A stretch of 35,497 bases of DNA from Minisyncoccota bacterium (GCA_035628215.1 DASPKG010000054.1:1-35497), one strand, 5' to 3'. Shown: positions 1-35,497, counted from the first letter of the stretch. The notes: a model not told the origin generated them from the sequence alone. Translations and numbers: made by a program.

Positions 1-333
1 GGCGGGCCCGAGCCCGTCGGCCGGATCGTCCACGTAGCGCACGAAGGTGCGGGTCTCGAACGAGATCCCGTTCTCGGTCGAGACGACGATCTGCGGGATG
101 ACGCCCGCAGGGATGCCGCCCTGGGTGCCGAGCTCGTCGTATGGGAGCGAGCGGATGTACTCGAGGTGCCGCGCGGCGATCGAGGTCGCGATCGCCTTCG
201 ATTTCGTGAGCGACGAGACTACGAAGGAGGCGCGCAGGAGCCCGAAGAGCCCCACGAAAACGATGAGCGTCACCGCCGAGCCGATGATGACGTCCATGAG
301 CGACATGCCGCGGGTGGGCGTGTAGAAGAACAT
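1..333 (-). CDS. Prepilin-type (type IV pilin/pseudopilin, PilV-like) protein; C-terminus lies beyond the window edge
   Basis: My own minus-strand translation from ATG 333..331; the frame stays open to position 1, so it is absent from the ORF track. It reads MFFYTPTRG/MSLMDVIIGSAVTLIVFVGLFGLL..., a short leader ending in G followed by a hydrophobic helix with an acidic residue at +5 (class III signal / N-methylation motif). A TATCAT box (340-345 on +) sits 6 nt upstream of the ATG. Confidence 0.6.
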   Translation of the reverse strand, partial: MFFYTPTRGMSLMDVIIGSAVTLIVFVGLFGLLRASFVVSSLTKSKAIATSIAARHLEYIRSLPYDELGTQGGIPAGVIPQIVVSTENGISFETRTFVRYVDDPADGLGPA

Positions 334-359
334 GGAACCATGATAGCGCACGCGCGCCC

Positions 360-661
360 TTAGAAGCGGAATTCGTCGACGACCGTACGATCGCGCGCCT
401 CATCGCGAGCAAGGAGGGTGAGCAGCGTTGCGTGGTGCCGGCTTCCGGGCGGGAAGTCCCCTCCGTGGAGATGAGCTCAACCAAGCGCCCCGCGACGGCC
501 GCCCTAAGGTCGCGGCGGAGCTCGTCGAGGCCCTCGTGCTCCGGAAGGCGAAACATGGCATCACGCTGCAGTGGAGCGGGGTGGCCTGCCCTGCCCGGGT
601 ACGGCGTCCCTACCGGCATCGGCTCGATGGGAATGAGCAGGAGATGGGCGGTGGCCTCCAT
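360..661 (-). pseudogene. Unassigned ~100-codon reading frame with an apparent frameshift (or an assembly indel)
   Basis: ATG at 661..659 lies 6 nt after a CATACT box (668-673 on +), the same geometry as other starts here. This frame (MEATAHLLLIPIEPMPVGTPYPGRAGHPAPLQRDAMFRLPEHEGLDELRRDLRAAVAGRLVELIS...) has no stop before it would overrun the pilin gene. Another frame, open only below 477, ends in a plausible ...TLLTLLARDEARDRTVVDEFRF-TAA at 362..360. The span of 302 nt is not a multiple of 3. Confidence 0.3.
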
Positions 662-700
662 GGGCGGAGTATGCATGGCCCAGCATGCGATACTGTCGGC

Positions 701-1537
701 ATGGATATACGCGCCACATATCACCGGCTCATTGAGACCATCGAGGATGCAGGAACGCTCGCCTTCGCGTATTTCAACGCCAATGAGAGCGCGAACGAGC
801 TGAAGGACGATGGCTCGGTGGTCACCAAGGTGGACCAGGAGATCGAGACGCGGCTGCTTGCGTTCATCAACCAGCAGTTCCCGGACGACGCGATCGTCGG
901 GGAGGAGCACGGCTCGAAGGACGGCACCTCCGGCTTCGTATGGCATGTGGACCCCATCGACGGGACCGATAATTTCATCCGGAAGATCCCCTTCTGCGCG
1001 GTATCGGTCGCGCGGCTGGGCGATACCGCCGAAGACTCCTTCGGCATCGTGCACAATCCCTTCACGCGCCAGACCTTCTCGTCGCTCATGGACGAGGGCG
1101 TCTACGAGAACGAGCACGTCCATAACCTGACCGCCGATCCGCTTGGTGGCCGGTACGTCATCTCGATCGGCCGGGGGAAGACCGAGGAATGGATGCGTCC
1201 CGCAGGCTTTGCGCTCCAGAAGGAGCTGGCGGTCGCCTTCGGGAAATGCCACGCCTACGGCTCAAGCGCGCTCGAGCTCGCGTACGTGGCCGCAAACCGC
1301 ATCGACGCATACCTCACCTTCGGCCTTAAGTCCTACGACTATGCTGCGGGATTATTTCTCGTGGCTTCCGCAGGCGGCGCGATCAGCGTCTTCGAGGAGG
1401 GCGCCTGGAGGCGCTGGACGGGGAGCTTGAAGGAGCTCTGCTCGACCCACGAGCGGATCATCTTCGCCTCGCATCCCGATATCCATGCGAAGATGCTCGA
1501 CTTCATCGGCGATCCACACGCGTGGGCAGACCGCTAG
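701..1537 (+). CDS. Inositol monophosphatase family protein (IMPase/SuhB-like)
   Basis: WHVDPIDGTDNF motif and family-typical layout. I start at internal ATG 701 (MDIRATYHRLIETIEDAG), which follows a GATACT box by 6 nt. The 428-700 extension of the track ORF is Arg/Gly-rich and not protein-like. Confidence 0.85.
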   Translation: MDIRATYHRLIETIEDAGTLAFAYFNANESANELKDDGSVVTKVDQEIETRLLAFINQQFPDDAIVGEEHGSKDGTSGFVWHVDPIDGTDNFIRKIPFCAVSVARLGDTAEDSFGIVHNPFTRQTFSSLMDEGVYENEHVHNLTADPLGGRYVISIGRGKTEEWMRPAGFALQKELAVAFGKCHAYGSSALELAYVAANRIDAYLTFGLKSYDYAAGLFLVASAGGAISVFEEGAWRRWTGSLKELCSTHERIIFASHPDIHAKMLDFIGDPHAWADR

Positions 1538-1837
1538 CTAGAGATACGAAAGCGCAAAGACAAGCACGATCGCGAGCAGGACGTAGCCCATGAAGATGCC
1601 GAGCGTCGTGAGGAAGAAGCGGATGCCTTCTTCGGCCTTCCCATCGCGAAATAGAATGAGTGGCTTGGCGAAGAAGAGGTAGGCCATGAGCGCGGCAGAG
1701 AACACGAGGGTGCCGAGCACGGCCATGGGGACGAGGATGGTCTCCTTGGGCTCGAAGAATGTGGAGATGCTCCAGACGCTGGTAACCAGAAGCGCGATGT
1801 AGAGCGCGGCGGCCGTAGCGTGGCGGAAGGGGGTCAT
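1538..1837 (-). CDS. Small integral membrane protein (about 3 TM, 99 aa)
   Basis: This is the C-terminal part of track ORF 1538..2245, from ATG 1837: MTPFRHATAAALYIALLVTSVW...VLLAIVLVFALSYL. It lies directly downstream of and co-oriented with the diiron-oxidase-like gene. The upstream part of the track ORF overlaps that gene and is Arg-rich junk. Confidence 0.5.
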   Translation of the reverse strand: MTPFRHATAAALYIALLVTSVWSISTFFEPKETILVPMAVLGTLVFSAALMAYLFFAKPLILFRDGKAEEGIRFFLTTLGIFMGYVLLAIVLVFALSYL

Positions 1838-1947
1838 GCCTGTAAGAACAAAGGTAAGAATGAGAAGGTTACGATAGTCTGGGACGACGTTGGAACCCTC
1901 GTATAGAGAAGAGCCCGCCGAAGCGGGCTCGCCGAGTAAGTCCACTG

Positions 1948-2616
1948 TCAGTGGAAGACGTGCCGGTCGAAGCCGTCCCACATTTTCGCGAGTGCGGCCG
2001 CTCCCAGCTCTGCGCCCTGCCGCAGCTTCTCGCCGTCCCCTTCTGCGTCGTAGCGGAGGAAGCCGGCTTCGGCTGCATGTACATGCTCCTCTTCTGCCCG
2101 GCTGTGATACTGGAAGTACTCGAGGGAATCCGGTGAAAAGCCGTTTCCCTTGAGTCCTTCGAAGAAGGCCGGATGGATCGATGCGGCGATCCGTTCGAGC
2201 GCGTAGTGGTAACCATAGGCGACGATGGGGTCGCCATCGCGCCAAACCTTGAGCGTGGTCTCGCCGAACTCGGCGACTTCCGGGATCATTTCGAGCGAGT
2301 CGATCTGATCGGCCGAAAGCCCGGCGCCCTCGATCATGAACTTGCGGAGGAGCCGGGCGTGCACCTTGTCTGGTTCGCCATTGCCGTACTCGTCGCGCAG
2401 GATCTCGATGAGCTCCCGACGGGTCTCATCGTCCTCGGTGATGGCGACGAGGAACGGAAAGGCTCGCTTGTGGTTGCGGGCCGCCAGATACCACTGGGCG
2501 GCGAAGCGTGCGATCTGCTCGGAAGTCTTTTCCCCCGAGAACCTGGAAAAGAACGGATGGTGCGAGGCCATTGCCGGACTCGCATCCAGTTCCCGCTCAA
2601 GCTGTTTGAGTGACAT
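1948..2616 (-). CDS. Heme-oxygenase-like diiron / 'iron-containing redox enzyme' family protein (CADD/PqqC/TenA fold)
   Basis: HHPFF...QWYL...LRDEYGNGEPDKVHARLL (E..G....H) and YFQYHSRAEEEHVH (H...E..H) ligand-type motifs. AGGAGG lies 5 nt upstream of ATG 2616. Confidence 0.75.
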   Translation of the reverse strand: MSLKQLERELDASPAMASHHPFFSRFSGEKTSEQIARFAAQWYLAARNHKRAFPFLVAITEDDETRRELIEILRDEYGNGEPDKVHARLLRKFMIEGAGLSADQIDSLEMIPEVAEFGETTLKVWRDGDPIVAYGYHYALERIAASIHPAFFEGLKGNGFSPDSLEYFQYHSRAEEEHVHAAEAGFLRYDAEGDGEKLRQGAELGAAALAKMWDGFDRHVFH

Positions 2617-2714
2617 TGCTGCCTCCTGTTGGTGGGCGGGTCCCGGAGTTAGAACCCGAAGGTATTTTGGAAGTGATCGGCCAAATGGACAGGAAATGGA
2701 TCTAGATGGGTTCC

Positions 2715-2735
2715 TTGTCTACCAAAAGTAGACAA
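2715..2735. promoter_or_regulatory. Perfect 8-bp inverted repeat TTGTCTAC-N5-GTAGACAA, a candidate operator upstream of the wHTH gene
   Basis: Read directly from the sequence. It lies 28 nt upstream of ATG 2763. Confidence 0.4.
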
Positions 2736-2762
2736 AGTGAGGAATTCTTGTACTCTCGCTAT

Positions 2763-3578
2763 ATGAAGATGACCTTCTCTTCGCTGGAGAATTCGATTCT
2801 CATGGAGGTAATACATACTCCGCGAAGTGTCGCTGAGTTGTACCAGAAGTATGTCGAGAGAAGCCGCTGTTCCCGAGCGGGGTTCTATAAGGCAGTCGCC
2901 TCTCTTAAAAAGAAGGAGGTTGTAGTAGAGGAGGGCCGCCTTTTGTCAGTCAATAAGATTTGGCTTGCTGACTCCTATGACTTCTTCCGGAAACTCGTAC
3001 GGCAAAAGACAACACCGAGCTACCTGGCTCAGGAAGTGTCCCGGCTTAATAAAGGAGATCGCCTCTCCTATACATTCCATTCAATTGCCGAGATCGATAT
3101 ATTCGTCCTCAATCTTCTCTATGATCTTCTCCTTCTGAAGATCGATACGAAGGCATTAATTCTTGAAGCCCATGAATTCTTTGTGCTTTTGAACGATTCG
3201 CGCACTAGGCGAATCATGGGAGAGCTCGCCAATATAGGGGGTAGGGTTCATGTGCTGATAGAGGGCGGGACCGCGCTTGATAAGGAAGTGGTTAGGAGGT
3301 TTCTTCCTAAACCTGCCGAGGGGCATGTGGTGGACACGAAAAGTGCGAGCTCATCAAATATCTTGCATGTTATAGGCGATGTCTGTATTGAGCTTAAGCT
3401 AAACAAGCAACTAGCCGTATCCCTAAATCACCTTTTTGCAGCAAACGAAAAAATGACTGATGGGTTCAGGACTGACCTCGAAAATCTCCTCTCGAAAAAG
3501 CGGAAACATGAGGTAGTTATTTACCGAGATAGCAGTAAAGCATCCCGGCTACGGGGTCGATTTAAGAAGTATTTCTAG
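2763..3578 (+). CDS. Winged-helix (TrmB/MarR-like N-terminus) putative regulator, in a low-GC gene
   Basis: N-terminus SILMEVIHTPRSVAELYQK...RAGFYKAVASLKKKEVVVEEG resembles a wHTH. The architecture (about 270 aa: wHTH plus a C-terminal domain) parallels the two TrmB-like genes in the window. The start is chosen at ATG 2763, downstream of the palindrome. GC is visibly lower than in the flanks. Confidence 0.5.
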   Translation: MKMTFSSLENSILMEVIHTPRSVAELYQKYVERSRCSRAGFYKAVASLKKKEVVVEEGRLLSVNKIWLADSYDFFRKLVRQKTTPSYLAQEVSRLNKGDRLSYTFHSIAEIDIFVLNLLYDLLLLKIDTKALILEAHEFFVLLNDSRTRRIMGELANIGGRVHVLIEGGTALDKEVVRRFLPKPAEGHVVDTKSASSSNILHVIGDVCIELKLNKQLAVSLNHLFAANEKMTDGFRTDLENLLSKKRKHEVVIYRDSSKASRLRGRFKKYF

Positions 3579-3640
3579 ACTGGAGACTCTTCGGATAACC
3601 GAACCTGCCTCGACTTGTCTGAAAGCCCAGATTTCAAACC

Positions 3641-4858
3641 CTAAATCTTATCTGACAGCGAGTAGATCGGGCTGATCATCGAGAGCGCGAAGATGCCCAC
3701 TACGCCGCCGATGAAGAGCATGAGCACTGGCTCGATGATAGTCGAGAGGTCCTTCGTGCGGTCTTCGACATCGCTCTCGTAGTATTCGGCCACCTGCCCG
3801 AGCATGTCCGCCACCTTGCCGGTCTCTTCCCCGACCGCGATCATGTCGGCGATGAAGACCGGGTAGAGCTTCGGGTAATCGTTGAAGGTCGCCGACAGCG
3901 TCTCGCCCTTGCGGACCCTCGTTTCCGCCTCCGCGATGACCTTGCTGAAGCGCCGCTCCCCCACTACTTCCGCGGTGATGGAGAGCGCGGAGAGCATCTC
4001 GACGCCCGCCGACAGAAGCGAGGCAAGCGCACGGGCCGCGCGCGCGCTGTACGTCTCACGCACAAGCTCCCCGATGACCGGGATGCGGAGCGCGACCGCC
4101 ACCACGATGCTCGAGCCGGTCTTGGTCCGCGTGAAGAGGATGATGCCTGCGACAATGATCGCAAAGAGGGTCAGGACGAGGATGGGATGGCTCGCCATAA
4201 AGTCGGAGGCGCCGATCACGGCCTTCGTTGCCGCCGGCAATTCCACCCCGAGCTCCTTGAAGGTATTCGAGAGGGTCGGGACGACGTAGATGAGCATCAG
4301 GATGCCGATCAAGACCACCGCGACGAGGATGATCGAGGGGTAGATCATCGCCCCCTTGATCTTCTTATTGAGGGAATGCGCCCGGTCCATCTGCCGCGCC
4401 ACGACCTTCAGGGCCTCCGCGAGCGTGCCCGACTCCTCGCCCGCCTTCGTCATCGCGATGAAAAGGTCCGAGAAGATGTTGCGGTGCGCGGCCAAGGCCT
4501 CATGGAAGGCCTCGCCCTTCTTCACGCGCTCGGAGAGGTCCACGACGATCTTCTTCAGGGACTTATTGGTCGACTGCCGCTCGATGACCGAGAGGGCGCG
4601 GGAGAGCGAGAGGCCCGCGGTGAGCATGGCGGAGAGGTTCTTGGTGAACGTGATGCGCTCCTCCATCTTCACCCCGCTGCCGATCTGCACCTCCGCGAGC
4701 TTCGCGAGGAAGGGCGGCATCCCGCCGCCCTCGTCCACCGACACGACGGTGGCGCCCTCCTTCTCGGCATCGGTGTACACCGCGAACCGAGACGGCGCGT
4801 CCATCGTCCGCTTTTCCTCGGAGCCGTCCGCACGCTTCAGCGTCACGCGGTACTTCAT
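3641..4858 (-). CDS. pilC: Type IV pilus assembly platform protein PilC (GspF family)
   Basis: 405 aa with two GspF-type repeats and 3 TM segments, plus family-typical sequence (FTKNLSAMLTAGLSLSRAL...; ...MLFIGGVVGFIALSMISPIY-like C-terminus). Confidence 0.9.
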   Translation of the reverse strand: MKYRVTLKRADGSEEKRTMDAPSRFAVYTDAEKEGATVVSVDEGGGMPPFLAKLAEVQIGSGVKMEERITFTKNLSAMLTAGLSLSRALSVIERQSTNKSLKKIVVDLSERVKKGEAFHEALAAHRNIFSDLFIAMTKAGEESGTLAEALKVVARQMDRAHSLNKKIKGAMIYPSIILVAVVLIGILMLIYVVPTLSNTFKELGVELPAATKAVIGASDFMASHPILVLTLFAIIVAGIILFTRTKTGSSIVVAVALRIPVIGELVRETYSARAARALASLLSAGVEMLSALSITAEVVGERRFSKVIAEAETRVRKGETLSATFNDYPKLYPVFIADMIAVGEETGKVADMLGQVAEYYESDVEDRTKDLSTIIEPVLMLFIGGVVGIFALSMISPIYSLSDKI

Positions 4859-4930
4859 TATGCAAAAATCTTAGCACGCACAAACGTTCGGCCCGGGTCC
4901 CCGCGAGGGAGAACCGGGCCAACGCGAACG

Positions 4931-5302
4931 TCACTTCGCTGACTCAGCGAGCGAATGCCCCACCACGATCTGGACGAACCAGGTGAACGCGAGCGGGACG
5001 CAGCCGGCGAGGGCCACGAGCCAGCACACGCTGCCGATGACCAGCATCTGCGGCCCGTACGAGGCCCCGATGGTGCCGAAGATGAGGCCGACGAAGAACA
5101 GGCCGATGGTGAATGCGGCGATCGGCACGAGCTCGGCCCTCGAGATGTGGAGCAGCAGGAGCGCGATGAGCGCAGCGAGCACGCCTGCCGGGACCACATG
5201 CGGCACCTTCATCAGGTACGGCACGTCGCCGAGCATCGCATGCGACGCGAGCCCGACCACGATCGCAGCGACGATCGCCGAAACAGTCATCAAGGATTTC
5301 AT
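4931..5302 (-). CDS. Hypothetical 4-TM membrane protein
   Basis: 123 aa and strongly hydrophobic. GGAGG lies 7 nt before ATG 5302. A GGCCCGG...CCGGGCC hairpin follows the stop. The gene sits between pilB and pilC in the same orientation. Confidence 0.6.
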   Translation of the reverse strand: MKSLMTVSAIVAAIVVGLASHAMLGDVPYLMKVPHVVPAGVLAALIALLLLHISRAELVPIAAFTIGLFFVGLIFGTIGASYGPQMLVIGSVCWLVALAGCVPLAFTWFVQIVVGHSLAESAK

Positions 5303-5426
5303 GGAACATCCTCCCAGCTGCAGAGTGCAGCTCTGCCGTATTTATACCTCCATTACGCACGCGCATCGCTCGCTATCCCCGATATATGGACTGACCGCCT
5401 TCCCTGGGGTGGAAAGGCGGTCGGGG

Positions 5427-5639
5427 TCAGGCGGCACGAGCCGTGACATTGAGGACGATGTTGTCCTGGTGATCGAGGACCAGGTAGACATGGTGCGCGA
5501 AGGACTTGCTGAAGCTTCGGGCGAGTGCGAGCGCCTCCATAAGCTCGCAGGGTTCGCTCGTCGCCACTAGTCCGCCGTGCGTGTCGTTCACCTCGCCGAC
5601 AATGCACTTGCCGCTTGGTACCCGCCGTAATTCACTCAA
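5427..5639 (-). CDS. Hypothetical small protein (70 aa, TTG start)
   Basis: High GC3 in this frame. It lies 65 nt downstream of pilB and is followed by a 9-bp hairpin GACCGCCTT...AAGGCGGTC (5389-5418). There is no recognisable family and the start codon is uncertain. Confidence 0.35.
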   Translation of the reverse strand: MSELRRVPSGKCIVGEVNDTHGGLVATSEPCELMEALALARSFSKSFAHHVYLVLDHQDNIVLNVTARAA

Positions 5640-5704
5640 CAGGGCAGTACCCCTGTATGATCTCCTTACTTCACTCTATACCCAGCAGGGCCTTCGGGAC
5701 AGCG

Positions 5705-7465
5705 CTAGGCACTATCGGTCACCGCGCGCAGCACCTCCTCGATGGAGGTCGTGCCCTTGGCGGCCTTGTAGAGGCCGTCCTCGAGCATGGTGAGCATGCC
5801 TTCCTTCCTCGCCTGCTCCTCGATCTGGTCCGAGGTCCCGCTATGGAGGATGAGGTCGCGGATCGCCGGCGAGACGGTGAGCACCTCGTGGATGCCGATG
5901 CGGCCCTTGTACCCTTCCTCGCACTCGGTGCTCGGCGTGGGCTTATAGAACGGGAGGGTATCGAGCTTCACGGTCGTCTTCACGAGCTTCTCGTCGTGGA
6001 GCGCCTTCAGCGCGGCCTCGAACTTGTCCTCATGCGCGACCTTCGCGCGCTCCTCGCTATCCAAGGTGTACTGCTCCTTTCCTTCGCAGAGCCTTCGGAC
6101 GAGCCGCTGGCCCACGACGACGCGAAGCGTCGACACCATGAGGAACGGCTCGACGCCCATATCGATGAGGCGCGGGATCGCGCCCGAGGCTGAGTTCGTA
6201 TGGATGGTCGAGAGCACGAGGTGGCCGGTCAAGGCCGCATTGATCGCAAGCGCCGCCGTCTCGCCGTCGCGGATCTCGCCCACCATGATGATGTTCGGGT
6301 CCTGGCGCAGGAGGGCGCGCAGCCCGTTGGCGAACGTGAACCCGATCGCGGGATTCACCTGCGTCTGATTCACGCGCTTCATCTGGTACTCGATCGGGTC
6401 CTCGACCGTGGAGATGTTCACGTCCGGCGTATTCAGAATATCGAGGATGGTATACAGGGTGGTCGTCTTGCCGGACCCGGTCGGCCCTGACACGAGGATG
6501 ATGCCGGTCGTCAGGCGGGTCGCGGTATGGATGCGCTCCAAGGTCTCGCCATGGAAGCCGAGCGCCTCAAGCGAGAAGCCCTCGGCGCCGCCCTCGCGAA
6601 GGAGGCGCATCACGACCTTCTCGCCGTAGTAGGTCGGCAGGAGCGATACGCGGAAGGACACCGCCTCCGACTCCGTCTGCATCTTGAAACGGCCGTCCTG
6701 CGGGAGCCGCTTCTCGTCGAGCTTCAAATTCGCCAAGACCTTGATGCGAGCGACCAGGCCCGCGGCCGCGTTCTTCGGGAGGGTCATGGCGTCATGCAGG
6801 ACGCCGTCGATGCGGTACCGGACGATGACCTCCGTCTCCGAGTGCTCGATGTGGATGTCGGAGGCGTCCTGGATGATGGCGTGGCGAAGCAGCGTGTCCA
6901 CGATGCGCACGATCGGCAGGTCCTCGGCCATCTTCTTGAGGTCCTCGCCCGAGACCTCCTCCCCGCCCGCCTCCTTGATGAGGTTGAGCTTCCCGGCCTC
7001 GGTGGAGATGAGGTCGCCGAACTCCTCCTTCAGCGACTTCTGGTATTGCACGAGGACCGACTTCAGAGATTCATCGTCCGTAAGGCGGGGGAGGATCTTC
7101 AACCCCGTCTTCTTCTTCACGGACTCGATCGAGGCGAGGTCTTCTGTATCGAGCATGGCGATCTCGAGGTCGTTGCCGCTCTTCCTGAACGCGACGATGG
7201 AGTGCGTGCGGGCGATGGGCTCGGGGATCAAGGAGAGCACGTCGAGCGGGATCTTGCGGTCCTTCAGGTTCACGAAGGGGATGCCGAGCACGTACGCCTT
7301 GATGCGGCGGAGCGCGTCAGCCGAGAGCGTCCCACGCGAGACGAGGATATCGCCGATGGATTGGCCGCGCTCCTCCGCTTCCTTCGCGGCATCCTCGACG
7401 TCCTTCCGGGCAACGAGTCCGGAATCGAGGATGAACTCTTTGAGTTCGCTTTCTGATACCTGCAT
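5705..7465 (-). CDS. pilB: Type IV pilus assembly ATPase PilB (GspE family)
   Basis: 586 aa with an N-terminal T2SSE_N-like domain, Walker A GPTGSGKTTT, and Asp/His boxes typical of GspE/PilB. Confidence 0.92.
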   Translation of the reverse strand: MQVSESELKEFILDSGLVARKDVEDAAKEAEERGQSIGDILVSRGTLSADALRRIKAYVLGIPFVNLKDRKIPLDVLSLIPEPIARTHSIVAFRKSGNDLEIAMLDTEDLASIESVKKKTGLKILPRLTDDESLKSVLVQYQKSLKEEFGDLISTEAGKLNLIKEAGGEEVSGEDLKKMAEDLPIVRIVDTLLRHAIIQDASDIHIEHSETEVIVRYRIDGVLHDAMTLPKNAAAGLVARIKVLANLKLDEKRLPQDGRFKMQTESEAVSFRVSLLPTYYGEKVVMRLLREGGAEGFSLEALGFHGETLERIHTATRLTTGIILVSGPTGSGKTTTLYTILDILNTPDVNISTVEDPIEYQMKRVNQTQVNPAIGFTFANGLRALLRQDPNIIMVGEIRDGETAALAINAALTGHLVLSTIHTNSASGAIPRLIDMGVEPFLMVSTLRVVVGQRLVRRLCEGKEQYTLDSEERAKVAHEDKFEAALKALHDEKLVKTTVKLDTLPFYKPTPSTECEEGYKGRIGIHEVLTVSPAIRDLILHSGTSDQIEEQARKEGMLTMLEDGLYKAAKGTTSIEEVLRAVTDSA

Positions 7466-7496
7466 AGCTACGTGCTAAAAGTATAGCAGTCGCTGC

Positions 7497-8240
7497 TCAT
7501 AGATTGCGCCACATCACATTGAAAAGTTCGGTGTGCATCGTGATGATGCTCTTGTTTTCAATCGAGACGAGTATGCTTGGCTTCAGCATCTGCTGGATGA
7601 TCACCTTACGGGGCGTGACGACGAGGTTCGTATCTACCTTCGAGTCCGCGGGGAGCATTTTGATGGTCTCCTGGAAGTTTGTTTCGTGCTCCTTGTAGCG
7701 CCGTGCGGTTGACGAATCGACCAGCATCATCCGGATACGAAGCTTCTTCCGGTTGCGCTCGCGGATGAATTCCGTCGCGAAGCTCCCGTTCATGTCCTCC
7801 CACCGGTCCGGATCACCGACGACGAGGAACTCGTCATCGTGATTAAGCCCCTCGAGCATCTCGAAGTATGCGTTCCGGATCGCGCCTACGCCTTCGTAGT
7901 ACTTGATGAAGGATTCTCCCCGCTTGAGGTCGAACTGGGCCTCGAGCTCGGGCAGGAGATCGAGGAGCGCTCCGCGTCGCTGCTCGAGCATGCTCTCGAG
8001 CTTCTTCGGGTGCTCGGCCGCATAGAGCTGCTTGAACCCGCGGACGTCGGTCCGAACGAGACCCTTCTGCTTGAGGCTCTCAAGAACGTTATAAATCGTG
8101 GTTCGCTTCACCCCAGAGGCTCGAGAAATGCTTAGAACCGTTGCCGGGCCGAGCGAAAGCATGGCGATGTATACCGCCGCCTCGTTGGCGCCGAGGCCAA
8201 GACCCTCAAGAGACGCAGTAATTTCGGTACTTTTTGCCAT
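7497..8240 (-). CDS. TrmB-family transcriptional regulator
   Basis: N-terminus LGLGANEAAVYIAMLSLGPATVLSISRASGVKRTTIYNVLESLKQKGLV is a TrmB-type wHTH. A C-terminal domain of about 150 aa follows. Confidence 0.8.
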   Translation of the reverse strand: MAKSTEITASLEGLGLGANEAAVYIAMLSLGPATVLSISRASGVKRTTIYNVLESLKQKGLVRTDVRGFKQLYAAEHPKKLESMLEQRRGALLDLLPELEAQFDLKRGESFIKYYEGVGAIRNAYFEMLEGLNHDDEFLVVGDPDRWEDMNGSFATEFIRERNRKKLRIRMMLVDSSTARRYKEHETNFQETIKMLPADSKVDTNLVVTPRKVIIQQMLKPSILVSIENKSIITMHTELFNVMWRNL

Positions 8241-8253
8241 GGTGGAGCATATG

Positions 8254-8270
8254 TGTCGAGAAATTCGACA
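8254..8270. promoter_or_regulatory. Inverted repeat TGTCGA-gaaat-TCGACA, a candidate TrmB operator
   Basis: It lies 14 nt upstream of the TrmB ATG (8240), inside the divergent promoter region shared with the small ORF / YcaO unit. Confidence 0.45.
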
Positions 8271-8410
8271 ACATATTCACTTTACATCATATATTTAAAA
8301 GCAGCAAAAAATGCAAAAAGTCGACAAATATGACAGAAATGACCGCACTGACCTAGACTGACTGCGTCGGGATTCCCCTCCGATGACACATATTCCTTAA
8401 CCACGAAGCT

Positions 8411-8542
8411 ATGAAAACCAGCTATATCGCAATGGCCGGACAGGGTGTGTCTTCGCATGCCGTCATATCGGCAGCCCAGGGCAAGTCCTCGTCCCCCGTC
8501 ATGGCCGGACAGGGCGCTTCCTCGTTCATCGCCAAGCAATAG
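8411..8542 (+). CDS. Unannotated 43-aa Ser/Gly/Ala-rich ORF with an internal repeat (candidate YcaO substrate/precursor peptide)
   Basis: My own translation: MKTSYIAMAGQGVSSHAVISAAQGKSSSPVMAGQGASSFIAKQ*. ATGGCCGGACAGGG recurs at 8432 and 8501 (69-nt period). GC3 is about 70%, like real genes here. The stop lies 62 nt before the YcaO ATG. It is below the track's size cut-off. Confidence 0.45.
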   Translation: MKTSYIAMAGQGVSSHAVISAAQGKSSSPVMAGQGASSFIAKQ

Positions 8543-8568
8543 GCCTACGGAGGCCGAACGGACACTTC

Positions 8569-8589
8569 GGGTAGGTCATAGACCTGCCC
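8569..8589 (+). terminator. Intercistronic hairpin (possible attenuator) between the small ORF and ycaO
   Basis: GGGTAGGTC-ata-GACCTGCCC forms 9 bp including one G-U, followed by GAATCCGTATATTTT. A second 5-bp hairpin GGCCT-acgg-AGGCC (8542-8555) overlaps the stop codon. Confidence 0.4.
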
Positions 8590-8604
8590 GAATCCGTATA
8601 TTTT

Positions 8605-10068
8605 ATGCAGCAACCAACCATTACCTTCTTCCCGGGAAAGGGAATCTATAGCCTACCTGCAGGCGAAGAGATTGTATCCGTCCATGCGACGGAAGAGGCC
8701 CGCGCCATATTCGCAGGCGATGCCTCCGTGCGCGGAAAAGCGAAGCAGCTCCAGCGGTTCTACGAGCAGCAGAACATAGCGATCGAGCAGAAACCGGTAT
8801 TGTCCGAAACTCGCCGATTCGATTTCGGAACGGTTGAACATTTCGGCACGCGTAGCTCCGCGCACGTATGCGCCGTAGATTGGGGAGCGGTTGAGGATGC
8901 CCTCGCACAGATGGGATATCACCTCCGCCAGCGTACTCCCATCAGCGATGAGATCGGGAGGCTCGCCCCGGTATATCTGATCGAGGGACCAGAGGGAGTC
9001 CTTGCTGAAGGCAAGGGATTGGATCAGGAGCAGGCAAAGCGCTCCACGCTTGGTGAAGCCGTAGAGCGGCTCGCAGCACGTGGTCCAAGCGAACGAGTGA
9101 GGGCTCAACGAGGTACGGATACGTACCAGAATCTTTATCGCGGCAAAGATTGGGGTCTCGGCACACTCGCCGGACCACGAGATGCATTCGATTCTCAGAT
9201 ACCGAGCGAATGGCTACCGGCGCGGAACATCTCCCGCGACGAGACAGCGTTCCTGCCTGCGGAGCTCTCCTATTTTGAATACGTGCCGGAAACCACGCGC
9301 ACCCGTCTATTCTCGCTGCATCACACCATGGGCCTTGCGGCAGGCTCGTCCCGTGAAGACGCGGCCTTGAGCGGTATCTTCGAGGTCATCGAACGTGATG
9401 CGTACTGGATCACCATGCGTTGCCGCATGAATCTTCCGGATATTCCGCTCGAAGCGGTCCGGGACCTGGACCCGAAGGTCATTGCTATCGTGCAGGCGCT
9501 CGAGAAACGTGGATTCAAGCTCAGTGTGAAGGACCTGTCCCTCGATTGGGGTGTACCTGTGGTCCATGCGGTTCTGGTTGATACGCAGGGTGGTATCCCT
9601 GCGTTCGCGCACGGAACGGGCGCTTCATTCTCCTGGGCGACCGCGGTCGCCCGAGCCGTATGCGAATCAGTGCAGATGTACGAAGGGCTCTCTGCGGTCA
9701 TGAACGACGAATGGAAGTGGGAGGACGTGGTGAGCGTTGCAGGCGTGCTCGGGAATGCGGCGTACGCCTGGTCCGACCCGCTCTTCCGGCCTCATATCGA
9801 GCATCTCCTCGCTCCCTCCGATCAACCATGGGACGGAAGCGAACCTGCATGGTCTGTGCCAGAGTTCCTCGCTGACTTAAAGCAGCGTGGTCATGAGGTC
9901 ATTGTCGCTGATCTTGGTTCAGACTATGGTCTAGAGGTTGTGCGCGTATTCATCACGAATACGACGCAGCCAGATCCGCGACTTGAGCGAATCAGCCTGC
10001 GGCTTGAAGCGTGGCGAAACCGTCTTGGGCTTGAGCGAGGCCTGTATACCGACCCGATCCTGACCTAA
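8605..10068 (+). CDS. ycaO: YcaO-domain protein (ATP-dependent amide-backbone activating enzyme), stand-alone
   Basis: KGLDQEQAKRSTLGEAVERL (S-x3-E-x2-ER) and SGIFEVIERDAYW motifs are diagnostic of the YcaO ATP/Mg site. 487 aa with about 140 aa N-terminal to the first motif. Confidence 0.9.
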   Translation: MQQPTITFFPGKGIYSLPAGEEIVSVHATEEARAIFAGDASVRGKAKQLQRFYEQQNIAIEQKPVLSETRRFDFGTVEHFGTRSSAHVCAVDWGAVEDALAQMGYHLRQRTPISDEIGRLAPVYLIEGPEGVLAEGKGLDQEQAKRSTLGEAVERLAARGPSERVRAQRGTDTYQNLYRGKDWGLGTLAGPRDAFDSQIPSEWLPARNISRDETAFLPAELSYFEYVPETTRTRLFSLHHTMGLAAGSSREDAALSGIFEVIERDAYWITMRCRMNLPDIPLEAVRDLDPKVIAIVQALEKRGFKLSVKDLSLDWGVPVVHAVLVDTQGGIPAFAHGTGASFSWATAVARAVCESVQMYEGLSAVMNDEWKWEDVVSVAGVLGNAAYAWSDPLFRPHIEHLLAPSDQPWDGSEPAWSVPEFLADLKQRGHEVIVADLGSDYGLEVVRVFITNTTQPDPRLERISLRLEAWRNRLGLERGLYTDPILT

Positions 10069-10577
10069 TTATTCAGAAGACCCTTCAGGTGTTCGAAGAT
10101 GGGCCGCAGCTCCTCCTCGGAGAGCGTGAGCCGCGGATTCGACTTCCGCGTGGTGGGTGTGAGGTCCACGTACTCGCGGCCATTGAATGTGAGCGGTGCA
10201 TCGAGCCGAGGCGTGAAATGCATGTGCCCATGCCCGCGATGGTGCTTCGTTTCGTTCCCGAGCCATTCGACGTTGAGCGTACGGAGCGGGAGCCACGAGC
10301 GCATCGCGTCCGTGAACTCCGGAATGATCGTATACACGAGCTCATGGAGCTCCTCCTTCGTGAGCTCAGCGAGGCTCATCTGGTCCACATGGCGCTTGAG
10401 CCACGCGGTTGATCGGCCGGGCAGCTCCTGCTTCGTGATGTTGAGCCGCAGCGACCAATGTTCGTATTCCTTCAGGGTCCAGGGCGCGTACACCGGGCTC
10501 CGGAGGATGTCCTCGAGCTCCTCGGGGGTCGCGCGGCGGGAGAGATCGTGCTCCATATGCCCCATTCTAGCCTTCAT
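10065..10577 (-). CDS. HIT-like (histidine triad) family protein
   Basis: LNVEWLGNETKHHRGHGHMHFTPR carries an HxHxHxx triad at the position expected for HIT proteins. The stop overlaps the ycaO stop (convergent, 4-nt overlap). Confidence 0.55.
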   Translation of the reverse strand: MKARMGHMEHDLSRRATPEELEDILRSPVYAPWTLKEYEHWSLRLNITKQELPGRSTAWLKRHVDQMSLAELTKEELHELVYTIIPEFTDAMRSWLPLRTLNVEWLGNETKHHRGHGHMHFTPRLDAPLTFNGREYVDLTPTTRKSNPRLTLSEEELRPIFEHLKGLLNN

Positions 10578-10684
10578 TGACTGTTCCGTCCTATATATGG
10601 TATGTTTTCGCTATCTGAAATGTCCGCACCCGCGGGCCTTTCTTTTTAAGGGCGACAATTGAATACACAACTAAATACCGGAGT

Positions 10685-12121
10685 ATGTTGGATCTGAAGA
10701 CGATTAACTCGGTGCTGGGAGAGTTCGAGGAGCGGGGCATTACGAAGGCGACGATGATCGACGCCATCGAGAGCGCGATGGCGACCGCCTACAAGAAGGA
10801 ATACGGCAAGCGCGGGCAGGTCATCCGCGGCAAGCTCGATATGGATACCGGCACCGTATCCTTCGAGCAGGTGAAGACGGTGGTGGACGACACCATGGTC
10901 CGCTTCCTCGAGGAGGGCGAGGAGACGAATGAGCTCCCGGCCCACCACCCCCACCATGACCGCGAGGAGGAGGTCGCCGAGGGCGAGCTCCCGCGCTTCG
11001 ACGCCGAGAAGCACATGCTCATCGAGGACGCCAAGCGTATCAAGCGCGACGTCACCTTGGGCGAGGAGCTCATCTTCCCCTTGGAGCCCCAGGACGACTT
11101 CGGCCGCATCGCGGCGCAGACCGCCAAGCAGGTCGTGATCCAGAAGATCCGCGAGGCGGAGAAGCTCTCCATCCTCGACGAGTTCGCGCACAAGAAGGGT
11201 GAGATCGTCTCGGGCATCGTGCAGCGCATCGAGCGCGGCGCGATCTTCGTCGACCTCGGCCGCGCGACCGGCATCATCCCCTACGAGGAGCAGATCCCGG
11301 GCGAGCGCTACCGCACCGGCGAGCGCATCCGCGCCTACCTCTACGCGGTGGACGAGGGCTTCCGCGGCGTATACCTCAGGCTCTCGCGCAGCCACCCACG
11401 CTTCCTCATCCGTCTCTTCGAGATGGAGGCGCCCGAGCTCGCGTCGGGCTCCATCGAGGTGAAGGGGGTCGCCCGCGAACCGGGCTCCCGCACGAAGATC
11501 GCGATCGCCTCGGTCGATCCGCACGTGGATCCGGTCGGGTCGCTTGTCGGCCAGCGCGGGGTCCGCGTCTCGACCGTCATGAGCGAACTGGGCGGCGAGC
11601 GCATCGACATCATCGAGTGGTCGGAGGACCAGGCGGCCTTCATCAAGGAATCCCTCTCCCCCGCTTCCGTGCTCACCGTCGACCTCGACGAGACGAACCA
11701 CCGTGCGAAGGTGACCGTCTCGGAAGATCAGCAGTCCCTTGCGATCGGGCGCGGCGGCCAGAACGTGCGGCTCGCGGCGAAGCTCACCGGCTGGAACATC
11801 GACATCGAGTCGACCGGCGGCCCCGTGGGCGGCGCAGGCGCCGATGAGATCTCCTTCGACAAGCAGAAGGCGCACGACTCGACCATCGCCGCGGAAGCGG
11901 AGATCGAGGCCGAGGAGGCCGGCGTCGAGGACAGCCCGTCTATCGAAGCGGGCATCGCCCCGAACGAGAACGAGTCCGTCATCACCTCCGAGGAAGATGC
12001 ATCGGACGATACCGGCGCACTCACGGTGGAGGATGAAACGAAGCTCGGCGACGACGGCACTCCCGTGAATCCCGATGATCGGGACGTCACGAGCGAGAGC
12101 CAGAGCGCGAATCAGGCATAA
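10685..12121 (+). CDS. nusA: Transcription termination/antitermination factor NusA with an acidic C-terminal tail
   Basis: NusA N-terminal domain, S1 and two KH regions (GEIVSGIVQRIERGAIFVDLG; IGRGGQNVRLAAKLTGWNIDI). TAAATA box 7 nt before the ATG. Confidence 0.92.
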   Translation: MLDLKTINSVLGEFEERGITKATMIDAIESAMATAYKKEYGKRGQVIRGKLDMDTGTVSFEQVKTVVDDTMVRFLEEGEETNELPAHHPHHDREEEVAEGELPRFDAEKHMLIEDAKRIKRDVTLGEELIFPLEPQDDFGRIAAQTAKQVVIQKIREAEKLSILDEFAHKKGEIVSGIVQRIERGAIFVDLGRATGIIPYEEQIPGERYRTGERIRAYLYAVDEGFRGVYLRLSRSHPRFLIRLFEMEAPELASGSIEVKGVAREPGSRTKIAIASVDPHVDPVGSLVGQRGVRVSTVMSELGGERIDIIEWSEDQAAFIKESLSPASVLTVDLDETNHRAKVTVSEDQQSLAIGRGGQNVRLAAKLTGWNIDIESTGGPVGGAGADEISFDKQKAHDSTIAAEAEIEAEEAGVEDSPSIEAGIAPNENESVITSEEDASDDTGALTVEDETKLGDDGTPVNPDDRDVTSESQSANQA

Positions 12122-12129
12122 TTACCTCT

Positions 12130-12654
12130 ATGAACCTTCTTCACGACATCCCCGCAGGCTCGAAGGACGAGATGAACGTCATTATCGAAGTCTCCAAGGG
12201 TTCCCAAAACAAGTACGAGATCGACAAGGAAACCGGGCTCATCAAGCTCGACCGCGCCAACTACTCGGCCGCGGCCTTCCCCGCCGAATACGGCTTCGTG
12301 CCGCAGACCCTGTGGGACGACGGTGACGCGCTCGACGTGGTCGTACTCACCACCTTCCCCATCCCGACCGGCGTTCTAGTTAAGGTCCGTCCCGTCGCGC
12401 TCATGGAGATGATCGACACCGGCGAGAACGATTACAAAGTCATCGCCGTACCGGTGAAGGATAAGCGCTGGGAGGACGTGCGCGATCTCCCGGATCTCAA
12501 TAAGCACACACTCAAGGAGATCCAGCATTTCTTCGAGACCTACAAGCAGTTGAAGGGTGAGGAGGCCGTGGTCACGATCAACGGCTTCAAGGGCAAGGCC
12601 GACGCCGAAGCAGCGTTCGAGCATGCCCGCAAACTGTACGAGGAAAAGAAGTAA
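12130..12654 (+). CDS. ppa: Inorganic pyrophosphatase
   Basis: YEIDKETGLIKLDR...YGFVPQTLWDDGDALDVVVL signature. CATAAT box 7 nt before the ATG. Confidence 0.93.
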   Translation: MNLLHDIPAGSKDEMNVIIEVSKGSQNKYEIDKETGLIKLDRANYSAAAFPAEYGFVPQTLWDDGDALDVVVLTTFPIPTGVLVKVRPVALMEMIDTGENDYKVIAVPVKDKRWEDVRDLPDLNKHTLKEIQHFFETYKQLKGEEAVVTINGFKGKADAEAAFEHARKLYEEKK

Positions 12655-12661
12655 TCCTCCG

Positions 12662-12702
12662 GAAAAGAAAGAGCCCGCGCGCAGCGCGGGCTCTTTCTTT
12701 TC
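12662..12702 (+). terminator. Intrinsic terminator after ppa
   Basis: Perfect 19-bp stem GAAAAGAAAGAGCCCGCGC-gca-GCGCGGGCTCTTTCTTTTC with a T-rich 3' arm. Confidence 0.8.
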
Positions 12703-12742
12703 CCCGTTCGCCTAAAGCGTTGCCGCTCGCTATACTCCGTAC

Positions 12743-13054
12743 ATGGAACCATCAGGAGGACCGATACCGCTTGCGCCGAAGGAACCCGTACTGCCGCAGC
12801 CCATCGTACCGGTCGCGGAACCGAGGCCCGTGATACCGCCTCCGCCGCCACCGCGACCTCTTCCACCGCCCATCCCTCCACCCCCGATTCCTCCACCGGT
12901 TGTGAAACCCGCACCGGCAACCCCGAAGGCCAAGGGCGGCTGGGGCGCCATCATCGCGATCTTCCTCATCGTGGCCCTCATCATCACCGCCGCGTTCTAC
13001 AGCTGGGGCGAACGGCTCGCGACCGAGCAATCGCTCGAGGAAATCGCGAAATAG
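12743..13054 (+). CDS. Proline-rich, C-terminally membrane-anchored small protein
   Basis: PPPPPPRPLPPPIPPPPIPPP tract followed by a TM helix WGAIIAIFLIVALIITAAFY. TATACT box 6 nt before the ATG, and a terminator follows. Confidence 0.55.
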   Translation: MEPSGGPIPLAPKEPVLPQPIVPVAEPRPVIPPPPPPRPLPPPIPPPPIPPPVVKPAPATPKAKGGWGAIIAIFLIVALIITAAFYSWGERLATEQSLEEIAK

Positions 13055-13081
13055 CCGCGGCGTGCGCCGCGGCTACGTTTT
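13052..13081 (+). terminator. Intrinsic terminator
   Basis: TAGCCGCGGC-gtgc-GCCGCGGCTA followed by CGTTTTT. Confidence 0.7.
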
Positions 13082-13099
13082 TGGTACCATGCGCACACT

Positions 13100-13699
13100 A
13101 TGAACAACGCACCCCGCGCATCCATGCTCGTCCCGATGGTCGTCGAGAAATCGCCCTTTGGCGAGCGCGCCTACGACATCTATTCGCGCCTCCTCAAGGA
13201 GCGCATCGTGTTCCTCGGTGGCGGCATCGATGACGATATCGCGAACCTCATCATCGCACAGCTCCTCTTCCTCGAATCGGAAGATCCGAAGAAGGACATC
13301 TCGCTCTACATCAACTCGCCGGGCGGCTCGGTGACTGCGGGTCTCGCGATCCTCGACACTATGAATCATGTGAAGCCTAACGTCTCCACCGTCTGCGTGG
13401 GCATGGCGGCATCCGCCGCGGCAGTCATCCTCTCCGCCGGCGAGAAGGGCAAGCGCTACGCGCTCCCGAACGCCGAGGTCATGATCCACCAGCCCTGGGG
13501 CGGTGCGCAGGGGCAGGCGACCGATATCGAGATCACCGCCAAGCACATCATCGCGACCCGCGAGCGCCTCAATAAGATCCTCGCGAAGAATACCGGGCAG
13601 CCGGTCGAGAAGATCGAGAAGGACGTCGATCGCGACTACTTTATGATGGCGGACGAGGCGAAGAAGTACGGGATCATCGATAGCGTGTATAAGAAATAG
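13100..13699 (+). CDS. clpP: ATP-dependent Clp protease proteolytic subunit
   Basis: [20 protein letters not shown]...[14 protein letters not shown]...MIHQP ClpP signatures. Confidence 0.93.
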
Positions 13700-13708
13700 A
13701 TGAGTGAA

Positions 13709-13748
13709 CCACAACAGCCCGCGGAATTCCGCGGGCTGTTGTGGTTTC
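13709..13748 (+). terminator. Intrinsic terminator after clpP
   Basis: 16-bp perfect stem CCACAACAGCCCGCGG-aatt-CCGCGGGCTGTTGTGG followed by TTTC. Confidence 0.8.
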
Positions 13749-13876
13749 TAGGATGGGCCGAGGAGCCATGATACCCTGCCCGTGTCAGTTGCGACCGAAC
13801 GATTATCCGACCGCATTCCGGCTGACCCTTAACTTGCTCTCATCCGTTTCACCGAAGGGTGATTCGGCACACTGGT

Positions 13877-15406
13877 ATGTCCATCAAATTGATATTGGCC
13901 CTGCTTGCCCTGTCGGGGCTCGCGGGCATCGCGCTCGGGTACGTGCTGCGTCTCCTGATCGCGCTCGGGCAGCGCGGCTCGCTCGAGCTCGAGGTGAAAC
14001 AGAAGCTGCTCGAGGCGAAGGAACGTGCGAACCGCATCATCACCGAAGCTGAAGCGCGTGCGGAAAAACTCGAGGCTGAGATCGCGCTTCCGTTGAAGAC
14101 GCGCGAGGACGCGATCGCAAAGTCCGCGGAACGGCTCGCCAAGCGCGAGGAATTCCTCGACGAACGCGAGCGCACGCTCGCGAGCGAAGCAGAAGACGTG
14201 CGCAATCGCGAGAACGAAGCCGCGAACTTGAAGCGCGAAGCGGAGAAGCTTCTCAAGGAGCGCCGCCTCGAGCTCGTGCGCATGGGCCGCCTCTCGGAAG
14301 CAGAGGCGCGTACCCTCCTCATGAAGGACCTCGAAGAGACCGAGACCGAGACGCTGCTCGCGCGTCTCCAGAAGCTCGAAGCGCACGGCAGGAAGCAGCT
14401 CGAGGAGAAGGCTCGCGCGATACTCCTTGCGACCATCCACCGCCTCGGCTCCTCGGTGAACGCGGACATCATGACGCTTTCCGTCACGCTGCCGTCTGAG
14501 GAGGCCAAGGGAAAGATCATCGGCAAGGAGGGCCGGAACATCAAGACCTTCGAGCGCGCCACCGGTGTGGACGTCATCATCGATGATGCCCCCGATAAGA
14601 TCTCCCTCTCCTCCTTCGATCCGCTCCGCCGCCATATCGCTAAGCTCGCGCTTGAGAACCTCCTTGAGGACGGCCGCATCCAGCCGGCGAAGATAGAAGA
14701 GACCGTCGAGAAGGCCAAGAAGCAGGTGCAGGACATGGTGAAGCAGAAGGGCGAGGAGGCCGCGTACGAGGTCGGGGTCGTGGGGCTCGACCCGAGGCTC
14801 GTCGCGCTCTTGGGTCGGCTCCATTTCCGCACGAGCTACGGCCAGAACGTACTCCAGCACTCCATCGAAATGGCGCATATCGCCGGTATGCTCGCGACCG
14901 AGCTTGGGGCGGACGTGGACGTCGCGCGCGCCGGCGCACTCCTGCATGACATCGGCAAGGCCGTGGACCACGAGGTGCAGGGTACGCACGTGGAGATCGG
15001 CCGCCGCATCCTCGAGAAGTTCGGGGTGGCGAAAGAAGTCATCCAGGCGATGCAGTCGCACCACGAGGAATATCCGTATGAAACGCCGGAGTCGGTCATC
15101 GTGCAGGTCGCGGACGCGGTCTCTGCGGGTCGTCCGGGCGCCCGCCGGGACACGGTCGAGCGGTATCTCGAGCGCCTCGGGGACCTCGAGCGCATCGCCA
15201 AAGGCTTCGAGGGCGTCGAGAAGGTGTACGCCATCTCTGCGGGCCGCGAGATCCGCATCTTCGTGAACCCGGGCAAGGTCTCGGACCTCGAGATGCACCG
15301 CTTGGCGCGCCAGATCGCGGAGCGCGTGCAGGCGGAGCTCAAGTATCCGGGTGAAATCAAGGTGAACGTCATCCGGGAGAACCGGGTGGTGGAGTTTGCG
15401 CGCTAA
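13877..15406 (+). CDS. rny: Ribonuclease Y
   Basis: N-terminal TM, coiled coil, KH domain (GKIIGKEGRNIKTFERATGVDVIIDD) and HD domain (LLHDIGKA). Start set at ATG 13877 (MSIKLILALL); the track ORF starts at GTG 13859. Confidence 0.92.
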   Translation: MSIKLILALLALSGLAGIALGYVLRLLIALGQRGSLELEVKQKLLEAKERANRIITEAEARAEKLEAEIALPLKTREDAIAKSAERLAKREEFLDERERTLASEAEDVRNRENEAANLKREAEKLLKERRLELVRMGRLSEAEARTLLMKDLEETETETLLARLQKLEAHGRKQLEEKARAILLATIHRLGSSVNADIMTLSVTLPSEEAKGKIIGKEGRNIKTFERATGVDVIIDDAPDKISLSSFDPLRRHIAKLALENLLEDGRIQPAKIEETVEKAKKQVQDMVKQKGEEAAYEVGVVGLDPRLVALLGRLHFRTSYGQNVLQHSIEMAHIAGMLATELGADVDVARAGALLHDIGKAVDHEVQGTHVEIGRRILEKFGVAKEVIQAMQSHHEEYPYETPESVIVQVADAVSAGRPGARRDTVERYLERLGDLERIAKGFEGVEKVYAISAGREIRIFVNPGKVSDLEMHRLARQIAERVQAELKYPGEIKVNVIRENRVVEFAR

Positions 15407-15433
15407 TGGCTGCATTGACACCACTGCTGAAAA

Positions 15434-15455
15434 GTCGCCCGCTGGGCGATTTTTC
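15434..15455 (+). terminator. Probable terminator after rny
   Basis: GTCGCCC-gct-GGGCGAT stem followed by TTTT. Confidence 0.55.
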
Positions 15456-15582
15456 ACTATCCACGGCCAAATTCCTCAGCTATTGCGTAAAATGGCTCAT
15501 TTCCTATACTTTGCGCGTAGCCCTCTCGGTAGGGCTTACCTAAGCCCTACAAGGGATTACCCCTAATTACGCGACAAACACC

Positions 15583-15855
15583 ATGAACAAAGCAGATATC
15601 GCAGCAAAGGTGCAGGAGACTCTCGGCAGCACCAAGGCGGACGCAGAGCGCGCCGTTGAGACCATCATCGAGGCAATCTCGAGCGGCCTCAAGTCCGGTG
15701 ACGAAGTCTCGATCGCCGGCCTCGGCATCTTCAGCGCCAAGGCCAGGCCCGCTCGCACCGGCCGCAACCCGCGCACCGGCGAGACCATCAAGATCGCTGC
15801 GACCCGCACCCCGAAGTTCCGCGCTGCAAAGGCGCTCAAGGACGCGGTTAAGTAA
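15583..15855 (+). CDS. hup: DNA-binding protein HU
   Basis: 90 aa with the canonical HU sequence (GLGIFSAKARPARTGRNPRTGETIKIAA). Confidence 0.93.
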   Translation: MNKADIAAKVQETLGSTKADAERAVETIIEAISSGLKSGDEVSIAGLGIFSAKARPARTGRNPRTGETIKIAATRTPKFRAAKALKDAVK

Positions 15856-15877
15856 ATCGCTCGGTTCTAGAGCAAGG

Positions 15878-15901
15878 AGCCCCGGGAAACCGGGGCTTTT
15901 G
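15878..15901. terminator. Hairpin between convergent hup and the TrmB-like gene
   Basis: AGCCCCGG-gaaa-CCGGGGCT followed by TTTT. Confidence 0.65.
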
Positions 15902-15902
15902 C

Positions 15903-16661
15903 TTACACTAGGTCCCAAAGATTGCGGAACACTTCGCGCTGGTCATGCGCAAGGAGCCTCGAATGGATCTCGACCATGTAATGCGGGTGTTGCCGGGTGT
16001 TGATCATAATGACGTAGTCGCCGCATATCCAGGTGCTCGAGATAAAATTCGTCGCTTCTCCCCAATATTTCATATCCCGTCGCTCATACTTCCCCATCAT
16101 GCGGCGCTCCGCCGAGGAAAGGTTCGTGAGGAGCTTCACATAGAGCTCAGGCGGCGCGATGCTCCACCAATAGTGGAGTTGATCCTCATAGGCCTCAACA
16201 AGAGTTGCGTCCTGGTACCCCCAGAAGCCGTACTCTTTGGTTTCAATCATGGATTCCATCCATATCGGGAAGACCTGCGGAAAGTAGGCTTCGAGTTTTG
16301 ATTCTTCAGTGAATTTGATGCGGGGCACCGGATAGGTCGTCTCCGCGTTAACCATGGAAACTTCCTCCGCGAGCTTCTTCAGGAGTTGCTGGCGCTCTTC
16401 AGAGCGCTTCCGTTCCGTCTCCACCGCAAGCGCGAGATCCTCGGTCGCCGCAGGACGAAATACGCGTGGGCGGCGGCTGGAGTCCTCTATCAGAAGTCCT
16501 TTCTCGATGAGGCTCCGGGCGATACTGTATGCGGTCGTGCGCTTAATGCCGGTCGCCTTCGCAAGGCGCGCCGGATCCAGCTCGCGGGCTCTCAACACTG
16601 CCTTGTAGACCTTGGCTTCCCGCGTATTGAGGCCAAGCGAAATGAGGAGCTGTTCGTCCAT
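15903..16661 (-). CDS. TrmB-family transcriptional regulator
   Basis: LGLNTREAKVYKAVLRARELDPARLAKATGIKRTTAYSIARSLIEKGLL is a TrmB-type wHTH, plus a C-terminal domain. Confidence 0.8.
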   Translation of the reverse strand: MDEQLLISLGLNTREAKVYKAVLRARELDPARLAKATGIKRTTAYSIARSLIEKGLLIEDSSRRPRVFRPAATEDLALAVETERKRSEERQQLLKKLAEEVSMVNAETTYPVPRIKFTEESKLEAYFPQVFPIWMESMIETKEYGFWGYQDATLVEAYEDQLHYWWSIAPPELYVKLLTNLSSAERRMMGKYERRDMKYWGEATNFISSTWICGDYVIMINTRQHPHYMVEIHSRLLAHDQREVFRNLWDLV

Positions 16662-16678
16662 ATGCTAAGGCTAACTGT

Positions 16679-16717
16679 TGTCGAATATTTGTCAACATTT
16701 GTTCGACATATGTTGAC
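16679..16717. promoter_or_regulatory. Interleaved inverted repeats (TGTCGAA...TTCGACA and TTGTCAACAT...ATGTTGAC), a candidate operator
   Basis: Read directly: TGTCGAA 16679-85 with TTCGACA 16702-08, and TTGTCAACAT 16689-98 with ATGTTGAC 16710-17. The site lies between the divergent TrmB-like gene and the beta-barrel gene. TTGAC/TTGACA -35-like hexamers follow. Confidence 0.4.
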
Positions 16718-16792
16718 CAACTTGACACCTTTTGCTTTTATATGCACAGACAGCGATGAGCGCTGATCAAACAACCTCATGGAGGACTTGGT

Positions 16793-17473
16793 ATGCGTAT
16801 CACGCTTGCTCTTCTTCTTTCGGCGATGCTTCTCGGGTCCGCCCAGAACGCCCTCGCCGACTGTACCGACACCCTCTACGGGAAGGCCGCGAGCGGTTAC
16901 ATCCTGAAGGACGTCGGCGCGGAGGCTTCCGACCAGCCGGTCGTCCAGGGCGGCGCGACCCGCACCTGCGGCAGACTCTCCTACGACCTGTGGGTGAGCG
17001 GCGGTCTGGCGGGCGACACCGCGAACGAGATCGACCTATCCGTCTACTACGACGACCAGGTCGGTCCCCTGAAGGTCCAGCTAGCGGCACAGTACTTTTT
17101 CGTCAGCCTCGACGACTCCCTCGGCGAGCCGAAGGACGACATCGTCGCGGGCTACGCGGACCTGAGCCTTCCCGTCACGCGCGGCAGGCTCACGATCGCG
17201 CCCCTGGTGCGGTTCGTGCAGCTCGTCGGCGTGAAGGACCTGCCGAACGAGGGCATCGTGCAGCCCGGCGTGCGTGGATCTTTCGCGCTCGACGATCGTA
17301 CGACGCTGTCGGCCGACATCCGGCATCCGATCAGCTCGCGCGGCTACTCGTTCTTCCGGGTCACCACGTCGCTGTCGCGCCAGGTCACCGAACGCTTCGC
17401 GGCGCAGGCGGGCTGGGAGGACACGGATCAGACGCCTTCGGTCTTCTGGTTCGGCGGCAAGTACAACTTTTAG
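16793..17473 (+). CDS. Secreted beta-barrel-like protein resembling the proteobacterial TIGR02001/Gcw_chp outer-membrane family
   Basis: Signal peptide MRITLALLLSAMLLGSAQNALA. Alternating beta-strand pattern. DQPVVQGG...DLWVSGG...NEIDLSVYY resembles the family core as I recall it. C-terminal aromatic ...GGKYNF. GGAGG lies 7 nt before the ATG. Confidence 0.5.
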   Translation: MRITLALLLSAMLLGSAQNALADCTDTLYGKAASGYILKDVGAEASDQPVVQGGATRTCGRLSYDLWVSGGLAGDTANEIDLSVYYDDQVGPLKVQLAAQYFFVSLDDSLGEPKDDIVAGYADLSLPVTRGRLTIAPLVRFVQLVGVKDLPNEGIVQPGVRGSFALDDRTTLSADIRHPISSRGYSFFRVTTSLSRQVTERFAAQAGWEDTDQTPSVFWFGGKYNF

Positions 17474-17554
17474 GGAGAAAGGAGCATTCCGGGGCGATAC
17501 ATCGCCCCTCCCATTCAGGTGCGGATATGTTCCGCACCTGATAGGAGAAAAATC
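17473..17554 (+). promoter_or_regulatory. Structured 5' leader, copy 1 (two hairpins, SD-sequestering), a candidate riboswitch-like element
   Basis: P1 is 17491-97/17502-08 (7 bp). The conserved linker is TCGCCCCTCCCATTCAG. P2 is 17515-25/17531-41 (11 bp). CUCC 17508-11 can pair with SD GGAG 17544-47, and upstream GGGAG/GGAG 17473-84 are possible competitors. Confidence 0.5.
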
Positions 17555-17692
17555 ATGCGCGTGTTCTTTCAAGAACTCAAAGAGATTGGTCAGGAAAACA
17601 ACTGCTGGGTGTGCGGCGCCCTATACGTCCTCATGCAGGTTGGCATGATCGCCCTTGGTATATGGGCCGCAGCTAACCGCATATGCCCATAG
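17555..17692 (+). CDS. Unannotated 45-aa ORF: amphipathic N-terminus, CxxC, one TM helix
   Basis: My own translation: MRVFFQELKEIGQENNCWVCGALYVLMQVGMIALGIWAAANRICP*. AGGAG lies 7 nt before the ATG. The stop is followed at once by the GGAGAGG SD of the methyltransferase. Confidence 0.35.
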   Translation: MRVFFQELKEIGQENNCWVCGALYVLMQVGMIALGIWAAANRICP

Positions 17693-17702
17693 GAGAGGTG
17701 AT

Positions 17703-18416
17703 ATGGAAACTGGACACCGTTTCGCCGGGAAATTGAGCGAAGACTACGATCTGGTGCGGGTCATGATTCCGCACTACGACGAACACCAGGACACGATCCA
17801 CACGGCGATCGAGGCATTTGCGCTCACGCACACGCCGATCGAGATTCTGCCGACCATCGATATCGGGTGCGGTACCGGCTTCACGGCCGAGCGCATTCTC
17901 GATGCCGATCCGCGCACCACGCTCATCGCCATCGACAACGAACCTGCGATGATGGATCAAGCGAGGGTGCGGCTCGAGCGGTTCGGCAATCGTGTCACCT
18001 TTTACGAGATGGACGCGCTTGAGGCGATCGGTCGCCTGCCGGCTCGGAGTGCGGAGATTGTGGCTTCTGGATGCGTTTTGCATAATCTCCCGCACGACTA
18101 TCGGTGGCGCCTGATGCGGAAAATCGGACGTGTGCTGGTGCCTGGCGGGCTCTTCGTGAATGCCGATAAGTTCGGCCTCGACGACCCTATGGAACACATG
18201 CTTCAACTCGCCGAACAGCTCAAGAACATTAGCGTGCTCGACGACATGGGGCGGTCCGATCTACGGGAAGCGTGGCATGCGCATTATCTCGAGGATGAGG
18301 AGATCAACTTCACTGAGAGCGAGCAAAAGGCGTTGCTGCGCGAGTCAGGCTTCTGGGGAATTACCACCATATACCGTAAGCGCCTGGAAGCGACCATTGC
18401 TGCCTTCAAGAAATAA
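17703..18416 (+). CDS. Class I SAM-dependent methyltransferase (CmoA-like layout)
   Basis: YDLVRVMIPHYDEHQDTI... then motif I IDIGCGTGFTAERIL. Start set at ATG 17703 after GGAGAGGTG; the track ORF begins at 17655. Confidence 0.85.
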   Translation: METGHRFAGKLSEDYDLVRVMIPHYDEHQDTIHTAIEAFALTHTPIEILPTIDIGCGTGFTAERILDADPRTTLIAIDNEPAMMDQARVRLERFGNRVTFYEMDALEAIGRLPARSAEIVASGCVLHNLPHDYRWRLMRKIGRVLVPGGLFVNADKFGLDDPMEHMLQLAEQLKNISVLDDMGRSDLREAWHAHYLEDEEINFTESEQKALLRESGFWGITTIYRKRLEATIAAFKK

Positions 18417-18424
18417 GTAGCAGA

Positions 18425-18504
18425 GGGAGCAGCTCTTTACGGGCGACCAAGCGTCGCCCCTCCCATTCAGTCGCGCATGCCTGCGCGACTGATAGGAGCA
18501 AGAT
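18425..18504 (+). promoter_or_regulatory. Structured 5' leader, copy 2 (paralog of 17473-17554)
   Basis: P1 is 18441-47/18453-59. The identical 17-mer TCGCCCCTCCCATTCAG is present. P2 is 18467-77/18482-92 (11 bp), then TA-GGAG (SD 18495-98) and ATG 18505. Three P2 base pairs differ from copy 1 by double compensatory changes. Confidence 0.5.
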
Positions 18505-19206
18505 ATGCATTCCATATACAACAAATCTGCGGAGGATATGAGCGAGGTGCGGAGCAATTCCGTCAATCTTATCGTTGCGTCTACCCCCTATAACGACGGA
18601 ACGGTGTACGGCCAGTTCGTAGACAAGACTTCCCTCGAGCAGTACTGCCAGATGATGGAACGAGTAATCGCTGAATGTGCACGCGTCCTGCATCCAGAAG
18701 GGAGGCTCATCATCGAGGTGGCGGATACTGCGATCGTGCAGGGCCATTTCGTGCAGCTTGCAGCCCTGTGGCAGCAGGCAGCGTTGAGGTCACAGCTGCA
18801 CCTGAGCGAGCGGCATATAAATTTCGTTCAGACCCATAAGGGCAACGAAGATGCGACTCATGGGGACGGATTCATCTCTCCGCCAGTCACGGCGGAGTTG
18901 GATGAAACGCACTCGAACAGCTGCCAGTGGCTTGTGTTCACCAAGAAATCTTCTGAATTCCTGGGTGGGAACATCTACTATCAGAACTACGTATACGATC
19001 TTGAGGAGCACCACTGTCCTTATACGGACGAGTTTTGTAGAACCTTCTTTGAGATTGGGCACTTCAAGTCTGGCGACACGGTACTGGAAGTGTTCATGGG
19101 TACTGCCACGCTGGGCCTACACGTATTAGAGCGAGAGGGTATATACATCGGTTACGAAATTGACTCGATCATATTCGCGCGCGCCCAACAGCGGCTTGCT
19201 CGATAA
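18505..19206 (+). CDS. Beta-class N4/N6 DNA-methyltransferase-like protein with atypical motifs
   Basis: SVNLIVASTPYNDG (motif IV is STPY instead of D/S-PPY) lies near the N-terminus. DTVLEVFMGTATLG (motif I is FMGTA instead of FxGxG) lies near the C-terminus. The order IV..I indicates beta class. No adjacent restriction endonuclease. Confidence 0.7.
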   Translation: MHSIYNKSAEDMSEVRSNSVNLIVASTPYNDGTVYGQFVDKTSLEQYCQMMERVIAECARVLHPEGRLIIEVADTAIVQGHFVQLAALWQQAALRSQLHLSERHINFVQTHKGNEDATHGDGFISPPVTAELDETHSNSCQWLVFTKKSSEFLGGNIYYQNYVYDLEEHHCPYTDEFCRTFFEIGHFKSGDTVLEVFMGTATLGLHVLEREGIYIGYEIDSIIFARAQQRLAR

Positions 19207-19226
19207 TCGAGATCCGTGATCACCTA

Positions 19227-19256
19227 GCCGCGCCTACTCGGCGCGGTCTTCTTTTC
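19227..19256 (+). terminator. Terminator hairpin for the methyltransferase cassette, overlapping the 3' end of rarA
   Basis: CCGCGCC-tactc-GGCGCGG (19228-46) followed by TCTTCTTTTC. Confidence 0.55.
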
Positions 19257-20391
19257 TGAAATACTTCCTATCCTTCAGCTTCTCCGGCATATAACTCTCC
19301 GTGTCGTATCGCTTGTATCCCTTCTTGTACCCGAGGTCCTTCATGAGCTTCGTGGGCGCATTCCGGATCTTCTTCGGAATCGGAAGGTTGCCATGCCGGC
19401 GCACGTCTCCCTGCGCTTCACCGAGTGCCTCATATGCCGACTTATCCTTCGCTGCGTTCGAAAGATAGGCGACCCCATGCGCGAGATTGATGGCGCACTC
19501 AGGATACCCGATCACTTCACAGGCGCGGAAGACCGCGTTTGCGACCACCAAGGCCGTCGGTTGCGCGAGCCCGATATCCTCCGAGGCAAAGATGACCATC
19601 CTGCGCGCGATGAAGAGTGGGTCCTCCCCCGCCTCCACCATCCGAGCGAGGTAGTACATGGCGGCGTCGGGTTGCGAGGCCCGCATGCTCTTAATGAACG
19701 CGCTGATGGTGTCGTAGTGCTCGTCGCCCTTCTTATCGTAGCGCAGGTGCGGGTCCTCGAGTGCCTTATTGAGCGTATCAACCGATACCTTTCCATAGAG
19801 GGATTTCGCGCCCTCGAGGATGGTGAGCGCCCGGCGGGCGTCGCCATTGGCGTAGCCGAGGAGCCAATCGAACGCGTCGTTGGAAAGCTTGATCTTCGCC
19901 CGAGCGACGATCGCCCGAAGCGATTCCTCTGAAAGTGGTTCGAGTACGAAGACCCGGGCGCGGGAAAGAAGCGCCGGGATGACCTCGAAGGAGGGGTTCT
20001 CGGTCGTCGCACCGATCAACGTCAGCTCCCCGCTTTCGACGTACGGCAAGAGGAAGTCCTGCTGCGCCTTGTTGAAGCGGTGGATCTCGTCGAGGAAGAG
20101 GACCTTGGGGCGCAGCCCCAAGGTCGGGCCCTTCCCCTCCCCGACGATCTTCCGGATATCCTCCTTGCCGGCCGAAACCGCGGAGAGCTCGTAGAGCTCG
20201 GCCGCGAGCGCGCGGGCGTAGATGCGGGCGATGGTGGTCTTACCGGTTCCGGGCGGTCCCCAGAGGATGAAGGAGAACCGGTGCTGCTTCTCGATAGCGA
20301 CCCGGAGCGGCTTATTCTTCCCGACCAAATGCTCCTGGCCCACGAACTCATCGAGGGACTGGGGGCGGATGCGGTTGGCGAGCGGTTCCAT
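19234..20391 (-). CDS. rarA: Replication-associated recombination protein A (AAA+ ATPase MgsA/RarA)
   Basis: [16 protein letters not shown]...[18 protein letters not shown] and the MgsA C-terminal domain. Confidence 0.92.
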
Positions 20392-20421
20392 GCCTGAAGC
20401 GTACGCTCGTAGGGATGAAAA

Positions 20422-20745
20422 TCAATGAAGAGTCGGGTGCGGGGGGTGCTGCTGGGTCTCAGCTATCAGCGCATCTAATTCCTCCGGATTAGCCATATTG
20501 ACCGGAAAGTCGTCCCCCTTAGTATCTCGCAATCCACGAAACCGCTGAGCTAGTGTTGCGCCGTCTTCCTCCTTATCCATCCACAATTTAAAGGCCGCAG
20601 AAGGGCTGGGAGCATCGGGAAATGCGCGTATGGCCAGTGCGATCTGAAGTCGTGGGTTATTGAGATCAACCTCAGGCGCGAACGACTCGCCTGAACGAGA
20701 GCGATGTACTTCGTTTTTGCGTGTCGAATCAAGATTACCTTCCAT
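20422..20745 (-). CDS. Hypothetical protein (107 aa), in a low-GC patch
   Basis: Start set at the internal ATG 20745 (MEGNLDSTRKNEV...) of track ORF 20422..20811. It lies downstream of the terminator at 20775-20809. No family recognised. Confidence 0.4.
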   Translation of the reverse strand: MEGNLDSTRKNEVHRSRSGESFAPEVDLNNPRLQIALAIRAFPDAPSPSAAFKLWMDKEEDGATLAQRFRGLRDTKGDDFPVNMANPEELDALIAETQQHPPHPTLH

Positions 20746-20774
20746 AAGGATAAGGATATACCACACACATGCTC

Positions 20775-20809
20775 GAGAAACGAAAGCACCCGCCGAAGCG
20801 GGTGCTTTC
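20775..20809 (-). terminator. Intrinsic terminator after the PG-binding protein gene
   Basis: 12-bp stem GAAAGCACCCGC-ttcg-GCGGGTGCTTTC, followed on the minus strand by GTTTCT. Confidence 0.75.
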
Positions 20810-20825
20810 AAAGGAGTGGGCTGGC

Positions 20826-21749
20826 TTAGTCGTCGATCTCATCGACTGCGTCGTCGGCAAGCTCCTCGGCCTCCTCAGCGTGGTCGATCGCATCGCGGTA
20901 GTCCTTGCGATCGAAGGCATCGAGAGCGTCCTCGTATTCGTCCTCGGCCTCATCGAGGAGGTCCTCGGCATCATCGACGTCCTCACCGTCATCGTCAGCA
21001 TCATCGATCTCCTCCCAGGCGTCATCGATGGCATCGTCCGCCTCCTCGATCGCGCGGCGGGCATTGGCCTCAGATGCGCTCGTGCTCGAGGAACCGATCT
21101 CATCGACGGCATCCTCGGCGTTCTCCTCCGCATCGTCGGCGAAGTCGACCGCGTCATCGTAATCGCCGTCATTGTAGGCGCGGCGGGCCCTCTTCAGGTC
21201 GTCGCGGGCCTCATCAAGGAGGTCCTCGGCGTCACGCACGTTCTTGTTCGCGCGCCTGGCGTCCGAAATGTCATCGCGCGCGTCGTCGATCGCCTCGCGG
21301 GCATCGTCGATCGCCTCGCGGGCGTCCCGACGGTCCGCATCATTGCTGCGATTGCGGTTCGAGTTACGCGTGTCGATGATCGGCGTGTTCGAGAACGGGT
21401 TGGACGGGTTGCCGGCGAGAGCGGAGACACGGAAGACGCCGGTCACCTGCTGGCCGGTCGCCGCCTGCCAACGCGCAACGGCTGCCTGGGTGAGGGGCCC
21501 GAAGCTGTAGCCCTCGCGACCATAGGAGCCAGCGCCGGTGTACGCGACTGGGTAGCCTGACGCGTTGAGGTAGCGCTGGAGGCAGCGCACATCCTCGCCG
21601 AAGGCGCCGAGGAAGAGATCGCGGGTGAAGACGCACTGGGTGGTCTGCGCGAACTGGGCGCTTGCGGTGGGCGCGAAGCCGAGCACGGCAACGGCGCCGA
21701 TCACCGCGGCGAGTACTACCAAACCGATCTTAGAGATTGCATTTAGCAT
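20826..21749 (-). CDS. Secreted peptidoglycan-binding-domain protein with a long acidic D/E/A repeat tail
   Basis: Signal/TM segment MLNAISKIGLVVLAAVIGAVAVLGFAPTASA. PG_binding_1-like region GEDVRCLQRYLNASGYPV...FGPLTQAAVARWQ. About 190 aa of DAREAIDDAREAIDDARDD... including a 21-bp tandem duplication (21281-21322). Confidence 0.7.
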   Translation of the reverse strand: MLNAISKIGLVVLAAVIGAVAVLGFAPTASAQFAQTTQCVFTRDLFLGAFGEDVRCLQRYLNASGYPVAYTGAGSYGREGYSFGPLTQAAVARWQAATGQQVTGVFRVSALAGNPSNPFSNTPIIDTRNSNRNRSNDADRRDAREAIDDAREAIDDARDDISDARRANKNVRDAEDLLDEARDDLKRARRAYNDGDYDDAVDFADDAEENAEDAVDEIGSSSTSASEANARRAIEEADDAIDDAWEEIDDADDDGEDVDDAEDLLDEAEDEYEDALDAFDRKDYRDAIDHAEEAEELADDAVDEIDD

Positions 21750-21835
21750 AGTAAATAAGCCATTTAATAATTGTTTGCCCTGTACCTACTACGGACAATA
21801 CAACAATACGCTGGAGAATCAATGAAGATGAGCTT

Positions 21836-21909
21836 TGGTGCGGGATAGGAGAATCGAACTCCTGCTCTCAGTTTGGAAAACTGATGTTCTACCATTAAAC
21901 TAATCCCGC
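21836..21909 (-). tRNA. tRNA-Gly (anticodon UCC), CCA encoded
   Basis: Hand-folded cloverleaf: GCGGGAT/ATCCCGC acceptor, anticodon arm TCAGT-TTTCCAA-ACTGA, T arm AGGAG-TTCGATT-CTCCT. Confidence 0.9.
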
Positions 21910-21977
21910 TTCGGTAGGCACAATAGCATACCGTACCTCCTCTGTATTTTTAGGAAGCAACAGTGTAGCGTTTAGGT

Positions 21978-23015
21978 ATGCCTGCCCTCCAAGGCGTTCT
22001 CTCCGCCCTCTCGGCGCTCCTTATCACCCTCAATTCCCTATATGGGACTCCGATGAGTAGTACCACCCCCGAGGTGACCGGCATCTTCGGCCCGGCCGCG
22101 ACCTCGAGTGCGCCACTCCCCCCGAAGCGATCTCCCTCTACCCTTGGGCCGCTCCTTCCCCAGGCCCCGGCCATCGGGCTCCCCGGAACCCTTGCGACGC
22201 TTCGGGGCGCCATCGTGAACATTGTCTGTACCTCAAAGGACTCGCGGGTCCGCTCTATGTCCGGCAGCGGGGTCATCTTCGACCCGAAGGGTCTCATCCT
22301 CACGAATAGCCATATCGGGCAGTACTACCTTGTCCGAGACGCGCTCCCTAAGGGCACGATTACCTGCACGATTCGGACCGGGAATCCGGCCCAGACCGCT
22401 TACCGCGCCGAGCCTGTGTATGTCTCGAGCCAGTGGGTGGCCGCTAATCCGCGCACCCTTGTGACCGCAGGGGCAAGCGGCACCGGCGAGCACGATTTCG
22501 CTGTCCTCGCGATCACCGAGAGCGCAACTCCCCTCCCATTGCCGGGCAGTTTCCCCTATATCGCGCTCGGGAAGGGCGTACCCGTGGAGGGCGCTGAGGT
22601 CGCGCTTGGCACCTATGGCGCCCAGTCCCTCTCTTCGCGCCAGATCCAGAATTCTCTCTTCCCCACGCTCGTCACCGCGAAGGTGAGGACCCGCTTCAGC
22701 TTCGATAACGGTCAGATCGACCTCATCGCGCTCACTGGTTCAGCAGCCTCCCAGCAGGGTTCTTCGGGCGGCGCGGTCGCAAACGCAAGCGGCGAGCTCA
22801 TCGGGATCATCACCACGAGCACCCAGACCGGGGAATTCTCGAGCCGCGAGACCCGGGCCGTTACCACAGCTCACATCCGATCGAGCTTCAAGCAGGATAG
22901 TGGCGAGGACTTCGATCGGTACTTCAAGAACGGCTATAAGGCGGACTTCGTTGACGTCTTCACCGACGATTCCGAACGCCTTGGCACCTTCCTCGTGAAG
23001 CAGCTGGACCGCTAA
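21978..23015 (+). CDS. Trypsin-like (S1/S1C-type) serine protease, membrane-anchored
   Basis: Catalytic triad contexts TNSHI, EHDFAVLAI and GSSGGAV. N-terminal hydrophobic anchor. Confidence 0.8.
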   Translation: MPALQGVLSALSALLITLNSLYGTPMSSTTPEVTGIFGPAATSSAPLPPKRSPSTLGPLLPQAPAIGLPGTLATLRGAIVNIVCTSKDSRVRSMSGSGVIFDPKGLILTNSHIGQYYLVRDALPKGTITCTIRTGNPAQTAYRAEPVYVSSQWVAANPRTLVTAGASGTGEHDFAVLAITESATPLPLPGSFPYIALGKGVPVEGAEVALGTYGAQSLSSRQIQNSLFPTLVTAKVRTRFSFDNGQIDLIALTGSAASQQGSSGGAVANASGELIGIITTSTQTGEFSSRETRAVTTAHIRSSFKQDSGEDFDRYFKNGYKADFVDVFTDDSERLGTFLVKQLDR

Positions 23016-23037
23016 TCCGTGCTATTCTCACTCCATT

Positions 23038-23108
23038 CGGGGTGTCGTATACCGGTAGTACGCCTGCTTTGGGAGCAGGTAGACGGAGTTCAATTCTCCG
23101 CACCCCGA
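23038..23108 (+). tRNA. tRNA-Pro (anticodon UGG), CCA not encoded
   Basis: CGGGGTG/CACCCCG acceptor, anticodon arm CCTGC-TTTGGGA-GCAGG, T arm CGGAG-TTCAATT-CTCCG, 4-nt variable loop. Confidence 0.85.
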
Positions 23109-23240
23109 CAAACGAGTGCATAATTGGGTGCTTTAGAAATACCTTGTATTTGCTGAGTTTTTTCGAAGCATGAAGGACAATTCATTGTTTGTCCTATGTC
23201 CTTTATCCCCACTGTCCCCTAGGATGTCCACAGTTATGAA

Positions 23241-23276
23241 CAATGCAAAACGGCCCCTTCGGGCCGTTTTGCATTG
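23241..23276 (-). terminator. 16-bp perfect hairpin downstream of tRNA-Gly(GCC)
   Basis: CAATGCAAAACGGCCC-cttc-GGGCCGTTTTGCATTG. The first two nt on the minus strand are the CA of the tRNA CCA end. Confidence 0.7.
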
Positions 23277-23348
23277 GTGCGGATAGGGAGAATCGAACTC
23301 CCGACTCGTCCTTGGCAAGGACGCGTTTTACCACTAAACCATATCCGC
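23275..23348 (-). tRNA. tRNA-Gly (anticodon GCC), CCA encoded
   Basis: GCGGATA/TATCCGC acceptor, anticodon arm CGTCC-TTGCCAA-GGACG, T arm GGGAG-TTCGATT-CTCCC. Confidence 0.9.
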
Positions 23349-23381
23349 TTCGCGAGGCATCATAGCACAGTTACCTCCCGC

Positions 23382-24506
23382 CTATCCAGCAATTATCTCC
23401 TTCGGAAGTGGCCGGAGGTTGTAGGTGGAGGCCATCGAATATCCATAGGCGCCCGCGAGCCGGATCGCGAGCACATCCCCGATCTTCGGCAGCGGCATCA
23501 TCCGCTTCACGGCGAAGAGATCGCCGGATTCGCAGATGTTCCCGGCCACGGTGACCGGGACCTGTTTCCCTCCCTTCCGGCTGAGGTTCTCGATGGGGTG
23601 ATAGGAGCCATACATGGCCGGACGGACGAGATGATTGAAGCCAGAGTCCAGGCCGACAAAGGTATGCCGATAGGTTATCTTGATATCGGTCACGGTAACG
23701 AGAAGCGTGCCTGCCTCGGCGACAAGGAAACGGCCAGGCTCCATGGCGAACTGAATTCCTCTTCCCTGTTTCTTAGCAAACCCCTCCATTTCCTTCTCAA
23801 GTGCCTTGCCAAGTGCGGCGAGATCGAGCTGATCTTCCTCAGGCTTGTACGGCACGCCAAGCCCGCCGCCAAAGTCGATGGCGATGACGTCCGGGAAGTC
23901 CGCAGCAGCGGTAATGAGCGCTCGCGCAGCCTTAACGTACAGTTTTGAATCCAACACGTTCGATCCAATGTGCTGCATGAGCCCGGTAATCAGGAGCCCG
24001 TACTTCTTGGCGATTCGCTTAGCTGCCGGAATATCCTTCTTATCGATCCCGAATTTGCTGTCGGGCCCTCCGGTGATGACGTGCGCATGGTGTCCACCTC
24101 CTATCCCTTGATTCAAGCGAAGCGATATCTCTTTCCCGAGCCTTCCCTTCCCCCAGAGCTCGAGCTGGGTGAGCGAGTCGAGGTAGACGCGTCCGGCATA
24201 CCTGGCTGCATAGCGCAGCTCGGATTCTGTAAGGTTAGAGCAGGTGAAGCTTATACCATCCTTAGCAAAGCCTGCCGCATATGCGCGTTCGATCTCTCCC
24301 CGACTCACCGCCTCGATCCCGATTCCGGCCTTCCGGATGATCTTCAGGACCTCCAGATTGCTGTTCGCCTTCATTGCGTAGCGAACGGCGACACCTGGGA
24401 AGTGGCTAGTGAGCTTCTTGGCCTGTGCTTCTATCGCGCTCCGGTCGTAGACATAGAGCGGGGTGCCATACTTCTTAGTGAGCGCAAGGAACGCGGACTG
24501 CTTCAT
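23382..24506 (-). CDS. lysA: Diaminopimelate decarboxylase
   Basis: YGTPLYVYD..., PLP-lysine context YAMKANSN, and ...ESGD... family motifs. The start is MKQSAFL at 24506; the upstream 20 codons of the track ORF are tRNA sequence. Confidence 0.9.
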   Translation of the reverse strand: MKQSAFLALTKKYGTPLYVYDRSAIEAQAKKLTSHFPGVAVRYAMKANSNLEVLKIIRKAGIGIEAVSRGEIERAYAAGFAKDGISFTCSNLTESELRYAARYAGRVYLDSLTQLELWGKGRLGKEISLRLNQGIGGGHHAHVITGGPDSKFGIDKKDIPAAKRIAKKYGLLITGLMQHIGSNVLDSKLYVKAARALITAAADFPDVIAIDFGGGLGVPYKPEEDQLDLAALGKALEKEMEGFAKKQGRGIQFAMEPGRFLVAEAGTLLVTVTDIKITYRHTFVGLDSGFNHLVRPAMYGSYHPIENLSRKGGKQVPVTVAGNICESGDLFAVKRMMPLPKIGDVLAIRLAGAYGYSMASTYNLRPLPKEIIAG

Positions 24507-24580
24507 GGTGCTCCCGCCAGGACTCGAACCTGGAACGACGGTTCCGAAGACCGTTGTGATATCCATTTCACCACAGGAGC
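24506..24580 (-). tRNA. tRNA-Arg (anticodon UCG), CCA encoded
   Basis: GCTCCTG/CGGGAGC acceptor, D arm GTGA/TCAC, anticodon arm ACGGT-CTTCGGA-ACCGT, T arm CCAGG-TTCGAGT-CCTGG. The terminal A is the A of the lysA ATG. Confidence 0.85.
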
Positions 24581-24640
24581 GTGTAGTAGCACGATACTAC
24601 AGGCTAGGAGATTGGCCACCAGCGTACTAGTATTTTTCTG

Positions 24641-26104
24641 ATGCGCTTCCCCATCCCGCTTGAGGTACAAGCCGTAACCGACGGCCTCCGGAAAGAGGGC
24701 TTTGAGGCCTACCTGGTCGGTGGTTGCGTTCGCGACCTCCTCCTTAATCGGACCCCAAAGGACTGGGATGTGACCACGAATGCCAGACCCGAGGATATCC
24801 AGCGGGTCTTCCCGGACTCCTTCTATGAGAACGATTTTGGGACGGTTGGGGTGAAGACCGGGGCCGAGGACCCGAAGCTCGCCGTAGTCGAGGTGACTCC
24901 CTACCGCACGGAGACCGGATATTCGGACAAACGCCGGCCTGACGAGGTCATCTTCGGGGAGAGTCTTGAGGACGATCTCGCCCGCCGGGACTTCACCATT
25001 AACGCCATTGCCCTCGAGGATTCTAAAGGACAGCTCGTTGACCCTTATAAAGGACAAAAGGACATCGAGGCTAAAGTACTGCGTACAGTAGGTAATCCGG
25101 CTGATCGCTTCGAAGAGGACGCCCTCCGCCTCATGCGGGCAGTCCGGCTTATGGCAGAGCTTGGCTTCGCCCTTGATTCCGAGACGGCCGAGGCAATAAG
25201 GGTTAAATCCGGGAATCTGAGGCACATTTCACGTGAAAGGATTCGGGAAGAATTCGTGAGAATTGTGGAGTCAAAGGAACCTATGATGGCCCTCGTTTTG
25301 GCTCATCAGCTGGGAATACTCGAGTATATTGCTCCCGATCTCATACGGGGCATTGGGGTTGATCAGAACCAGGCCCATAGCTACGACGTTTTCGAGCATA
25401 ATATGCGCGCCCTCCAGCATGCTGCGGACAAGGACTGGTCGCTTGATATCCGGCTCGCTGCTCTTTTCCATGATGTATCTAAGCCTGAAACCCGGCGCTG
25501 GTCCGATGAGAAGAAGGACTGGACATTCCATGGGCATGAGGTAGTAGGCGGCAGGACGGTTAGGAAGGCCCTTGAGGATCTACGGTTTTCACGCGAAACA
25601 ATCGAAAAGGTGAGTAAACTGGTCCGTTGGCACATGTTCTTCTCGGACCCTGATCAGATAAGCCTGTCCGCGGTCCGCCGAATGATCGTGAATGTCGGGC
25701 CTGAGAATATTGAGGATCTTCTGAATCTACGCATCTGCGACCGTATCGGTACCGGCCGGCCTAAAGAGCAGCCCTTCCGCTTCAGGAGATATAAGGCAAT
25801 GGTCGAGGAGGCACTTCGGGATCCCATCTCCGTCGGGATGCTTAAAACCGATGGGAACCGCCTCATGGAACAGTTTCATGTGAAACCGGGGCCTAGGATA
25901 GGCCATATTCTCCATGCGCTCCTCGAGGAGGTTCTTGAGGATCCTTCAAGGAATACCGAGGAATATCTGGATGCTAGGACGAAGGAGCTCCTATCGCTAG
26001 GAGACCAGGAGCTCAAGGAATTGGGGGAGTCGGGAAAGAAGAGAAGGGAGGTCGAGGAGGAGCGGGAGATACAGGAAATCCTTAAAAAGCACCATGTGGG
26101 GTAG
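24641..26104 (+). CDS. cca: CCA-adding enzyme / tRNA nucleotidyltransferase with HD domain
   Basis: AYLVGGCVRDLLLNRTPKDWDVTT polymerase-beta head. RRDFTINA. HD region FHDVSKP...HGHEVVG. Confidence 0.88.
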   Translation: MRFPIPLEVQAVTDGLRKEGFEAYLVGGCVRDLLLNRTPKDWDVTTNARPEDIQRVFPDSFYENDFGTVGVKTGAEDPKLAVVEVTPYRTETGYSDKRRPDEVIFGESLEDDLARRDFTINAIALEDSKGQLVDPYKGQKDIEAKVLRTVGNPADRFEEDALRLMRAVRLMAELGFALDSETAEAIRVKSGNLRHISRERIREEFVRIVESKEPMMALVLAHQLGILEYIAPDLIRGIGVDQNQAHSYDVFEHNMRALQHAADKDWSLDIRLAALFHDVSKPETRRWSDEKKDWTFHGHEVVGGRTVRKALEDLRFSRETIEKVSKLVRWHMFFSDPDQISLSAVRRMIVNVGPENIEDLLNLRICDRIGTGRPKEQPFRFRRYKAMVEEALRDPISVGMLKTDGNRLMEQFHVKPGPRIGHILHALLEEVLEDPSRNTEEYLDARTKELLSLGDQELKELGESGKKRREVEEEREIQEILKKHHVG

Positions 26105-26121
26105 GTTACACGTGAAATAGA

Positions 26122-26186
26122 AAGGGCCTCGTTCTTAGCTTAGAATCGGATTCCGAGCTAAAAACGAGGCCCTTACTTACTTTTGG
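26122..26186. terminator. Long bidirectional hairpin after cca
   Basis: AAGGGCCTCGTT (26122-33) pairs with AACGAGGCCCTT (26163-74), with inner sub-helices TAGCT/AGCTA and GAATC/GATTC. T-rich on both sides. Confidence 0.65.
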
Positions 26187-26531
26187 CTACTTTGCGTTCT
26201 GCGAGGTGCAGAACAAGAAAATGGAGCTGGGGCTTTTGTTGGAATTCTGCTGGGGAAAGGGCAGAAACGCATTTCGCATGATTTATGTTGCGTTTCCACG
26301 TGGAACCGGGCCTGACCCAGTTTTATAGGCGGAGATACGCTCCGAAGCCGTTGGACGGCCCCGAACCTTCCGTGAGACGCACGCACAGAAAGAGCTCTCA
26401 AAGATCAACCGAAGCGCGGAGAGGCCGCGCATCATGGACTGATCCGCAAGCCCTCCCCGTCTGCAGATAATAGTAGGGTTTATAAAGGACAACGTAAAGG
26501 ACATACGTGTGCATAACTTGTCCTTTATGTC

Positions 26532-27326
26532 CTATAGCTCTATAGAAACAGGGCAGTGGTCCGAGCCGAGTACTTCCGGATGGATGCCGGCCTGCTTTAC
26601 ATGTCTCGCGAGCGTCTTAGAAGCAAAGATGTAATCGATGCGCCAGCCGACATTGCGTTCTCGTGCGTTGCCCCATGGGCTCCACCAAGTGTAGTGACCT
26701 GCCCCTTGTTTGAAGAGCCGGAGTGTATCGACGAATCCTGCCTTGAGGATCTGGTCGATGCCTTCCCGCTCCTCGTCCGTGAAGCCCTTCATACCGACGT
26801 TCGCATCGGGACGGGCAAGGTCGTCCGGGGTATGGGCGACGTTCAAATCACCGCAGAAAATAACGGGTTTCTCCTCCTCGAGCCGCTTCATGTATTCAAG
26901 GAAGGCGGGGTCCCATTGCTTATGCCGAAGATGGAGCCGGGAGAGGTCGTCCTTGGCGTTCGGCGTATAGACGGAGACCACCCAGAAGTCGAACATGTCC
27001 GCTGCCACAATGCGGCCCTCCTCATTGGGGTCTCCGTACCCGTCGTCTGCGAGCCCGTATTTCTTGGCGATATCCTCGGTCATGCCGTAGACCACGTCGT
27101 TTGGGGTCATCTTGGTGAAGATGGCCGTCCCGCTGTATCCCTTCTTATTCTTGGCGGAATTCCAATATTCCTCGTATTCGGGTAGGTCTATGGGAGATTG
27201 TTCCTGCTCGGCCTTGGTCTCCTGGAGGCAGAGGATGTCGGGCTTATGCTTCTTAATGAACGGTACGAACAGGTCCTTGCGGTGGACCGCCCGGATGCCG
27301 TTCACGTTCCAGGACATGATGCGCAT
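26532..27326 (-). CDS. xth: Exodeoxyribonuclease III
   Basis: MRIMSWNVNGIRA...DILCLQETK...GDLNVAH...SDHCPV signatures. Start at ATG 27326, 6 nt after a TACTAT box. The N-terminal 102 codons of the track ORF are antisense to the NUDIX gene. Confidence 0.9.
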   Translation of the reverse strand: MRIMSWNVNGIRAVHRKDLFVPFIKKHKPDILCLQETKAEQEQSPIDLPEYEEYWNSAKNKKGYSGTAIFTKMTPNDVVYGMTEDIAKKYGLADDGYGDPNEEGRIVAADMFDFWVVSVYTPNAKDDLSRLHLRHKQWDPAFLEYMKRLEEEKPVIFCGDLNVAHTPDDLARPDANVGMKGFTDEEREGIDQILKAGFVDTLRLFKQGAGHYTWWSPWGNARERNVGWRIDYIFASKTLARHVKQAGIHPEVLGSDHCPVSIEL

Positions 27327-27356
27327 AGCCGCATAGTAGCAGGCTATACTCTCGGT

Positions 27357-27839
27357 ATGGAAGACATCCGGCACGAGGTGGTCATCACCGCGATCATCGT
27401 GAAGGATGGGAAATATCTCATCACGCGCCGCTCCCCGAACAAGAAGCGGTTTCCAGGCATGTGGACGGTGCCAGGCGGGAAGCTTGAGCCTAAGGACTAT
27501 CTCTCCATGCCCAAAGACACTAAGGACTACTGGTATAACGTGCTCGAGCGCGTGCTCCGAAGGGAAGTCGAGGAGGAGGTGGGACTTTCGATAACGAATA
27601 TCGAGTACGTGACGAGCCTTGCGACCGTGCATGCAGACGGCGCGCCATCCCTCGTCATCTCTTGCATGGCCGATTACGAGAGCGGGGAGGTGCGGCTCCA
27701 GGAAGAGGAGACTGACCAGTATGAATGGGTGACGCTCGAGGAGGCGAGGGGCTACGAGCTCATCGATGGTATCTACGACGAGCTCGCGATGGCGCAGATG
27801 CGCAGGAGGGGAGAGCGGATCGAGTGGCAGCGCGCGTAA
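27357..27839 (+). CDS. NUDIX hydrolase
   Basis: GMWTVPGGKLE...LRREVEEEVGL Nudix box with an insertion. Start at ATG 27357, 6 nt after TATACT. Confidence 0.85.
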   Translation: MEDIRHEVVITAIIVKDGKYLITRRSPNKKRFPGMWTVPGGKLEPKDYLSMPKDTKDYWYNVLERVLRREVEEEVGLSITNIEYVTSLATVHADGAPSLVISCMADYESGEVRLQEEETDQYEWVTLEEARGYELIDGIYDELAMAQMRRRGERIEWQRA

Positions 27840-27842
27840 GTG

Positions 27843-28745
27843 CTACTTCCTTGAATGGAACCGCTTATGTACTTCTCGTAAGTGCGCATCCGTCACATGC
27901 GTATAGATCTGAGTTGTATTGATGGAGGCATGACCTAAAAGTGCCTGAACGCTGCGCAGATCCGCGCCGTTCGAGAGGAGATCGGTCGCAAACGAATGGC
28001 GCAGCACGTGCGGCGTGACCTTCTTCGTAATGCCGGCCTTGGTCGCGTAGTGCTTGATGATGAGCTGGACGCCCCGCGGCGTGAGCCTCGTCGGGGTCTT
28101 CTTCGAATCCTTCCCGACCCGCGGGATGTTCACAAAGAGCGCCTCCTCCATGTCCTTGCGCGCCTTCATATAGGTACGGACCGCTTCCTTGCTCGCGTCC
28201 GACAGGAACACCACCCGCACCTTGTCTCCCTTGCCGCGCACCGAGAGGTCGTCGCGCGAGAGGTCGATATCCGAATTGAGCGCGCAGAGTTCGGAAACGC
28301 GCAGTCCGGTGGAGAAGAGGAGCTCGAGGATGGCGCGGTCCCGGAGCGCCTTCTCCTCGGTCCCGTCCGCGGCCTTGATGAGCCGGTCGAGCTCGGCGCT
28401 CGAGATGAGGTCAATCTGCCGCTCGGGGAGCTTCGCAAGCTCGATGCGCTCCGGATTGAGCCCCTCGATGCCGCGCTTGCGGAGGAACTTGAGGAAGGCC
28501 CGCAGCGCGATGAGGTAGTAGTTCTGGGTCCGGCGCTTCATGGTGCCCGAGGTTCCTGGCTGGCGGTTCAGCCACAACCGGAATTCCCGGATCCGCTCCT
28601 CGGTGATATCCGAGACTTCCTTGATCTCCATCTGCGTGAAGAACCGGTCGAGGTAGTGCTCGTAATTTTCGATGGTCTTGACCGCGCGACCGCGCTCGAT
28701 CTCGGTGTATTCGAGGAACTGGCGGAGCATCGAGCGAGCATCCAT
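27843..28745 (-). CDS. Tyrosine recombinase XerC/XerD family
   Basis: SAM-like N-terminal domain. LRHSFATDLL...LLGHASINTTQIYTHV catalytic region. TATACT 6 nt before the ATG. Confidence 0.88.
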   Translation of the reverse strand: MDARSMLRQFLEYTEIERGRAVKTIENYEHYLDRFFTQMEIKEVSDITEERIREFRLWLNRQPGTSGTMKRRTQNYYLIALRAFLKFLRKRGIEGLNPERIELAKLPERQIDLISSAELDRLIKAADGTEEKALRDRAILELLFSTGLRVSELCALNSDIDLSRDDLSVRGKGDKVRVVFLSDASKEAVRTYMKARKDMEEALFVNIPRVGKDSKKTPTRLTPRGVQLIIKHYATKAGITKKVTPHVLRHSFATDLLSNGADLRSVQALLGHASINTTQIYTHVTDAHLREVHKRFHSRK

Positions 28746-28801
28746 AGGACCAGTATACCGCTCCGTTGTGCGAAGTATCCGGATTGCTATACTTTCCGTA
28801 T

Positions 28802-29548
28802 ATGGAACTACTCGTCATTCTCCCGATCGCCATCTTCCTCGCTGTCGTGTTCATCCGCCAGGTGAACCAATACGAGCGGGGCGTCCGCTTCACTATGGGC
28901 CGGTTCTCGGGGATCATGAATCCGGGCTGGCGCATCATCATCCCGGTCTTCCAGGGCTACCAAAAGGTGGATATGCGCACCAAGGCGGTGGACGTCCCGG
29001 ACCAGAACGCCATCACCCGCGACAACGTTCCGGTCCGCGTGAACGCCGTCATCTACTACAAGGTCTCGGACGCCGAGAAGGCGATCATCGAGGTGGAGGA
29101 CTTCCGCTACGCCATTTCCCAGTACGCGCAGACCACCATGCGCAATATTGTCGGCGAAGTGACGCTCGATGAACTCCTCTCCGGCCGCGATAAGATCGCG
29201 GACCGCATCCGCGAGATCGTGGACCTCGAAACCGACGCGTGGGGCCTTAAGGTCCAGAACGTGGAGCTTAAGGATGTGAGCCTTCCGGAGGCGATGGAGC
29301 GCACGATCGCTAAGCAGGCAGAGGCCGAGCGCGAGAAGCGGGCGGTCATCATCAATTCGGAGGGTGAAGTCGCCGCTGCCGAGAACGTGGCGAAGGCGGC
29401 GCAAATGCTCTCGCAGATTCCGGGTGCGCTCCACCTCCGAACGCTCCAATCGATCAACGATATCTCCTCGGACCAGTCCAATACCGTGGTCTTCACGGTC
29501 CCGCTCGAGATTCTGAAGGCGCTCGAGGGCTTCAAGCGGGGGTCCTAG
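28802..29548 (+). CDS. SPFH/Band 7 (stomatin-like) membrane protein
   Basis: N-terminal TM followed by VNQYERGVRFTMGRF...VDVPDQNAITRDNVPVRVNAVIYYKV, typical of slipin/stomatin. Start at ATG 28802. Confidence 0.88.
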   Translation: MELLVILPIAIFLAVVFIRQVNQYERGVRFTMGRFSGIMNPGWRIIIPVFQGYQKVDMRTKAVDVPDQNAITRDNVPVRVNAVIYYKVSDAEKAIIEVEDFRYAISQYAQTTMRNIVGEVTLDELLSGRDKIADRIREIVDLETDAWGLKVQNVELKDVSLPEAMERTIAKQAEAEREKRAVIINSEGEVAAAENVAKAAQMLSQIPGALHLRTLQSINDISSDQSNTVVFTVPLEILKALEGFKRGS

Positions 29549-29611
29549 CGGAGGCCGCTTCATACCCCACAACACTTGCAATTATTATCAAGATGTGGTA
29601 AGGTGTGGTCA

Positions 29612-29878
29612 ATGCTTACGAAACGAGTGAAAACGGGCGTCATCAAGGACGCAGCGAATCACCCGACCGATACGGGCTCTGCCCAGGTCCAGATCGCTAT
29701 CCTGAGCCGCAAAATCGATGAGCTCACCGCTCATCTGAAGAAGAATAAGAAGGATTTCCACTCGCGCCGCGGCCTCCTGCAGATGGTCGCCGATCGCCGG
29801 AGCCATCTTCGGTACCTCGAGAAGAGCAACAAGCGCGGATACAACGCCTTGGTGAAGAAGCTCGGCCTCAAGAAGTAA
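29612..29878 (+). CDS. rpsO: 30S ribosomal protein S15
   Basis: DTGSAQVQIAILSRKIDELTAHLKKNKKDFHSRRGLLQMV... Start at ATG 29612 after AAGGTG. Confidence 0.93.
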   Translation: MLTKRVKTGVIKDAANHPTDTGSAQVQIAILSRKIDELTAHLKKNKKDFHSRRGLLQMVADRRSHLRYLEKSNKRGYNALVKKLGLKK

Positions 29879-29906
29879 GGAACCGCGGGGAACACCCCGC
29901 GATTCC
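29879..29906 (+). terminator. Terminator after rpsO
   Basis: GGAACCGCGGGG-aaca-CCCCGCGATTCC (one mismatch). Confidence 0.7.
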
Positions 29907-29983
29907 CGTTTCCAAGCAGGTGCTATCATTAATCGCGTGCGGATCCTCCATCCGTACTTACCAAATCTTTTAATACGCAAGCT

Positions 29984-30502
29984 ATGCCCGTGATCAAACA
30001 TCCGGCGCAGCGAGTCGGGGTTTTCATAGATACGCAGAACCTCTATCACAGCGCCAAGCATCTTTATAAATCGCGCGTGAACTTCGCCAACGTCCTCGAG
30101 GAGGCCGTCGGGAACCGCGTCCTCGTCCGCGCCATCGCCTACGTCATCTCCACCGAAAGCGGTGAGGAGAAGAACTTCTTCGAAGCGCTCACGAAGATCG
30201 GTATCGAGACCAAGGTGAAGGGGCTCCAGGTGTTCTCAGACGGCGCCAAGAAGGCCGACTGGGACGTCGGGCTCGCCATCGATGCCGTGAAGCTCGCGCC
30301 GAAGCTCGATACCATCATCCTGGCGACCGGCGACGGCGACTTCGTCCCGCTCATCGAGTACCTCGATATGAACGAGGGCTGCCAGGTAGAGGTCATCTCC
30401 TTCGGGAAGTCCTCTTCCGCGAAGCTGAAGGAGGCCGCGCACGCCTTCACCGATATGTGCGAGAACCCGAAGCGCTTCGTGATCGCGCATCGAGGGTCCT
30501 AA
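29984..30502 (+). CDS. NYN-domain (LabA/DUF88-like) putative RNase
   Basis: RVGVFIDTQNLYHSA...ATGDGDFVPLIEYL. TAATAC box 7 nt before the ATG. Confidence 0.8.
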   Translation: MPVIKHPAQRVGVFIDTQNLYHSAKHLYKSRVNFANVLEEAVGNRVLVRAIAYVISTESGEEKNFFEALTKIGIETKVKGLQVFSDGAKKADWDVGLAIDAVKLAPKLDTIILATGDGDFVPLIEYLDMNEGCQVEVISFGKSSSAKLKEAAHAFTDMCENPKRFVIAHRGS

Positions 30503-30569
30503 CGGCGCGCATCCGCGCACGAGCAGGCCGCAGGACGAACATCCTGTGGCCCGTTCCGGTTATACTTTG

Positions 30570-31721
30570 ATGAGCATGAGCGATTCGCCGCAGCAGCCCG
30601 CCGAGGATAAATCGAGATTCATCCGCACGTATGCGAAGGATGTCGCCGCGCTCACGGGTACCTCGGGGAAGGCAGCCTCCGCGCCTCCGCCCCCTCCCGT
30701 ACCGAAGCCCGTAGCGGCTCCGCCACCACCCCCACCTAAGCCGATACCGCCTCCACCTCCGCTGGAGAAGCCGGAGTTTGAGGCGCCTGCGCCCCCTCCC
30801 GCGCCCCTGCCGCCCGTGAACCGCGCACCCGAGCAGCCGTCTCCCATCCATACGTACAAATCGGATTTCGCCGACCGCATCGACCAGAAGCAGGCCTCGA
30901 CCTTCTCGGTGCTTGCCGCGCAGAAGGACGCAGGGAAGAGACCGGCATCACCGAAGAAGCGCCGCAGTCAGCTCATGCTTGCCGGCGCGGTCGTCCTCAT
31001 CGCGCTCGGGGGCGCAGGGCTCGGCGGCGCAGCGTGGTACGTCATGCGCGCCAACATGCTTCCCGCGGCCGTGCCGTCAGCGTCCTCGCTCGTCTTCGCG
31101 GACGAGCAGGTGCGCCTCTCGGCCTCCGGTCCCGACCTCATGAACGAGATCGCGGCGCTCGCGAACGAACCCCTGCCCGACGGCAGCGTGCTCGTGGTGT
31201 ACCTCTCGGAATCCACCACGACCGAACGTGGACGGGTCATCGAGACCCCGCTTTCCGGCGGCGCGCTCATCAACGCGATGGAGCTCCCGGCGCCCCAGAT
31301 CCTGCTCCGCAACATCTCGCCCGAGAGCACGGTCGGCATCATGAGCGCAGGAGGGGAGACGCGGCCCTTCTTCGTCTTCAAGACCAGCTCCTATGAGCGC
31401 ACGTTCGCGGGTATGCTCGCATGGGAGACGAGCATCGCGCGGGACCTCGCGGTGCTCTTCCCGGCCAAGGCCGCAGGCAGCCTCGCCCCGACTGCGGCGA
31501 GCGCGCCGCTTGGCACCTCGACCCCTGTCGCCCAGCCGCCCGCTCGGCCGCTCGACGCTTTCACGGACGCGGTCGTCGCCAACCACGACGTGCGCGTGCT
31601 CCGGGACACCGCCGGAGCGACCCTCATGCTCTACGGGTACGCCCAGAAGGACCTGCTCATCCTTGCGCGCGACGAAGCCGCATTCACGAACCTCATCTCC
31701 CGGCTTTCATCAGGGGACTAG
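30570..31721 (+). CDS. Proline-rich single-pass membrane protein with a C-terminal extracytoplasmic domain
   Basis: PPPPPVPKPVAAPPPPPPKPIPPPPP tract, then TM LMLAGAVVLIALGGAGLGGAAWYV, then about 230 aa. The start is ATG 30570 or 30576 (TATACT at 30561-66); the track ORF begins at GTG 30546. Confidence 0.6.
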   Translation: MSMSDSPQQPAEDKSRFIRTYAKDVAALTGTSGKAASAPPPPPVPKPVAAPPPPPPKPIPPPPPLEKPEFEAPAPPPAPLPPVNRAPEQPSPIHTYKSDFADRIDQKQASTFSVLAAQKDAGKRPASPKKRRSQLMLAGAVVLIALGGAGLGGAAWYVMRANMLPAAVPSASSLVFADEQVRLSASGPDLMNEIAALANEPLPDGSVLVVYLSESTTTERGRVIETPLSGGALINAMELPAPQILLRNISPESTVGIMSAGGETRPFFVFKTSSYERTFAGMLAWETSIARDLAVLFPAKAAGSLAPTAASAPLGTSTPVAQPPARPLDAFTDAVVANHDVRVLRDTAGATLMLYGYAQKDLLILARDEAAFTNLISRLSSGD

Positions 31722-31745
31722 GCAGGGTGTGGTAGAGTACGCTCC

Positions 31746-32099
31746 ATGAATATCGAACACTTCAAGGAGCGCCTCTCGACCGAGAAGGCGACGCTCGAGG
31801 CCGAGCTTTCGACCGTGGGGCGCCGCAATCCCGCCAACCCCAACGACTGGGAGGCGATCCCGCAGGAGGTGGGGCAGGAGGCCGATCCGAACGACCAGGC
31901 GGACCTCCTCGAGGGCTTCCGGGAGAACACCGCCATCCTCACGGACCTCGAGAACCGCTACAACGATGTGGTCGCCGCGCTCGAGCGCATCGAGGCGGGT
32001 ACGTACGGCGCCTGCGCGGCCTGCGGTAACCCGATCGAGGAAGATCGGCTCGAAGCGGAGCCCGCGGCGAAGACCTGCAAAGCGCACCTGAACGGCTAG
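31746..32099 (+). CDS. DksA/TraR-family C4-type zinc-finger protein
   Basis: Coiled-coil N-terminus and CAACGNPIEEDRLEAEPAAKTCKAH (C-x2-C-x17-C-x2-H). TAGAGT box 7 nt before the ATG. Confidence 0.8.
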   Translation: MNIEHFKERLSTEKATLEAELSTVGRRNPANPNDWEAIPQEVGQEADPNDQADLLEGFRENTAILTDLENRYNDVVAALERIEAGTYGACAACGNPIEEDRLEAEPAAKTCKAHLNG

Positions 32100-32105
32100 C
32101 CCCTC

Positions 32106-32786
32106 ATGAAGCTCTCCGTCAAGGAATGCCTCTCGTTCGGATGGGAGACGTTCAAGAAGCGGCCGTGGCTCCTTGCGGGAGCGGTCGCGGTCGGCGTGCT
32201 CGTCGATGGGCTCACCTCGCTCATCGAGCGTGCGACCCATGGTTCATACATCCTCGAGCCGCTCGGCGTCCTGCTCGCCATCCTCATTTCCATGCTCTAC
32301 GCGACCGGGCAGACGAACCTCTTCGTGAAGGCCCATGACGATCCGATGTCCGCGCGCGTCGCGGATCTTCTGCACCTCCGCGCGTACTGGCGCTTCCTGT
32401 GCACCTCGATCCTGCTCTGGCTCTTCATCGGGCTGCCGTACCTGGCGCTCGAGTTCCTTTCGGTACCGCCCGTGGTCATGGCGCTCCTCATCATCCCGGC
32501 GCTCATCGTGTCGCTCGTCTTTGGCTTTGCGCTCTACCTCGTCGTAGACCGCGGCATGGGGCCCCTCCAGTCCTTGAAGGAGAGCGCGCAGATCACGCGC
32601 GGGCACCGGCTCGAGCTCTTCCTGCTCTTGCTCGCGATCGTTGGGGTGAACCTGCTCGGCCTTGCGGCGCTCGTCATCGGGCTCTTCGTCTCCGTCCCCG
32701 TAACCGTGCTCGCCATGGTGCACGCGTACCGCATGCTCTCGGGGACGCTCCCGGTGGCGGTTGCGCCCGCGGCCGGAGCGGTCTAG
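32106..32786 (+). CDS. Polytopic membrane protein of unknown function
   Basis: 226 aa with 5-6 predicted TM helices. It starts 7 nt after the DksA-like stop. Confidence 0.65.
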   Translation: MKLSVKECLSFGWETFKKRPWLLAGAVAVGVLVDGLTSLIERATHGSYILEPLGVLLAILISMLYATGQTNLFVKAHDDPMSARVADLLHLRAYWRFLCTSILLWLFIGLPYLALEFLSVPPVVMALLIIPALIVSLVFGFALYLVVDRGMGPLQSLKESAQITRGHRLELFLLLLAIVGVNLLGLAALVIGLFVSVPVTVLAMVHAYRMLSGTLPVAVAPAAGAV

Positions 32787-32800
32787 GCTTGGGGTATCCC

Positions 32801-33487
32801 ATGGCCGCGCTTACGCCCTACCCGTCCTTAACCGACTACCAGCGCTTCGCGGACGCCGTCTACGGCCTGAACAACCGTCGGCACTTCACCGCCGACGAGA
32901 TGCTGACCAATATCCTGCGGTTCACCATGCGGGGCCTCAAGGGCATCCGCAAAGGGGACCCGGAGAAGGTGCGGATGAATATGACGATCGCCATCAGCTG
33001 GACCATGTCGCTCCTGACCCAGCTCGGCGTCGATCTCGAGCGGCACGTCTGGGAGCGCTTCCCGTACCGCTGCTCGTACTGCGGGCAATGCCCCTGCGCC
33101 TGCAAGGCGAAGAAGGTGCAGCGGCGCGTGAAGGTCGTGGTGGACCCCCGAAGGCGCCCGCGCACCATCCGCGACCTCCAGGTCATGTTCAATGAGATCT
33201 ATCCCGCTTCCTCCCGCACCCTCGAGCATGCCGGCATCCATCTCGCGGAAGAGATCGGGGAGTTCTCAGAGGCCGTCATGACCTACCGCGGGAACCATAA
33301 GGATGCCGAATTCGATAAGGTCATCCTCGAGGCCGCGGATCTCTACTCCTGCTTCATGGGTGTCTTCAATTCGCTCGGCATCGATTACGAGAAGGGCCTC
33401 GTCGCCTCCTTCAAGCATGGCTGCCATGCCTGCAAGCACATCCCCTGCGAGTGCGAGTACCAGTACGTGGTGAACTTCAAGTCCTAA
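32801..33487 (+). CDS. MazG-like all-alpha NTP-pyrophosphohydrolase-fold protein, internally duplicated, with two Cys clusters
   Basis: The second half carries HLAEEIGEFSEAV...LEAADLYSC (EExGE / E..D MazG motifs). Each half ends in F..xC-x2-C...PCxC (RCSYCGQCPCAC and GCHACKHIPCEC). Start at the internal ATG 32801 of track ORF 32399..33487. Confidence 0.55.
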   Translation: MAALTPYPSLTDYQRFADAVYGLNNRRHFTADEMLTNILRFTMRGLKGIRKGDPEKVRMNMTIAISWTMSLLTQLGVDLERHVWERFPYRCSYCGQCPCACKAKKVQRRVKVVVDPRRRPRTIRDLQVMFNEIYPASSRTLEHAGIHLAEEIGEFSEAVMTYRGNHKDAEFDKVILEAADLYSCFMGVFNSLGIDYEKGLVASFKHGCHACKHIPCECEYQYVVNFKS

Positions 33488-33510
33488 AAACCCCGCTATG
33501 AGGCGGGGCT
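33486..33510. terminator. Bidirectional hairpin between convergent genes
   Basis: AAAAA-CCCCGC-tatgag-GCGGGG-CTTT. Confidence 0.6.
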
Positions 33511-33515
33511 TTCGG

Positions 33516-34541
33516 TTAGCGCGCGAACGGGTTCTTCGCGCCGCGGACCTCGAAGTGGAGGTGGTTGCCGGTCGAGCGGCCGGTGTTGCCGACGTACCCG
33601 ATGAGGTCGCCCTTGGCGATGGCGCCGCCTGAGACCGCGGTGCGGGACATGTGCGCGTAGAGGGTCTGGGTGCCGTTGCCGTGGCTGATCACGATGTAGT
33701 TACCGTAGCCGCCGTTATAGCCGTCGTTGTTGCGGGCCACGACGACCGTGCCGGCTGCGGCTGCGTAAATAGGGGTGCCGGACGGCGCGGCGATGTCGAC
33801 GCCGTTGTAGCCGTGGACGCCCTGGGAGAGGCGGCCGCCCGGGACGGGGTTGCCGAAGTAGCCGGAGACGGCCGGGAGGTTCCGGGAGGCCGCTGCCGCG
33901 CCGGAGCTCTTCGTGCCCGCGGTCTTCGTGCTCTTAGCGGATGCCTTGGTCGGCAGGGAGCCGCCCGGCACGATGATGTCTGATCCCGCCTTGAGGTCAG
34001 CGGAGGACTCGAGGCCGTTGAAGAGGGCCACTTCCTCGGGGTCCGCGCCGTACTTCTTCGCGATCGCGGCGATGGTGTCGCCCGAGCGCACCGTGTACTG
34101 GAGGCCCGAAACAGGGAGGATGAGGAGCTCATCGCCGGGCTTCACGAGATTCGCGCTCTTAATGTCATTGGCCCACAAAATGGTGTTCACCGTGACCCCG
34201 AAGCGCTCGGCGATCTCGGAGACGTTGTCGCCCTCCTTCACGGTATAGGTCGTGATCTGCCCGCCGCCCTCGCTTGCGGTGGCGGCCGCCTGGCGCGGGG
34301 AGATGGCGCCCTCGGGGCCCATCTTCGCCAGGAGCGCGGCGTCGCCGGACAGCGCGAGGTCGCCGCCGCCCTTGGCGGGGTTGGGGTCGCTATTCACCGC
34401 AGCATCGAGCAATTCCATGCTCGAATCGTGGGTCAGGGTATCGGAAACCTGCGCGCGGGCACCCGCGAACGGCCAGAAGGCGCCCGCAAAGCGGGGGAGG
34501 AGGAGCGCGAGGAGGCTAAGAATGAGGCCTGCCGCAATCAA
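33516..34541 (-). CDS. LysM-domain M23 family metallopeptidase
   Basis: Two LysM repeats (YTVKEGDNVSEIAERFGV...; YTVRSGDTIAAIAKKYG...). M23 core GVDIAAPSGTPIYAAAAG...HGNGTQTLYAHMS...GNTGRSTGNHLHFEV. TTG start is tentative. Confidence 0.88.
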   Translation of the reverse strand: MIAAGLILSLLALLLPRFAGAFWPFAGARAQVSDTLTHDSSMELLDAAVNSDPNPAKGGGDLALSGDAALLAKMGPEGAISPRQAAATASEGGGQITTYTVKEGDNVSEIAERFGVTVNTILWANDIKSANLVKPGDELLILPVSGLQYTVRSGDTIAAIAKKYGADPEEVALFNGLESSADLKAGSDIIVPGGSLPTKASAKSTKTAGTKSSGAAAASRNLPAVSGYFGNPVPGGRLSQGVHGYNGVDIAAPSGTPIYAAAAGTVVVARNNDGYNGGYGNYIVISHGNGTQTLYAHMSRTAVSGGAIAKGDLIGYVGNTGRSTGNHLHFEVRGAKNPFAR

Positions 34542-34840
34542 GGCGGCGGTCGCACGATATGCATTTCCGTTTGCGACTTTCGCGGTGGAACGGGAAGGCT
34601 GTTGAGGATTTGAAATAAGGGAAACGGGGTAGCTTCAGTCGTTCTTCAGAATACAACAAGGCTTACATACGGGGTATATAAGCCTTACTTGGGTATCAGC
34701 GATTCACTCGATGAAGCTAGTATAAAGGGTAGGGAGGCAGGGTCAACCTCAACCGTTGCAGGGTGTTGAAAGCCAATTTTTGGACGATGAGTCAAGTTTT
34801 CCGGGCGTGGACAGGGACTGCGCGGTATATTGCAGGAACG

Positions 34841-35497
34841 ATGCAGCACTTAGAGGGGTTGAACGACGCACAGAAGGAGGCCGTACTTGCGACCGAGGGG
34901 CCGATCTCGGTCCTTGCAGGCGCCGGGAGCGGCAAGACCCGGGTCTTAACTACCCGCATCTACCATTTGATACGCCAGGGGGTCGCGCCGGAGAAGATTC
35001 TGGCGGTCACATTCACGAACAAGGCGGCGCGCGAGATGCGGGAGCGGCTCGCAGAACGGCTCGGGGACTCATCGCTCCCCATCGTCGTGACCTTCCACGG
35101 GCTCGGGCGGATCATCCTCGAGCGCTTCGGCTCGCGGATCGGCGTCCCACGGTATTTCAGCATCTTCGACCGCGACGATTCCGAGCGGGCGGTGAAGGAG
35201 GCCCTGAAGGCGCTCGACGTGGACCCGAAGGAAGTGGCGCCGCGTGCCATCCTCGGGCGCATCAGCAAGGCGAAGGGGGACGGGATCACGGCCCAGCAGT
35301 TCAAGGAGCGGTACGGCCGCGAGAGCTTCCGCAACCGGATCGCCGCAGAGGTCTGGGAGCACTACGACGCCACCTTGAAGAAGGAGAAGGCGCTCGACTT
35401 CGATGACCTCATCTGTCTGCCGGTGCAGCTCCTCGAGGGGCATGAGGACCTGCGGGGCGAAGCGGCGGACCTCTTCTCGCATATCCACGTGGACGAG
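34841..35497 (+). CDS. UvrD/PcrA-family DNA helicase, N-terminal part (continues past the window)
   Basis: My own translation from ATG 34841: MQHLEGLNDAQKEAVLATEGPISVLAGAGSGKTRVLTTRIYHLIRQGVAPEKILAVTFTNKAAREMRERL (motifs Q, I, Ia). The frame is open to the window end. Track ORF 34756..35406 is the wrong frame. Confidence 0.88.
   Translation, partial: MQHLEGLNDAQKEAVLATEGPISVLAGAGSGKTRVLTTRIYHLIRQGVAPEKILAVTFTNKAAREMRERLAERLGDSSLPIVVTFHGLGRIILERFGSRIGVPRYFSIFDRDDSERAVKEALKALDVDPKEVAPRAILGRISKAKGDGITAQQFKERYGRESFRNRIAAEVWEHYDATLKKEKALDFDDLICLPVQLLEGHEDLRGEAADLFSHIHVDE

Follow-up and report, generated by a model that had tools for sequence, protein, structure and literature searches.

A repeat peptide encoded beside a stand-alone YcaO protein: a candidate new family of enzyme-modified peptides

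A short gene for a peptide built of AGQG/A repeats lies upstream of a gene for an unusual YcaO protein and is divergent from a gene for a TrmB-like regulator. Together, these genes suggest a family of enzyme-modified peptides that is undescribed and lies outside the usual Cys/Ser/Thr chemistry. The module was analyzed in a stretch of 35,497 nucleotides from a member of Candidatus Paceibacterota (the whole stretch is hereafter called the window) and in related loci of other organisms. Judging from sequence, we consider it probable, with moderate confidence, that these genes represent a new YcaO-peptide family, in which the repeat peptide is the substrate and backbone amides beside an invariant Gln are activated with ATP. 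No description of such a module was found in literature on YcaO with TrmB, YcaO in CPR, stand-alone YcaO surveys or the peptide motif.

To our knowledge, no general way of activating peptide backbone amides with ATP is known outside the YcaO enzymes, and every new YcaO substrate class that we know of has so far brought new chemistry, i.e., azolines, thioamides, amidines and ATP-dependent cleavage. As a test system the module is clean and minimal: a single enzyme, a single peptide of 37-64 residues, and no partner genes. The putative substrate is of interest because it has no Cys (in CPR), no conserved Ser or Thr, and an invariant Gln; it is also multi-site and nearly leaderless, and is accompanied by a new kind of putative recognition domain. 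The small genomes of CPR/Patescibacteria are commonly regarded as poor in secondary metabolism, and the module would be a rare case of specialized peptide modification in these organisms.

Organization and distribution of the module

An earlier note on this DNA had linked the small ORF and the stand-alone YcaO gene in a minimal RiPP-like module, with a hairpin between these two cistrons and a TrmB-like regulator gene in divergent orientation, and had proposed that conservation of the ORF be checked in syntenic loci. We found it in all of them. The 16 related loci comprise 14 that were found through the YcaO protein, with upstream DNA included, and two (L023 and L024) found through the peptide. 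At each of these 16 loci, which are all that could be inspected upstream of the enzyme gene, a same-strand small ORF adjoins the orthologous YcaO gene on its upstream side. The generic mark of a RiPP system, a conserved, co-varying and co-directional small ORF adjoining a modifying enzyme, is therefore present in 16/16 loci. The YcaO proteins of the 14 YcaO-derived loci, which represent at least seven lineages, are 33-60% identical, and a Q-motif ORF is directly upstream in 14/14; a reverse search with the peptide profile gave further peptides, and the two whose loci were looked up (L023 and L024) are each encoded between a TrmB gene and a gene for a 500-510-aa YcaO. The host lineages are Paceibacteria, Nomurabacteria, Saccharibacteria, a gammaproteobacterium, Longimicrobium, Bryobacterales and Acetobacteraceae.

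The gene order (divergent TrmB-like regulator, peptide, YcaO) is the same in 11 CPR loci, with variable flanks; L001 and L002 have identical YcaO proteins and different downstream genes. In non-CPR loci, other proteins occupy the place of the regulator, and the peptide-YcaO pair is kept. The GC content of the module in the window was correctly described as lower than that of the backbone, but the difference is only modest (0.53-0.60, with flanks at 0.63-0.68). For YcaO and TrmB, GC3 is 0.62 and 0.75, as compared with 0.8-0.9 for neighboring genes. The rarity and patchiness of the family, together with GC3 below that of its neighbors, suggest that it is accessory and not housekeeping; the three genes may form a self-contained, horizontally mobile unit. 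Positions of its features are given in Table 1.

Table 1. Positions of module features in the window
Feature	Position	Strand	Description
TrmB-like winged-helix regulator, 247 aa	7497-8240	-	PF01978, E=7e-18; divergent from the peptide-YcaO operon
Operator-like palindrome TGTCGA-GAAAT-TCGACA	8254-8270		Perfect; 14 nt upstream of the trmB start codon
Second conserved site GTCGACAAATATGACAG	8320-8359	+	Overlaps sigma-70-like promoter (-35 ATGACA, -10 TAGACT) of the peptide-YcaO transcript; putative function
Repeat peptide gene, 43 aa, putative YcaO substrate	8411-8542	+	MKTSYIAMAGQGVSSHAVISAAQGKSSSPVMAGQGASSFIAKQ; homologous small ORFs in 16 independent loci
Intercistronic RNA structure	8542-8597	+	Stop-codon hairpin 8542-8555; 17-bp composite stem-loop 8558-8597, with UAUAUUUU between it and the ycaO start
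N-terminal extension of YcaO, aa 1-135	8605-9009	+	Beta3-alpha2 subdomain with invariant FFPGKG motif, linker, second alpha/beta subdomain
YcaO ATP-dependent amide-activating domain and conserved C-terminal tail (...QPDPRLER...DPILT)	9010-10068	+	PF02624, aa 136-450

In agreement with the earlier note, no TfuA, ThiF/E1 or nitroreductase-type gene occurs in the 35.5 kb of the window, where PF00899, nitroreductase or similar domains were not detected in any ORF. E1-like and dehydrogenase partners were likewise absent among the genes called at the CPR loci, as was TfuA in the window and in the fetched flanks of the related loci. The module contains no protease, exporter or immunity gene, so that it is not evident how a mature product would be made and secreted.

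Several other features of the surroundings were seen. An FRG/PDC-S15 gene adjoins three non-CPR loci and is probably mere island context. Proteins of approximately 500 aa are encoded downstream of the non-CPR YcaO genes; they are 15-21% identical to one another and align poorly, and only a region of approximately 100 aa is common to them and to large upstream proteins. Pfam assigned them no qualifying family (the one match, to SBP_bac_3 in the L013 protein, was sub-threshold), and the L011 protein had no match in PDB. A role of the YcaO protein in defense was considered and set aside, as PADLOC gave no match for it.

The repeat peptide is encoded by a conserved gene

The 43-codon ORF, located 62 nt before ycaO (8605), had been described as lacking Cys and having gene-like GC3, and both properties hold (0 Cys, GC3 of 0.72). 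It had also been called unannotated, but an identical protein is publicly listed as 'hypothetical protein VEA36_02085' (P0121). The internal 69-nt duplication proposed earlier does reflect a repeat, which in fact comprises three units (8432, 8468 and 8501, counted from their second codons) spaced by 36 and 33 nt; the units begin at 8429 (AMAGQGVSSH), 8465 (ISAAQGKSSS) and 8498 (VMAGQGASSF). The peptide is basic (pI 10), lacks Asp and Glu as well as Cys, and contains nine Ser in three clusters, each right after Q-G.

When this peptide alone was used to query 5.8 billion proteins, only the peptide itself was recovered; further peptides were found only with a profile built from nine peptides. One candidate from the searches, P0134, a 66-aa HTH-like protein with VMAGQAKSLF (E=1.5), was treated as a chance match, being in a phage-like context with no YcaO. 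The family repeat unit is h-h-[A/S]-[A/G]-Q-[G/A/S/T]-[K]-x-x-[Y/F], present in 1-5 copies per ORF. All CPR peptides are devoid of Cys, and only 4-11 residues precede their first unit, making them essentially leaderless, which is atypical for RiPP precursors. Non-CPR peptides have a leader of approximately 45 aa and a C-terminal core.

The ORF is a genuine conserved gene, and its reading frame is established. Gln is invariant in 31/31 units, and Y/F is found at +5 in 26/31. In the codons for A(-2), G/A(-1), Q(0) and G/A(+1) of these units, entropy is 0-0.9 bits at codon positions 1 and 2 versus 1.86-1.98 bits at the third position, with Gln at 0.96 of a maximum of 1. Unit copies inside one locus, e.g., L010, differ almost exclusively by synonymous changes. 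In 9/9 CPR loci the + frame alone is free of stops, the other five frames having 8-26 stops in total, and the start codon is ATG in all nine CPR ORFs. Antisense ORFs, e.g., 8282-8539(-), which would yield Cys-containing 'PCPA' or 'ALCGK' motifs, were ruled out by stop counts and the codon-position pattern. Peptide type also tracks YcaO clade: Q-G is found in clade 1, Q-A-K in clade 2 and the gammaproteobacterium/Longimicrobium, and Q-T-K in Bryobacterales. Canonical Shine-Dalgarno sequences were not found before the peptide ORF or ycaO in CPR loci. Outside CPR, L011 has AAGGAGGTGA 7 nt ahead of the peptide ATG and GGAGG is present in L012; in L011, moreover, the stop codon of the peptide gene overlaps the start of the YcaO gene.

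The YcaO protein, the regulator and the control region

The YcaO protein matches PF02624 (E=6e-60; 203.6 bits versus a cut-off of 25.7) and TIGR00702 (98.2 bits versus 75.65), and thus belongs to the superfamily. Its ATP/Mg motifs S-x3-E-x2-ER (S147, E151, E154, R155) and EVIERD (E260/E263/R264/D265) are intact, as had been noted; their residues are invariant or nearly so across 16 family members and align with those of MJ1094, LynD, TruD and E. coli YcaO. An AF2 model of the full-length protein (pLDDT 88.7, pTM 0.91) has the YcaO fold, and its best Foldseek matches are LynD 4v1v, MJ1094 6peu and MusD 7u58 (E values of roughly 1e-18 to 1e-21). The best PDB match by sequence is MJ1094 (5e-32).

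Assignment to a known functional type did not follow from these searches. The azoline-type model SagD (TIGR03604) gave 125.5 bits versus a cut-off of 219.25, and the McrA-type model (TIGR03266), which belongs to methanogens with McrA and not to hosts such as Candidatus Paceibacterota, gave 105.1 bits versus 365, so that the azoline and thioamide types score similarly (125 versus 105 bits). The E. coli S12/uL16-type model (NF040716) gave 56.7 bits versus 700, with only residues 238-358 aligned; placement relative to the S12/RimO clade, a check proposed earlier, thus puts the protein outside it. The C-terminal PxPxP motif is an important feature of azoline-forming (SagD-type) YcaO proteins, and the C-terminus of the present family, ...QPDPRLER...G(L/F)Y.DPILT, has PxP only. 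In the YcaO search, matches beyond the family fall to E about 1e-14. Most family YcaO proteins are mildly acidic, and the peptide is strongly basic.

The N-terminal extension is predicted to be a well-folded, family-restricted domain. In the full-length model its pLDDT lies mostly between 80 and 96, as against 77.8 when it is modeled alone, and it had three sequence matches only among 1.84 billion representatives. A Foldseek search of PDB with residues 1-137 yielded nothing below E=0.16 and no detectable similarity to RRE, so it cannot be assigned as an RRE. The earlier suggestion that these approximately 140 residues could serve as a recognition domain is plausible. Weak dsRBD-like matches appeared at ranks 46-47 in the full-length Foldseek search.

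The TrmB-like regulator scores 64.7 bits against PF01978 (cut-off 25.6), which places it among TrmB winged-helix proteins, and all CPR loci have an ortholog (41-77% identity) that is likewise divergent from the operon. The best PDB match by sequence is TrmB 3qph (9e-07), limited to the N-terminal 100 aa. Like TrmB and TrmBL2, it has an N-terminal winged-helix domain (PF01978; PDB 3qph, 5bpd) and a palindromic operator-like site at its own promoter; unlike them, it has no detectable sugar-binding domain and is a dedicated bacterial ortholog that travels with the peptide-YcaO pair.

The divergent arrangement and the TGTCGA-N5-TCGACA palindrome in the shared promoter were recognized earlier and are confirmed here. 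A TGTC-N9-11-GACA sequence occurs at the equivalent site near the trmB start in L001, L004, L005, L008, L010, L015 and L016, and by eye also in L023 and L024; the TGTC-N9-GACA motif at the trmB start is conserved throughout the CPR loci. The window contains three matches to this pattern versus 1.17 expected, one of the others being upstream of a second TrmB paralog (16690-16708). On this sequence pattern, the regulator may be a repressor that binds TGTC-N9-GACA operators in the shared region and controls both itself and the divergent operon. At the second conserved site, the GTyGAC...TGAC columns are invariant in a six-locus alignment (A2); the promoter-like match is at 8330-8359, and L015 has the same TAGACT 7 nt before the peptide ATG. 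The four TGAC motifs reported earlier are present (8331, 8340, 8349 and 8359), but mostly specific to the window: across the six aligned loci only the first (ATATGACAG) is kept, and L023 adds a second, 9 nt on (TGACAGATGTGACAG).

Between the two operon genes, the small hairpin that covers the peptide stop codon is present as previously seen. The hairpin beyond it, first described as 9 bp plus a U-rich tract at 8569-8604, also exists, but its main stem has 12 bp (8566-8577/8581-8592), extended by five more pairs. The spacer folds with an MFE of -35.4 kcal/mol (z=-6.2), and 0/200 shuffles were as stable. Stem-loops of unrelated sequence occupy the equivalent position in L015, L001, L004, L005 and L016 (z of -3.9 to -5.9); clade-2 loci have none, and their spacers are 5-24 nt. 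A simple scan for intrinsic terminators did not call the larger hairpin, and an Rfam scan of 8100-8750 matched no RNA family. In the clade of the window, the stem-loop would probably yield peptide mRNA in excess of enzyme mRNA.

Possible chemistry and alternative explanations

In the proposed operon, the gene for a short, basic, Cys-free repeat peptide (h-h-A-[A/G]-Q-[G/A]-[K]-x-x-[Y/F]) would precede that for the stand-alone YcaO. Strict co-occurrence and co-variation suggest that the peptide is the YcaO substrate. Its repeat may be recognized by the family-specific N-terminal domain or by the YcaO domain itself, and the latter would use ATP to O-phosphorylate, in every repeat, a backbone amide next to the invariant Gln. 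Since no Cys, Ser or Thr is conserved, the product is not expected to be a classical azoline. TfuA-independent thioamidation is a tentative first candidate for the outcome; an amidine-type ring, for which the side-chain amide of Gln, an amine of Lys or a freed N-terminus would be used, is only slightly less likely; bond cleavage or another reaction is somewhat less likely again; and an azoline on occasional Ser/Thr is improbable.

TfuA is normally required for thioamidation of bacterial RiPPs. Thioamidation without it has a precedent in E. coli, where YcaO acts in this way on uL16 at Met82-Gly83 (PMC13063428). E. coli YcaO and MJ1094 (McrA thioglycine; PDB 6pe3/6peu) are, like the YcaO described here, stand-alone, lacking an E1-like partner and a neighboring TfuA, and their sites lie among small residues (Gly; Met-Gly), resembling A-G-Q-G/A. 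However, they modify large folded proteins encoded elsewhere, whereas the present module has its own gene for a small repeat peptide, adjacent to ycaO. The window protein also differs from them by an extra 135-aa N-terminal domain and by its scores (105/365 and 56.7/700), and thioamidation is only putative for it. Amidine-forming YcaO proteins of the bottromycin and streptamidine pathways are likewise stand-alone and act on precursors without the usual Cys/Ser/Thr-rich core, and annotation and precursor-prediction tools overlooked most of their small ORFs (PMC8442711). Unlike the present module, these clusters are actinobacterial and have long leaders, amine-exposing hydrolases and other tailoring genes; the peptides are unrelated in sequence and the YcaO clade is different. 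Cyanobactin heterocyclases (LynD, TruD, PatD) are the best structural matches, and their precursors may carry several repeated core cassettes, but their fused E1-like and RRE domains, Cys/Ser/Thr targets, long leaders and PatA/PatG proteases are all absent here.

A broader reading, to which we assign a rather low probability, is a new RiPP class, in which a stand-alone YcaO of CPR genomes carries out chemistry undescribed for the superfamily, centered on the invariant Gln of A-G-Q-G/A, with a multi-site, leaderless multi-repeat substrate and a new N-terminal recognition domain. One possible route is an attack of the Gln side-chain amide or a neighboring backbone nitrogen on the ATP-activated carbonyl, giving a six-membered cyclic amidine or imidazolone-like ring. 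The core of tiarins/trifolitoxin has a highly conserved Gln (Arg-Gln-Gly in trifolitoxin) that is converted with the backbone into a heterocycle (bioRxiv 10.64898/2025.12.02.691738), so Gln-centered backbone cyclization exists in RiPPs. The tiarin fluorophore is attributed to the FMN-dependent dehydrogenases TfxB/TfxC, with YcaO as an accessory thiazoline-forming enzyme (same source). The conserved Gln is common to tiarins and our module, but the window has no TfxB/C-like gene; the likeness is a lead and does not imply membership. If Gln-centered chemistry does occur, its product could act in host interaction or signaling of reduced-genome CPR bacteria.

By analogy with uL16 and McrA, the YcaO substrate could instead be a cellular protein encoded elsewhere, with the small ORF as a cis-acting leader or regulatory peptide that works by attenuation via the stem-loop or by ribosome stalling. 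The strong stem-loop after the ORF, the stop codon within a hairpin, the precedent of partner-less protein-modifying YcaO proteins (PMC13063428; MJ1094) and the absence of a protease or exporter would fit this explanation. Nonetheless, we judge it improbable: clade-2 and non-CPR loci have no stem-loop, with spacers of 5-24 nt or overlap with the YcaO start, the motif is conserved at the amino-acid level across phyla, unlike attenuator leaders, and the peptide variant changes with the YcaO clade. The indications of accessory rather than housekeeping status and the low S12/uL16-type score argue in the same direction.

It is equally improbable that the peptide is translated but remains an unmodified partner of YcaO or TrmB, e.g., an enzyme inhibitor or activator, a co-repressor or anti-repressor, or an immunity factor. 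Short tandem repeats in 1-5 copies typify multi-site substrates rather than folded partners, and the peptide-YcaO pair persists in non-CPR loci where the regulator is replaced, even though the strict three-gene linkage, the C-terminal 150 residues of the regulator with no assigned ligand, and the opposite charge of the basic peptide and most YcaO proteins are consistent with such a role.

The earlier note itself favored Ser as the target, with YcaO cyclodehydrating a Ser-rich peptide to oxazolines in a minimal linear azoline pathway, and this appears still less probable. The nine Ser of the window peptide, clustered after each Q-G, the position of TOMM_cyclo_SagD (125.5 bits) as the best specific NCBIfam model, and LynD as the top Foldseek match agree with this proposal, but Ser-richness is specific to the window. 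No S/T/C position is conserved within the unit, positions +3 and +4 being S, V, A, T, Q or I; the L005 ortholog (MNITATQGKQIFAAQGKAVFAGQGRQIFAAQGKQVYA) is entirely free of Ser and Cys, and its repeat cores lack Thr as well; what is conserved is A-[A/G]-Q-[G/A] with its invariant Gln. The SagD score is far under the cut-off of 219, the window has no E1-like/Ocin-ThiF partner or FMN dehydrogenase, and the YcaO C-terminus, ...DPILT, lacks PxPxP.

Finally, the idea that there is no peptide and that the repeat is a DNA or RNA motif (a protein-binding site or structured leader) open in one frame by chance, which the shortness of the ORF and the CPR loci without Shine-Dalgarno sequences might suggest, is effectively refuted by third-codon-position variation, the single frame open in 9/9 loci, the nine ATG starts, the lack of an Rfam match, the good Shine-Dalgarno sequences in non-CPR loci, and the antisense frame with coinciding wobble, which reads TGN next to Gln and becomes a TGA stop if the preceding codon ends in T, as in many units.

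Gene order, putative operator sites and boundaries of the module

YcaO-peptide modules are already known as a kind. New here are a distinct clade, the precursor family, the N-terminal domain of the enzyme, a dedicated TrmB-type regulator and the lack of a conserved azoline-forming residue, and we found no description of a Gln-repeat peptide/YcaO/TrmB module in the literature that was searched. In the window, which is a contig from a Candidatus Paceibacterota (CPR) MAG, the module is flanked by housekeeping genes, i.e., pilC and pilB on the left, and an ORF of no assigned family and nusA on the right (see the table). The details that the earlier note had listed for this locus were found in place, with small corrections. 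The ORF that it called unannotated is carried in the public record as a hypothetical protein; the internal repeat of the peptide is real but has three units, not two; and the intercistronic hairpin exists with a main stem of 12+5 bp instead of 9 bp, the whole spacer folding far more stably than its shuffles (z=-6.2).

Features of the module and its surroundings (L-numbers, loci fetched for related YcaOs or peptides)
Locus	Feature	Position	Strand	Remarks
Window	Haem-oxygenase-like iron redox enzyme	1948-2616	-	PF14518, also TENA/PQQC-like; ~6 kb from module
Window	PilB	5705-7465	-	
Window	TrmB-family regulator, 247 aa	7497-8240	-	PF01978
Window	Control region, 170 nt	between TrmB gene and peptide ORF		AT-rich, GC 0.41
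Window	Peptide ORF, 43 codons	8411-8542	+	
Window	Structured spacer, 62 nt	between peptide ORF and YcaO gene		
Window	YcaO, 487 aa	8605-10068	+	PF02624, E=6e-60
Window	170-aa ORF	10065-10577	-	convergent with ycaO; 4-nt overlap with its stop codon
Window	Second TrmB-family gene, 252 aa	15903-16661	-	PF01978
Window	Palindrome TGTC-N11-GACA	16690-16708		29 nt upstream of second TrmB gene start
L001	Additional TrmB gene	1071-1814		near the module
L004	PilB	1066-2820	-	
L015	PilB	175-1926	-	
L011	NCS1-type permease	3088-4347		PF02133
L012	NCS1-type permease	3130-4392		PF02133
L013	NCS1-type permease	8042-9298		PF02133
L013	FRG-domain protein	9317-10147		PF08867
L014	FRG-domain protein	7984-8787	-	PF08867
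L021	FRG-domain protein	5560-6441	-	PF08867
L011	Large proteins	6214-7800; 306-3086		
L012	Large protein	933-3119		
L013	Large protein	6358-7980		
L014	Large protein	6420-8006		
L021	Large protein	4063-5574		
L025	HTH-like protein, 66 aa	124-324		probable chance match

All CPR loci share one gene order (divergent trmB, peptide gene, ycaO), with varying outer neighbors, and two of them, L001 and L002, encode an identical YcaO protein with different genes downstream, which places the end of the module at the YcaO stop codon. Beyond position 5446, MgsA comes next in one of these two metagenomes and a large serine recombinase in the other, and in L005 a tyrosine integrase lies immediately 3' of the module; such neighbors point to mobility at its right-hand edge. 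The GC3 of the module (0.62-0.75 vs 0.8-0.9 in neighboring genes), together with its patchy phyletic spread, suggests acquisition by horizontal transfer.

The TrmB orthologs of the CPR loci are 41-77% identical to that of the window. Every CPR locus has a TGTC-N9-GACA palindrome adjoining the start of trmB, and a second conserved site, GTyGAC...TGACAG, overlaps a promoter-like -35/-10 pair of the peptide operon. We infer that the divergent promoter is auto-regulated and repressed by the TrmB-like protein. The second TrmB-family gene of the window has a palindrome of its own, which suggests that the TGTC/GACA half-site is a general operator for this group of CPR regulators.

PilB, accompanied by PilC in the window and L004, adjoins the module directly in the three closest relatives (window, L004 and L015); other CPR loci are without this pilus neighborhood. 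The 170-aa ORF, which contains a His-rich stretch (HHRGHGHMH), matched no family of Pfam or NCBIfam above threshold and had no homolog in the other fetched loci, and the iron redox enzyme is not kept beside the module in other loci.

The peptide family and the candidate substrate of YcaO

Approximately 19 close relatives of this YcaO were detected among 5.8 billion protein clusters, after which E-values leap from 1e-50 to 1e-14. The small ORF is a true and conserved gene: all loci having DNA 5' of the enzyme gene contain a same-strand small ORF with the Gln motif. In clade 1 (YcaO identity 49-60%), the peptides include MKTNYSVMAAQGKTAYPSIMAAQGKSVFPVMTGQGAGVFAKA (L015), MNITATQGKQIFAAQGKAVFAGQGRQIFAAQGKQVYA (L005) and one with five units at a period of 8 residues (L016). 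Clade 2 (40-46%, with one Saccharibacteria MAG among its members) is exemplified by MKQNYTTMAGQAKVSYS...YTVMAGQAKVVYS. In non-CPR relatives (33-39%), the motif occurs once or twice after a longer leader, e.g., at the C-terminal end in Gammaproteobacteria (...QCVVAGQAKSNYFFV) and Longimicrobium (...GCIVAGQAKGHYCHL), as two copies of IVSGQTKPSY in Bryobacterales and as LVAAQGKETS in Acetobacteraceae. A reverse search with a nine-peptide profile yielded further members (matched proteins P0126-P0133); both of those that were looked up have a 248-aa TrmB gene on one side and a YcaO of 500-510 aa on the other. The HTH-like protein of L025, containing VMAGQAKSLF, is probably a chance match (E=1.5); its contig is phage-like, with a DNA methylase, many small ORFs and no YcaO.

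Throughout the family, the ATP/Mg motifs of the enzyme show little or no variation and can be aligned with their counterparts in YcaOs of solved structure. A confident AF2 model (pLDDT 88.7, pTM 0.91) matched LynD, MJ1094, MusD and E. coli YcaO, and the nearest solved structure by sequence profile was the TfuA-independent, thioamidating MJ1094 (5e-32). The sequence passed only generic YcaO models and stayed below the curated cut-offs of the SagD/TOMM (125.5 of 219), McrA-type (105 of 365) and S12-type (56.7 of 700) models. An extra domain occupies residues 1-135 (beta3-alpha2, a linker and a second alpha/beta unit), with an invariant FFPGKG motif in the beta3-alpha2 part; it had no significant match in PDB and three sequence matches among 1.84 billion representatives.

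To our knowledge, the only activity of YcaO proteins is the activation of peptide backbone amides with ATP. Given this type of activity, the strict linkage of the two genes, the co-variation of motif variants with YcaO clades and the variable repeat number, the peptide is the most economical candidate for the substrate. It is also possible that the peptide is a small-protein partner that stays unmodified.

If the peptide is the substrate, the ATP-activated amide would lie next to Gln, the sole invariant residue (31 of 31 aligned units). Small residues flank Gln, Lys comes after it in 20 units, and an aromatic residue is found at +5 in 26. The Ser-directed oxazoline favored by the earlier note cannot be the conserved chemistry, because Cys is absent from all CPR peptides, the L005 peptide also lacks Ser, and no position of the units has a conserved Ser/Thr. 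From these sequence features, we would rank a thioamide first, followed by an amidine-type ring, then cleavage or another outcome, and an azoline last. The window contains no genes for TfuA, E1/ThiF or a dehydrogenase. Thioamidation independent of TfuA has a precedent in MJ1094, and E. coli YcaO modifies Met82-Gly83 of uL16 by thioamidation without TfuA (PMC13063428). An amidine-type ring might be built with the Gln amide, a Lys amine or a freed N-terminus; streptamidine is an amidine precedent (PMC8442711), and tiarins illustrate Gln-centered heterocycle formation via different enzymes (bioRxiv 10.64898/2025.12.02.691738). There is a real chance that the module carries out new YcaO chemistry.

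Intercistronic stem-loop and coding signature of the small ORF

In each of the six clade 1 loci, a stem-loop of 12-17 bp separates the peptide gene from ycaO. These stem-loops have unrelated sequences and all fold better than shuffles (z -3.9 to -6.2), so that the structure is conserved; this agrees with the way in which RiPP operons usually maintain an excess of precursor mRNA. In clade 2 and non-CPR loci, the stem-loop is replaced by a spacer of 5-24 nt or by gene overlap. Such a hairpin could also mean that the small ORF is an attenuator or leader peptide and that YcaO acts on an unlinked protein, but this reading is weakened by the absence of the hairpin from half of the family and by the conservation of the peptide at the amino acid level across phyla.

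Across the 31 units, the four central codons vary little at positions 1 and 2 (entropy 0-0.9 bits) and almost randomly at position 3 (1.86-1.98 bits; for the third position of the Gln codon, 0.96 out of at most 1), and differences between repeat copies within a locus are almost all synonymous. The peptide frame starts with ATG and is the sole stop-free frame in 9/9 CPR loci, the other five gathering 8-26 stops. Good Shine-Dalgarno sequences precede the peptide genes of non-CPR loci (AAGGAGGTGA-N7-ATG in L011, where the peptide stop codon overlaps the YcaO start), and no Rfam family matches the peptide region. The codon-position pattern, single open frame and non-CPR translation signals show that the motif is conserved as protein, and a non-coding repeat is effectively excluded.

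Genes adjoining the pair outside the CPR

Large proteins without assigned function flank YcaO in five non-CPR loci. They have a common region of ~100 residues (tblastn 1e-5 to 1e-16) and no Pfam domain above the gathering cut-off, the exception being the L012 protein with its XRE-type HTH; the one copy compared with PDB sequences, from L011, had no match. These proteins may replace TrmB, or partner the enzyme, in non-CPR lineages. NCS1-type cytosine/purine/hydantoin permeases with 45-57% mutual identity adjoin the peptide-YcaO pair in three loci, a possible hint that a small heterocyclic product is transported. Three loci also have an FRG-domain protein beside YcaO that matches the PADLOC candidate defense family PDC-S15 (E=1.6e-52).

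What the first reader, a model, noticed from the sequence alone, without database searches (positions are those of the whole stretch)
17473..18504. Two paralogous SD-sequestering two-hairpin leaders with compensatory base changes, each preceding a methyltransferase unit
Seen in sequence: elements at 17473-17554 and 18425-18504 share one architecture. In order, each has upstream GGGAG, P1 (a 7-bp GC-rich hairpin), an identical 17-mer TCGCCCCTCCCATTCAG, P2 (an 11-bp hairpin), CTGATA, the SD GGAG, 6-7 nt, and then ATG. The outer UCAG/CUGA of P2 is conserved. Three inner pairs differ between the copies by double, pairing-preserving substitutions (G-C to U-A, U-A to C-G, G-C to C-G). P1 also shifts while preserving pairing (GAU..AUC versus GAC..GUC). 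Loop sequences are not conserved. CUCC in the 17-mer can pair with the SD, extending P2 across a 3x2 internal loop. The upstream GGGAG/GGAG segments can compete for the same CUCCC. That gives a classic ON/OFF translational switch topology.

Copy 1 controls a 45-aa peptide plus a CmoA-like SAM methyltransferase. Copy 2 controls a DNA-methyltransferase-like gene.

Inference: this is a cis-regulatory RNA (riboswitch, protein-binding leader or thermosensor) coordinating two SAM-dependent enzymes, so a SAM/SAH-type ligand is an attractive guess. I could not match it from memory to SAM-I to SAM-VI, SAM/SAH, SAH, preQ1, guanidine, ZTP or fluoride consensus features.
Basis: partly seen in the sequence, partly recalled or inferred. 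Interest (0 to 1): 0.8.

Follow-up and report, generated by a model that had tools for sequence, protein, structure and literature searches.

The report
Conserved two-hairpin RNA leader between genes
The two look-alike stretches are real copies of a previously undescribed folded RNA element that sits just ahead of genes in one variable operon of a small group of ultra-small (CPR/Paceibacterota) bacteria and most likely controls how well the ribosome can start on those genes; it is not tied to methyltransferases or to SAM.

Summary
Both window copies (17491-17557 and 18441-18507) have P1, a conserved linker, P2, CUGAUAGGAG, 6-7 nt and then ATG. No Rfam family matches them.

Pattern scans and a covariance model found 17 distinct copies in 13 related Paceibacterota genomes or metagenome contigs. 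Sixteen of 24 pairs show compensatory changes and 95.5% of cells are paired, against 40-49% in slid controls. G·U wobbles place the fold on the sense RNA.

Wherever the flanks are on the contig, the copy lies in one variable operon, transcribed divergently from a TrmB-like regulator gene and usually ending at rarA. Fifteen copies follow an upstream same-strand ORF and one sits in a 5'UTR. Downstream genes are heterogeneous: small membrane peptides, class I methyltransferase, DNA-methylase-like, cupin, receiver-like, porin-like and unknowns. A SAM/SAH riboswitch is therefore unsupported.

UCC(C) next to P1 is predicted to pair with the invariant GGA of the SD. An upstream GGAG box occurs in 11 of 17 copies. 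These genomes are otherwise SD-poor and look largely leaderless.

Best reading: a new, lineage-specific SD-masking translational control element whose trigger is unknown. The main rival is an mRNA processing and stability module.

The parts
15903..16661 (-). TrmB-like winged-helix regulator gene (252 aa), divergent from the operon that carries the elements
   Evidence: Pfam PF01978, E = 5.9e-13. Orthologues at 50-74% identity flank every locus in which the element was found and whose flank is on the contig.
16662..16792 (+). Intergenic region with near-invariant repeats (TGTTGTCGAATATTTGTCAACATTTGTTCGACA..TTGAC), read as a probable operator plus promoter, and the SD-containing leader of the first operon gene
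   Evidence: The repeats are conserved in all 12 loci compared. The promoter and operator function is inferred, not shown.
16793..17473 (+). First operon gene: 226-aa secreted protein predicted to be a small porin-like beta-barrel. Its stop codon lies 17 nt before P1 of element 1.
   Evidence: ORF. Homologues P0002 and P0003. AlphaFold model with pLDDT 76. Foldseek matches KdgM, NanC and OmpG.
17473..17484 (+). Upstream purine boxes of element 1 (GGGAG 17473-17477, AGGAG 17480-17484). They are possible competitors for the UCCC anti-SD segment.
   Evidence: Sequence. A GGAG/GAGG box lies within 25 nt 5' of P1 in 11 of 17 family copies against 16% background. The MFE of copy 1 pairs GGGA with UCCC.
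17491..17508 (+). Element 1, P1 hairpin (GGGGCGA-UACA-UCGCCCC)
   Evidence: Seven of the 9 P1 pairs show compensatory changes across the family.
17509..17514 (+). Element 1, conserved linker UCCCAU. UCC(C) is a cis anti-SD that pairs with GGA(G) at 17544-17547 to form P3.
   Evidence: U34 and C35 are invariant in 17 copies. Position C36 is C in 12, U in 4 (keeping a G·U pair) and A in 1. RNAalifold predicts P3. Partition-function folding pairs the SD with this segment.
17515..17541 (+). Element 1, P2 hairpin (11 bp, loop UAUGU). The outer UCAG/CUGA pairs are conserved and the inner pairs covary.
   Evidence: Nine of the 12 P2 pairs show compensatory changes.
17542..17557 (+). Element 1, 3' segment: UA, SD GGAG (17544-17547), a 7-nt spacer and ATG (17555) of the 45-aa peptide ORF
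   Evidence: GGA is invariant in 17 of 17 copies. The SD-to-start spacing is 6-10 nt in 13 of 17 copies.
17555..17692 (+). 45-aa hydrophobic peptide ORF downstream of element 1
   Evidence: ORF. It was also called as a gene on the native contig. It has no family hit.
17703..18416 (+). Class I SAM-dependent methyltransferase (237 aa). It has its own SD (AGGAG) but no element. Its stop codon lies 24 nt before P1 of element 2.
   Evidence: Pfam Methyltransf_25, _12 and _11. No NCBIfam equivalog is reached. In L014 and L017 the orthologous gene or its remnant is directly preceded by the element.
18425..18429 (+). Upstream purine box GGGAG of element 2
18441..18459 (+). Element 2, P1 hairpin (GGGCGAC-CAAGC-GUCGCCC)
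18460..18466 (+). Element 2, linker CUCCCAU. CUCC pairs with GGAG at 18495-18498 to form P3.
   Evidence: The MFE and centroid contain P3. Pair probabilities are 0.86-0.89.
18467..18492 (+). Element 2, P2 hairpin (11 bp, loop UGCC)
18493..18507 (+). Element 2, 3' segment: UA, SD GGAG (18495-18498), a 6-nt spacer and ATG (18505)
18505..19206 (+). N6/N4 DNA-methylase-like gene (233 aa), last gene of the operon
   Evidence: Pfam PF01555, E = 1.6e-14, covering residues 20-87 only. NCBIfam scores are all below the cut-offs.
19227..19257 (+). Canonical intrinsic terminator (8-bp GC stem followed by CTTCTTTTCT) that closes the operon
   Evidence: No terminator-like or promoter-like site was found at or between the two elements.

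Best explanation
The two elements belong to a new, lineage-specific cis-acting RNA motif that is part of the translation-initiation region of genes inside one polycistronic operon. Occasionally it sits in that operon's 5'UTR instead.

The RNA folds into a stable P1 hairpin that directly abuts a short helix P3. In P3 the pyrimidine segment UCC(C), which mimics the anti-SD, pairs with the GGA(G) of the SD. P3 is closed on its other side by a 3x2 internal loop and the stable P2 hairpin. In this folded state the SD, which lies 6-10 nt before the start codon, is masked. Translation of the downstream cistron therefore depends on opening P3.

Candidate openers are the upstream GGAG box, which can take the UCC(C) segment instead, or a trans-acting partner that recognises the invariant AUUCAG/CUGA(U)A core.

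What is shown: the fold, its covariation, its strand, its fixed position relative to start codons, and its confinement to one operon type.

What is inferred: that P3 forms in vivo, that it limits initiation, and that it is opened in a regulated way. The trigger is unknown.
For: Family and structure:
- 17 copies in 13 genomes or contigs.
- On the 15-copy alignment, 95.5% of cells are paired and 16 of 24 pairs have changes on both sides. 0 of 500 shuffles reach this, and slid controls give 40-49%.
- RNAalifold, run on the model-fitted 17-copy alignment, also predicts P1, P3 and P2, with 15 of 23 pairs compensatory.

Strand:
- There are 18 G·U against 6 A·C pairs overall.
- In the 11 best copies there are 9 G·U and 0 A·C.

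P3:
- U-A and C-G are invariant. The third pair is C-G in 12 copies, U·G in 4 and broken in 1.
- Partition-function folding pairs the SD mostly with the linker. Mean P(unpaired) is 0.02-0.28 in the 12 copies that keep GGAG and a downstream gene.
- SD-like motifs of other genes mostly give about 0.3-0.8.

Link to translation starts:
- GGA is invariant, and ATG follows 6-10 nt after GGAG in 13 of 17 copies.
- Three of the four copies whose conserved SD no longer serves a start codon have defects in P2. L019 and L025 have GGAA with the real SD further downstream. L029 has no downstream gene. L027 is the exception and remains well paired.
- One copy (L036b) lies in a 5'UTR with no upstream ORF, so the element is not only an inter-gene spacer.

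Competitor box: a GGAG/GAGG box occurs 5' of P1 in 11 of 17 copies, with binomial p about 1e-5 against background. In two variant copies P1 itself is GGGAG...CUCCC.

One transcript: there is no promoter-like or terminator-like site at the elements, and a canonical terminator follows the last gene.

SD context: 13 of 17 operon genes have an SD-like motif against 16 of 107 other genes. SD-dependent initiation therefore appears special to this operon.
Against: - P3 is only 3-4 bp and shows no double compensatory change. Its conservation could reflect the SD requirement plus something else.
- The near-invariance of AUUCAG/CUGA(U)A and of A38/A70 in the internal loop is not explained by SD masking.
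- The upstream box is missing in 6 of 17 copies, and several of the copies that have it are orthologous positions, so they are not independent.
- No conserved alternative (ON) structure could be demonstrated.
- In three copies (L019, L025, L027) the conserved AGGA is not the working SD, yet it is retained.
- SD accessibility values overlap those of some element-free operon genes (0.16-0.45).
- Whether ribosomes of this lineage carry an anti-SD at all is unknown. The motif was detected in only 48% of Parcubacteria (PMC9297842).
- There are no expression data.
Confidence: 0.45

Rival explanations
1. mRNA processing and stability module. An endoribonuclease such as RNase Y or RNase III cuts in or next to the conserved single-stranded linker. 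P1 then protects the 3' end of the upstream message. P2 becomes a 5'-terminal stabiliser hairpin next to the SD of the downstream message. The cistrons of this unusual polycistronic operon would thereby be uncoupled in stability.
For: - Two very stable hairpins flank a sequence-conserved linker inside an operon.
- P1 begins a few nt after the upstream stop, at a modal distance of 15 nt.
- P1 is weakest in the one copy that has no upstream cistron, L036b.
- First-gene leaders of the same operon start with a comparable hairpin followed by AU or UCAUUCAG and then the SD.
- Sequence-level invariance of AUUCAG/CUGAUA suggests recognition by a protein.
Against: - There is no end-mapping data.
- The linker is C-rich rather than AU-rich.
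- The stacked helices are short for RNase III.
- The model does not explain the invariant UC...GGA complementarity, or why copies decay when the SD is no longer used.
- The element also occurs in a 5'UTR.
Confidence: 0.2
2. Cis SD-helix mimic, acting as an internal ribosome-entry device. In a lineage that translates mostly leaderless mRNAs and may lack a functional anti-SD tail, the preformed UCC(C):GGA(G) helix is held between P1 and P2. It would dock where the SD:anti-SD helix normally sits on the 30S platform and place the AUG 6-10 nt downstream into the P site.
For: - Only 16 of 107 non-operon genes have an SD-like motif, against 9 in a control window. 47 of 107 have a -10-like box 4-10 nt before ATG.
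- The anti-SD motif was detected in only 48% of Parcubacteria, while h26, which contacts the SD helix, stays conserved (PMC9297842).
- The helix sequence and its distance to the AUG are invariant even though P1 and P2 vary.
- Other SDs of the operon also have an adjacent pyrimidine complement, for example CCUCAUGGAGG before the 226-aa gene.
Against: - The 16S 3' end of these genomes could not be obtained.
- Element-free genes of the same operon carry ordinary-looking SDs at normal spacing, such as the MT at 17703. That suggests normal SD recognition.
- There is no precedent for such a mechanism.
- A 3-bp helix is a weak mimic.
Confidence: 0.1
3. Metabolite riboswitch, SAM/SAH or another ligand, that masks the SD on ligand binding.
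For: - The structure is conserved, with invariant nucleotides around an internal loop and the SD.
- Two of the regulated genes in the window are SAM-dependent enzymes.
Against: - There is no match to any SAM, SAH or other riboswitch model, even at E up to 10.
- The loops and most unpaired positions are not conserved.
- The downstream genes are functionally unrelated.
- Two to three copies occur in series in one operon before unrelated genes.
Confidence: 0.06
4. DNA-level recombination site that marks gene cassettes. Structure-conserved, sequence-variable hairpins at the borders of variable genes would be analogous to integron attC sites or to single-strand transposon ends.
For: - Gene content between the TrmB-like gene and rarA differs in almost every genome, and the variable genes are each preceded by a copy.
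- L017 keeps a 14-codon remnant of the MT gene right after the element.
Against: - There are no attC R''/R' cores and no integrase or HUH gene next to the array. The nearest Xer-like gene lies about 9 kb away.
- The orientation and distance to start codons are fixed.
- The G·U pattern points to an RNA or sense-strand fold.
- P2 types do not track the neighbouring genes.
- The shuffling can be explained by ordinary homologous recombination between copies.
Confidence: 0.04
5. Partial transcription terminator or attenuator (P1 or P2) that lowers read-through into the distal genes.
For: GC-rich hairpins lie directly after stop codons.
Against: - No U tract follows either hairpin.
- These genomes do use canonical U-tract terminators, at window 19227-19257 and at the L019 operon end.
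- The scan calls no terminator at the elements.
- Termination does not explain the conserved linker and SD segment.
Confidence: 0.05

Closest known systems
SD-sequestering translational riboregulators (small translational riboswitches such as SAM-II, SAM-V, SAM/SAH and preQ1-II, and protein-binding leaders of ribosomal-protein operons)
   Same: A cis-acting structured RNA lies immediately 5' of a start codon. The SD is paired with a conserved pyrimidine segment, and helices are supported by covariation.
   Different: There is no covariance-model match to any Rfam family. The loops are not conserved and no pseudoknot is evident. The gene set is heterogeneous. The element is mostly intercistronic, repeated within one operon, and confined to one locus type in one CPR clade.
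RNA thermometers (ROSE, fourU)
   Same: The SD sits in a short, weak helix interrupted by an internal loop and flanked by more stable helper hairpins. No ligand pocket is needed.
   Different: There is no sequence or covariance-model similarity. No heat-shock or virulence genes are involved. The helper hairpins are far more stable, and the AUUCAG/CUGAUA core is invariant, which thermometers do not need.
Intercistronic stabiliser and processing hairpins (REP/BIME in malEFG, puf operon hairpins, the RNase Y site in cggR-gapA)
   Same: Stable hairpins lie inside a polycistronic mRNA just after a stop codon, with the potential to set different stability or expression for neighbouring cistrons.
   Different: REP-type elements are dispersed in high copy number, whereas this element is locus-specific. 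It has a conserved single-stranded linker and incorporates the downstream SD at a fixed distance.
Integron attC sites
   Same: A hairpin with conserved outer bases and freely covarying inner stem, repeated at the borders of variable genes.
   Different: There are no RYYYAAC/GTTRRRY cores and no integrase. The element lies 5' of and fixed to start codons. The wobble pattern fits sense RNA.

Membership tests
SAM / SAH riboswitch classes (SAM-I to VI, SAM/SAH, SAH) | Match to the family covariance model (sequence plus structure) | tested here: not met
   cmscan of the window at gathering thresholds returned only tRNAs. A scan of 17300-18700 at E up to 10 gave no hit overlapping either element. 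Twelve related loci gave only tRNAs.
SAM / SAH riboswitch classes (SAM-I to VI, SAM/SAH, SAH) | Consistent association with SAM or methionine metabolism genes | tested here: not met
   Only 4 of 17 copies precede anything methyltransferase-related. The rest precede peptides, a cupin pair, a receiver-like protein, a porin-like barrel and unknowns.
SAM / SAH riboswitch classes (SAM-I to VI, SAM/SAH, SAH) | Specific binding of SAM or SAH | not testable with these tools
   This needs in-line probing or ITC.
RNA thermometers (ROSE, fourU) | Match to the Rfam ROSE or FourU models | tested here: not met
   No hit.
RNA thermometers (ROSE, fourU) | SD held in a short imperfect helix that could melt | tested here: met
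   P3 is 3-4 bp next to a 3x2 internal loop.
RNA thermometers (ROSE, fourU) | Temperature-dependent opening, and heat-shock or virulence genes downstream | tested here: not met
   The downstream genes are unrelated to heat shock. Melting itself is not testable here.
Intrinsic (Rho-independent) terminator | GC-rich hairpin followed by a U tract | tested here: not met
   P1 is followed by UCCCAUUCAG and P2 by AUAGGAG. The scan calls no terminator at either element but does call one at 19227-19247.
Integron attC site | R''/L'' and L'/R' cores (RYYYAAC ... GTTRRRY) with an intI integrase at the array | tested here: not met
   No such cores are present in the 17 aligned copies. No integrase lies adjacent. 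A Xer-like gene lies about 9 kb away in the window and about 2 kb away in L011.
REP/BIME-type dispersed extragenic palindromes | Many copies dispersed over the genome | tested here: not met
   The core pattern hit once each in two whole representative genomes, both times in this operon. Only 2 true hits came from the metagenome collection. A filters-off covariance-model search finds only the two copies in the 35-kb window.
Generic class: SD-masking cis-regulatory leader | Conserved secondary structure supported by covariation on the mRNA strand | tested here: met
Generic class: SD-masking cis-regulatory leader | SD base-paired to a cis anti-SD segment in the conserved fold | tested here: inconclusive
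   The pairing is predicted in all copies and is tolerant of C-to-U changes (4 copies). However, the helix is 3-4 bp, has no double compensatory change, and is broken in one copy.
Generic class: SD-masking cis-regulatory leader | Start codon at SD spacing downstream | tested here: met
   The spacing is 6-10 nt in 13 of 17 copies.
Generic class: SD-masking cis-regulatory leader | Regulated change of expression | not testable with these tools
   This needs reporters, toeprinting or ribosome profiling.

The most novel reading that the evidence does not exclude
In a bacterial lineage that translates mostly leaderless mRNAs and may have lost the 16S anti-SD tail, this element could be an mRNA-borne substitute for the SD:anti-SD helix. 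A preformed UCC(C):GGA(G) duplex would be clamped between two hairpins, dock on the 30S platform and allow internal initiation on a polycistronic mRNA. That would make it a bacterial IRES-like device.
Probability: 0.1. Interest if true: 0.9.

Novelty: new variant of a known kind. Interest (0 to 1): 0.58.

Why it matters
Structured cis-regulatory RNAs specific to CPR/Patescibacteria appear to be almost undescribed: three full-text literature searches here returned none. This motif has unusually clean covariation for its size. It is absent from Rfam 15.

It sits in the one operon of these genomes that is rich in Shine-Dalgarno sequences, while most other genes look leaderless. That gives a concrete handle on how ultra-small bacteria with reduced ribosomes start translation on internal cistrons. 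It also helps test whether the anti-SD tail is still used in Parcubacteria, an open point raised by PMC9297842. Finally, it may inform how a hypervariable accessory operon next to a TrmB-like regulator is controlled.

If the motif turns out to be only a static SD-masking or stabilising spacer, it is a modest addition to the catalogue of RNA motifs.

Tried and rejected
- Known RNA family. Rfam gathering and E<=10 scans of the window and gathering scans of 12 loci gave nothing at any copy.
- Dispersed repeat or MITE. The direct-repeat search and a filters-off covariance-model search find only two copies in 35 kb. Strict core patterns are rare in the 596-Gb genome collection and in the metagenome collection. 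Nine of the 11 metagenome hits were chance matches in coding DNA without hairpins.
- Phage origin. There were 0 hits in IMG/VR.
- dsDNA operator for the TrmB-like protein. The inner P2 bases differ between copies in the same genome while staying complementary. The loop and spacer lengths vary by 3-5 nt. G·U wobbles occur only on the sense strand.
- Extended -10 promoter reading of TGATAGGAG. The critical -12 and -11 positions vary (CAGGAG, AAGGAG, TCGGAG) while GGA is invariant, and the last base is G rather than T.
- Coding sequence or uORF. Indels in the loops are not multiples of three, and no start codon follows the upstream box at SD spacing.
- Translational coupling by a terminating ribosome. 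The stop-to-P1 distance ranges from -12 to +36 nt, mostly too far to reach P3.
- Shared function of the downstream genes. Pfam and NCBIfam gave no common theme.
- 16S rRNA 3' end of the lineage. No rRNA is present in any fetched locus. The collection scans and look-ups were exhausted, and the paper's supplements are not held.
Full report
1. THE OBSERVATION

Both elements are present as described.

| Feature | Copy 1 | Copy 2 |
|---|---|---|
| Upstream stop codon | TAG 17471-17473 | TAA 18414-18416 |
| Purine box(es) | GGGAG 17473-77, AGGAG 17480-84 | GGGAG 18425-29 |
| P1 | 17491-97 with 17502-08 | 18441-47 with 18453-59 |
| Linker | UCCCAU | CUCCCAU |
| P2 (11 bp) | 17515-25 with 17531-41 | 18467-77 with 18482-92 |
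| 3' segment | UA, GGAG 17544-47 | UA, GGAG 18495-98 |
| Spacer to ATG | 7 nt, ATG 17555 | 6 nt, ATG 18505 |

- The shared 17-mer occurs exactly twice. With up to 3 mismatches, 0.2 matches are expected.
- Both RNAs fold much better than dinucleotide shuffles, with z = -5.6 and -5.3.
- The three double substitutions in P2 are correct.
- Neither element, nor any relative found later, matches an Rfam 15 family.

2. A FAMILY, NOT A LOCAL DUPLICATION

- A core-pattern scan of 185,579 species genomes returned two hits, L004 and L005.
- A looser pattern scan of JGI metagenomes returned two true members, L011 and L014, plus nine chance hits that lack hairpins.
- Loci fetched through homologues of the neighbouring 226-aa protein and of the TrmB-like regulator were searched with a covariance model built from eight copies.
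- This raised the family to 17 distinct copies in 13 genomes or contigs, scoring 36-85 bits.
- All are Paceibacterota (Parcubacteria) by the records' names. One record is titled Saccharibacteria but has the same synteny.

3. THE STRUCTURE IS SELECTED, AND ON THE SENSE RNA

- On the 15-copy model alignment, 95.5% of cells are paired, against 40-49% when partners are slid.
- Sixteen of 24 pairs have changes on both sides: P1 7 of 9 and P2 9 of 12. No shuffle out of 500 reaches the observed values. The hand-checked 8-copy MAFFT alignment gives the same picture.
- RNAalifold, run on the model-fitted 17-copy alignment, also predicts P1, P3 and P2.
- The 11 best copies contain 9 G·U pairs and no A·C pair. 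The fold therefore belongs to the strand that is sense to the downstream gene.
- P1 can even be replaced wholesale. It is GGGAGAAGC/GCUUCUCCC in L011b and L033, GGGGUGAC/GUCACCCC in L025, and has A-U at the base in L019 and L027.
- Invariant or nearly invariant positions are CC-UC-NN-AUUCAG, a central A-U pair in P2, and CUGA-N-AGGA.

4. CONTEXT

- Wherever the flanks are on the contig, the copy lies in a single operon type. The operon is transcribed divergently from a TrmB-like gene. In the window and most loci it sits in the conserved frame RNase Y - HU - TrmB-like ... rarA.
- The TrmB-operon intergenic region carries near-invariant repeats that look like an operator plus promoter.
- Fifteen copies follow an upstream ORF on the same strand. 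That ORF stops between 36 nt before P1 and inside the P1 loop, with a modal distance of 15 nt. One copy (L036b) is in the 5'UTR of the first gene. One copy (L014) is at a contig end.
- In the window no promoter-like or terminator-like site occurs at the elements, and a canonical U-tract terminator follows the last gene. Elements 1 and 2 are therefore internal to one transcript, about 16.7-19.25 kb.
- A TrmB homologue in a different context (L030) and a one-gene version of the operon (L035) have no copy.
- Gene content behind the element changes from genome to genome:
  - small membrane peptides of 43-66 aa and other short ORFs (46, 61, 77 aa);
  - a class I methyltransferase (window via the peptide, L014, remnant in L017);
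  - an N6/N4-methylase-like gene;
  - a cupin pair;
  - a receiver-like protein;
  - the porin-like 225-aa protein;
  - proteins without any family.
- This rules out a methyltransferase-specific or SAM-specific regulon.

5. RELATION TO TRANSLATION STARTS

- GGA of the 3' segment is invariant, and an ATG follows GGAG by 6-10 nt in 13 of 17 copies.
- U34-A73 and C35-G72 of P3 are invariant. The third pair is C-G in 12 copies, U·G in 4 and A/G in 1.
- In partition-function folds the SD pairs mainly with this linker. Mean P(unpaired) is 0.02-0.28 in the 12 copies that keep GGAG and a downstream gene.
- Of the four copies whose conserved SD no longer serves a start, three have defects in P2. L019 and L025 have GGAA with another SD further downstream. 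L029 has no downstream gene. L027 remains well paired.
- A GGAG/GAGG box lies within 25 nt 5' of P1 in 11 of 17 copies against 16% of random windows. The copies are not all independent.
- In the two variant copies P1 itself is GGGAG:CUCCC. CUCC ... GGAG) is thus a recurrent, though not universal, feature.

6. AN UNEXPECTED BACKGROUND

- In seven loci, only 16 of 107 genes outside the operon have an SD-like motif at -18..-4, against 9 in a control window.
- By contrast, 47 of 107 have a TANNNT box ending 4-10 nt before the ATG, the signature of leaderless transcripts.
- In the operon, 13 of 17 genes have an SD-like motif and none has such a box.
- Tsurumaki et al. 2022 (PMC9297842) report that the 16S anti-SD motif was detected in only 48% of Parcubacteria.
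- I could not obtain the 16S 3' end of this lineage.
- The element therefore belongs to an island of SD-type initiation in genomes that otherwise hardly use it.

7. MECHANISM

Most likely (about 0.45): an SD-masking translational control element.
- P1 abuts and probably stacks on the short P3 helix (UCC(C):GGA(G)). P3 is closed by the internal loop and P2, and initiation requires P3 to open.
- The upstream GGAG box or an unknown partner that recognises the invariant AUUCAG/CUGAUA core could do this.
- Shown: the fold, the strand, the position and the locus specificity.
- Inferred: masking in vivo and its regulation.
- Weak points: P3 is short and lacks double compensatory changes. The invariant core is not explained by SD complementarity. 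Three copies keep AGGA although it is not their SD.

Rivals:

| Rival | Confidence | Main point |
|---|---|---|
| Processing and stability module | about 0.2 | Cut in the linker. P1 acts as a 3' protector and P2 as a 5' stabiliser, as the 5' hairpin of the first-gene leader suggests. |
| Cis SD-helix mimic for internal ribosome entry | about 0.1 | Would apply in an anti-SD-poor lineage. |
| Metabolite riboswitch | about 0.06 | No model match, and the genes are heterogeneous. |
| Partial terminator | about 0.05 | There is no U tract. |
| Cassette recombination site | about 0.04 | No cores and no recombinase, and the fold is on sense RNA. |

8. COMPARISON WITH KNOWN SYSTEMS, AND VERDICT

- The element works most like small SD-sequestering leaders and like RNA thermometers. 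It is positioned like intercistronic stabiliser hairpins. It fails the membership tests for every named family examined (see the membership table).
- It is a new motif family of a known general kind. Its distribution is narrow, one Paceibacterota clade and one operon type, but the covariation is strong.
The structural interpretation is largely right. The SAM/SAH and 'two methyltransferases' reading is not supported.

Noticed in passing
window-wide, e.g. starts at 19234-20391(-), 27843-28745(-), 24641(+); also loci L003, L017, L019, L022, L025, L033 and L036: Most genes lack an SD. 47 of 107 genes have a -10-like TANNNT box ending 4-10 nt before the ATG, which indicates leaderless-type starts. 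Only the TrmB-divergent operon is SD-rich, with 13 of 17 genes. This fits the reported loss of the anti-SD motif in about half of Parcubacteria (PMC9297842).
   Followed up: partly
window 16793-17473 (+): The 226-aa first operon gene has a signal peptide and a C-terminal Phe. It is predicted (pLDDT 76) to be an all-beta barrel whose best structural matches are small outer-membrane porins: KdgM (TM 0.81, rmsd 3.1), NanC and OmpG. This is odd for a CPR bacterium, which is generally thought to lack an outer membrane. Only three sequence homologues were found in 5.8 billion proteins.
   Followed up: partly
window 16662-16792: Near-invariant repeats (TGTTGTCGAATATTTGTCAACATTTGTYCGACA...TTGAC) lie between the TrmB-like gene and the operon in all 12 loci compared. 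They are a probable operator plus promoter for the TrmB-like regulator.
   Followed up: partly
window 16740-16792; L004 4478-4540(-); L022 and L029 equivalents: First-gene leaders carry a small hairpin (ACAGCG..CGCUG) followed by AU or UCAUUCAG and then an SD that has an adjacent pyrimidine complement (CCUCAUGGAGG). This resembles a cut-down version of the element.
   Followed up: no
L017 10787-10831: A 14-codon remnant (MDSSDRFTGMIGRG*) of the class I methyltransferase gene follows the element directly. This is evidence of gene loss and turnover behind the element.
   Followed up: no
L005 ~6728-6850(-) and L011 4021-4143(-): A conserved ~40-aa membrane-peptide ORF (..W-K-x-R-x-A-D-A...ILIFLF.AAPI.ARGM..H*) is the cistron immediately upstream of the element in two distant genomes.
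   Followed up: no
L004 (CAYWQN010000001.1): The record is titled 'Candidatus Saccharibacteria'. It is probably mislabelled.
   Followed up: no
window 20826-21749 (-): A 307-aa secreted protein has a peptidoglycan-binding domain and a long, highly acidic, internally repetitive D/E-A-x-D-D region. This region accounts for the largest direct-repeat family in the window.
   Followed up: no
P2 columns 48/59 of alignment A5: One P2 position is a U·G wobble in 8 of 17 copies and G-C in 8, within a recurrent CUGAA...UUCGG apex. It is possibly a functional wobble.
   Followed up: no
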